The translations under genes were made by a program, and so were the position numbers. A DNA stretch of 12,210 nucleotides, taken from UHGV virus genome UHGV-2091730; one strand, 5' to 3'. Shown here one piece after another: positions 1 through 12,210 of this stretch (positions are counted from its first letter, which is position 1; every line of letters begins with the position of its first letter). The stretch is from a virus. The notes below the pieces were generated by a model that was not told the origin of the DNA, ran no database searches, and was given only the letters and a program-made list of their open reading frames with translations.

Positions 1-378
1 TTATTTCGAACAATCAGCATCCATCTCCAATCGGAGATCCAACACCATCAGCATACCCTCCACTACGCCCTCAGCTTTCTGAAGCATCCTGCCAACCCAA
101 CAATCAGATCGCCCATGCTTACGTGCAAGCGCCATAAAAGTCATGCCGCCGACATAATAGTCCACCAATAAATCATGCAAATCGCTGTTGTTCTTTTTCA
201 GACGGGCCATGCACCCGCAAATGATCATCGCGTCATCGTCACAACATTGTGGGCGAGATTTTACTTTTGAAGGAATTAATCCCTTAAAACCGGCGGCAAT
301 GGACGACCAGGTCACATCTTCATGATTATTAGCCGCCCACGCTCCCCAACGCTCAAGAACCATCTGAATATCACGCAT
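1..378 (-). CDS. Q: Late antiterminator Q, phage-82/DLP12 QuuD type
   Basis: Translation [24 protein letters not shown]... recognised as QuuD-like Q. ORF track starts at a TTG at 393; the ATG at 376-378 has a GGAG 8 nt upstream and is preferred. Stop TAA at 1-3. Confidence 0.8.
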
Positions 379-463
379 CAACTTACTCCACAAAACTCAG
401 ACCAGAACGCCAATTACAAGCAAAAATCAACAAAACAGTATTAGTTGATTGTTATCTCTGACT

Positions 464-586
464 TCATACTCCTGCTCCTGTCAGTGTTTTGGCGTAATTC
501 TTCAGTATTCGGTAATCGGTCAAAACAGAACCGGGGAAACGATATAAGCGCAGACGCCCCCAGCGGTGGCGAAGAAGTTCTGCCAT
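464..586 (-). CDS. ylcG: Small protein, YlcG-like (40 aa, MAELLRHRWGRLRLYRFPGSVLTDYRILKNYAKTLTGAGV)
   Basis: Hand-translated ORF between rusA and Q, where DLP12 carries ylcG. No clear Shine-Dalgarno; an in-frame TTG at 599-601 would give 45 aa. Confidence 0.35.
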   Translation of the reverse strand: MAELLRHRWGRLRLYRFPGSVLTDYRILKNYAKTLTGAGV

Positions 587-600
587 ATTAAACTCAAACA

Positions 601-963
601 TCATTCATTCCCCATTTCGGTGATGGTCAGTTCCAGCCTCCCACCTTTGGTAACAGGCATCTTCACAACGCGGTAATCAACGACCTGAGCATCATCCAGC
701 CAGAAACCTGCTTTAGTGAGTGCGTCAAAAGCGGCTTTTTGCAGATTATCCAGGTCACGGCGACGGCGATCCGGCATGTGGCACTCAATGCGGATTTTCA
801 CAGGCATAGCCAGGCCGATATCCAGCATTGCGTTTTTAATGATTCGGGCGACATTATCGCGGTATGCCTGCCCTTCTGCGCTGATGTGCGTGCGCCCTCG
901 ATTATGGCGGTAGTAGCGGTTATTGCTCGGCGGCCAGGGTAATGTGATGTGGTAAGTATTCAC
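601..963 (-). CDS. rusA: RusA Holliday-junction resolvase
   Basis: 120-aa translation [26 protein letters not shown]... is near-identical to E. coli RusA as recalled. GTG start overlaps the upstream stop (GTGA). Confidence 0.9.
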
Positions 964-1250
964 GCCTTAATTACCCCCTCTTTCAGCCAGATAACCTGCG
1001 TTCTCGCCATACCTTCCAGCGCGCATTCTTTTGCATATCCAGCGTCAACAAAATGCGTGCGGCGGTCGATTTCGTCGTGGCAGGCAGAACATGCAATGGT
1101 GGCAATCAGGTCTGGCGGTTTCGTACCGGTGCCGCACAATCCAGTCAGCCGGATATGTGCCAGTACAGACGTTTCAGGGTTGCCATTACATACGCCAGGG
1201 ATTCTTACCTGGCATTCCCGACCACGCGCTGCTTTTCTCAAATCAGCCAT
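960..1250 (-). CDS. ybcO: YbcO-like (DUF1364) putative Cys-rich nuclease
   Basis: Translation [34 protein letters not shown]... with several Cys/His. Start ATG at 1248-1250 has GGAGG 4 nt upstream; the track start at 1289 is likely too long. Position between ninE and rusA matches DLP12 order. Confidence 0.7.
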
Positions 1251-1413
1251 GACTCCTCCTTGCTGCCAGTCGCAACCATTTTTTATCAACCAGGCTGGCG
1301 GTATATCCGAGCAGTGTTGGTATTTCGGATGGCTTCAGCTCAGGTTTACGCTTACGACGATTTGGTACTCTGTAGATGTGTCCGTTCATGACACGAATAA
1401 GCGGTGTAGCCAT
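1243..1413 (-). CDS. ninE: NinE family protein (56 aa)
   Basis: [53 protein letters not shown] resembles the NinE basic motif. ATG at 1411-1413 has GGAGG 4 nt upstream and overlaps the upstream stop (TAATG). Confidence 0.7.
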   Translation of the reverse strand: MATPLIRVMNGHIYRVPNRRKRKPELKPSEIPTLLGYTASLVDKKWLRLAARRSHG

Positions 1414-1868
1414 TACGCCTCCTGCTTGTCGCGCAGCAGCTGAAACTCGCAGCTCTGTGGAATAGTCAGGTGGCAACCAATATTCATCGCCCAGGCTTCA
1501 ACCTTACACAGGAAGACATACATCTCTCCGGTATCAAGATCGGAGGTATGGCGTAACGACTGGATAGTGGTGATATCACCGGTTACGACATCAACCAGGT
1601 CTTTGGTTTCATAACCGAGATATGTGTGTTTGAGAGCATCTTTTACCCAAGCTGGAGTGGCGAACGTTTTACCCTTGCTGATGAGGTATTCACTGATTTC
1701 GCTGTACCACATGTGGCTGAGTGCATTCTGGGAAAGACTGCGTCTCTCGCGCCACGGTTTAAGCACCATGCGAAAGCATTTGCCGTCCTCCAGATAAGGT
1801 TGGATCTGCCGACCGATAGCGGTGAAGTTACCGCGATGCAGTTTGATGCCATCTTGTGGGAAGTTCAC
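1413..1868 (-). CDS. ybcN: NinB/YbcN family protein (151 aa)
   Basis: 151 aa with an S-L-S-Q-N...W motif like lambda NinB (SLDQNRKLW). GTG start with GGAGG upstream. Length and position match DLP12 YbcN as recalled. Confidence 0.7.
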
Positions 1869-1987
1869 GCTTCACCTCCGCAGAGATCAAACGCTGGATG
1901 CAAGATATCGCAGGTGCATTTCTGCATCTGTGAAGGGAGAAGAGAGTTTGGATTGTATGTGCGCATAAACGTCCCCGTTTAGCGCAG

Positions 1988-2020
1988 AAGTCACCGGAGG
2001 AGTTCAAACTCCGGTGACTT
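1988..2020. other. Perfect 12-bp inverted repeat (AAGTCACCGGAG / CTCCGGTGACTT) with 9-nt loop; stem-loop at the nin-block/cargo boundary
   Basis: Read directly from the sequence. No U-tract on either side, so not a canonical intrinsic terminator. Confidence 0.6.
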
Positions 2021-2089
2021 AATTATGACAAGTTGATTATTGAAAATCAAAAGTCATTTAAACAATAATGATACCCAGCAAGAGATTTC

Positions 2090-2491
2090 TTATTTTAACT
2101 CATAGATCAGACAGTCAACGATTTCTAAACCATTTACCATAGAATTAGAAACGCGAACTTTACCATCGTTGACTCTAGCAAATCCTTTTAACATTTTATA
2201 AATAAAAGCTGAATCCCCCTTAGCCTCAATTGCTTCTAATGGTATCGGCTTATACTTTTTTGATATGCTATTTCTATTTATCTCACTGATTTTTCTATAT
2301 ATTTCTGCCGGTCCACGTTCTGAGAAGTCACTGATAACTAAAATATATCTCCAAGATAGATCTGGGTAATAAAACCACATTGCAGCATCAATGGTTAAAT
2401 TCTGTAACTTGAGTTTTTTTAATAAAAATTGACCTGAGAATTCCATATCTTTTGTCAACTCTCTGCCGATTACCAGTGTGCTTTTACCCAT
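2090..2491 (-). CDS. Hypothetical protein (133 aa), downstream partner of the HEPN-like gene
   Basis: ATG at 2489-2491 with GGAG 8 nt upstream. Overlaps the upstream gene by 22 nt. About 30-35 percent GC by hand count. No family recognised. Confidence 0.6.
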   Translation of the reverse strand: MGKSTLVIGRELTKDMEFSGQFLLKKLKLQNLTIDAAMWFYYPDLSWRYILVISDFSERGPAEIYRKISEINRNSISKKYKPIPLEAIEAKGDSAFIYKMLKGFARVNDGKVRVSNSMVNGLEIVDCLIYELK

Positions 2492-2886
2492 TTCAAAACT
2501 CCAGAATTTTGGTCACCTACAGCATCAAACAATTGTTCGGCCATAGCTTTACTTATGTTATTGTCGTATCTAAATTGCTCGCTCCAGTCTTTAACGACCG
2601 ACCAGTTAATCTCCAACGAAACATCATTTTTTGCGTCAGCAATCAAAATTTGATGTAAGTTGGCAATTTTGAGAAGTTGCGACAAATCATGAGTATATGA
2701 ATCATTTACGACTTTTTTGTTTGGAAACTCATGTTGTAAAAATGACTTGGCAATACAGGCCTTCAATGCACATTCAACTGCATACCCACAAAGATAATAT
2801 GCACCATGAAAAAAGCCATGATCAAGCAAGCATTTGGCCTCATTAAGCCTAGTGTCAGATAATGCTTCAAGGTCGTTTTTATTCAT
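2470..2886 (-). CDS. HEPN-like domain protein (138 aa), putative toxin/effector of a two-gene module
   Basis: Motif order matches the classical HEPN pattern: GAYYLCGYAVECALKA, then THDL, then FRYD. Weak RBS. AT-rich. The domain call is pattern recognition only. Confidence 0.5.
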   Translation of the reverse strand: MNKNDLEALSDTRLNEAKCLLDHGFFHGAYYLCGYAVECALKACIAKSFLQHEFPNKKVVNDSYTHDLSQLLKIANLHQILIADAKNDVSLEINWSVVKDWSEQFRYDNNISKAMAEQLFDAVGDQNSGVLKWVKAHW

Positions 2887-3304
2887 ACAATTATAACTTG
2901 AATTATCCTAATTTTTATGATTATACCCTTATCAGGTATGATGTAGGAACTGAAAACAATATTGGATATCATTTTCGATATTTCTCTGCAAATTCCAGCC
3001 CACAGGATCTCGGTGTACAATCTGTCGCTGATCGCGCAAATTTAGGGTCAATCACTTCATTTTTTGCATCAAACCCTCACTAACATCGAACGATTATAGT
3101 ACAAGTAGTGTTCTTGACTTCTCATTAAACCGTCAGCATTCAATTAATTACAAAATACTAGCGGCATTTCTCTCCCGCAACTTTATTACAGCCGTTCAGA
3201 ACGTAAATGCGTCAATACTCGAATCAACTGATCATCCTGCCACGACTGAAATCTCAAATAGGCCGTTTCTCAAGTAAGAGATTTTGAATGCATTATTGGC
3301 TACT

Positions 3305-3333
3305 GAAATAAAAAACCCAGCGCCAACTGGGTT
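3305..3333 (-). terminator. Rho-independent terminator for the signal-peptide protein gene
   Basis: On the minus strand, a 7-bp stem (AACCCAG / CTGGGTT) with 6-nt loop followed by TTTTTATTT, about 20 nt past the stop at 3351. Confidence 0.6.
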
Positions 3334-3350
3334 CATATGAAATTTTTTTG

Positions 3351-3845
3351 TCATTTCCAATTGCAAGACTGTGAAATTTTTTCCACAACCTTATCAATCT
3401 CAGACAAGTCAAACTCAACTACTTGCATAGTTGATCCATAAGGTTCAAACCCAAAAATAGCTTTTTTATGCTTAGCCAAGGTCTTTATAAATTGTATTGG
3501 TTGTGGAGCAAATGCAGAATCACCGCCTTCCCCACCACCCCAAACACTCTTGACCGGCTTTCCGCCATCTAACCGCACTGTAATTCTTGGGTTGTCCGAA
3601 CCCATATAATCATTGAATGATAAATAGGCATCTGTTTTGTTATCACTACAACGCAACACCAGTGAAGTTGCACGATCAGTACCTGCTTTGTTATATGAAT
3701 CTGGTGATAAATTAAGAGCCACAAAGTCAGTCTGGTCAGTCATTTTATTTATCTCAGACTTTGTTATCCACGGCCCTAACTTCTCTACACCAGCATTTGC
3801 TGTAAACGAGGCACTTATGACAAAGGCTAAAATAAATTTTCTCAT
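3351..3845 (-). CDS. Secreted/periplasmic protein of unknown function (164 aa) with N-terminal signal peptide
   Basis: N-terminus MRKFILAFVISASFTANA is a Sec signal peptide with no lipobox. AGGAGA 7 nt upstream of the ATG. Own terminator. Two Cys in the mature part. AT-rich. Confidence 0.7.
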   Translation of the reverse strand: MRKFILAFVISASFTANAGVEKLGPWITKSEINKMTDQTDFVALNLSPDSYNKAGTDRATSLVLRCSDNKTDAYLSFNDYMGSDNPRITVRLDGGKPVKSVWGGGEGGDSAFAPQPIQFIKTLAKHKKAIFGFEPYGSTMQVVEFDLSEIDKVVEKISQSCNWK

Positions 3846-3991
3846 AACCCTATCTCCTTGGCTTCAAAGAACTAAATATTATCAAGTCTCTTGCCACTAG
3901 AAAACCCACTTTATTTCCAAACTCTGATGGCATTCCTGAAAATCCGCTTCATACTCACTTGCCCCGCCCTATCATCCTGAGTAGCTAACCG

Positions 3992-4165
3992 TTAAACAAA
4001 CGTTCGCCAGACCTTACCATCAATGACCAGGATTCCTGCACGCGCCATTTTAGCTGCTGCCTGATTTATGCAGGTTACTGTCACACCTGTTGCCGCAGCA
4101 ACGTCCTGCGCACAGAAGCTCTTATGCGTCCCCAGGTAATAAATAATTGCCTCTTTGCCCGTCAT
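3992..4165 (-). CDS. ren: Ren-like protein, apparently short (57 aa) compared with lambda Ren
   Basis: Hand translation MTGKEAIIYYLGTHKSFCAQDVAAATGVTVTCINQAAAKMARAGILVIDGKVWRTFV matches the lambda Ren N-terminus as recalled. ATG overlaps the P stop (ATGA). The ORF ends where the AT-rich cargo begins. Confidence 0.6.
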   Translation of the reverse strand: MTGKEAIIYYLGTHKSFCAQDVAAATGVTVTCINQAAAKMARAGILVIDGKVWRTFV

Positions 4166-4863
4166 ACACTTGCTCCTTTCAGCCCAAACTTAGCTTTGAT
4201 TTCTGCGATCTTCGCCAGAGCCTGTGCACGATTTAGAGGTCTACCGCCCATGACAGGAAGCTGTTTTACTGGTTCAGGTATCGCCTCACCACGGTTAATT
4301 CGCGCGGTCATACAGGACAGTTCATCGGCAGCCTTGCGCCGTAATTCCGCATCAGTAAGCGCATTGGCCCGCATGTTCTGGTACAGGTTGGTAACCAGCC
4401 AGTAATGCGCGTTCGATTTCCACGGATAAGACTCTGCATCCGGATACAGGCCACGCTTCCGGCAATACTCGTAAACCATATCAACCAGCTCGCTGACGTT
4501 TGGCAGCCCGGCGTTAACGGATGCTTCTTCCCGGCACCAGGCGACAAACTGCCCGGGTGATGGCAGGAATGGTCGATTCTGCCGACGGGCTACGCGCATT
4601 CCTGCGTTAACCTGTTCCATTGTGGTGATCCCGTTTTCCCGGAAAGCCAGAACCCACTGGCGGCGGATTTCGTTCAGTTCATTCTGGTCACGGTTAGCCA
4701 GGCTCGCCGGGAAAGTTGCCAGTAACTGGCTGAACACACCGTTGATGATCTGCGCTACCTGCTGTACCTGCGGCTTTTCGTCGTACTGTTCCGGCATGTT
4801 GTTGGCGATCCGACGCATCTGCTCACGGTCAAAGTTAACCATCTGTGCGGCGATGTTTTTCAT
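4162..4863 (-). CDS. P: Replication protein P (DnaB helicase loader), lambda type
   Basis: 233-aa translation MKNIAAQMVNFDREQMRRIANNMPEQYDEK... recognised as lambda P. ATG overlaps the O stop (ATGA). Confidence 0.92.
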   Translation of the reverse strand: MKNIAAQMVNFDREQMRRIANNMPEQYDEKPQVQQVAQIINGVFSQLLATFPASLANRDQNELNEIRRQWVLAFRENGITTMEQVNAGMRVARRQNRPFLPSPGQFVAWCREEASVNAGLPNVSELVDMVYEYCRKRGLYPDAESYPWKSNAHYWLVTNLYQNMRANALTDAELRRKAADELSCMTARINRGEAIPEPVKQLPVMGGRPLNRAQALAKIAEIKAKFGLKGASV

Positions 4864-5354
4864 AAATCCATCCCGTAAATCCAGTCAGTGTTTGTCAGGT
4901 CGAGTTTTGGTTTTCTGGCTGTCACGCCAGCCTGTTGCTTGTTACGGTTGATTTCGAGCTGGGTCCACTTGTCGCGGAGTTTAGCCGGACTCAGCACGTT
5001 ACCGGACCAGAAGTTGTCCTGGCATGCCCAGCGGAACAGCACGCACATGTCGCGGTGGTTACGTCCATCACGTTCACGCATCAGGCGGATATCGTTAGCC
5101 CACCCTGCAAAATTCGGTTTTCTGGCTGATGGCGCGATGGTCTTCACCATGTCAAACATCCACTCTGCGGCGGTCAGGTCTTCTGCTGTCCCCCACTTGC
5201 TGCCGCTCTGAATTGCAGCATCCGATTTCATCACAGGAAGATCGTTTTCTGGCTGGTCAGAGGATTCGTCAGAATTCTCGGACGAAAAAGGTTTTATATT
5301 GTCTTTTGTTAGTTTGTCTTTTGTGTTTACCTGATTCGGGTACCTGGACTGCAT
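4860..5354 (-). pseudogene. O: Replication initiator O, C-terminal fragment only; N-terminal domain and ori iterons absent
   Basis: From LTKDNIKPFSSENSDESSDQPEND onward it matches the lambda O C-terminal half. The first ATG has a TAG two codons upstream and no RBS. The AT-rich ori-proximal segment and GAATTC (5272-5277) are kept, but no iterons. Confidence 0.8.
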
Positions 5355-5542
5355 CAGCTAATTTACGCGGACGACTTTATCTGCACCGCGGCATCGAGCG
5401 CACTTATACCCGTGATTTGCTCGTGGAAGTTTTTCTCGACGGACGCGGTAACGGCCTGAATCACTAATCCCCTTTCCTGTTTTCCTATTCAGCCTGGCAT
5501 TTCGCGGGCGATATTTTCACAGCCATTTTCAGGAGTTCAGCC

Positions 5543-5839
5543 ATGAACGCTTATTACATTCAGGATCGTCTTGAGGCTCAGAGCTGGGCGCGTCACTACC
5601 AGCAGATCGCCCATGAAGAGAAAGAGGCAGAACTGGCAGACGACATGGAAAAAGGCCTGCCCCAGCACCTGTTTGAATCACTCTGTATCGATCATTTGCA
5701 ACGCTGCGGGGCCAGCAAAAAAGCCATTACCCGTGCGTTTGATGACGATGTTGAGTTTCAGGAGCGCATGGCAGAACACATCCGGTACATGGTTGAAACC
5801 ATTGCTCACCACCAGGTTGATATTGATTCAGAGGTATAA
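5543..5839 (+). CDS. gam: Gam (RecBCD inhibitor), short 98-aa form
   Basis: [54 protein letters not shown]... recognised as lambda Gam. An in-frame TAA at 5465-5467 rules out the long form. Confidence 0.92.
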
Positions 5840-5844
5840 AACGG

Positions 5845-6630
5845 ATGAGTACAGCACTCGCAACGCTGGCAGGGAAGCTGGCTGAACGTGTCGGCATGGA
5901 TTCTGTCGACCCACAGGAACTGATCACCACTCTTCGCCAGACGGCATTTAAAGGTGATGCCAGCGATGCGCAGTTCATCGCATTGTTGATCGTCGCCAAC
6001 CAGTACGGCCTTAATCCGTGGACGAAAGAAATTTACGCCTTCCCTGATAAGCAGAACGGCATCGTTCCGGTGGTGGGCGTTGATGGCTGGTCCCGCATCA
6101 TCAACGAAAACCAGCAGTTTGACGGCATGGACTTTGAACAGGACAACGAATCCTGCACATGCCGGATTTACCGCAAAGACCGCAATCATCCGATCTGCGT
6201 TACCGAATGGATGGATGAATGCCGCCGCGAACCATTCAAAACCCGCGAAGGCAGAGAAATCACGGGGCCGTGGCAGTCGCATCCCAAACGGATGTTACGG
6301 CATAAAGCCATGATTCAGTGTGCCCGTCTGGCCTTCGGATTTGCTGGTATCTATGACAAGGATGAAGCCGAGCGCATTGTCGAAAATACCGCATACACTG
6401 CAGAACGTCAGCCGGAACGCGACATCACTCCGGTTAACGATGAAACCATGCAGGAGATTAACACTCTGCTGATCGCCCTGGATAAAACATGGGATGACGA
6501 CTTATTGCCGCTCTGTTCCCAGGTATTTCGCCGCGACATTCGCGCATCGTCAGAACTGACACAGGCCGAAGCAGTGAAAGCTCTTGGATTCCTGAAACAG
6601 AAAGCCACTGAGCAGAAGGTGGCAGCATGA
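5845..6630 (+). CDS. bet: Bet (Red-beta single-strand annealing protein)
   Basis: 261-aa translation [59 protein letters not shown]... recognised as lambda Bet. Confidence 0.95.
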
Positions 6631-7307
6631 CACCGGACATTATCCTGCAGCGTACCGGGATCGACGTGAGAGCTGTCGAACAAGGGGATGATGCATGGCA
6701 CAAATTACGGCTCGGCGTCATCACCGCTTCAGAAGTTCACAACGTGATAGCAAAGCCCCGCTCAGGAAAGAAGTGGCCTGACATGAAAATGTCCTACTTC
6801 CACACCCTGCTGGCTGAGGTTTGCACCGGTGTGGCTCCGGAAGTTAATGCTAAGGCGCTGGCATGGGGAAAACAGTACGAGAACGACGCCAGAACCCTGT
6901 TTGAGTTCACTTCCGGCGTGAATGTTATTGAATCCCCGATCATCTATCGCGACGAAAGTATGCGTACCGCCTGCTCTCCCGATGGTTTATGCAGTGACGG
7001 CAATGGCCTTGAGCTGAAATGCCCGTTTACCTCCCGGGATTTCATGAAGTTCCGGCTCGGTGGTTTCGAGGCCATAAAGTCGGCTTACATGGCCCAGGTG
7101 CAGTACAGCATGTGGGTGACACGAAAAGATGCCTGGTACTTTGCCAACTATGACCCGCGGATGAAGCGTGAAGGACTGCATTATGTCGTGGTTGAGCGGG
7201 ATGAAAAGTACATGGCGAGTTTTGACGAGATGGTGCCGGAGTTCATCGAAAAAATGGACGAGGCACTGGCTGAAATTGGTTTTGTATTTGGGGAGCAATG
7301 GCGATGA
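6627..7307 (+). CDS. exo: Exo (lambda 5'-3' exonuclease, Red-alpha)
   Basis: 226-aa translation [50 protein letters not shown]... recognised as lambda Exo. Overlaps the bet stop by 4 nt. Confidence 0.95.
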
Positions 7308-7486
7308 AGCATCCTCACGATAATATCCGGGTAGGCGCGATCACTTTCGTCTACTCCGTTACAAAGCGAGGCTGGGTATTTCCCGGCCTTTCTGTTACCC
7401 GAAATCCCCTGAAAGCACAGCGGCTGGCTGAGGAGATAAATAATAAACGGGGAGCTGTATGCACAAAGCATCTCCTGTTGAGTTAA
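7304..7486 (+). CDS. Small b-region protein (60 aa), lambda orf60a-like
   Basis: ATG at 7304 overlaps the exo stop (ATGA) with GGGAG 8 nt upstream. Same position as lambda orf60a. The track start at 7298 is less likely. Confidence 0.55.
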
Positions 7487-7650
7487 GAACGAGCATTGAG
7501 ATGGCACATAGCCTCGCTCAAATTGGAGTCAGGTTTGTGCCAATACCAGTAGAAACAGACGAAGAATTTCATACGTTAGCCGCATCCCTTTCACAAAAAC
7601 TGGAAATGATGGTGGCGAAAGCAGAAGCAGATGAGAGAGACCAGGTATGA
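7459..7650 (+). CDS. Small b-region protein (63 aa), lambda orf63-like
   Basis: ATG with GGGGAG 4 nt upstream. Length and position match lambda orf63. Confidence 0.55.
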   Translation: MHKASPVELRTSIEMAHSLAQIGVRFVPIPVETDEEFHTLAASLSQKLEMMVAKAEADERDQV

Positions 7651-7730
7651 CAACCACTGAATGCATTTTTCTGGCAGCGGGCTTCATATTCTGTGTGCTT
7701 ATGCTTGCCGACATGGGACTTGTTCAATGA
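7647..7730 (+). CDS. Possible 27-aa hydrophobic peptide (MTTTECIFLAAGFIFCVLMLADMGLVQ)
   Basis: Hand-translated. ATG overlaps the upstream stop and its stop overlaps the next ATG (ATGA at 7727-7730). Single predicted TM helix. A weak call. Confidence 0.3.
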   Translation: MTTTECIFLAAGFIFCVLMLADMGLVQ

Positions 7731-7942
7731 CACCTCAGCAGGAAAACGCCCTTCGCAGCATTGCCCGTCAGGCTAATTCTGAAATCAAAAAAGCCAGACA
7801 GCAGTTTCCGGATAAAAACGTCGATGACATTTGCCGTAGCGTACTAAAGAAGCACCGCGAAACGGTAACGCTGATGGGATTCACACCGACTCATTTAAGC
7901 CTGGCGATCGGCATGTTGAACGGCGTCTTTAAGGAACGGTGA
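7727..7942 (+). CDS. Small b-region protein (71 aa), lambda orf61-like
   Basis: MTPQQENALRSIARQANSEIKKARQQFPDKNVDDICRSVLKKHRETVTLMGFTPTHLSLAIGMLNGVFKER. The track begins at an ATG at 7661 with no RBS; the 7727 start is coupled to the upstream peptide. Confidence 0.5.
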   Translation: MTPQQENALRSIARQANSEIKKARQQFPDKNVDDICRSVLKKHRETVTLMGFTPTHLSLAIGMLNGVFKER

Positions 7943-7963
7943 ACATGAAAAGCAAAATCATCA

Positions 7964-7990
7964 GGGAGCTACAGGCTCCTTTTTTATTAT
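7964..7990 (+). terminator. Probable rho-independent terminator
   Basis: Stem GGAGC / GCTCC (7965-7969, 7975-7979) followed by TTTTTTATTATT. Confidence 0.45.
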
Positions 7991-8040
7991 TCGCATTCAC
8001 CCTCAAGCGTATTAACCAACAATTCAGGGATTAATGAAAG

Positions 8041-8262
8041 ATGGCAGACATAATTGATTCAGCATCAGAAATTGAAGAATTACAGCGCAACACAGCAATA
8101 AAAATGCGCCGCCTGAACCACCAGGCTATATCTGCCACTCATTGTTGTGAGTGTGGCGATCCGATAGATGAACGAAGACGCCTGGCCGTTCAGGGTTGTC
8201 GGACTTGTGCAAGTTGCCAGGAGGATCTGGAACTTATCAGTAAACAGAGAGGTTCGAAGTGA
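8041..8262 (+). CDS. TraR/DksA-family C4 zinc-finger protein (73 aa)
   Basis: CxxC-x14-CxxC (CCEC ... CRTC) after an acidic/helical N-terminus (MADIIDSASEIEELQRNTAIKMRRLNHQ), typical of phage TraR-like proteins. Confidence 0.7.
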   Translation: MADIIDSASEIEELQRNTAIKMRRLNHQAISATHCCECGDPIDERRRLAVQGCRTCASCQEDLELISKQRGSK

Positions 8263-8414
8263 GCGAAATTAACTAGAAGCCAAAGATAAAATCATCGCTG
8301 AGCAGGAGAAAATCGCTAACGGAGAAAAGACAGTAAGTCAGTATATGAAAACCGCATGATATCATCAGATAAAAATCGATCGTAAAGCGAAATATTCATA
8401 CCAGAATAAACGAG

Positions 8415-8438
8415 TCGAGGTAAATTATATTACCTCGA
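8415..8438 (-). terminator. Possible terminator hairpin downstream of the membrane-protein gene
   Basis: 8-bp inverted repeat TCGAGGTA / TACCTCGA with 8-nt loop, followed on the minus strand by a modestly T-rich stretch. Weak. Confidence 0.3.
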
Positions 8439-8472
8439 TAAATTAACTAAAACTTGCCCGCTATATACTATC

Positions 8473-9075
8473 TCATTCAGTATCATCACGCGCGGTCTGT
8501 GCATATGTCACTACCGCACCTAATGTATTAATTTTCTTTTCAACATAGATAATATTATCGTACTCATAATTGCCATACGGATAGCAAATGCGAATATTCT
8601 CATGTAGATCGGGGTCATCCACCTCAGCTCCAGAACAACTTTTTGAACTACCGGAAGTATACCGATACGGTGCAACATAAGACGATGTCTCTCCAGGCAA
8701 AAAATAAGTTAGTGTTGTAAGGGGTATAATCAGAAAAAATCCAGAAAATATGCATATCCCTGCATAAACCTTAAGGTATGCTGACAGACTCTTCCAGCCG
8801 CTTTGTTTTACTATCCCCTTCTTAACCCAAAACAGAGATAACAGAAAAGCTATTCCCATGCTAAACAGAATGTAATAGTGGGATATACTCTGATTAAGAA
8901 ACGTGACCCTGTAGATATCTGCCCGCCACCAGAAGAAAAGGAAAATAAAGATCAGCCCTGAAACTGTCATGCAAATCAAATAAGGATACGAATCTTTTTT
9001 CATGTTTAGCGCCCATAAAATTTTTCCTGACCCGGACAAATTTACCATCCATTTTTTGCGCAGAAAATAGCTCAT
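8473..9075 (-). CDS. Integral membrane protein of unknown function (200 aa; three predicted TM helices, about 60-aa soluble C-terminal tail)
   Basis: Long ORF on the strand opposite to all flanking phage genes. About 35 percent GC by hand count. Hydrophobic stretches LICMTVSGLIFIFLFFWW, YYILFSMGIAFLLSLFWV, VYAGICIFSGFFLIIPLTTLTYFL. Start uncertain: no strong RBS at any in-frame ATG. Confidence 0.6.
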   Translation of the reverse strand: MSYFLRKKWMVNLSGSGKILWALNMKKDSYPYLICMTVSGLIFIFLFFWWRADIYRVTFLNQSISHYYILFSMGIAFLLSLFWVKKGIVKQSGWKSLSAYLKVYAGICIFSGFFLIIPLTTLTYFLPGETSSYVAPYRYTSGSSKSCSGAEVDDPDLHENIRICYPYGNYEYDNIIYVEKKINTLGAVVTYAQTARDDTE

Positions 9076-9317
9076 TACTTACTGCACAATAATACACAAA
9101 ATTGCGTAAATTTTTTGCATGGATTTTAGCTCTTTCAGCCGACATTTAAGGGGTAAATAGCATTTCCTAAAAGCAACTGCACCAACCCAACAGAATGGGC
9201 TACCGCTTACGTTGAGAGCAAAAAAGTGTATAGCAGCAATGAACAGCATCCTCGCACTGACGAGGATTTCTTTTATCTGAACTCGCTACGGCGGGTTTTG
9301 TTTTATGGAGATGATAA

Positions 9318-9485
9318 ATGCACTTCCGAGTCACAGGTGAATGGAATGGAGAACCATTCAACAGAGTTATCGAAGCCGAGAACATCAGCGACTGCTATGA
9401 CCACTGGATGCTGTGGGCGCAGATAGCACATGCAGACGTAACCAATATTCGAATTGAAGAACTGAAAGAACACCAAGCCGCCTGA
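9318..9485 (+). CDS. 55-aa hypothetical protein (MHFRVTGEWNGEPFNRVIEAENISDCYDHWMLWAQIAHADVTNIRIEELKEHQAA), conserved lambda ORF just upstream of xis
   Basis: GGAG 7 nt upstream of the ATG. Stop lies inside the terminator loop. Same 39-nt spacing to xis as the equivalent lambda ORF, from memory. Confidence 0.6.
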   Translation: MHFRVTGEWNGEPFNRVIEAENISDCYDHWMLWAQIAHADVTNIRIEELKEHQAA

Positions 9486-9497
9486 TGGCGGTTTTTT
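9477..9497 (+). terminator. Rho-independent terminator between the 55-aa ORF and xis
   Basis: GCCGCC-TGAT-GGCGG hairpin followed by TTTTTTCTT. Confidence 0.6.
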
Positions 9498-9524
9498 CTT
9501 GCGTGTAATTGCGGAGACTTTGCG

Positions 9525-9743
9525 ATGTACTTGACACTTCAGGAGTGGAACGCACGCCAGCGACGCCCAAGAAGCCTTGAAACAGTTCGTCGATGGGTAC
9601 GCGAGTGCAGGATATTCCCACCTCCGGTTAAGGATGGAAGAGAGTATCTGTTCCACGAATCAGCGGTAAAGGTTGACTTAAATCGACCAGTAACAGGTAG
9701 CCTTTTGAAGAGGATCAGAAATGGGAAGAAGGCGAAGTCATGA
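9525..9743 (+). CDS. xis: Excisionase Xis
   Basis: 72-aa translation MYLTLQEWNARQRRPRSLETVRRWVRECRIFPPPVKDGREYLFHESAVKVDLNRPVTGSLLKRIRNGKKAKS recognised as lambda Xis. 23-nt overlap with int. Confidence 0.95.
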   Translation: MYLTLQEWNARQRRPRSLETVRRWVRECRIFPPPVKDGREYLFHESAVKVDLNRPVTGSLLKRIRNGKKAKS

Positions 9744-10791
9744 GCGCCGGGATTTACCCCCTAACCTTTATATAAGAAACAATGGATATTACTGCTACAG
9801 GGACCCAAGGACGGGTAAAGAGTTTGGATTAGGCAGAGACAGGCGAATCGCAATCACTGAAGCTATACAGGCCAACATTGAGTTATTTTCAGGACACAAA
9901 CACAAGCCTCTGACAGCGAGAATCAACAGTGATAATTCCGTTACGTTACATTCATGGCTTGATCGCTACGAAAAAATCCTGGCCAGCAGAGGAATCAAAC
10001 AGAAGACACTCATAAATTACATGAGCAAAATTAAAGCAATAAGGAGGGGTCTGCCTGATGCTCCACTTGAAGACATCACCACAAAAGAAATTGCGGCAAT
10101 GCTCAATGGATACATAAACGAGGGCAAGGCGGCGTCAGCCAAGTTAATCAGATCAACACTGAGCGATGCATTCCGAGAGGCAATAGCTGAAGGCCATATA
10201 ACAACAAACCCTGTCGCTGCCACTCGCGCAGCAAAATCAGAGGTAAGGAGATCAAGACTTACGGCTGACGAATACCTGAAAATTTATCAAGCAGCAGAAT
10301 CATCACCATGTTGGCTCAGACTTGCAATGGAACTGGCTGTTGTTACCGGGCAACGAGTTGGTGATTTATGCGAAATGAAGTGGTCTGATATCGTAGATGG
10401 ATATCTTTATGTCGAGCAAAGCAAAACAGGCGTAAAAATTGCCATCCCAACAGCATTGCATGTTGATGCTCTCGGAATATCAATGAAGGAAACACTTGAT
10501 AAATGCAAAGAGATTCTTGGCGGAGAAACCATAATTGCATCTACTCGTCGCGAACCGCTTTCATCCGGCACAGTATCAAGGTATTTTATGCGCGCACGAA
10601 AAGCATCAGGTCTTTCCTTCGAAGGGGATCCGCCTACCTTTCACGAGTTGCGCAGTTTGTCTGCAAGACTCTATGAGAAGCAGATAAGCGATAAGTTTGC
10701 TCAACATCTTCTCGGGCATAAGTCGGACACCATGGCATCACAGTATCGTGATGACAGAGGCAGGGAGTGGGACAAAATTGAAATCAAATAA
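9721..10791 (+). CDS. int: Integrase Int (tyrosine recombinase), lambda type
   Basis: 356-aa translation MGRRRSHERRDLPPNLYIRNNGYYCYRDPRTGKEFGLGRDRRIAITEAIQ... recognised as lambda Int. Confidence 0.97.
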   Translation: MGRRRSHERRDLPPNLYIRNNGYYCYRDPRTGKEFGLGRDRRIAITEAIQANIELFSGHKHKPLTARINSDNSVTLHSWLDRYEKILASRGIKQKTLINYMSKIKAIRRGLPDAPLEDITTKEIAAMLNGYINEGKAASAKLIRSTLSDAFREAIAEGHITTNPVAATRAAKSEVRRSRLTADEYLKIYQAAESSPCWLRLAMELAVVTGQRVGDLCEMKWSDIVDGYLYVEQSKTGVKIAIPTALHVDALGISMKETLDKCKEILGGETIIASTRREPLSSGTVSRYFMRARKASGLSFEGDPPTFHELRSLSARLYEKQISDKFAQHLLGHKSDTMASQYRDDRGREWDKIEIK

Positions 10792-10880
10792 TGATTTTAT
10801 TTTGACTGATAGTGACCTGTTCGTTGCAACAAATTGATAAGCAATGCTTTTTTTATAATGCCAACTTAGTATAAAAAAGC
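10792..10880. other. attL: phage P' arm (Int arm-type and IHF sites) plus 15-bp core TTAGTATAAAAAAGC at 10866-10880 (reverse complement of GCTTTTTTATACTAA)
   Basis: Core and adjacent P' arm (GGTCACTATCAGTCAAAATAAAATCA on the other strand) read directly. Lies between the int stop and host ybhC. Confidence 0.8.
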
Positions 10881-10926
10881 AGGCTTCAACGGATTCATTT
10901 TTCTATTTCATAGCCCGGAGCAACCT

Positions 10927-12210
10927 GTGAACACATTTTCAGTTTCCCGTCTGGCGCTGGCATTGGCTTTTGGCGTGACGCTGACCGCCTGTAGCTCAAC
11001 CCCGCCCGATCAACGTCCTTCTGATCAAACCGCGCCTGGTACCTCTTCTCGCCCGATTCTGTCGGCAAAAGAAGCGCAGAATTTCGATGCTCAACACTAT
11101 TTTGCATCCCTGACACCAGGTGCTGCAGCGTGGAATCCTTCCCCGATTACCCTGCCTGCGCAACCTGAATTTGTTGTCGGCCCGGCGGGCACTCAAGGTG
11201 TAACGCATACCACGATTCAGGCGGCGGTAGATGCGGCAATTATCAAGCGTACCAACAAGCGCCAGTATATTGCCGTGATGCCTGGTGAGTATCAGGGAAC
11301 GGTATATGTCCCTGCCGCTCCGGGTGGAATTACTCTGTACGGTACAGGTGAAAAACCGATTGATGTGAAGATTGGGCTTTCCCTTGATGGTGGCATGAGC
11401 CCTGCCGACTGGCGTCACGACGTCAACCCGCGCGGCAAATATATGCCAGGTAAACCAGCGTGGTATATGTACGATAGCTGCCAGAGCAAACGCAGCGACA
11501 GTATCGGTGTTCTCTGCTCTGCGGTCTTCTGGTCACAAAACAATGGCCTGCAACTGCAAAATCTGACCATCGAAAACACGCTGGGCGATAGCGTAGATGC
11601 AGGTAACCATCCGGCGGTGGCACTGCGTACTGATGGTGACCAGGTACAGATTAACAACGTTAACATTCTCGGTCGTCAGAACACCTTCTTTGTCACCAAC
11701 AGCGGTGTGCAGAACCGTCTGGAAACGAATCGTCAGCCGCGTACGCTGGTGACCAACAGCTACATTGAAGGGGATGTGGATATCGTTTCTGGTCGCGGCG
11801 CAGTGGTGTTCGATAACACCGAATTCCGCGTGGTGAACTCACGTACTCAGCAAGAAGCGTATGTGTTTGCACCGGCTACGCTGTCCAACATTTACTACGG
11901 TTTCCTCGCCGTAAACAGCCGTTTCAATGCTTTCGGTGATGGTGTGGCGCAACTGGGCCGCTCGCTGGATGTTGATGCCAATACCAACGGTCAGGTGGTG
12001 ATCCGTGATAGCGCCATCAACGAAGGTTTTAACACGGCTAAACCGTGGGCCGATGCGGTGATCTCTAATCGTCCGTTTGCGGGTAATACCGGCAGCGTAG
12101 ATGATAACGACGAAATACAGCGCAATCTGAATGACACTAACTACAACCGCATGTGGGAATACAATAACCGCGGCGTGGGTAGTAAAGTGGTTGCAGAGGC
12201 GAAGAAGTAA
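10927..12210 (+). CDS. ybhC: Host outer-membrane lipoprotein YbhC (pectinesterase-like / putative acyl-CoA thioesterase), 427 aa
   Basis: GTG start with GGAG 6 nt upstream. Signal peptide with lipobox LTAC. Sequence recognised as E. coli YbhC, which flanks the lambda attachment site. Confidence 0.85.
   Translation: MNTFSVSRLALALAFGVTLTACSSTPPDQRPSDQTAPGTSSRPILSAKEAQNFDAQHYFASLTPGAAAWNPSPITLPAQPEFVVGPAGTQGVTHTTIQAAVDAAIIKRTNKRQYIAVMPGEYQGTVYVPAAPGGITLYGTGEKPIDVKIGLSLDGGMSPADWRHDVNPRGKYMPGKPAWYMYDSCQSKRSDSIGVLCSAVFWSQNNGLQLQNLTIENTLGDSVDAGNHPAVALRTDGDQVQINNVNILGRQNTFFVTNSGVQNRLETNRQPRTLVTNSYIEGDVDIVSGRGAVVFDNTEFRVVNSRTQQEAYVFAPATLSNIYYGFLAVNSRFNAFGDGVAQLGRSLDVDANTNGQVVIRDSAINEGFNTAKPWADAVISNRPFAGNTGSVDDNDEIQRNLNDTNYNRMWEYNNRGVGSKVVAEAKK

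What the first reader, a model, noticed from the sequence alone, without database searches (positions are those of the whole stretch)
1988..3991. AT-rich cargo island inserted between the replication module and the nin block, apparently at the cost of the ren 3' end
About 2 kb of low-GC DNA separates the ren-like ORF (only 57 aa here, versus 96 aa for lambda Ren as I recall) from the ninB/ybcN-like gene. One edge carries a perfect 12-bp hairpin (1988-2020). In DLP12, as I recall, the same slot after a ren remnant carries unrelated cargo (emrE, ybcK/L/M). This suggests a recurrent lambdoid cargo hotspot with a new payload here.
Basis: partly seen in the sequence, partly recalled or inferred. 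Interest (0 to 1): 0.55.

Follow-up and report, generated by a model that had tools for sequence, protein, structure and literature searches.

The report
Swappable cargo slot in lambdoid prophage
The AT-rich 2 kb between the phage replication genes and the nin genes is an ordinary lambdoid swap slot; here it holds two separately mobile cassettes, one of them a very widespread, uncharacterised HEPN two-gene module worth testing as a toxin-antitoxin or anti-phage system.

Summary
Window 2064-3920 has 36.5% GC against about 50% in the flanks. The ren ORF is 57 aa, against 96 aa in lambda. A perfect 12-bp hairpin sits at 1988-2020. DLP12 carries emrE/ybcK/L/M in the same slot.

This is not one insertion. 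It is two cassettes with separate distributions:
- a secreted VasI/IalB-like gene with its own terminator (3273-3896);
- a HEPN + 133-aa overlapping gene pair (2064-3185).

An 86-bp remnant of an rha-type gene joins them.

ren was not cut by the insertion. Its DNA runs on to about 3897 as a decayed allele with a stop at codon 58 and a frameshift. That allele is always linked to the VasI-like cassette.

The hairpin lies inside the conserved ylcH/ybcN leader, not in the cargo. The invariant stretch beside it is a demonstrated crossover point for cassette gain or loss.

Among 67 viral contigs with near-identical P, the slot has 29 length classes (364-6,519 bp). It carries SNIPE/PD-lambda-1, AbiL, PRTase-CE/NADAR and the DLP12 cargo.

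The payload is not new: the cassettes occur in 190 and 84 of 5,426 complete E. coli genomes. The HEPN pair is strictly conserved across phyla (80/80 loci), and its partner has no Pfam, PADLOC or PDB relative by sequence.

The parts
1413..1868 (-). ybcN (NinB-type) gene; the conserved right anchor of the slot
   Evidence: PGAP names it 'DNA base-flipping protein YbcN' in the 99.9%-identical strain 10. Weak Pfam NinB match. It is 92-99% identical in all ybcN-type loci.
1869..2063 (-). Conserved linker, about 195 bp. It contains the ylcH-like 33-aa ORF (1865-1966), a second hairpin over its start codon, the 12-bp hairpin, and 30-43 bp beyond it. The variable DNA begins at its outer end.
   Evidence: Present upstream of ybcN in every ybcN-type locus; homology begins at element positions 1-14. 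A second, internal copy always ends at window-equivalent 1889 and occurs in O157-type, L070, L084, PhiR26_1 and IdasGreatGrand. Chimeric single copies in L056 and L048 show crossover inside it.
1988..2020 (-). Perfect 12-bp stem with a 9-nt loop, with no U-tract after it on either strand
   Evidence: Across 26 distinct copies, 84.9% of cells are paired. One pair alternates C-G (11 copies) with U.G (15 copies), which only pairs on the minus (sense) strand. Three pairs change on both sides. The terminator scan did not call it, and there is no Rfam hit.
2064..3185 (-). Cassette A: the HEPN two-gene module plus about 300 bp of upstream non-coding DNA
   Evidence: Found as a unit at 99% identity or more, single copy, in 190 of 5,426 complete E. 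coli genomes. Shared with O157:H7 and GF47 prophages that lack the VasI-like gene.
2470..2886 (-). HEPN-domain protein, 138 aa
   Evidence: Pfam HEPN PF05168, 27.8 bits against a cutoff of 22. phrog_5737. PADLOC candidate PDC-M28A, E = 1.8e-7. 438 clusters of homologues in many phyla. Invariant residues are R13, E38, K42, H66, N94, W95, W101, R106 and Y107; no His lies 4-6 residues after R106.
2090..2491 (-). Partner protein, 133 aa, overlapping the HEPN gene by 22 bp
3186..3271 (-). Remnant of the last 28 codons and stop of an rha / P22AR-C-terminal-domain gene; the internal joint between the two cassettes
   Evidence: tblastn of the GF47 P22AR-domain protein matches residues 176-203 to window 3269-3186, 71% identity, E = 9e-9. 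O157-type homology ends at 3271, IdasGreatGrand/L023 homology starts at 3268-3273, and L060/L082 homology runs down to 3193-3201.
3273..3896 (-). Cassette B: VasI/TagO-like secreted protein gene (3351-3845) with its own intrinsic terminator (3334-3313)
3897..4165 (-). ren pseudogene: an intact 57-aa ORF (3992-4165) followed by a decayed 3' part (3897-3991)
   Evidence: Alignment with lambda, PhiR26_1, PhiR30_1 and IdasGreatGrand ren. PGAP note 'frameshifted; internal stop'. phrog_7054 is a 57-aa family.
4162..4863 (-). Replication gene P; the conserved left anchor of the slot
   Evidence: Pfam Phage_lambda_P, E = 8e-62. 98-100% identical in the 80 IMG/VR loci.

Best explanation
Window 1988-3991 is the accessory slot that lies between the replication genes (P-ren) and the ylcH-ybcN/nin genes in lambda/DLP12-type prophages. 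Transcription from pR runs right to left on the minus strand.

Here the slot holds a mosaic of two independently circulating cassettes.
- Cassette B (3273-3896) is a moron-like unit. It encodes a Sec-exported beta-sandwich protein of the VasI/IalB type and ends in its own intrinsic terminator. It always travels with a decayed ren allele.
- Cassette A (2064-3185) is a translationally coupled two-gene operon. A HEPN-domain protein is followed, with a 22-bp overlap, by a 133-aa protein of a family that has no Pfam model.

The two are joined through an 86-bp remnant of the 3' end of an rha-type gene.

Shown by comparison: cassettes are exchanged, stacked and lost by recombination in short conserved linkers. 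These are the 5' two-thirds of ren, the 3' end of rha, and the roughly 195-bp ylcH leader that contains the hairpin. Two short/long architecture pairs have chimeric linker copies whose crossover lies in the invariant 29 bp next to the hairpin.

Inferred, not shown: the HEPN pair works like a HEPN-MNT-type toxin-antitoxin or abortive-infection module, with HEPN as the effector and the partner as its neutraliser. It would be carried as lysogen-protecting cargo, as are the validated defence systems found in the same slot of sister phages. The VasI-like protein would be an envelope-located lysogenic-conversion or exclusion factor.
For: Mosaic structure and breakpoints.

Independent distributions. 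Cassette A occurs in 190 genomes, cassette B in 84, and the whole arrangement in 8 of 5,426. A occurs without B in O157:H7 and GF47 prophages. B occurs without A in IdasGreatGrand, L060 and L082.

Hotspot. There are 29 slot length classes among 67 loci whose P is at least 98% identical. The same slot holds:
- PD-lambda-1 in PhiR26_1, renamed SNIPE in PMC13190303;
- AbiLi/AbiLii, E = 1.8e-83 and 8.7e-21;
- PRTase-CE plus NADAR;
- a HEC-07-like protein;
- acyltransferase plus lipoprotein in PhiR30_1;
- emrE/ybcK/L/M in DLP12.

Recombination mechanism. The single linker of L056 and of L048 matches the internal copy of the longer L070 and L084 at its 5' side. It matches their primary copy at its 3' side. 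The switch falls in TGCGCTAAACGGGGACGTTTATGCGCACA.

The HEPN pair is a conserved module.
- The same 138-aa + 133/134-aa overlapping pair occurs in Klebsiella and Citrobacter lambdoid prophages in the equivalent slot, and at Acinetobacter prophage ends.
- It occurs in chromosomes of Bacteroidota and Woeseiaceae. The partners there are homologous (hhalign 98.7%, E = 1.6e-16).
- The partner lies directly downstream in 80/80 GTDB loci from many phyla, usually overlapping.
- Only the two ORFs plus about 45 bp upstream are conserved between E. coli and Klebsiella copies.
- The partner's best structural neighbours are MNT-type minimal nucleotidyltransferases, and the MNT antitoxin 5yep is in the list.

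VasI-like gene as a moron. It has low GC and its own terminator. Homologues at 54-60% identity sit in a different slot, in the tail module, of Klebsiella and Pantoea prophages.
Against: No function was tested.

The HEPN family lacks the canonical Rx4-6H motif. R106 is invariant, but no His follows it, so RNase activity is uncertain.

The PADLOC hit is only to a candidate family, at 29.7 bits, and the partner has no PADLOC hit.

The gene order, HEPN first, is the reverse of what I recall as usual for MNT-HEPN pairs.

No convincing sigma-70 promoter was found in front of either cassette, so expression in the lysogen is not established.

Many chromosomal copies sit among housekeeping genes rather than in defence islands.

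The comparisons cannot tell whether the chimeric linkers reflect loss or gain of cassettes.
Confidence: 0.75

Rival explanations
1. One reading: a single 2-kb AT-rich island inserted once between ren and ninB. It deleted the 3' end of ren, and the hairpin is the insertion scar or attachment site.
For: The block has uniformly low GC. The ren ORF is short. The hairpin lies within about 45 bp of the point where homology to other phages ends.
Against: The block splits at 3271/3273 into parts with different distributions. ren-homologous DNA continues about 95-70 bp past the stop codon, and the stop is a point substitution. The hairpin and linker are present with every cargo type, including DLP12. 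No direct or inverted repeats flank the block.
Confidence: 0.04
2. The AT-rich genes are conserved core genes of this phage lineage, and the 57-aa Ren is simply its natural form.
For: A 57-aa Ren family exists (phrog_7054). The viable phage IdasGreatGrand carries the same ren57 + VasI-like arrangement.
Against: Among loci with P at least 98% identical, only 8 of 80 carry ren57 + VasI-like. Only 6 carry the HEPN pair, and only 1 carries both. 13 loci have the lambda arrangement with 73 bp between ren and ninB. DNA after codon 58 is still recognisably ren, with a frameshift.
Confidence: 0.02
3. Cassettes move by site-specific recombination at the hairpin (integron-attC-like, or driven by a recombinase such as YbcK), not by general homologous recombination.
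For: The structure is conserved on one strand, with G.U-tolerant changes. The right-hand junction is sharp at window 2050-2063 in all architectures. A large serine recombinase (ybcK) is itself one of the cargoes.
Against: The crossovers seen in L056 and L048 lie anywhere within an invariant stretch of about 30-40 bp beside, not in, the hairpin. That is what homologous exchange gives. Left junctions scatter over +245 to +296. Most architectures, including this window, encode no recombinase in the slot. The internal linker copies are 79-88% identical over 138-175 bp, which is more homology than a site-specific system needs.
Confidence: 0.06
4. The HEPN pair is neither a toxin-antitoxin nor a defence module. 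It could be a two-subunit nucleotide-binding or RNA-metabolism factor, or an anti-defence gene, that simply hitch-hikes in phages.
For: The canonical HEPN catalytic His is absent. The partner lacks nucleotidyltransferase catalytic residues. Chromosomal copies lie between housekeeping genes. No validated defence family matches.
Against: The locus shows strict two-gene linkage with overlapping ORFs across phyla. Distribution in E. coli is patchy and single-copy at 99% identity or more, which indicates recent horizontal spread. One copy sits next to PIN, HicB and Fic genes. In phages it occupies positions that otherwise hold SNIPE, AbiL and PRTase systems. Several alternative cassettes at the same position carry RNxxxH HEPN-like motifs (sequences, read by eye).
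Confidence: 0.3

Closest known systems
DLP12 cryptic prophage of E. coli K-12, renD-to-ylcH interval (emrE, ylcJ, ybcK, ybcL, ybcM)
   Same: The flanks are the same: a P remnant and ren on one side, ylcH-ybcN-ninE-ybcO-rusA-ylcG-quuD on the other. The linker with the hairpin is the same. The DLP12 cargo also occurs in 16 of the surveyed viral contigs.
   Different: The payload is entirely different. In DLP12 ren is full length but split by IS3, whereas here it carries a nonsense and a frameshift mutation.
Lambdoid morons and mosaic 'boundary/linker' sequences (Juhala et al. 2000; Clark et al. 2001; recalled from my own knowledge, not re-read here)
   Same: Genes of deviant GC content sit between conserved neighbours, and one has its own terminator. 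Exchange occurs at short conserved sequences at module boundaries.
   Different: A promoter for either cassette was not established. The linker here is repeated inside some slots, so cassettes stack in tandem.
[quoted passage not shown]
   Same: A fixed position between conserved phage genes holds many alternative, mostly uncharacterised, small systems, including validated defence genes.
   Different: The phage family and the position differ (the early-right operon, between replication and nin genes). I found no accessible paper that names this lambdoid slot. Brenes & Laub 2025 (Cell Host Microbe, pmid 40409266) may cover it but could not be read.
HEPN-MNT toxin-antitoxin systems (for example Shewanella SO_3166/SO_3165, PDB 5yep; archaeal MNTs 1ylq and 2rff)
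   Same: A small HEPN protein is encoded next to a small alpha/beta protein whose best structural neighbours are MNTs. The ORFs overlap. The distribution is wide and patchy.
   Different: There is no Rx4-6H(xY) motif. The partner has no GS/DxD nucleotidyltransferase motif and no Pfam NTP_transf match. The gene order is HEPN first.
SNIPE / PD-lambda-1 (PMC13190303)
   Same: It occupies the same ren-ylcH slot in phage PhiR26_1 and in four surveyed contigs.
   Different: It is an unrelated 500-aa membrane nuclease encoded on the opposite strand, and it is absent from this window.
VasI/TagO (PF11319) and Bartonella IalB (PDB 3dtd)
   Different: It is encoded in prophages, in this slot or in tail modules, and not in a type VI secretion cluster. 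No function is known for this subfamily.

Membership tests
Lambdoid accessory ('moron') cargo in a variable slot | Present or absent between otherwise near-identical neighbouring genes | tested here: met
   Among loci with P at least 98% identical, the slot has 29 length classes. Each cassette occurs without the other.
Lambdoid accessory ('moron') cargo in a variable slot | Base composition deviates from the surrounding phage genes | tested here: met
   GC 36.5% against about 50%; GC3 0.30-0.35 against 0.58-0.60.
Lambdoid accessory ('moron') cargo in a variable slot | Own terminator | tested here: met
   An intrinsic terminator lies at 3334-3313 (-), 17 nt after the VasI-like stop. None was found after the HEPN pair.
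Lambdoid accessory ('moron') cargo in a variable slot | Own promoter, with expression from the repressed prophage | tested here: inconclusive
   The consensus scan found no site at 9/12 or better upstream of either cassette on the minus strand. TATAAT-like hexamers are visible upstream of the HEPN gene. There are no expression data.
HEPN-MNT type toxin-antitoxin | HEPN domain in one component | tested here: met
   PF05168, 27.8 bits against a cutoff of 22.
HEPN-MNT type toxin-antitoxin | Catalytic Rx4-6H motif in the HEPN protein | tested here: not met
   R106 is invariant, but no His follows within 4-6 residues. The other invariant His (H66) is not preceded by Arg.
HEPN-MNT type toxin-antitoxin | Partner is a minimal nucleotidyltransferase (fold and GS...DxD motif) | tested here: not met
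HEPN-MNT type toxin-antitoxin | Tightly linked two-gene operon | tested here: met
   22-bp overlap here. The partner is directly downstream in 80/80 GTDB loci.
HEPN-MNT type toxin-antitoxin | Toxicity of one component, neutralised by the other | not testable with these tools
   Needs expression experiments.
PADLOC candidate system PDC-M28 | Match to its component models | tested here: inconclusive
   The HEPN protein hits PDC-M28A at 29.7 bits, and 23/23 family members hit it (best E = 7.5e-12). The partner family has no meaningful PADLOC hit. The composition of PDC-M28 could not be looked up.
Type VI secretion-associated TagO/VasI | PF11319 domain | tested here: met
   26.7 bits against a cutoff of 26.5, which is marginal. 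Most homologues carry a precomputed PF11319 hit.
Type VI secretion-associated TagO/VasI | Encoded in a type VI secretion gene cluster | tested here: not met
   The neighbours are phage replication/nin genes here, and tail genes in Klebsiella and Pantoea.
Functional Ren (lambda Rex-exclusion escape protein) | Full-length ORF of about 96 aa | tested here: not met
   Stop at codon 58 and a 1-bp deletion downstream. PGAP marks it as a pseudogene.
Intrinsic terminator (lambda tR2 analogue) for the 1988-2020 hairpin | GC-rich stem followed by a U-tract | tested here: not met
   The stem is present, but the minus strand continues CUGCGCUAAACGG. The scan did not call it. Lambda's own tR2-like hairpin + T-run is visible after ren.
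Site-specific cassette system (integron-like) | Recombinase plus a structured recombination site at each cassette end | tested here: not met
   There is no recombinase in this slot. The left junctions are scattered. The crossovers are consistent with homologous exchange.

The most novel reading that the evidence does not exclude
The HEPN (138 aa) + partner (about 130 aa) pair is a previously undescribed toxin-antitoxin or abortive-infection family that spans many phyla. At least 591 GTDB species genomes encode a relative of the HEPN protein. Its neutralising subunit would be a catalytically inert, nucleotidyltransferase-like protein, and its HEPN subunit would use a non-canonical active site. 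Lambdoid, Klebsiella and Acinetobacter prophages would carry it as anti-phage cargo in a hotspot whose cassettes are shuffled through a hairpin-bearing linker.
Probability: 0.35. Interest if true: 0.6.

Novelty: new member of a known kind. Interest (0 to 1): 0.4.

Why it matters
The slot itself is ordinary lambdoid mosaicism, so it does not change how these phages are understood. Two things are useful.

First, the survey gives a concrete, anchor-defined place to look for small defence and conversion genes in very common E. coli prophages. The anchors are the P/ren 5' part on one side and the ylcH leader on the other. Several validated systems (SNIPE, AbiL) sit there next to many unknowns. The survey also shows the linker at which cassettes are gained and lost.

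Second, one of the unknowns is a two-gene module with perfect linkage across bacterial phyla, and its second protein has no family assignment. That makes a cheap, well-defined candidate for a toxicity and phage-challenge test.

Tried and rejected
- Rfam scan of the whole window at E up to 1: no hit, so the hairpin is not a described RNA family.
- Terminator reading of the hairpin: rejected, because there is no U-tract.
- Repeats flanking the island (target-site duplications or terminal inverted repeats): only short two-copy matches that look like chance.
- Sequence searches of the PDB with the VasI-like protein and with the HEPN and partner profiles: nothing significant.
- NCBIfam: no family for any cargo ORF.
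- Pfam scan of 42 partner relatives: none hits any family.
- PADLOC scan of the same 42: two isolated single-member matches near the cutoff (MTase_II E = 0.0014; PDC-M54A E = 0.0092), which I treat as chance.
The HEPN alignment was used instead.
- The AFDB Foldseek library was unavailable.
- Literature. I found no accessible paper that describes this lambdoid slot as a hotspot. There was no hit for PDC-M28. Brenes & Laub 2025, the likely source of the PhiR phages, is not held. The Genome Research lambdoid paper does not discuss ren or this slot.
- I considered that the internal linker copies mark a general cassette-array design. They are always followed by rha, so they are better read as the left end of one rha-containing module that happens to provide homology.
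Full report
**What the window is.** The window is a lambdoid prophage read against its early-right operon. The integrase (9721-10791, +) abuts ybhC (10927 onward). Gam, bet and exo are on the plus strand. Q/quuD, ylcG, rusA, ybcO, ninE, ybcN, ren, P and the C-terminal part of O are on the minus strand. E. coli strain 10 (NZ_CP048330) is 99.9% identical over 1301-5000 without gaps, which gives a PGAP annotation that can be transferred by a fixed offset.

**Checking the observation.** All four facts are there.
- Window 2064-3920 is 36.5% GC, against 49.8% to its left and 51.2% to its right. GC3 of the three cargo ORFs is 0.30-0.35, against 0.58-0.60 for P, ybcN and rusA.
- The ren-like ORF at 3992-4165 is 57 aa. 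Lambda Ren is 96 aa.
- The hairpin AAGTCACCGGAG-N9-CTCCGGTGACTT is at 1988-2020. Simulated windows of the same dinucleotide make-up contain 0.017 such hairpins on average. The minus-strand RNA fold has z = -6.25.

**Breakpoints.** BLAST of 1301-5000 against lambda, three isolated phages and two other E. coli prophages shows that the block is not one piece.
- Homology to every ybcN-type nin region runs from the left up to 2053-2063, which is past the hairpin.
- Lambda, PhiR26_1 and PhiR30_1 match from 3921 rightwards. In lambda coordinates this reaches 40525, 45 bp short of the ren stop at 40570.
- O157:H7 and GF47 prophages match 1301-3271 and then again from 4152. They carry the HEPN pair but neither ren nor the VasI-like gene.
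- Phage IdasGreatGrand matches 3273-5000. It carries ren57 and the VasI-like gene but not the HEPN pair.
- The joint at 3271/3273 lies inside a remnant of the last 28 codons of an rha / P22AR-C-terminal-domain gene (3186-3269; 71% amino-acid identity including the stop).
- Viral contigs L060 and L082 carry the VasI-like cassette plus this remnant down to 3193-3201, then different right-hand cassettes.

So the region consists of cassette B (3273-3896), the rha remnant, cassette A (2064-3185), and the conserved ylcH leader.

**ren.** In the alignment with four other ren genes, the window and IdasGreatGrand share an allele.
- It is over 93% identical to lambda through about codon 56.
- It then changes TAC to TAA at codon 58.
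- After that it is about 70% identical, with a 1-bp deletion, until similarity fades at about 3900.

PGAP annotates 3897-4165 as 'protein ren, frameshifted; internal stop'. The insertion therefore did not cut ren at codon 57.

However, in the survey every locus with the VasI-like gene has this allele (8 of 8, the gene always starting 320 nt after P). All listed E. coli hits to cassette B overlap a 'protein ren' feature. The decayed ren 3' half and the VasI-like gene are one inherited unit.

More generally, the point where different architectures stop being alignable lies 245-296 nt after the P stop, which is in the last 45 or so nt of ren.

**Is the slot a hotspot?** I fetched 80 IMG/VR loci whose P protein is 98-100% identical to the window's. 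In each I located P, ren and the first NinB/YbcN-type gene.
- 67 loci contain the whole interval.
- Its length falls into 29 classes from 364 bp (lambda arrangement, 13 loci) to 6,519 bp.
- Greedy ORF clustering gives roughly 30 architectures.

The cargo found includes:
- the DLP12 set (emrE + ybcK in 16 loci; ybcL + ybcM in 6);
- the 500-aa PD-lambda-1 protein, annotated in PhiR26_1 and renamed SNIPE in PMC13190303;
- AbiLi/AbiLii (E = 1.8e-83 and 8.7e-21);
- PRTase-CE with a NADAR protein;
- a HEC-07-like protein and an HD-domain protein;
- a DUF4145 protein;
- an acyltransferase + lipoprotein pair in PhiR30_1;
- many ORFs without any family.

The combinations are modular. The same left cassette occurs with different right cassettes and the reverse. 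The hotspot reading is therefore well supported, and the 'core gene' alternative fails.

**The linker and the hairpin.** All ybcN-type loci have the same 182-195 bp in front of ybcN. Homology starts at element positions 1-14, which correspond to window 2050-2063. This element contains the 33-aa ylcH-like ORF, a second hairpin that includes its start codon, and the 12-bp hairpin.

Some slots contain a second, more divergent copy (79-88% identical), always ending at the equivalent of window 1889 and always followed by rha.

Two pairs of architectures are informative. L070 equals L056 plus [internal copy-rha-169-aa gene], and L084 equals L048 plus the same. Aligned, the single linker of the short form matches the internal copy of the long form on its 5' side, including the hairpin. 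It matches the primary copy on its 3' side. The switch falls inside the invariant TGCGCTAAACGGGGACGTTTATGCGCACA. This is the signature of homologous exchange between the two linker copies, seen twice with different left cassettes. It is the one mechanistic step that is shown rather than inferred, although the direction (loss or gain) is not determined.

**The hairpin as a structure.** In 26 distinct copies, 84.9% of cells pair.
- The 3' arm (sense strand) is almost constant.
- The 5' arm varies mainly by C to U, giving G.U pairs that work only on the minus (sense) strand.
- Three pairs change on both sides, mostly in one divergent lineage.

It has no U-tract and no Rfam match. I leave its role open; it could act in the ylcH leader RNA or be a protein-binding palindrome. 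It is a feature of the fixed flank and not of the cargo.

**Cassette A, the HEPN pair.**

*Family matches.* The 138-aa protein passes Pfam's HEPN threshold. The 133-aa protein overlaps it by 22 bp and has no Pfam, NCBIfam or PADLOC family.

*Where the pair occurs.*
- The partner's close relatives are few, in Enterobacteriaceae and Acinetobacter.
- In all of those the same two genes occur together with the same overlap. In Klebsiella and Citrobacter lambdoid prophages the pair lies between the replication and nin/Q genes, even where the replication genes are of a different type. In Acinetobacter prophages it lies next to the lysis genes and the integrase.
- Only the two ORFs and about 45 bp upstream are alignable between E. 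coli and Klebsiella.

*How broad the families are.*
- The HEPN protein has 438 clusters of homologues at about 50% identity in many phyla.
- In three distant genomes it is followed by an overlapping 129-154-aa ORF that is homologous to the partner (hhalign 98.7%, E = 1.6e-16).
- A profile search finds 773 representative partner relatives.
All 80 retained loci have the partner immediately downstream on the same strand, usually overlapping.

*What counts against simple membership.*
- The HEPN family has an invariant R106 but no His 4-6 residues later.
- The partner's conserved residues include no nucleotidyltransferase acidic motif.
- No partner relative hits Pfam.

I therefore say it works like a HEPN-MNT-type module. 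That rests on tight linkage, translational coupling, patchy horizontal spread and position in a defence-rich slot. I do not file it as a member.

*Occurrence.* In E. coli the cassette occurs once per genome in 190 of 5,426 complete genomes, always at 99% identity or more. Among 50,697 phage records it occurs only in one Klebsiella phage, at 65%.

**Cassette B, the VasI-like gene.**
- The 164-aa protein has an N-terminal signal-peptide-like sequence. It has a marginal VasI match, 26.7 bits against a cutoff of 26.5.
- An intrinsic terminator lies 17 nt after its stop.
- Homologues at 54-60% identity in Klebsiella and Pantoea lie in prophage tail modules, between a DUF6246 gene and the tape-measure gene. 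None of the loci I looked at lies in a type VI secretion cluster.

This is the pattern of a moron that moves between phage slots. A role at the envelope, in exclusion or lysogenic conversion, is inference only.

**Comparison with what is known, and novelty.** Variable accessory DNA at this position, and exchange at short conserved boundary sequences, are standard features of lambdoid mosaicism (my own knowledge of Juhala et al. 2000 and Clark et al. 2001). DLP12 is the textbook instance. Defence hotspots are well described for P2 and P4 (PMC9122126, PMC9519451). I could not find an accessible description of this lambdoid slot, and the paper most likely to contain one could not be read.

Both cassettes are already in databases, so the payload is not new. 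What remains open and testable is the function of the HEPN pair.

**Verdict.** This is a new member of a known kind. Interest is 0.4. The main value lies in the anchor-defined hotspot, the demonstrated linker crossover, and a clean candidate two-gene system.

Noticed in passing
window 5339-5342: Compared with strain 10 the window lacks 2,840 bp (L001 12944-15783), with a 4-bp overlap at the joint. The deletion removes the N-terminal two-thirds of O (where lambda's origin iterons lie), the cII-like gene, the cro-like gene, the cI-like S24 repressor and part of kil. This prophage therefore has no immunity region. None of 5,426 complete E. coli genomes carries this junction.
   Followed up: yes
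window 8263-9300: There is a second AT-rich stretch (38.5% GC) between the TraR/DksA-like gene (8041-8262) and xis/int. It holds a 200-aa multi-pass membrane ORF on the minus strand (8473-9075; the C-terminal part matches phrog_1416). Related prophages stop being alignable at 8236-8274 or at 9298, and strain 10 has different genes there. It looks like another cargo slot.
   Followed up: partly
window 1865-1990: The 33-aa ylcH-like ORF overlaps the ybcN start by 4 nt. Its own start codon lies inside a second predicted hairpin (UGCGCUAAACGGGGACGUUUAUGCGCA), directly after the 12-bp hairpin. This could couple RNA structure to translation of ylcH and ybcN.
   Followed up: no
window 2022-2050 (minus strand): A promoter-like site, TTGATT-17-CATAAT with a TG before the -10, lies just upstream (in the sense direction) of the hairpin. 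A transcript starting there would begin inside the hairpin's 5' arm, which would fit an operator-like role for the palindrome. The -35 part lies at the edge of the variable DNA.
   Followed up: no
IMG/VR loci L055, L036 and L075 (cassettes next to the ylcH linker; sequences): Three other right-hand cassettes at exactly the position of the HEPN pair encode proteins with canonical RNxxxH motifs: 160 aa with IRNNLFHG, 174 aa with LRNNLFHG, and 210 aa with IRNKYAHK. None has a Pfam or PADLOC hit. HEPN-like effectors seem to recur at this spot.
   Followed up: no
L006 / L007 4648-4995 (O157:H7 and GF47 prophages): In these prophages ren is absent altogether. An opposite-strand 115-aa ORF of unknown function and a truncated copy of the ylcH linker lie between P and rha.
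   Followed up: no
L104-L108 (Klebsiella and Pantoea prophages): The interval between the DUF6246 gene and the tape-measure gene also varies between the loci shown. KilA-N, DUF2335 and VasI-like genes come and go, so it may be a further accessory slot in those phages.
   Followed up: no
L021 (Woeseiaceae contig), around 3001-3800: The chromosomal HEPN pair there sits among PIN, HicB, Fic and PSK_trans_fac genes, which is a cluster of toxin-antitoxin-type modules.
   Followed up: no

What the first reader, a model, noticed from the sequence alone, without database searches (positions are those of the whole stretch)
2090..2886. Overlapping two-gene cassette with a HEPN-like first protein in the ren-to-ninB cargo slot: candidate toxin-antitoxin or anti-phage module
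Two minus-strand ORFs (138 aa, then 133 aa) overlap by 22 nt, which suggests translational coupling. They sit in a block of about 30-35 percent GC, against about 55 percent in the flanking phage genes by hand count. The 138-aa protein shows the motif order of classical HEPN domains (GAYYLCGYAVECALKA, then THDL, then FRYD); HEPN domains are typically RNase toxins or abortive-infection effectors. No canonical Rx4-6H is obvious, so it may be a divergent or non-canonical HEPN. The 133-aa partner matches nothing I recognise; it is not an obvious MNT nucleotidyltransferase because no GS...D.D motif is seen. The gene order (HEPN first) is the reverse of usual HEPN/MNT pairs.
Basis: partly seen in the sequence, partly recalled or inferred. 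Interest (0 to 1): 0.75.

Follow-up and report, generated by a model that had tools for sequence, protein, structure and literature searches.

The report
Conserved HEPN two-gene prophage cassette
A low-GC insert in this E. coli lambdoid prophage carries a HEPN-fold (RNase-type) gene overlapping a gene of an undescribed family; the same pair recurs across many bacterial phyla, which makes it a good but untested candidate for a new toxin-antitoxin or anti-phage module.

Summary

The genes are an obligate pair. HEPN is followed by the partner in 127/127 loci with enough sequence, and the partner is preceded by HEPN in 106/106. No third gene is conserved nearby. The overlap is exactly 22 nt in 104 loci. 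The partner's ATG lies inside the HEPN W133 codon and its Shine-Dalgarno in the G129-V130 codons, with selection visible at synonymous sites. HEPN starts mostly lack a Shine-Dalgarno.

Best reading (confidence about 0.5): a mobile TA/abortive-infection-like module, with a weakly translated HEPN RNase effector and an over-produced protein neutraliser. Toxicity, neutralisation and phage defence are untested. Novelty: new variant of a known kind.

The parts
2470..2886 (-). HEPN-T-type gene (138 aa), the predicted RNase effector. Invariant residues in 42 family members: R13, Y30, Y31, G34, Y35, E38, C39, K42, F54, P55, H66, W95, W101, R106, Y107, G129.
2090..2491 (-). Partner gene (133 aa) of an unannotated family; the predicted protein neutraliser or regulator of the HEPN protein. 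Conserved across the family: W39, W47, G60 and Y130 invariant; G20, Y65, R113, G121 and D126 nearly so.
2470..2502 (-). Translational-coupling junction. GGAG (2502-2499) is formed by the HEPN G129-V130 codons. The partner ATG (2491-2489) sits inside the HEPN W133 codon. The HEPN stop codon is at 2472-2470. The overlap is 22 nt.
   Evidence: column counts over 131 loci. (exactly 22-nt overlap in 104 of 120 pairs found by the ORF scan). (Gly129 codon third base is a purine in 134/169 against 158/338 for control Gly codons, p=1e-12; codon-132 third base is A in 124/169). (Shine-Dalgarno duplex energy -6.0 at partner starts against -1.8 at HEPN starts).
2920..2949 (-). Putative promoter of the cassette: a perfect -10 TATAAT (2925-2920) and a weak -35 TTCCTA (2949-2944) with an 18-nt spacer. 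It lies 33 nt upstream of the HEPN ATG, which has no Shine-Dalgarno.
   Evidence: sequence. (TATAAT conserved in 9 of 12 diverged enterobacterial versions). (homology among diverged versions stops about 45 nt upstream of the ATG). The consensus scan did not report it because the -35 matches only 3 of 6, so it is an inference.
1907..3271 (.). Block shared at 98.6% identity between two different E. coli prophage contexts, with either a TagO-like gene or a P22AR-C gene upstream. It is the unit that moves within E. coli prophages.
3313..3334 (-). Intrinsic-terminator-like hairpin that ends the upstream cargo gene (3351-3845). It marks the HEPN cassette as a separate transcription unit. This is context, not part of the module.

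Best explanation
The two genes form a self-contained, horizontally mobile two-gene module of the toxin-antitoxin / abortive-infection kind. Here it is carried as cargo (a 'moron') in the nin region of a lambdoid prophage.

Proposed mechanism:
- The upstream gene encodes a minimal HEPN-T domain. I infer it to be an RNase that uses R106 together with the alternative His H66, with E38 and K42 nearby, instead of the canonical Rx4-6H.
- The HEPN gene has a poor ribosome-binding site, so little HEPN protein is made.
- The downstream partner starts from an ATG and a GGAG that are hard-wired into the last 33 nt of the HEPN coding sequence. It is therefore always co-expressed, probably in excess.
- The partner is inferred to bind the HEPN protein and hold it inactive. 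It would act stoichiometrically, not by AMPylation, because it lacks nucleotidyltransferase catalytic residues.
- Release would follow loss or titration of the partner, for example on phage infection or loss of the element.

Shown here: both folds, the family memberships, obligate pairing across phyla, the coupling signals and selection on them, mobility, and the variable neighbourhoods.

Inferred, not shown: RNase activity, toxicity, which protein neutralises which, the trigger, and any anti-phage effect.
For: HEPN identity:
- Pfam PF05168 above its gathering score.
- Invariant polar residues R13, E38, K42, H66 and R106 across 42 sequences of 47-78% identity. This matches the alternative-His active site proposed for AF0298-like HEPN-T and AbiV (PMC3710099).
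- The same paper reports that a genome-scale toxin screen found HEPN proteins lacking the motif to be effective toxins.

Obligate pairing:
- The ORF scan found the partner directly downstream in 120 of 131 loci. The 7 apparent exceptions with enough sequence all carry it on re-check, and the other 4 are cut by a contig end.
- A scan for the partner's own C-terminal motif found 106/106 partners with HEPN directly upstream.
- Partners from Chloroflexota, Woeseiaceae and Bacteroidota match the partner profile at hhalign probability 97-98%.
- No third gene is conserved within 1.5 kb in 182 loci.

Coupling and stoichiometry:
- Exactly 22-nt overlap in 104 loci.
- ATG inside the W133 codon and GGAG in the G129-V130 codons.
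- Constraint at synonymous sites, p=1e-12.
- Strong Shine-Dalgarno at 87% of partner starts against 15% of HEPN starts.

Asymmetry of the two genes:
- HEPN evolves more slowly: mean pairwise identity 51% against 35%, higher in 96% of 968 comparisons, r=0.87.
- In the one E. coli genome with an indel, HEPN is truncated while the partner is intact.

Mobility and conflict context:
- 190 of 5426 E. coli genomes, always in prophages and with differing neighbours.
- The same nin slot in Klebsiella prophages.
- An Acinetobacter prophage end next to AbiH, and a small plasmid between BrnTA modules.
- A PIN/HicB/Fic toxin-antitoxin island in a Woeseiaceae genome.
- Isolated insertions between housekeeping genes elsewhere.
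- All 42 HEPN members match the PADLOC candidate-defence protein PDC-M28A weakly.
- In a Deinococcus variant the partner domain is fused to DUF3800, a predicted RNase H-like nuclease used by type VII retrons.
Against: - There is no experimental evidence for toxicity, neutralisation, RNase activity or phage defence.
- No His lies in the canonical Rx4-6H position. The spatial proximity of H66 and R106 could not be checked, because model coordinates are not exposed.
- The partner has no DNA-binding domain of the kind that autoregulates most type II toxin-antitoxin operons.
- pI values give no toxin/antitoxin signature.
- The module is rare on plasmids (5 of 72,556) and in isolated phages (1 of 50,697). 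Many environmental copies sit among housekeeping genes rather than in defence islands.
- Three metagenomic loci have a split partner gene; in one of them (L174) the HEPN gene looks intact. If that is not an assembly error, it argues against strong toxicity.
- The partner-DUF3800 fusion fits an adaptor or sensor role as well as an antitoxin role.
Confidence: 0.5

Rival explanations
1. Sensor-effector defence pair rather than a toxin-antitoxin pair. The partner would be a sensor, adaptor or positive regulator that recruits or activates the HEPN RNase when it detects a phage cue. HEPN alone would not be toxic.
For: - Obligate pairing and coupling fit this equally well.
- In Deinococcus the partner domain is fused to a second predicted nuclease, DUF3800, as expected of an adaptor.
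- The partner's conserved residues (W39, W47, R113, D126, Y130) lie on beta-strands of the model, which could form a binding surface.
- One metagenomic locus has an intact HEPN with a split partner.
- Other prophage HEPN defences (HepS, Tha) are activated by phage proteins rather than by loss of an antitoxin.
Against: - The excess translation signal on the partner and the weak one on HEPN are more typical of an inhibitor kept above its target.
- The partner evolves faster, as antitoxins do.
- The one truncated copy in E. coli is HEPN, not the partner.
Confidence: 0.2
2. Roles reversed. The downstream 133-aa protein is the toxin or effector, and the upstream HEPN domain is a non-catalytic antitoxin or regulator, as in the canonical antitoxin-first type II order.
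For: - HEPN is the 5' gene in every locus, the usual antitoxin position (PMC3710099).
- It lacks the canonical Rx4-6H.
- HEPN domains without catalytic residues are known as binding domains.
Against: - HEPN keeps an invariant set of polar residues of the kind seen in enzymes, matching a published alternative active site.
- The partner has few conserved polar residues.
- The downstream gene, not the upstream one, carries the strong ribosome-binding site.
- HEPN is the slower-evolving gene.
- HEPN is the gene found truncated in E. coli.
Confidence: 0.1
3. A non-conflict accessory complex: a two-subunit RNA- or nucleotide-binding or processing factor. It could be a domesticated, catalytically dead relative of MNT-HEPN, with no toxicity and no role in defence.
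For: - Many copies lie co-directionally between housekeeping genes, such as purM-purH and ddl-PASTA.
- The fold match to nucleotidyltransferases is weak and catalytic residues are absent.
- Domestication of MNT-HEPN pairs is documented (PMC3710099).
Against: - The distribution is patchy and spans many phyla, with differing neighbours and no conserved third gene.
- In Enterobacteria and Acinetobacter the pair lies in prophage cargo slots, with atypical GC.
- It neighbours toxin-antitoxin and Abi genes in several loci.
Confidence: 0.12
4. A phage counter-defence or host-takeover function, expressed with the early (nin) genes during lytic growth.
For: The cassette sits in the delayed-early nin region of lambdoid prophages in E. 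coli and Klebsiella.
Against: - Most family members are chromosomal in non-phage contexts.
- A conserved promoter-like TATAAT of its own and a terminator on the upstream gene suggest autonomous expression.
- It was found in only 1 of 50,697 isolated phage genomes.
Confidence: 0.05

Closest known systems
MNT-HEPN dyads with a PF05168 'HEPN-T' protein (TT1696, AF0298, ST0689, TM0613 type)
   Same: - Same Pfam family.
- Best structural matches of the HEPN model.
- Minimal single-domain protein of about 120-140 aa.
- The Arg of the motif is kept, the motif His is absent, and an alternative conserved His lies upstream (PMC3710099).
- Two-gene, toxin-antitoxin-like organisation.
   Different: - The partner is not a recognisable MNT. 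None of 67 members matches NTP_transf_2 or any other Pfam family.
- Only one nearly invariant acidic residue (D126) and no GS motif.
- HEPN is the 5' gene here, whereas MNT almost always is in those dyads.
HepT/MntA type VII toxin-antitoxin systems (SO_3166/SO_3165, Aphanizomenon and Legionella HEPN-MNT)
   Different: - HepT belongs to DUF86 and has Rx4HxY, neither of which applies here.
- MntA neutralises by AMPylating HepT (PMC7641770, abstract seen). The partner here lacks the catalytic residues.
- The gene order is reversed.
PADLOC candidate system PDC-M28
   Same: All 42 HEPN-family members match PDC-M28A, a profile of the same length (138 positions).
   Different: The matches are weak (best E 7.5e-12, 29.7 bits for the window protein), so this is a sister family. 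None of the 67 partners matches any PADLOC model.
AbiV (Lactococcus) and the prophage HEPN defences HepS and Tha
   Same: HEPN effectors carried by mobile elements or prophages. Anantharaman et al. place AbiV's alternative His at the same position as in the HEPN-T family.
   Different: - AbiV is neutralised by an RNA, making it type III. HepS and Tha are single-gene systems.
Toxin-first type II toxin-antitoxin operons (rnlAB, higBA, hicAB, brnTA)
   Same: The toxin gene is upstream and the protein antitoxin downstream. rnlA is also a HEPN RNase with an anti-phage role (abstract of PMC8266594).
   Different: There is no sequence or domain relationship with those antitoxins. The comparison rests on gene order and on my own knowledge of those systems.

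Membership tests
HEPN superfamily, Pfam PF05168 (HEPN-T clade) | Match to the family HMM above the curated threshold | tested here: met
   27.8 bits against a gathering score of 22, covering residues 12-118. PF05168 is precomputed for most of the 120 listed homologues.
HEPN superfamily, Pfam PF05168 (HEPN-T clade) | Four-helix HEPN fold | tested here: met
   [not shown]
HEPN superfamily, Pfam PF05168 (HEPN-T clade) | Canonical Rx4-6H catalytic motif | tested here: not met
   R106 is invariant, but residues 107-113 are Y-D-N-N-I-S-K and no His is conserved there. This does not exclude membership of the clade: PMC3710099 describes the motif His as typically absent in AF0298-like HEPN-T proteins.
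HEPN superfamily, Pfam PF05168 (HEPN-T clade) | [quoted passage not shown] | tested here: inconclusive
   H66 is invariant in 42 sequences and lies between the helix at 26-46 and the helices at 78-98, as described. Its spatial proximity to R106 could not be measured because no coordinates are available.
HepT/MntA (type VII HEPN-MNT toxin-antitoxin) | Partner is a minimal nucleotidyltransferase with GS and DxD catalytic motifs | tested here: not met
   No Pfam match for any of 67 partners. The only conserved acidic residue is D126, and there is no GS motif.
HepT/MntA (type VII HEPN-MNT toxin-antitoxin) | Nucleotidyltransferase (Pol-beta-like) fold of the partner | tested here: inconclusive
   [not shown]
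HepT/MntA (type VII HEPN-MNT toxin-antitoxin) | MNT gene 5' of the HEPN gene; HEPN of the DUF86 type with Rx4HxY | tested here: not met
   HEPN is 5' in all loci. The Pfam match is to PF05168, not DUF86.
Type II-like toxin-antitoxin module (generic) | Two small adjacent co-directional genes, strictly co-inherited and mobile, with variable neighbours | tested here: met
   plus the contexts.
Type II-like toxin-antitoxin module (generic) | One product is toxic and the other neutralises it by binding | not testable with these tools
   This needs expression and rescue assays and pull-downs. The only indirect hints are, plus one in-frame fusion in a metagenome-assembled genome.
Type II-like toxin-antitoxin module (generic) | Antitoxin carries a DNA-binding domain for autoregulation | tested here: not met
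   No HTH, RHH or AbrB match in the partner or in HEPN. The partner model is a single alpha/beta domain.
PADLOC PDC-M28 | Both components match the system's models | tested here: not met
   Component A matches only weakly. No component B match for any of the 67 partners.

The most novel reading that the evidence does not exclude
This is the E. coli prophage representative of an undescribed family of HEPN-T toxin / protein-antitoxin (or abortive-infection) modules that spans many phyla. Its partner would be a catalytically dead descendant of the MNT nucleotidyltransferase. It would have switched from enzymatic (AMPylation) to purely stoichiometric control, moved to the 3' position, and had its ribosome-binding site and start codon fixed inside the HEPN coding sequence. 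The HEPN would cleave RNA with an alternative H66/R106 active site.
Probability: 0.3. Interest if true: 0.65.

Novelty: new variant of a known kind. Interest (0 to 1): 0.55.

Why it matters
HEPN RNases are central effectors of CRISPR accessory systems, toxin-antitoxin modules and abortive infection. The PF05168 'HEPN-T' branch, which lacks the canonical catalytic His, has little functional characterisation that I could find.

This family offers a compact model in E. coli, present in O157, O26 and O111 STEC prophages. With it one could test whether the alternative His/Arg site is catalytic, and how a HEPN is controlled by a partner that is not an enzyme.

It would also give a function to an unannotated protein family of roughly 800 clusters at 50% identity. 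It adds a candidate defence or addiction gene to the nin-region cargo slot of lambdoid prophages.

The junction, in which conserved codons also serve as the next gene's ribosome-binding site and start codon in many phyla, is a clean example of dual coding constraint.

Tried and rejected
- Sequence searches of both family profiles against all PDB chains: no significant match. At E up to 10, the broad partner profile gave only chance-level hits (best E 0.18).
- NCBIfam: no match for either protein. PHROGs: only families of unknown function.
- Pfam and PADLOC scans of 67 diverse partners: only scattered chance-level hits.
- AlphaFold-database fold search for the partner: that library was not available.
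- pI comparison as a toxin/antitoxin signature: uninformative.
- Rfam scan of 1850-4000 for an RNA antitoxin or regulator: nothing near threshold. An AbiV-like type III arrangement is therefore not supported.
- Search for a conserved third gene: none; the commonest flanking family occurs in 8 of 182 loci.
- Literature searches (RefSeq accessions, PDC-M28, HEPN with lambdoid prophage, HEPN toxin with antitoxin): no description of this pair. The library covers only open-access papers and bioRxiv, so this is not proof of absence.
- The search for related loci with partner alignments failed because the alignments are too divergent. I replaced it with a degenerate DNA motif scan.
- The partner-DUF3800 fusion as a common architecture: rejected. 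It was found in only two Deinococcus clusters.
- The TagO/VasI-like gene upstream as part of the module: rejected. It has its own terminator and neighbours the pair in only 8 genomes.

Full report
OBSERVATION

The two minus-strand ORFs exist exactly as described: 2470-2886 (138 aa) and 2090-2491 (133 aa). Both start with ATG and they overlap by 22 nt. GC is 0.34-0.37 across about 1950-3150, against 0.48-0.54 and 0.52-0.58 in the phage genes on either side. The low-GC block continues to about 3900 because a second, separate cargo gene lies upstream (3351-3845).

The window is a lambdoid prophage. It carries Q, rusA, ybcO and ninB/ybcN at the low-coordinate end. Then come the cassette, a ren remnant, P, a truncated replication gene, gam, bet, exo, xis and int, and finally ybhC. 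The quoted motifs are present. No His follows R106 within 4-6 residues.

PROTEIN 1 IS A BONA FIDE HEPN

- Pfam HEPN (PF05168) scores 27.8 bits against a gathering score of 22.
- An AlphaFold2 model built on 42 homologues has pLDDT 94.
- RefSeq already names it 'HEPN domain-containing protein'.

These matches belong to the 'HEPN-T' branch, originally found next to minimal nucleotidyltransferases. For this branch and for AbiV, Anantharaman et al. [quoted passage not shown]

That pattern is what I see. Across 42 family members (47-78% identical to the window protein), R106-Y107 and H66 are invariant, as are R13, E38 and K42. H66 lies between the second helix and the later core helices of the model. 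I could not measure the H66-R106 distance, so catalytic competence is inferred.

PROTEIN 2 BELONGS TO A LARGE, UNANNOTATED FAMILY

- It has no match in Pfam, NCBIfam or PADLOC, and its PHROG family has no assigned function.
- A profile search of 1.84 billion cluster representatives found 792 relatives at E <= 0.001. The 150 listed are almost all single-domain proteins of 120-150 aa.
- None of 67 diverse members matches any Pfam or PADLOC model beyond chance.
- The model is confident (pLDDT 92) and is an alpha/beta domain: a1-b1-b2-a2-b3-a3-b4-b5.
- Conserved residues are W39, W47, G60, Y65, R113, G121, D126 and Y130. There is no GS motif and no carboxylate triad, so it is not an active nucleotidyltransferase.

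Whether it is a degenerate MNT descendant stays open.

THE TWO GENES ARE AN OBLIGATE PAIR ACROSS PHYLA

I fetched 131 loci through the HEPN family. They comprise 80 species-representative genomes, 41 viral contigs, the window, and loci fetched earlier. The genomes come from Acidobacteriota, Chloroflexota, Planctomycetota, Desulfobacterota, Gammaproteobacteria, Bacteroidota, Verrucomicrobiota, Nitrospirota and others, including one Aenigmatarchaeota metagenome-assembled genome.

- A partner HMM found the partner directly downstream in 120 of the 131 loci. Of the 11 others, 4 are cut by a contig end and 7 do carry the partner on re-inspection. One of these, L066, is an in-frame HEPN-partner fusion.
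- The reciprocal test used a degenerate DNA pattern for the partner's own C-terminal motif. It returned 118 metagenomic loci with a partner. All 106 with enough upstream sequence have HEPN directly upstream. Three further hits are frameshift-split partners that still lie behind a HEPN gene.
- Partners from Chloroflexota, Woeseiaceae and Bacteroidota match the enterobacterial partner profile at hhalign probability 97-98%.
- No third gene is conserved within 1.5 kb: the commonest flanking family occurs in 8 of 182 loci.
- Pairwise identities of the two proteins are correlated (r=0.87). HEPN is the more conserved in 96% of 968 comparisons (51% against 35% mean identity).

THE JUNCTION IS HARD-WIRED

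- In 104 loci the overlap is exactly 22 nt.
- The partner's ATG is the last base of HEPN codon 132 plus the first two bases of the near-invariant W133 codon. A GGAG is formed by the invariant G129 and the V/I130 codons, with 7 bases between it and the ATG.
- The third base of the Gly129 codon is a purine in 134 of 169 unique genes, against 158 of 338 for two other invariant Gly codons (Fisher p=1e-12). The third base of codon 132 is A in 124 of 169. The ribosome-binding site and start codon are therefore selected at synonymous sites.
- HEPN starts have almost no Shine-Dalgarno (mean duplex energy -1.8 kcal/mol; 15% at or below -4). Partner starts do (mean -6.0; 87% at or below -4). The partner's is the stronger in 92% of 78 unique cases.

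I infer low HEPN output and coupled, higher partner output.

CONTEXT AND MOBILITY

- The identical pair (>=99% identity) is in 190 of 5426 complete E. coli genomes, once per genome and always on the chromosome. The strains listed include O157:H7, O26 and O111.
- A 1.36-kb block (1907-3271) is shared between prophages that have different genes upstream.
- Diverged versions (65-85% nucleotide identity) occupy the same nin-region slot in Klebsiella prophages. In Acinetobacter the pair lies at a prophage end next to umuDC and, in one case, AbiH. It also lies between two BrnTA modules on a 13.9-kb plasmid.
- Elsewhere it is an isolated insertion between housekeeping genes, or sits in a PIN/HicB/Fic toxin-antitoxin cluster.
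- It is rare on plasmids (5 of 72,556) and in isolated phages (1 of 50,697).
- Among diverged enterobacterial versions, homology upstream of the ATG extends only about 45 nt. That stretch contains a perfect TATAAT (2925-2920), conserved in 9 of 12 versions. The upstream cargo gene has its own terminator. The cassette therefore looks like an autonomous transcription unit, although this is an inference.
- In this particular window the prophage has lost its whole immunity region, so read-through from pR is not available.

EXTRA CLUES

- In the single E. coli genome with an indel in the cassette, HEPN is truncated to 59 aa and the partner is intact.
- On a Deinococcus plasmid, a 42%-identical HEPN overlaps, again by 22 nt, a 460-aa protein. 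Residues 1-130 of that protein belong to the partner family (hhalign 99.2%), and residues 156-376 match DUF3800.
- DUF3800 is a predicted RNase H-like nuclease, associated with type VII retrons and with Cas12a2 (PMC7736814 and PMC10910872). The fusion is rare, in two Deinococcus clusters only.
- All 42 HEPN members match the PADLOC candidate-defence protein PDC-M28A, but only weakly (best E 7.5e-12). It is a sister family, not the same system.

MECHANISM

The best-supported reading is a toxin-antitoxin / abortive-infection-like module. A weakly translated HEPN-T RNase would be held in check by a co-translated, more abundant and faster-evolving protein partner. That partner would act by binding, because it lacks nucleotidyltransferase catalytic residues.

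Shown: folds, families, obligate pairing, coupling signals, mobility. Inferred: RNase activity, toxicity, the direction of neutralisation, the trigger, and any defence role.

Rivals, in order of weight:
- A sensor-effector pair in which the partner activates or targets HEPN. The DUF3800 fusion and one locus with a split partner favour this.
- Reversed roles, with the partner as toxin.
- A domesticated, non-conflict complex.
- A phage counter-defence function.

COMPARISON AND NOVELTY

The HEPN protein is a member of PF05168 / HEPN-T. The system is not HepT/MntA: it has no DUF86 domain, no Rx4HxY, no catalytic MNT, and the reverse gene order. It is not PDC-M28. It is not AbiV, which has an RNA antitoxin. 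It is not HepS or Tha, which are single genes.

I found no paper describing the pair, within the limits of an open-access library. I rate it a new variant of a known kind: a HEPN two-gene conflict module with an uncharacterised partner family and an unusually fixed coupling architecture.

Interest is moderate (0.55). The idea is not surprising to a specialist. But the family is large, conserved, experimentally tractable in E. coli, and bears on how non-canonical HEPN domains work.

Noticed in passing
window 4860-5843 (junction near 5339): The prophage lacks its whole immunity region. A 164-aa remnant of the replication gene (4860-5354, -) directly abuts gam (5543-5839, +). Close relatives such as NZ_CP048330 carry the YdaT-domain gene, the cro-like and cI-like (S24 peptidase) genes and kil between them. 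In 5426 complete E. coli genomes the only place covering >=80% of this stretch (NZ_CM169495.1) does so in two pieces spread over 1373 bases. So this is a defective, deletion-bearing prophage without pL or pR.
   Followed up: partly
window 3313-3845: A second low-GC cargo gene lies just upstream of the cassette. It encodes a 164-aa protein with an N-terminal signal-peptide-like sequence and a borderline VasI/TagO (type VI secretion-associated) Pfam match (26.7 bits against a cut-off of 26.5). It is followed by its own terminator-like hairpin (3334-3313). It neighbours the HEPN pair in only 8 E. coli genomes.
   Followed up: partly
window 8250-9150 (ORF 8473-9075, -): A third low-GC block (0.36-0.40) holds a 200-aa ORF with several hydrophobic, transmembrane-like stretches. 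It sits between the exo-side early genes and xis/int and has no Pfam match. It may be another cargo gene, for example a superinfection-exclusion function.
   Followed up: partly
window 3992-4165: ren is reduced to a 57-aa ORF. RefSeq annotates the equivalent locus as 'protein ren; frameshifted; internal stop'.
   Followed up: no
L261 4995-6763 (Deinococcus sp. AB2017081 plasmid NZ_CP140099.1): A HEPN relative (42% identity) overlaps, by the same 22 nt, a 460-aa protein made of a partner-family N-terminal domain (hhalign 99.2%) fused to DUF3800, a predicted RNase H-like nuclease. The fusion was found only in two Deinococcus protein clusters.
   Followed up: yes
L066 5953-6777 (Bryobacterales MAG): HEPN and the partner are joined in one 274-aa reading frame. 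This is either a natural fusion or a 1-nt assembly error. If real, it supports physical association of the two proteins.
   Followed up: partly
[not shown]
   Followed up: partly
window 1984-2012 (- strand): A perfect 10-bp inverted repeat (GTCACCGGAG ... CTCCGGTGAC) lies in the phage backbone between the cassette and ninB. No T-run follows it. It falls in the segment shared with phage 82 and lambda-like phages, where the phage 82 record (X92588.1) annotates orf33, a possible regulator-binding site and promoter signals under the shared stretch.
   Followed up: no

Follow-up and report, generated by a model that had tools for sequence, protein, structure and literature searches.

What does a small, AT-rich gene for a predicted exported protein do in a lambdoid prophage that has lost its immunity genes, and does it belong with the genes beside it or form a unit of its own? 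The question is raised by a 164-codon gene on the minus strand of UHGV virus genome UHGV-2091730, of which the whole 12,210-nt stretch (the window) was analyzed. A defective lambda-like (lambdoid) prophage fills the window and is integrated at the lambda attB site beside ybhC, with the minus strand of lambda corresponding to the plus strand of the window. The main features are:

10927-12210, plus strand: ybhC, which adjoins the prophage
9525-10791: int/xis, prophage genes
5543-7307: exo/bet/gam, prophage genes
minus strand of the window: O fragment, P, ren, the target gene, the HEPN pair, ninB, and rusA
3897..4165, minus strand: ren pseudogene (phrog_142, Ren-like), which bounds the ren-ninB cargo hotspot upstream
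3351..3845, minus strand: the target gene, an open reading frame encoding 164 aa, with its stop codon (phrog_1848; RefSeq WP_001224618.1)
3273..3920, minus strand: probable mobile low-GC cassette of about 0.6 kb, delimited by blastn edges and the ren alignment

Window positions 19-5342 match a prophage in E. coli strain 10 with 98.7 per cent identity; that prophage also carries bor. In both the window and strain 10, the target gene has P, ren, the HEPN pair, and ninB as its neighbours. Compared with the strain 10 prophage, 2.84 kb are missing from the window at a junction located at about 5339-5342. This deletion took the N-terminal half of O, a cII-like gene, cro, and the cI-type repressor, and pR is also gone. 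Because of this loss, we consider the element a defective remnant that lacks both pR and the immunity genes. An earlier reading made from the sequence alone (the sequence-only reading) had placed the gene in a 'repressed' prophage, a description that the missing repressor contradicts. Searches of the whole window against Rfam at gathering thresholds gave no match.

The border with ren was resolved by alignment to an intact ren, which revealed a premature TAA at codon 58 (leaving an ORF at 3992-4165) and a 1-nt deletion; the RefSeq label for this gene is 'protein ren, frameshifted; internal stop'. A diverged remnant of the ren 3' end extends to about 3885-3897. The target gene had been described as sitting where the ren 3' end would be. 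This is imprecise: the cassette abuts the 3' remnant, and ren was not replaced, since it persists upstream as a decayed pseudogene.

Both edges of the cassette could be placed by comparison with other genomes. Among cultured phages, IdasGreatGrand alone has a near-identical copy; blastn aligns it with window positions 3273-4300, and it diverges downstream of 3273. The blastn match to PhiR26_1, which has an intact ren, ends at 3921, and the upstream edge, which borders the decayed ren remnant, falls somewhere from 3886 to 3920. The target gene is missing from phages whose ren is intact. On the other side, the HEPN-only module found in STEC genomes stops at window position 3271, and genomes that carry only the target gene start matching at 3193-3273; because these two sets of matches meet there, the cassette has a sharp boundary downstream, at 3272/3273. 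The segment also stands out in base composition, with a GC content of 0.392 for the ORF and 0.381 for the cassette, against 0.53 for O/P and 0.516 for ninB-rusA.

The same junction separates the target gene from the HEPN pair, with which the sequence-only reading had suggested that it may work. The two modules occur together in 2 of 40 IMG/VR loci and in 8 of 5426 complete E. coli genomes, and each is widely found alone. We therefore rejected a functional pairing with the HEPN/133-aa genes on the basis of co-occurrence.

Beyond the window, relatives of the target gene occupy two unrelated kinds of site. All forty IMG/VR copies with at least 98 per cent identity share the order P, ren remnant, target gene, variable DNA, NinB. 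The ren-ninB slot of E. coli holds the defence gene PD-lambda-1 in PhiR26_1 and the HEPN pair in the window. More diverged homologues (55-81 per cent identical), which occur in phages of Klebsiella, Enterobacter, Serratia, and Pantoea, sit in the tail module of a family of siphophages, between the gene for a tail-assembly chaperone (DUF6246) and the tape-measure gene. Thirty-nine of the forty IMG/VR homologues with no more than 81 per cent identity have chaperone and/or tape-measure markers on the expected side, and a further thirteen loci (from Klebsiella, Pantoea, Serratia, and other assemblies) are likewise in the tail slot. The gene there usually ends 55-65 nt before the start of the tape-measure gene. 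Occupancy of this slot is facultative: among fourteen contigs with a related chaperone (58-99 per cent identical), a single one carries the gene. Of 5426 complete E. coli genomes, 84 (about 1.5 per cent) carry the cassette itself, and the family extends to phages of at least five enterobacterial genera besides E. coli. Species-representative genomes yielded three loci, too few for taxonomic statistics. Other genes found in these cargo slots, including antirepressors, KilA-N, and a YafO toxin, are not defence genes. Further genes with the domain described below (VasI) are present in phages of Brucella, Pasteurella, and Acinetobacter.

Within the cassette, a set of predicted expression signals surrounds the reading frame:

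3876..3884, minus strand: predicted extended -10 element TGATAATAT, read from the sequence, 30 nt upstream of the ATG
3853-3859, minus strand: Shine-Dalgarno sequence AAGGAGA, read directly, separated by 7 nt from the ATG (3843-3845)
3304..3334, minus strand: predicted intrinsic terminator, consisting of the stem-loop GAACCCAGT-TGGC-GCTGGGTTT and a T-run

The -35 region of the predicted promoter is weak (TTTCTA, with a 16-nt spacer). A scan for the two-hexamer consensus gave no match at the -10 element, and we attribute this to the good -35 that such a scan demands. Homologues provide the stronger case. Of 42 unique upstream contexts, 37 have the motif TGn(1-2)TAnnAT at a distance of 38-46 nt from the start codon, against a background of 1.3 per cent in random 45-nt segments from the same loci. 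Its usual form is TGnTAGGAT, with TGATAATAT in the window, and four of the five exceptions keep TAGGAT or the one-base variant TACTCT. In tail-module contexts, the motif is intergenic and often lies just past the terminator of the preceding cargo gene. Across these contexts, the pattern is what would be predicted for an extended -10 sigma-70 promoter whose -35 is weak.

The predicted terminator has a 9-bp stem, and stem-loop plus T-run (3334..3313/3304) lie 16 nt past the stop codon; the hairpin is the sole terminator-like site within 1900-4300. Among 32 unique downstream contexts of homologues, 29 have a hairpin with T-run after the stop codon, compared with a background of 4 per cent. The stems vary in sequence and stay paired (CCCAG/CTGGG, CCCGC/GCGGG, CCTCGC/GCGGGG, and CCCTCC/GGAGGG). 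With a promoter of its own, as predicted, the product could be made in a lysogen, and this matters more here because pR, cI, and cro have been lost from the remnant. We infer that the gene is expressed constitutively in lysogens.

Taken as a unit, the locus is facultative, occurs in two unrelated contexts, deviates in base composition, and carries its own predicted terminator, as morons do. We are confident that it is an autonomous moron cassette, composed of a predicted extended -10 promoter, a strong ribosome-binding site, an ORF, and a predicted intrinsic terminator, that moved horizontally into the ren-ninB hotspot. In this respect the sequence-only reading fared well. It had proposed a self-contained moron, and this now extends to a unit of predicted promoter, RBS, ORF, and predicted terminator that is found in two hotspots and is facultative in each; it had recognized the strong Shine-Dalgarno sequence, the hairpin and U-tract terminator, and the AT-richness (39 per cent GC in the ORF against 52-53 per cent in the flanks); and its view that the gene is transcribed separately from the HEPN cassette is supported by predicted signals that travel with the gene.

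The product itself divides into two parts:

3792..3845, minus strand: Sec-type signal peptide MRKFILAFVISASFTANA, codons 1-18, with predicted signal peptidase I cleavage after A-N-A
3354..3791, minus strand: mature protein of 146 aa (16.1 kDa, pI 5.9), the VasI/TagO C-terminal domain

The protein begins MRKFILAFVISASFTANA, followed by GVEKLG after the predicted cleavage site. The signal peptide has an n-region (MRK), a 10-residue hydrophobic core with a mean Kyte-Doolittle value of 2.46, and A-N-A at -3/-1. It is kept in all twenty-five aligned homologues, in which its type is conserved and its sequence drifts, and residues 1-17 are the only ones with a pLDDT below 50 in the AlphaFold2 (AF2) model. 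These features suggest that the protein is exported by Sec and cut after Ala18, and that the mature form is soluble and periplasmic. A lipoprotein was considered and rejected, as there is no lipobox; some homologues have a cysteine at position 12, which lies inside the hydrophobic core and too near the N-terminus to be part of one. We also rejected a structural component of the virion: the product appears to be exported, and the gene is facultative between tail modules and lies outside the tail region in E. coli.

The reading frame is real and under selection, as judged from a median pairwise dN/dS of 0.10 (192 homologue pairs from 46 distinct alleles), a figure that is approximate because many dS values are near saturation. 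Forty-four residues are invariant across genera in the phage-type homologues. Among them are both cysteines, C66 and C161, which are invariant throughout the phage subfamily and have an equivalent invariant pair in canonical VasI proteins; they probably form a disulfide. The loop WGGGEGG is present as well, with W102 and E106 invariant, G107/G108 at least 90 per cent conserved, and poor model confidence in this stretch. The signal peptide, the two cysteines, and this Gly-rich loop had all been singled out from the letters, and each is present.

The AF2 model has moderate confidence (pLDDT 57-76 in the loops), and the mature protein is predicted to adopt a beta-rich, IalB-like fold. Foldseek found no solved relative in the PDB, with nothing at E<=0.001; phmmer against PDB sequences returned chance matches only (E>=0.15). 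A search of BFVD structures found uncharacterised phage proteins only (RB16, KP15, VH7D) and gave no functional lead. The idea of a periplasmic inhibitor or immunity protein, raised by the sequence-only reading, is not supported by any sequence or fold match to Ivy, PliC/MliC, PliG, or Tsi/Tai.

HMM searches, a check proposed with that reading, placed the protein in a family that it had missed. With a single sequence, the match to Pfam PF11319 (VasI) is marginal, at 26.7 bits against a gathering threshold of 26.5 (E 5.3e-06), and aligns residues 56-163 with profile positions 78-184. Among thirty listed homologues, twenty-one have a precomputed PF11319 match. A profile built from twenty-five homologues retrieves 3829 cluster representatives at E<=1e-3, and all forty of the matches that we sampled are PF11319 members. 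Using hhalign, the phage-type profile aligned to forty PF11319-positive proteins with a probability of 100 per cent (E 9e-50) over 148 columns. The target protein and VasI have in common the motifs RC..NKT(D/E), PY..FD, and C.W, together with the invariant cysteine pair. At the level of profile alignment, the mature phage protein is the VasI C-terminal domain alone.

What sets the phage proteins apart is the other end. Canonical VasI proteins have an N-terminal segment of about 40-50 aa with the motif C...RLxC(Y/F)D (profile positions of about 1-50), and this motif is absent from all twenty-five phage-type sequences; the mature target protein begins at the equivalent of profile position ~50. 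The absence of this segment explains why the target falls below the curated cut-off of the NCBIfam equivalog TIGR03360 (14.4 bits, E 0.026, against 124.2 bits). The phage subfamily also has motifs of its own (NKMTDxTD, GFEPYGSTMQ, and GGEGGD).

The name assigned to WP_001224618.1 by RefSeq/PGAP is 'type VI secretion system-associated protein TagO', and phrog_1848 is annotated as 'unknown function'. We found no T6SS cluster around the homologues of the target in 80 IMG/VR loci and 13 genome or metagenome loci, all of which are phage slots. Membership in a T6SS locus was thus rejected on gene context, and the RefSeq name is best taken as a label of homology and not as a statement of context. In other proteins the domain is joined to modules of cytochrome c, Sel1/TPR, DUF2939, and zinc-ribbon/TM type, from which we conclude that it is not specific to T6SSs. 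These fusion partners give no mechanistic clue beyond 'periplasmic module'.

Experimental background comes from the T6SS members of the family. VCA0118/VasI of V. cholerae V52 is a predicted exported protein, and it is needed for killing but dispensable for secretion of Hcp and VgrG (PMC3166118). Being dispensable for secretion and yet needed for killing, VasI would act at the envelope-crossing step of this tail-like machine. E. coli T6SS-2 clusters have a tagO of their own (PMC10562709), and a 2026 review gives the function of TagO/VasI as 'unknown' (PMC13584744). Our search of the literature on VasI, TagO, VCA0118, and DUF3121 found no study of phage-borne copies.

What, then, might the cassette do for a lysogen? 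Our preferred reading, to which we assign a probability of about 35 per cent from gene position and analogy with known systems, is a periplasmic binding module that would shield the lysogen from envelope-crossing injection devices, most likely through superinfection exclusion. The pre-protein would be exported by Sec, releasing a soluble 16-kDa VasI C-terminal domain in the periplasm. There it would bind a conserved component of the envelope, and this binding would make the lysogen refractory to injection machines that have to cross the envelope. The most likely form would be exclusion while an incoming phage genome is being delivered across the periplasm, comparable in position and logic to gp15 of phage HK97, and protection against T6SS attack might also result.

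Exclusion is favoured because the family has as its main slot the one occupied by HK97 gene 15, the earliest moron to be described, whose prophage-expressed product blocks genome injection (PMC3594210). It is further favoured because relatives carry defence genes in the E. coli slot, and because the only characterised homologue, VasI, acts at the penetration step of a machine resembling a phage tail. Distant VasI-domain genes that are cargo beside att in P2-like phages also fit this idea. On the other side, strong purifying selection and the forty-four invariant residues are unusual for an arms-race factor directed against variable phage proteins and would suit a conserved host target better. 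The target also had no match in PADLOC, and no homology to known Sie or defence proteins was found in searches of PADLOC, PHROG, and the PDB. Two further observations run against exclusion: the sole phenotype known for the family is pro-T6SS and not protective, and the same slots carry cargo unrelated to defence.

A broader proposal, an extension that we hold to be doubtful, would have temperate phages of Enterobacterales capture the VasI/TagO C-terminal domain on its own and use it as a mobile shield in the periplasm. Such a shield would be constitutive in lysogens and bind either a conserved component of the envelope or incoming tail-like machines at their tip, blocking the periplasmic step of genome injection, T6SS penetration, or both.

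Other explanations have to be weighed against exclusion. All host genera of the phage TagO family commonly have T6SSs, and a minimal TagO/VasI domain could plug into the T6SS of the host, either boosting killing or, without the N-terminal segment, acting as a dominant negative. The C-terminal domain is a genuine VasI domain, a VasI is required for T6SS killing by V. cholerae (PMC3166118), and tagO genes do occur in E. coli T6SS-2 clusters (PMC10562709). We nevertheless think such a modulator unlikely, given that the gene is never in a T6SS cluster (more than ninety loci, all in phage slots), that the TIGR03360 cut-off was failed by a wide distance (14.4 against 124.2 bits), that the canonical C..RLxCYD segment is missing, and that the varied fusions of the domain are not those of a T6SS-specific protein. 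Of similarly low probability, in our judgement, is a conversion factor for host fitness or virulence, in which the periplasmic protein would alter the surface or envelope with no anti-phage or T6SS role. Models for this would be IalB, with its reported part in adhesion or invasion, and Bor, with its part in stress or serum resistance.

A function within the phage's own life cycle is less probable still, and we regard it as very unlikely. The gene would then be expressed late, by read-through of the tail operon and not in the lysogen, and its periplasmic product would aid the phage that makes it, for example by preparing the envelope for lysis or by keeping progeny from injecting into cells that are already lysing. 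Consistent with this, the gene lies on the tail-operon strand in most homologues, with the 55-65 nt noted above between it and the tape-measure gene, and structurally similar uncharacterised proteins occur in the lytic T4-like phages RB16 and KP15. Against it, the gene is facultative among related tail modules and keeps its own predicted promoter and terminator, the E. coli copy is in the early-right region, well away from the genes for tail and lysis, and the copy in the window has been kept by a prophage remnant that is not inducible. An exported protein, moreover, cannot join cytoplasmic tail assembly.

The protein was already catalogued in RefSeq; what is new here is its identity as a VasI C-terminal domain, its mobility, the signals that travel with it, and its independence from the HEPN pair. 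The name 'TagO' overstates the case and may mislead for phage copies. Morons are the main route by which prophages change their hosts, and this cassette offers a clean test case, with 0.6 kb of DNA, conserved signals, and strong purifying selection. A phenotype for the minimal phage version would illuminate an entire exported family of more than 3800 cluster representatives, whose best-known members, the T6SS proteins VasI/TagO together with IalB, a relative in structure, have effects on killing and invasion. Should the shield interpretation be true, it would add a new class of exclusion factor and provide the first molecular function for the VasI/TagO/IalB-like fold, none having been described since 2011.

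Among known systems, the closest relatives are VasI/TagO proteins (PF11319, formerly DUF3121; TIGR03360; VCA0118; T6SS-2 tagO), which share a homologous C-terminal domain of about 148 aa and, like the target, have a signal peptide. The target differs from them in its missing N-terminal segment, its location in phage cargo slots, and the motifs of its own subfamily. VasI-domain cargo of P2-like phages (Peduoviridae) is more distant: Escherichia phage 500465-2 gp38, for example, has a C-terminal VasI domain with 25-28 per cent identity. This cargo sits at the end of the prophage, between ogr and int/att. At 297 aa, gp38 is almost twice the length of the target, has an N-terminal extension, and belongs to a group that is always preceded by a small zinc-ribbon protein.

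IalB (invasion-associated locus B; PF06776; PDB 3DTD) shares its fold with the model of the target, as far as the prediction holds. The two proteins are 9 per cent identical with no HMM match (VasI is the only one at E<=0.1), and IalB is alphaproteobacterial and chromosomal, whereas the target is phage cargo. The morons bor, lom, and cor resemble the target in being low-GC, independently transcribed (as predicted for the target) genes for exported products of lambdoid prophages. Of these three, Bor and Cor are lipoproteins, and Lom forms an outer-membrane barrel, whereas the target has neither lipobox nor barrel and is unrelated in sequence.

The nearest parallel in organization is HK97 gene 15 (YebO-like), which occupies the same slot as the tail-slot homologues of the target. 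Gene 15 has its own promoter and terminator inside the late operon, a deviant base composition, and a product located in the envelope (PMC3594210), and the target resembles it in base composition and would do so in the other respects, with a candidate promoter, a predicted terminator, and a probable place in the periplasm. The two have no kinship in sequence or fold: gp15 is a small inner-membrane protein, and the target would be a soluble, periplasmic, beta-rich domain. Exclusion is demonstrated for gp15 and is, for the target, the hypothesis that this shared organization suggests.

Other features of the UHGV-2091730 prophage, besides the TagO-like gene (positions are those of the window):

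5339-5342, deletion junction, from comparison with the prophage of E. coli strain 10
3897-4165, minus strand, ren pseudogene, interrupted by TAA at codon 58 and, further on, by a 1-nt deletion
2090-2886, minus strand, HEPN pair, GC 0.35
8275-9437, second low-GC segment, GC 0.37-0.41
8473-9075, minus strand, ORF for a 200-aa protein within that segment

Relative to the 98-99% identical strain 10 prophage, the window prophage is missing 2.84 kb (L001 11143-13984). The deletion joins the C-terminal half of O (ORF 4860-5354) to DNA immediately 5' of gam (5543), and removes the O N-terminus, a cII-like/YdaT gene, cro, an S24-type cI repressor and the kil upstream region. These losses make the prophage a non-inducible remnant that lacks its immunity genes.

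The decayed ren allele is shared with the cultured phage IdasGreatGrand; the loss of ren is therefore older than the window prophage and travels with the TagO-like cassette. In Escherichia phage PhiR26_1, where ren is intact, the slot between ren and ninB (L016 1193-2695) holds the annotated anti-phage gene PD-lambda-1, confirming the slot as a hotspot for defence genes and other cargo.

The HEPN pair is an independent module. Its HEPN-domain protein (138 aa) matches Pfam HEPN at 3e-06 and, weakly, PADLOC PDC-M28A (1.8e-07); the 133-aa partner, whose gene overlaps the HEPN gene by 22 nt, belongs to phrog_5760 and gave no family match. The pair is found without the TagO-like gene in many STEC genomes (O157, O26, O111), where it adjoins a P22AR antirepressor-like gene. 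The second low-GC segment, which lies between the early-left genes and xis and has no counterpart in the strain 10 prophage, may be another moron. Its 200-aa protein has several hydrophobic stretches and a PHROG match limited to the C-terminal 88 residues (phrog_1416, unknown function).

In E. coli 2018-05-2CC, a 321-bp fragment (NZ_AP027877.1 1379524-1379844) matches window positions 3273-3594 at 96% identity. It comprises the 3' end of the TagO-like gene with the terminator and adjoins D-serine ammonia-lyase, outside the usual prophage context. A copy of the cassette is also present on NZ_CP174001.1, a 43,337-bp replicon of E. coli SZQ1. The E. coli genome set counts this replicon among its plasmids; it could be a phage-plasmid, or a phage genome in excised or circular form.

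Beyond the cassette, P2-like phages carry the VasI domain in a conserved gene pair:

L100 4235-5465
L101 4202-5432
L102 ~5001-5429

In these Peduoviridae prophages, the pair lies between ogr and int/att and encodes a zinc-ribbon protein (~110 aa) together with a protein of 297 aa whose C-terminal part is a VasI domain. Zinc ribbon, TM segment and VasI domain occur on a single chain in some large bacterial VasI-domain proteins (P0125), which suggests a membrane-spanning architecture for signalling or anchoring. A Foldseek search of BFVD with the AF2 model returned uncharacterised proteins of lytic T4-like phages, namely RB16 D9IC73, KP15 D5JF58 and Vibrio phage VH7D V9LYR6 (E 1e-5 to 3e-3, 12-16% identity). 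Judged from these predicted structures, the fold is more widely distributed in phages than sequence searches reveal.

In the siphophage prophages of Klebsiella and Serratia (L003-L006, L010-L012; 5-8 kb), the slot between the tail chaperone and tape measure genes is a cargo island of several genes. It includes genes for KilA-N, DUF2335, a YafO-like toxin, and Arc with a P22-type antirepressor, with terminators between each, an arrangement reminiscent of the immI/sieA region of P22.

Follow-up and report, generated by a model that had tools for sequence, protein, structure and literature searches.

[quoted passage not shown] In Rac-type phages, YdaS is the equivalent of Cro and YdaT the equivalent of CII, and loss of the repressor from prophages with a YdaS/YdaT module is lethal (PMC5917428, PMC9986795). 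Firing of the lambda origin from a trapped prophage also kills the cell, and cells that survive have insertions or deletions in O or P (PMC3640518); the lambda Kil protein blocks FtsZ assembly (PMC3961180). Prophages are in general 'grounded' by deletion or IS insertion (PMC6379469), and the K-12 remnants DLP12 and Qin, like 'grounded' prophages, are locked-in lambdoid remnants that keep int and nin-region genes.

The DNA described here (the window) is a stretch of 12,210 nucleotides from UHGV virus genome UHGV-2091730. We conclude, with a probability of roughly 0.88, that it is the early half of a lambdoid prophage at attB-lambda in which one internal deletion of 2,844 bp, running from the first iteron in O to codon 27/28 of kilR and joined through GGTA, has taken the whole switch. 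Undeleted relatives of this prophage resemble Rac in having a Cro-like YdaS, a CII-like YdaT and a divergent repressor (PMC5917428, PMC9986795), and in having, ahead of the recombination genes, a division inhibitor of the KilR family. Rac holds its repressor, the loss of which is lethal (PMC5917428), whereas in the window the switch itself is gone; the recombination genes also differ, being RecET in Rac and lambda Red in the window.

Results

Gene content and integration site

The open reading frame map and sequence show a lambdoid early region laid out in two divergent arms. The order on the minus strand is Q (1-378), ylcG, rusA, ybcO, ninE, ybcN, three cargo genes (a 133-aa ORF, a HEPN protein and a VasI/TagO-like lipoprotein), a truncated ren, P and an O-derived fragment (O'). 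RefSeq annotation of E. coli strain 10, which carries a sister prophage, names ybcN, ninE, ybcO, rusA, ylcG and quuD, with counterparts at window 1-1868. On the plus strand, gam, bet, exo, small ea-region genes, xis and int are followed by an att core and the chromosomal gene ybhC. The late genes and attR lie outside the window, which covers the early half.

The genes flanking the lesion are intact, as the preliminary description had reported for Red, Int/Xis and P: the ORFs are full and have domain matches. P (4162-4863, minus strand) encodes a replication protein of 233 aa, its start overlapping the O' stop codon, and PF06992 (Phage_lambda_P) matches the identical gene of the metagenome contig described below. 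At the level of genes, the lambda Red module is complete and in operon order on the plus strand: gam (5543-5839, 98 aa, PF06064 Gam), bet (5845-6630, 261 aa, RecT family, PF03837) and exo (6627-7307, 226 aa, YqaJ family, PF09588). Further along the same strand are xis (9525-9743, 72 aa), for which a sister gene of the same length at the same place is annotated as excisionase (PF07825 Exc), and int (9721-10791), encoding a lambda-type integrase of 356 aa with PF09003 (Arm-DNA-bind) and PF00589 (Phage_integrase). Between int and ybhC (Pectinesterase) lies an exact copy of the 15-bp lambda att core, GCTTTTTTATACTAA (attL; 10866-10880, minus strand), the one match in the window where 0.01 would be expected by chance. 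Since int and xis occur together with an exact att core and an adjoining ybhC, the element is a prophage at attB-lambda. In a whole-window megablast, the same position was filled in 361 complete E. coli genomes, the prophage always matching in separate pieces.

Several further features were observed outside the junction region. ren is cut to a 57-codon ORF (3992-4165, minus strand), a short form that occurs widely (735 index blocks) and that strain 10 has annotated as a pseudogene. At 2090-2886 (minus strand), the gene for the HEPN-domain protein (138 aa) overlaps that for the 133-aa protein (phrog_5760, unknown function; no Pfam match), and the two may be a defence or toxin-antitoxin-like pair. 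The VasI/TagO-like secreted protein (164 aa) is encoded at 3351-3845 (minus strand). A predicted membrane protein of 200 aa is encoded at 8473-9075 (minus strand), antisense to the early-left operon, between a TraR/DksA-like gene and xis; its C-terminal 88 aa alone match phrog_1416 (unknown function), and its gene is present in some sister prophages, with other cargo at that place in others.

Relatives and their immunity region

The references were two E. coli prophages at attB-lambda/ybhC, those of TUM9757 (NZ_CP128931.1) and strain 10 (NZ_CP048330.1). Both share with the window the site, int/xis, Red, P, the nin region and Q, at 98-99% identity on both sides of the junction, but they hold a 2,844-bp block that the window lacks, with the O N-terminus, iterons, ydaT, ydaS, the S24 repressor, the operators and the 5' end of kilR. 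The strain 10 prophage also has a full lambda-like late region. The best relative differs by arm, being strain 10 on the left and TUM9757 on the right, which is normal lambdoid mosaicism. Gam and Q are too widely common to single out a lineage, and show the mosaic context of the module.

The immunity region of these relatives is compact and Rac-like (YdaS/YdaT/S24 repressor), and has no N, cIII or rex. In the gene tables of about 20 related loci, every locus with the YdaS/YdaT module lacks an N-type gene (PF11438/PF25694) in the interval from repressor to kilR, whereas Cro/CII-type mosaics sharing the same Gam do carry one (PF11438 or PF25694). The preliminary description, which had set the locus against a canonical lambdoid genome, counted about 6 kb as missing, N included. 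The loss is less than half of that, and the 'missing' N was never there, because the gene tables of the YdaS/YdaT relatives have no such gene.

The intervals between repressor and kilR that have no N-type antiterminator gene include strain 10 7992-8586 and those in the tables of loci L005, L009, L011, L012, L014, L022, L024, L025 and L027. Cargo found between the two genes in these intact YdaS/YdaT-type phages is BamE-like, HipA_2/DUF3037 and DUF7946/7947.

The deletion junction and the missing block

gam begins 189 bp from a 164-codon O-derived ORF (4860-5354, minus strand), and an in-frame TAG (5360-5358) lies two codons upstream of the ATG of that ORF at 5354. These coordinates, the gap of about 190 bp and the upstream stop had been given correctly in the preliminary description, which proposed an alignment to define the junction. 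Three-way alignment with the prophage's own relatives, TUM9757 and strain 10, places a single clean junction at 5339-5342, where the O arm passes into the kil arm. Window 19-5342 is collinear with strain 10 501-5824 (98.7% identity, E = 0) and window 5339-12210 with TUM9757 9001-15871 (99.2% identity, E = 0); window 5339-8274 aligns to strain 10 8665-11600 (all by blastn). The two arms, 2,844 bp apart in the relatives, overlap in the window by the 4 bp GGTA, a microhomology present at both breakpoints in the relatives. Its copies in strain 10 lie in an iteron (5821-5824) and in codons 27/28 of kilR (8665-8668), and the missing block is strain 10 5825-8668, exactly 2,844 bp. The alignment shows no IS sequence or target duplication left at the junction, and no observation runs counter to this structure.

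The content of the lost block was read from the RefSeq annotation, Pfam matches and motif scans of the relatives. The block takes codons 1-179 of O, including the whole PF04492 Phage_rep_O domain (residues 51-145), together with four of the five origin iterons. With it go a gene of the YdaT family, placed where CII would be, and an HTH gene of YdaS/Cro-like type (Pfam YdaT_toxin and YdaS_toxin), the divergent repressor (HTH_3 and Peptidase_S24), and the first 26-27 codons of the gene for a 68-aa KilR-type cell-division inhibitor, with its start codon and ribosome-binding site. AACAAC/GTTGTT half-sites, likewise lost, form two clusters, the first lying between ydaS and repressor (strain 10 7198-7307) and the second about 300 bp upstream of kil (8255-8321); we read these clusters as candidate operators, putatively OR and OL with their promoters. 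No functional lambdoid immunity region of the repressor/Cro-like/CII-like type with OL and OR is left in the window, so the earlier proposal that the repressor and both operator/promoter regions had been deleted is borne out by alignment to intact sister prophages. No Rfam RNA family was found in the window or in the deleted block. Within strain 10, a perfect palindrome, ATGGTTGTTTTTAGTCAACAACCAT, lies between ydaS and the repressor (7236-7260) and is a candidate operator; the half-site cluster upstream of kilR is the second candidate.

Remnants flanking the junction

On the left of the junction is O' (4860-5342, minus strand), the C-terminal 160 codons (residues 180-339) of a lambda-O-type replication initiator of 339 aa. 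It differs from the strain 10 protein at one aa over the last 161 compared positions, stop included. It matches phrog_277 ('replication initiation O-like') only at profile positions 148-317 of 318, and has no Pfam match at all, not even to Phage_rep_O, which the full-length protein matches at residues 51-145. O is therefore truncated, as had been proposed, its DNA-binding half gone and codons 180-339 kept. The fragment had been said to start at 5354, and that is indeed the mechanical start of the ORF, but homology to O stops at 5342; the opening four codons (MQSR), with the ATG, are kil sequence read in antisense, and no Shine-Dalgarno sequence precedes them. For these reasons, the start of the 164-codon ORF is an accident of the join.

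Part of the origin survives. The AT-rich segment inside O (about 5286-5326), with two 15-nt direct repeats, TTATATTGTCTTTTG and TTAGTTTGTCTTTTG, is retained and is identical to strain 10 5775-5810. By motif and repeat scans, it is followed by a lone iteron, TTACCTGATTCGGGTA (5327-5342), the only one in the window of the five in strain 10 (5809-5919). The lambda origin has four iterons. The locus had been described as having lost ori, with no iterons; most of the origin is gone, but one iteron and the AT-rich segment remain. With one of five iterons and an O' that lacks residues 1-179, PF04492 included, a complete lambda-type origin is not present.

On the right of the junction, the roughly 110 bp that had been left unassigned (5355-5467) belong to the 3' end of a kilR-type gene. 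The last 41 codons (28-68) and TAA of this 68-aa KilR-type FtsZ-inhibitor gene occupy 5343-5467 (plus strand). The remnant, from the GGTA onwards, has one mismatch to strain 10 8665-8793 (128 of 129 nt identical) and matches phrog_294 ('Kil protein') at positions 40-80 of 83 (E 1.6e-18), so that no complete kil/KilR gene is present in the window. The full-length KilR of a relative matches phrog_294 at 1.3e-37, carries a PF27398 KilR tag and is named 'phage encoded cell division inhibitor protein' in RefSeq; against NF008465 it scores 63.1 bits, under the 92-bit cut-off. The local Pfam copy gave no KilR match, and the identity is taken from PHROGs and the precomputed PF27398 tags. The native kil-gam spacer with the gam Shine-Dalgarno sequence AGGAG follows (5468-5542, plus strand) and is the same as in the relatives.

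A 112-codon ORF (5129-5467, plus strand) spans the junction, an antisense-of-O frame fused in frame to the kil C-terminus. It has no Shine-Dalgarno sequence, the antisense frame is likewise open in strain 10 (5611-5937), and the fusion is probably a meaningless product of chance.

Recurrence of the junction

Over its full 12,210 bp, the window matches an 80-kb MEGAHIT contig from a human-gut metagenome (L003; ENA ERZ917730, run ERR1190583) at 100% identity. The same junction is present base for base in an independent assembly, the NCBI isolate assembly GCA_041328555.1 (L019), on a 4.77-Mb contig that differs from the window by one SNP in 5,174 bp, at window 4871 (GVDL instead of GMDL in the O' C-terminus). 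These carriers came to light through exact look-up of the junction-specific ORF and the neighbouring ren' ORF. The 164-aa junction product is on record in four contigs (JGI/IMG, Logan, ENA) and a variant differing by 1 aa in ten (NCBI, Logan, ENA), the longest of 4,777,627 bp. In a megablast of window 5250-5600, no match covered at least 80% of the query in any of 5,426 complete E. coli genomes or in 50,697 phage records. Among the thousands of matches, 5339-5600 was always Kil followed by Gam at 97-99.6%, and the left part was O elsewhere in the same prophages. An exact scan with 40 nt across the junction found it in none of the GTDB species-representative genomes and none of the JGI metagenome contigs. 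The deletion is real and inherited, but rare.

The metagenome contig ends past Q in an IS1 terminus (GGTAATGACTC...) at 13511-13633, 156 bp beyond window position 1, a place where relatives carry a lipocalin gene and late genes. Because the contig stops at this IS1 end, other defects are possible, and the late region of the prophage may be interrupted or lost.

Promoters

A crude consensus scan, which weak, sigma-S or read-through transcription could escape, found no sigma-70-like site on either strand at 4700-5900. Going upstream from gam on the plus strand, 1.5 kb pass without a candidate, and the nearest one, at 3948-3975, matches 9 of 12 positions. Across the window there are 15 such sites against 18.2 ± 4.5 in shuffled sequence, that is, no excess. 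A weak GATATT element read by eye at 5510-5515 (plus strand) was considered as a promoter and rejected, having a poor -35 and being present in intact relatives as well. Neither gam nor O'-P has a promoter-like site ahead of it, so the early genes are probably not expressed. What would transcribe the Red genes had been left as a question; because the scan shows no promoter-like site near gam, the answer is probably nothing specific, and at most read-through.

Discussion

Origin of the join

Misassembly had been named beforehand as one way in which the deletion could prove illusory; here it would mean that two prophage fragments were wrongly joined in a metagenome assembly. In its favour, the metagenome contig identical to the window was built from short reads and is itself broken at an IS1, and lambdoid prophages are rich in repeats. 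An artefact of this kind is nevertheless extremely improbable, because the identical junction is present in an isolate genome on a 4.77-Mb contig, four repositories together record the junction ORF in about 14 contigs, and an overlap of 4 bp is unable to cause a de Bruijn mis-join at k=127 (contig name k127_10098). Also raised beforehand was that the 190 bp between O' and gam might be a compact alternative immunity or control module that leaves the prophage regulated. The 112-codon ORF across the junction could be taken as a gene of such a module, but it is an antisense-of-O frame fused by chance to the kil frame, with no Shine-Dalgarno sequence. The remainder is accounted for as the kilR 3' end (128/129) and the native spacer, and 5343-5542 holds no HTH or repressor-like ORF, Pfam match, operator half-site cluster or Rfam family, which makes a substitute module next to impossible.

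How the two arms came together leaves somewhat more room for doubt. Exchange between two co-resident lambdoid prophages, exchange with an infecting phage, or a join through an IS1 intermediate could each be proposed in place of a simple intramolecular deletion, given that the left and right arms are closest to different relatives. IS1 is active in this module, in the origin of a related prophage 28 bp from the junction position and just past Q in the metagenome contig, and IS1 ends start with GGTAATG, whose first four bases are those of the microhomology. We nonetheless consider these routes unlikely. Single sister prophages carry both breakpoints, with order and orientation unchanged; their integration site, int and ybhC flank are collinear with those of the window; and 4 bp of identity is too short for homologous exchange. 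An IS-mediated origin was rejected because the junction carries no IS remnant. The preferred reading is that of a deletion within one prophage, and the join would have arisen by RecA-independent illegitimate recombination, through slippage or end-joining at the microhomology.

Consequences for the prophage

With the block went the repressor, the putative early promoters and operators, a candidate CII-like activator for the establishment and int promoters, the DNA-binding half of O and full-length Kil, and a single iteron remains. From the missing parts, we infer that the element is no longer inducible and no longer replicates from its own origin. The leftward (kil'-gam-bet-exo...xis-int) and rightward (O'-P-ren'-nin-Q) early operons would now be without promoters and largely silent. 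The loss of switch and origin seen by alignment, together with an allele that stands in an isolate chromosome and a gut metagenome one SNP apart, marks the element as a presumably defective ('grounded') prophage.

The deletion would be tolerated, and is plausibly favoured, because the repressor goes together with the hazards of derepression (the early promoters, Kil, YdaS/YdaT and origin firing), and what stays in the host would be a locked-in remnant that does no harm. Selection for the deletion is plausible as an argument from known lethality, not as a measurement. With one SNP in 5 kb between them, carriers are too uniform to reveal selection, and for the same reason the intact Red, Int/Xis and P say nothing about it.

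That the remnant has been domesticated, so that the host retains Red, Int/Xis and cargo and gains from their expression off a cryptic or read-through promoter, might be suggested by flanking genes that are all intact with native ribosome-binding sites, and by an allele that persists in several isolates and samples. This is very unlikely: no promoter-like plus-strand site lies within 1.5 kb upstream of gam, genes in carriers one SNP apart in 5 kb may be intact just because the deletion is recent, and the allele is in none of the 5,426 complete E. coli genomes. A selected 'disarming', in which Red, Int/Xis and the nin-region cargo would be held at low constitutive expression from a cryptic promoter or antisense read-through, is highly improbable; if true, it would give an E. 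coli lineage a built-in recombineering or hyper-recombination capacity with no lytic risk.

Other lesions in related prophages place the deletion in a wider pattern. One assembly (GCA_045042975.1) has a different deletion of about 2.56 kb, which joins bet to ydaS/cro at about 4047-4054 of the locus through the 2-bp microhomology TA, corresponding to strain 10 7110/9674. In a prophage at the same site in CP057167.1, an IS1 (about 5690-6457) has inserted into the AT-rich part of the origin within O and left a 9-bp target duplication, TTGTTAGTT, equal to window 5306-5314. P0009 is another O truncation near the same iteron. These independent lesions support ordinary decay focused on the switch and origin module. 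The deletion described here is routine prophage decay, an event of a familiar type in publicly available sequence.

The closest described parallels differ from the window in extent. DLP12 and Qin have lost far more, whereas the present prophage has one clean lesion in the window and an IS1 just past Q. The defective lambda prophages of the Hayes laboratory, in which O- or ori-inactivating insertions or deletions permit survival of derepression ('replicative killing'; PMC3640518), are alike in that O and ori are inactivated here by deletion. Unlike those survivors, the window holds a natural allele that is also without repressor, both early promoters and kil, and in which derepression would be impossible.

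Conclusions

Beyond annotation, the importance of the deletion is small. For annotation, both the 164-aa 'replication protein' and the stretch preceding gam count as gene fragments, the prophage is to be scored as defective, and the right comparison is with the phage's own Rac-like relatives, not with lambda. For lambdoid prophages, the locus is a base-exact example of locking-in, in which one microhomology deletion takes the repressor together with the functions that make its loss lethal.

Follow-up and report, generated by a model that had tools for sequence, protein, structure and literature searches.

Introduction

The systems closest to the locus described here are small inner-membrane proteins encoded by prophages and the cargo genes of a P2 hotspot. 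HK97 gp15, a small inner-membrane moron protein, reportedly blocks genome entry, in work ascribed to Cumby et al. 2012. SieA of phage P22 is a three-helix inner-membrane exclusion protein of 162–164 aa that the prophage expresses under a promoter of its own and that prevents DNA delivery, and it carries a C-terminal, predicted cytoplasmic motif, FxRYPxEAxxFNK (PMC10883804). The gpA–gpQ locus of P2 has been defined as an anti-phage hotspot that houses old and tin, and it also carries partition systems, toxins, virulence genes and other non-defence cargo (Rousset et al. 2022, PMC9122126). Genes without a known role in such hotspots often turn out to be defensive (PMC13586616).

Here we analyze one gene in a 12,210-nt stretch of the virus genome UHGV-2091730, the whole of which we call the window. 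The annotation of phage 434 already lists this gene as a putative membrane protein; we add its start, its fold, the limits of its cassette and its mobility between phage families.

Results

A foreign gene in the early-left region of 434-type prophages

A single long ORF of 200 aa lies on the minus strand at 8473..9075 and is flanked by plus-strand genes, from gam-bet-exo to a TraR-like gene on one side and ORF55-xis-int on the other, in line with the orientation given in a preliminary description of this DNA. The region is 99% identical to phages 434, mEp332 and 2B8, where the TraR-like gene flanks the gene on one side and tL4/ORF55-xis-int on the other. Its position had been likened to that of ea22/ea8.5 in lambda, which is roughly correct on the lambda map; the closer statement is that it occupies exactly the site of CPT_434_36 of phage 434, annotated "putative membrane protein". 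Only five of 50,697 phage records carry the gene (434 twice, 2B8 twice and mEp332), lambda is absent from these carriers, and ~209 other lambdoid records match the flank only. The module is present in 905 of the 5,426 complete E. coli genomes, or about one in six. The gene is intact in defective prophages, for example in O157:H7, where int is frameshifted and bet truncated, and it is intact in the window though the immunity region is absent there.

The GC content of the ORF is 38.8% and that of the shared cassette (see below) 37.3%, compared with 50.5% for the block from gam to traR and 46.1% from orf55 to int. The gene is thus AT-rich next to its neighbors as first described, with a value of 38.8% in place of the ~35% then given. 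Because it is present between backbone genes, absent from relatives, of foreign GC content and provided with its own terminator, the locus is well supported, as far as sequence can tell, as a membrane-protein moron of one gene that does not belong to the lambdoid backbone. The preliminary description had likewise spoken of a single-gene membrane moron, and the sharing of the cassette with P2-like prophages and the lack of the gene in lambda agree with it.

The conserved protein starts at ATG 9003 and is under purifying selection

The coding sequence conserved among homologues is shorter than the ORF. It spans 8473..9003 on the minus strand and encodes 176 aa plus a stop codon (MKKDSYPYL...ARDDTE) from a start that the homologues share, so that the 200-aa ORF of the preliminary description exists but only 176 of its residues are conserved. 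The remaining 24-codon upstream extension (9004..9075, minus strand), which yields the 200-aa ORF of the PGAP annotation, is probably untranslated. The Met at ATG 9003 is the start in all 19 of the 19 diverged homologues aligned. In non-lambdoid alleles there is an in-frame stop 1–18 codons 5' of this ATG and no in-frame ATG upstream, and in P2-borne and chromosomal alleles the extension is missing or interrupted by stop codons. One lambdoid contig (L030) has a 1-bp indel within the extension, yet its 176-aa protein is 100% identical. The extension also sits 5' of the predicted transcription start (see below). Given the starts of the homologues, the upstream stops in other alleles and the indel in L030, the true start is almost certainly ATG 9003 and the protein 176 aa long. 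The preliminary description had allowed that no translatable ORF might exist; start-codon analysis found one, with this conserved start.

Some features of the gene could be expected if the ORF were a non-functional or decaying remnant: public annotations disagree on the start, giving 200, 188 or 176 aa, the Shine-Dalgarno sequence read from the E. coli alleles is weak, and truncated versions of 112 aa are frequent in another allele group. The selection analysis effectively refutes this, leaving it a negligible chance. The dN/dS ratio is 0.09–0.17 against the P2-borne alleles, that is, about 0.1 over a synonymous divergence that is saturated, with the lowest value in the C-terminal domain, and purifying selection of this strength excludes a chance ORF. 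Moreover, the full-length protein is kept at 43–78% identity over at least seven genera, and its fold is predicted with confidence.

A mobile cassette with candidate regulatory elements of its own

The gene lies in a mobile cassette of ~775 bp (8366..9140, minus strand) that is homologous to a cassette which P2-like prophages carry in E. coli and Salmonella. In blastn comparisons of the window with loci L023, L003 and L004, the match to the gpQ–gpA cassette of E. coli P2-like prophages has 76% identity over 778 bp, and an extra 44-bp match lies at 8273–8316.

A candidate extended −10 element, TGgTAAATT, at 9039..9047 on the minus strand is conserved across alleles. The pattern TGnTAAnTT occurs 43–48 nt 5' of the ATG in five genomic contexts (the lambdoid allele, the E. 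coli P2 alleles, two Salmonella P2 lineages and a chromosomal copy in Cedecea); a generic sigma-70 scan for −35/−10 elements made no call at this place. From this element we infer a transcription start near 9032. At 9081..9110 on the minus strand lie three TTGTGCA-related direct repeats phased by 10 bp (TTTACGCAAT, TTTGTGTATT and ATTGTGCAGT); they may bind a regulator and would be placed at about −50 to −75. Cleaner copies of the repeat (ATTGTGCA), two or three in number, are found at the same place in the P2-borne cassettes of E. coli and Salmonella. The heptamer TTGTGCA alone is not enriched within the window.

The annotation of phage 434 marks a consensus CII site (TTGT-N6-TTGT) just upstream of the gene, at 9086–9099 within the repeat stretch, and class I holins are among the known three-helix membrane proteins. 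Both would suit a function in the phage's own lytic or establishment program, such as CII-activated establishment, lysis timing or help with injection. We consider such a function very unlikely. P2-like prophages carry the same repeats in cleaner form, and P2-like phages are not known to carry CII, so a CII-specific reading of the repeats is unsupported; by our estimate, a 48-kb genome should contain several chance occurrences of TTGY-N6-TTGY. In addition, the gene is oriented antisense to the early-left operon, at a long distance from the lysis genes, and it is intact in remnants incapable of lytic growth and at non-phage chromosomal sites.

A terminator-like hairpin at 8415..8438 (minus strand) was found in the scan 35 nt 3' of the stop codon, inside the shared cassette; it has a folding energy of −12.9 kcal/mol (z −3.0) and is followed by a moderate T-run, and the P2 cassette has a weaker hairpin at the homologous place. 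On the other side, two tandem plus-strand terminators at 9248..9298 (−20.9 kcal/mol, z −3.8, from scan and folding) belong to the leftward early operon and form the upstream-side limit of the cassette. The first, at 9248–9267, is tL4 of phage 434, annotated as t-L4 in M60848, and the second is at 9279–9298. Two other features of this region were set aside. A 56-aa upstream ORF at 9079–9249, a membrane protein in the 434 annotation, lies mostly outside the shared cassette, is not conserved and is probably no gene, and ORF-22+ of M60848 is another frame of the same region and not the conserved one. An Rfam search of the window returned no RNA family.

Three transmembrane helices and a predicted periplasmic beta domain

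The AlphaFold model of the protein, hydropathy and counts of Lys and Arg residues together define a membrane part of three transmembrane helices and their loops (residues 5–101, in the numbering of the 176-aa protein; 8701..8991, minus strand). In the model (pLDDT 84.8), helix 1 comprises residues 5–29 (8917–8991), helix 2 residues 38–61 (8821–8892) and helix 3 residues 69–101 (8701–8799), and Kyte-Doolittle analysis also gives three hydrophobic helices, so the number of helices in the preliminary description is borne out. What had been described as a Tyr/acidic-rich C-terminal tail of ~60 aa is instead modeled as a folded domain of 75 aa, a five-strand beta-barrel (8476..8700, minus strand) with a pLDDT of 91.5. 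This domain is the best-conserved part of the protein and holds most of its invariant residues, including the CSGA and ICYP motifs and the cysteines C123 and C140, whose codons are at 8635–8637 and 8584–8586.

The K+R counts are 1.8 for the N-terminus and 4.3 for loop 2, compared with 1.9 for loop 1, and a strand of loop 1 is modeled as beta beside the C-terminal domain. These positive-inside counts, the loop-1 strand and the presence of the two invariant cysteines in the C-terminal domain lead us to predict a cytoplasmic N-terminus and a periplasmic C-terminal domain, in which C123 and C140 probably form a disulfide. The predicted cytoplasmic exposure amounts to ~4 N-terminal residues and one loop of ~18 residues.

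This topology bears on whether the protein could be an abortive-infection effector, the second of the two roles named in the preliminary description, which would sense infection, depolarize or permeabilize the inner membrane and kill the cell before phage release. A small multi-helix membrane protein encoded by a single prophage gene, of a family found in a defence hotspot, would suit this role, and membrane effectors are common in abortive systems. However, with so few residues in the cytoplasm the protein could hardly sense a cytoplasmic cue, the constrained part is the periplasmic beta domain and not the helices, a partner sensor is encoded neither in the cassette nor by a conserved neighbor, and a PADLOC match is absent, which makes abortive infection an improbable account. 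The tiny cytoplasmic exposure and the predicted periplasmic location of the conserved domain favor action in the envelope, by exclusion at entry, over abortive infection triggered from the cytoplasm.

The protein matches no family of known function

The impression in the preliminary description that the protein resembles nothing recognized holds in searches of Pfam, NCBIfam and PADLOC, which returned no family (none at E ≤ 1 in PADLOC-DB 2.0). Nor did the family profile match any PDB sequence below E 0.65. The sole Pfam match, DUF6057 (E 0.069), is noise, and a 3,074-aa repeat protein (P0117) with 11 profile matches is an artefact of cysteine spacing and composition. PHROG 1416, a family of unknown function, was the only library family matched (E 2e-50). 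Its 90-position profile spans only residues 113–200 of the 200-aa ORF, which comprise the last helix and the beta domain, and its source may have been shortened gene predictions akin to the 112-aa version and one of 81 aa; it offers no functional information on the gene. No annotated exclusion PHROG was matched in the PHROG search. Homology to P22 SieA was rejected, as the family profile aligned to it by hhalign with a probability of only 0.2% and neither the sequence nor the family consensus contains the motif FxRYPxEAxxFNK.

Homologues in the P2 hotspot and in bacterial chromosomes

Homologues with 45–80% identity occupy the interval between the portal gene gpQ and the replication gene gpA in the P2-like prophages of E. 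coli, Salmonella and Klebsiella. This location was seen in 14 of the 80 IMG/VR loci and also in genome loci of E. coli, Salmonella and Klebsiella. None of the genes next to the P2-hotspot homologues had a PADLOC match. Orphan chromosomal copies outside prophages occur in Klebsiella, Enterobacter, Cedecea and Proteus, and the Proteus islet also contains an Imm33-like gene. No neighbor gene is conserved across the homologue contexts examined, and the cassette consists of one gene.

The orphan copies and the Imm33-like gene would fit a lysogenic-conversion or host-fitness factor unrelated to phages, whose periplasmic domain protects or modifies the envelope. Factors of this kind include stress or colonisation factors and immunity against a periplasm- or membrane-acting bacteriocin, a colicin or a contact-dependent toxin. 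The high conservation of the periplasmic domain is as expected for a conserved bacterial partner or toxin, virulence genes and other such cargo are known in the P2 hotspot, and the predicted architecture is like that of some colicin immunity proteins, for example Cmi, which typically have a membrane-anchored periplasmic domain with a disulfide. On the other hand, no cognate toxin gene adjoins any of the copies examined, the protein has no similarity to immunity families in Pfam or NCBIfam, and the diverse phage-borne alleles all concentrate in one locus, the characterized cargo of which is mostly anti-phage. In our view a host-fitness factor is somewhat less likely than superinfection exclusion.

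Discussion

We tentatively favor, with a probability of roughly 40%, the reading that the gene encodes an autonomous moron protein acting in the envelope by superinfection exclusion at phage entry. Several observations point this way: diverse alleles sit in the P2 gpQ–gpA hotspot, the locus of old and tin, the gene is widely retained, even in defective prophages, and the protein is analogous to the three-helix inner-membrane protein SieA of P22. The functional support for an anti-phage role is circumstantial. It is weakened by the lack of sequence or fold relation to known exclusion or defence proteins, by the non-defence cargo in the P2 hotspot together with the lack of a PADLOC match among neighbors, by the strong conservation of the periplasmic domain, which contrasts with the rapidly diverging SieA types, and by the orphan chromosomal copies, which are just as compatible with a general role in the envelope. 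As 434 lysogens allow normal plating of lambda, any exclusion exerted by the gene would not act on lambda. Literature searches on exclusion by 434 lysogens, on mEp332, on the 434 genome and on the EDL933/Sakai locus tags yielded nothing assignable to the gene.

In this reading, the locus is a self-contained transcription unit of ~0.8 kb, with candidate regulatory repeats, a candidate extended −10 promoter, a single gene and its terminator, which is an antisense insertion in the leftward early operon of a lambdoid prophage of the 434 type and would presumably be transcribed from its own promoter during prophage repression. The 176-aa protein would reside in the inner membrane and show a compact, probably disulfide-bonded beta-barrel to the periplasm, where this domain would interfere with the genome delivery of incoming phages. 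Its target could be a conserved host component of the inner membrane or periplasm that is used for DNA entry, or the ejection or tape-measure apparatus of the incoming phage itself. A bolder version, which we think unlikely, would make the protein the founding member of a new entry-blocking family, in which an OB-like, disulfide-bonded periplasmic domain clamps a conserved host component for DNA translocation and so excludes phages broadly, and in which the cassette, with its own repeats, shuttles among P2 hotspots, lambdoid prophages and chromosomes and has become fixed in ~17% of E. coli, including O157:H7.

The question matters because this gene of the textbook phage 434 carries neither a name nor an assigned function, and the same module recurs in roughly a sixth of complete E. 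coli genomes, also within defective prophages of the O157:H7 type, and in the P2-like prophages of Salmonella and Klebsiella. Were it an exclusion protein, it would enlarge the small set of understood inner-membrane entry blocks by a new family with a new architecture, in which three helices are joined to a periplasmic beta-barrel; its periplasmic domain would offer a handle on a host component that phages need to cross the inner membrane, and it would influence the host range that phages used in therapy or typing show on a large fraction of E. coli.

Comparison with known systems

Two known classes of phage membrane systems differ from this locus. Two-component abortive systems of the RexAB type pair an effector with the gene of a cytoplasmic sensor, whereas this cassette has a single gene and no sensor. 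Class I holins have an N-out/C-in topology with a short, charged cytoplasmic C-terminus and are encoded in the lysis cassette, whereas this protein is predicted to be N-in/C-out with a folded C-terminal domain of 75 aa, and its gene is in the early-left region. The cargo of the P2 gpA–gpQ locus is closer, since homologues occupy that same locus as a short, swappable module; the copy in the window, however, is in a lambdoid prophage, and its protein matches no known system in PADLOC. With HK97 gp15 and other lambdoid morons the gene shares the character of an add-on of foreign composition, putatively transcribed independently, with terminators on both sides and an inner-membrane product, but the PHROG search showed no sequence relationship, the genome position is another, and the present protein is larger, with a folded periplasmic domain.

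The likeness to SieA of P22 lies in a single prophage gene opposite in strand to its neighbors that encodes an inner-membrane protein of ~160–176 aa, which lacks a signal peptide and is predicted to have three helices. The two genes differ in site, as sieA lies between genes 16 and 9 of P22-like phages and the present gene in the lambdoid early-left region or between gpQ and gpA of P2. They also differ in the C-terminal part, since the conserved part here is a 75-aa beta domain, predicted to be periplasmic, with two invariant cysteines. Finally, SieA types diverge rapidly, whereas the periplasmic domain of this protein is strongly conserved.

A minus-strand gene among plus-strand neighbours in a decayed lambdoid prophage

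The left arm of a decayed lambdoid prophage, inserted at the lambda attachment site, makes up the window; on the plus strand, gam, bet, exo, an orf60a-like gene, an orf63-like gene, a small ORF, a TraR/DksA gene, ORF55, xis and int, and then the host gene ybhC, follow one another in this order. Between the TraR/DksA-type C4 zinc-finger gene (8041-8262, plus strand; Pfam E 7.7e-9; PHROG 54) and ORF55 (9318-9485, plus strand; int at 9721-10791, plus strand) lies a single long ORF of 200 aa on the minus strand (8473..9075), as the preliminary description had it. This ORF is AT-rich (38.8% GC, against 50.5% in the gam-to-TraR block), but the ~35% GC first given for it was too low. The early-left transcript is ended by two tandem terminators (9248-9298, plus strand); terminator tL4 (9248-9267, plus strand) appears in the old 434 int-xis entry M60848.

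ORF114 of phage 434 (434 locus L001, 5252-5596, between ORF55 and xis) is missing from the window at 9486-9524, and xis stands almost directly after ORF55. The immunity region has been lost (4860-5543): a 164-aa ORF (4860-5354), in the position of a 339-aa replication gene in the related TUM9757 prophage, abuts the P gene, gam starts after ~190 bp more, and none of repressor, cro, N, cII, cIII and kil lies between that ORF and gam. Because this junction was found unbroken in none of the complete E. coli genomes of the collection searched, the window represents a strain or deletion variant outside that collection.

The prophage has other AT-rich genes on the minus strand. Of two overlapping genes between ninB and the replication genes (2090-2886, 34.9% GC), one encodes a HEPN-domain protein of 138 aa (Pfam E 3e-6; PADLOC candidate PDC-M28A, E 1.8e-7) and the other a 133-aa protein without a family; the two could form a defence or toxin-antitoxin pair within the nin region. 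An apparent further add-on (3351-3845, minus strand, 39% GC) encodes a protein of 164 aa that starts with a signal-like segment and barely clears Pfam VasI (type VI secretion-associated; 26.7 bits, cut-off 26.5).

The coding sequence and its start

A search of 5.8 billion proteins matched 74 clusters, all from Enterobacteriaceae and all "hypothetical", and the family profile, run against 1.8 billion cluster representatives, gave just 61 matches; Proteus was reached by a further search from one distant representative. The ORF is annotated in RefSeq as a 200-aa hypothetical protein and in the curated 434 genome as CPT_434_36, a "putative membrane protein" of 188 aa with a TTG start. However, the first residue of all 19 diverged homologues (43-78% identity) aligns with Met25 of the 200-aa ORF. 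The E. coli P2-borne allele has an in-frame TAA a few codons 5' of the conserved ATG, Salmonella has a TAG directly after the counterpart of ATG-9075, and in every non-lambdoid allele the conserved ATG is preceded by an in-frame stop at a distance of 1-18 codons and by no other in-frame ATG. The lambdoid contig L030 carries a 1-bp indel within the supposed extension, yet its 176-aa protein is 100% identical. Because of the homologue starts, the upstream stops and this indel, the coding sequence is, as judged by sequence comparison, 8473-9003 (176 aa), so that a translatable frame stands while the proposed length of 200 aa does not. Against the P2-borne alleles its dN/dS is 0.09-0.17, lowest (0.06-0.10) in the C-terminal third, and it is highly improbable that the gene is dead. 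In the E. coli P2-type allele group, IS1 interrupts at least one copy in a complete genome.

A cassette shared with P2-like prophages

An E. coli P2-like prophage segment is homologous to window 9140-8366 (76% over 778 bp, blastn), and Salmonella P2-like prophages match 9136/9099-8505 at ~70% (blastn). The DNA in common takes in 137 bp 5' of the ATG and 107 bp 3' of the stop. The TraR/DksA-type gene is the last plus-strand gene before this cassette and directly adjoins it. A candidate extended -10-like element, TGnTAAnTT (9047-9039, minus strand), lies 43-48 nt before the ATG and is also present in the E. coli P2 alleles, two Salmonella P2 lineages and a chromosomal Cedecea copy. Transcription from this element would be expected to start near 9032, which is 3' of ATG-9075 and thus in keeping with a 176-aa product. 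The element is preceded by three repeats akin to TTGTGCA with 10-bp phasing (9110-9081, minus strand), part of which the 434 annotators marked as the "CII site"; they are kept in the P2-borne cassettes too, where 10-bp-phased direct repeats of ATTGTGCA occur in three copies in one Salmonella (L004, at about 5895-5930) and the E. coli (L023) cassette and in two in a further P2 cassette (L003), cleaner than the degenerate copies of the window. We take the first Salmonella copy, on the opposite strand, to fit the DnaA-box consensus TTWTNCACA. A hairpin (8438-8415, minus strand; -12.9 kcal/mol, z -3.0) lies 3' of the gene within the shared segment, on the other side of the cassette from the tandem terminators. 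By these signals the unit has the predicted anatomy of a moron, antisense to pL transcription. A 56-aa ORF (9079-9249, minus strand; CPT_434_35, the second "putative membrane protein" of 434) is probably not a gene, because it lies mostly outside the P2-shared DNA and lacks a homologue there.

Distribution of the gene

Among 50,697 phage records, 434, mEp332 and 2B8 are 99% identical to a 1,055-bp stretch of the window and no further record carries the gene; the remaining ~209 lambdoid matches cover just the ORF55-proximal flank. Among 5,426 complete E. coli genomes, 905 carry the module (≥80% coverage), and in an O157:H7 prophage at ybhC the gene is intact despite a frameshifted int and a truncated bet. 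Beyond attP (L001 7459-9055, b region), the curated 434 genome has fragments of NleC-like and NleH-like type III effector genes and an IS1414 remnant; the O157:H7 prophage CP-933K, also a carrier of the membrane-protein module, has such effector genes too.

In the genome assemblies examined, homologues from E. coli (78% identity to the window protein), Salmonella (70% and 58%) and Klebsiella michiganensis (57%) occupy the interval from portal gpQ to replication gpA in P2-like prophages, and those of Enterobacter, Klebsiella, Cedecea and Proteus (43-55% among those aligned) form single-gene chromosomal islets. Among 80 IMG/VR viral contigs carrying a homologue, 64 are lambdoid and share one allele (≥97% identity), 14 are P2-like with diverse alleles (51-80%) and two are neither, one of them (L105) having it at a prophage edge adjoining an integrase. 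Allele diversity thus resides in the P2 locus, and the lambdoid copy looks like a single recent, very successful transfer.

The gpA-gpQ interval is an anti-phage hotspot, where P2 itself carries old and tin. Eight more candidate systems included three that were active, and the cargo of the hotspot includes partition systems and toxins too (Rousset et al. 2022, PMC9122126). A 2026 study found unknown genes alone in the defence loci of 19% of P2 elements, and an antiviral score for 15-32% of such proteins (PMC13586616). No PADLOC match was found among the checked neighbours of the homologues. In the K. michiganensis prophage (L027, 2281-5623) the same hotspot also holds a protein of 790 aa, weakly matching AAA_16, and its 279-aa partner. 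Neither is in PADLOC, and together they are a possible STAND-type defence pair that has yet to be catalogued.

Predicted architecture and function

AlphaFold with the family alignment (mean pLDDT 84.8) models helices at 5-29, 38-61 and 69-101 and, at 105-171, a beta domain of five strands; loop 1 contains a further, short strand. Hydropathy also gives three membrane segments, in agreement with the three TM helices proposed earlier. Lys+Arg counts across the family (N-terminus 1.8, loop 1 1.9, loop 2 4.3) predict an N-in/C-out topology. The supposed Tyr/acidic-rich tail is instead a conserved functional domain, confidently modelled (pLDDT 91.5 for the C-terminal 75 residues alone) and holding most of the invariant residues, including C123, C140 and the CSGA and ICYP motifs. 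Since the invariant cysteine pair sits in a domain predicted to be exported, a disulfide is suggested. The protein matches nothing in Pfam, NCBIfam or PADLOC, and PHROG 1416 (90 positions, function not assigned) matches just the last helix and beta domain, consistent with its resembling nothing recognised. A 112-aa form with these parts, starting at the position of V65 in the 176-aa protein, occurs on at least 1,000 contigs in the E. coli P2-type allele group (proteins P0131, P0133 and P0138), and an 81-aa form exists too; PHROG 1416 could derive from truncated calls of this sort. With the start, GC content and tail corrected, the preliminary description was essentially right.

Because the predicted architecture leaves the constrained domain in the periplasm and almost nothing in the cytoplasm, the protein would act in the envelope, whatever it does. 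Our leading, still tentative reading, with a probability of about 0.4, is exclusion at phage entry, in which the protein would block entry of the phage genome from within the envelope. That the periplasmic domain is strongly conserved points to a target that is conserved as well and may be a component of the host. Abortive infection, the other role first proposed, is unlikely, since an intracellular cue fits poorly with a protein almost absent from the cytoplasm and a sensor partner gene is lacking; the entry block fits the architecture better. A role in the phage cycle seems improbable. Given the orphan chromosomal copies, a serious rival, somewhat less probable than the entry block, is a non-phage role in the envelope, for instance immunity to a toxin that acts in the periplasm. 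Exclusion by a moron is plausible, with contextual support.

The gene belongs to a widespread, easily tested family that is of a familiar type and still uncharacterised. Its nearest analogue is P22 SieA, a prophage-expressed, three-helix inner-membrane protein of 162-164 aa that blocks DNA delivery (PMC10883804). Homology to SieA was rejected (hhalign probability 0.2%, SieA motif absent), and the conserved end of SieA is predicted to face the opposite side of the membrane from that of the window protein.
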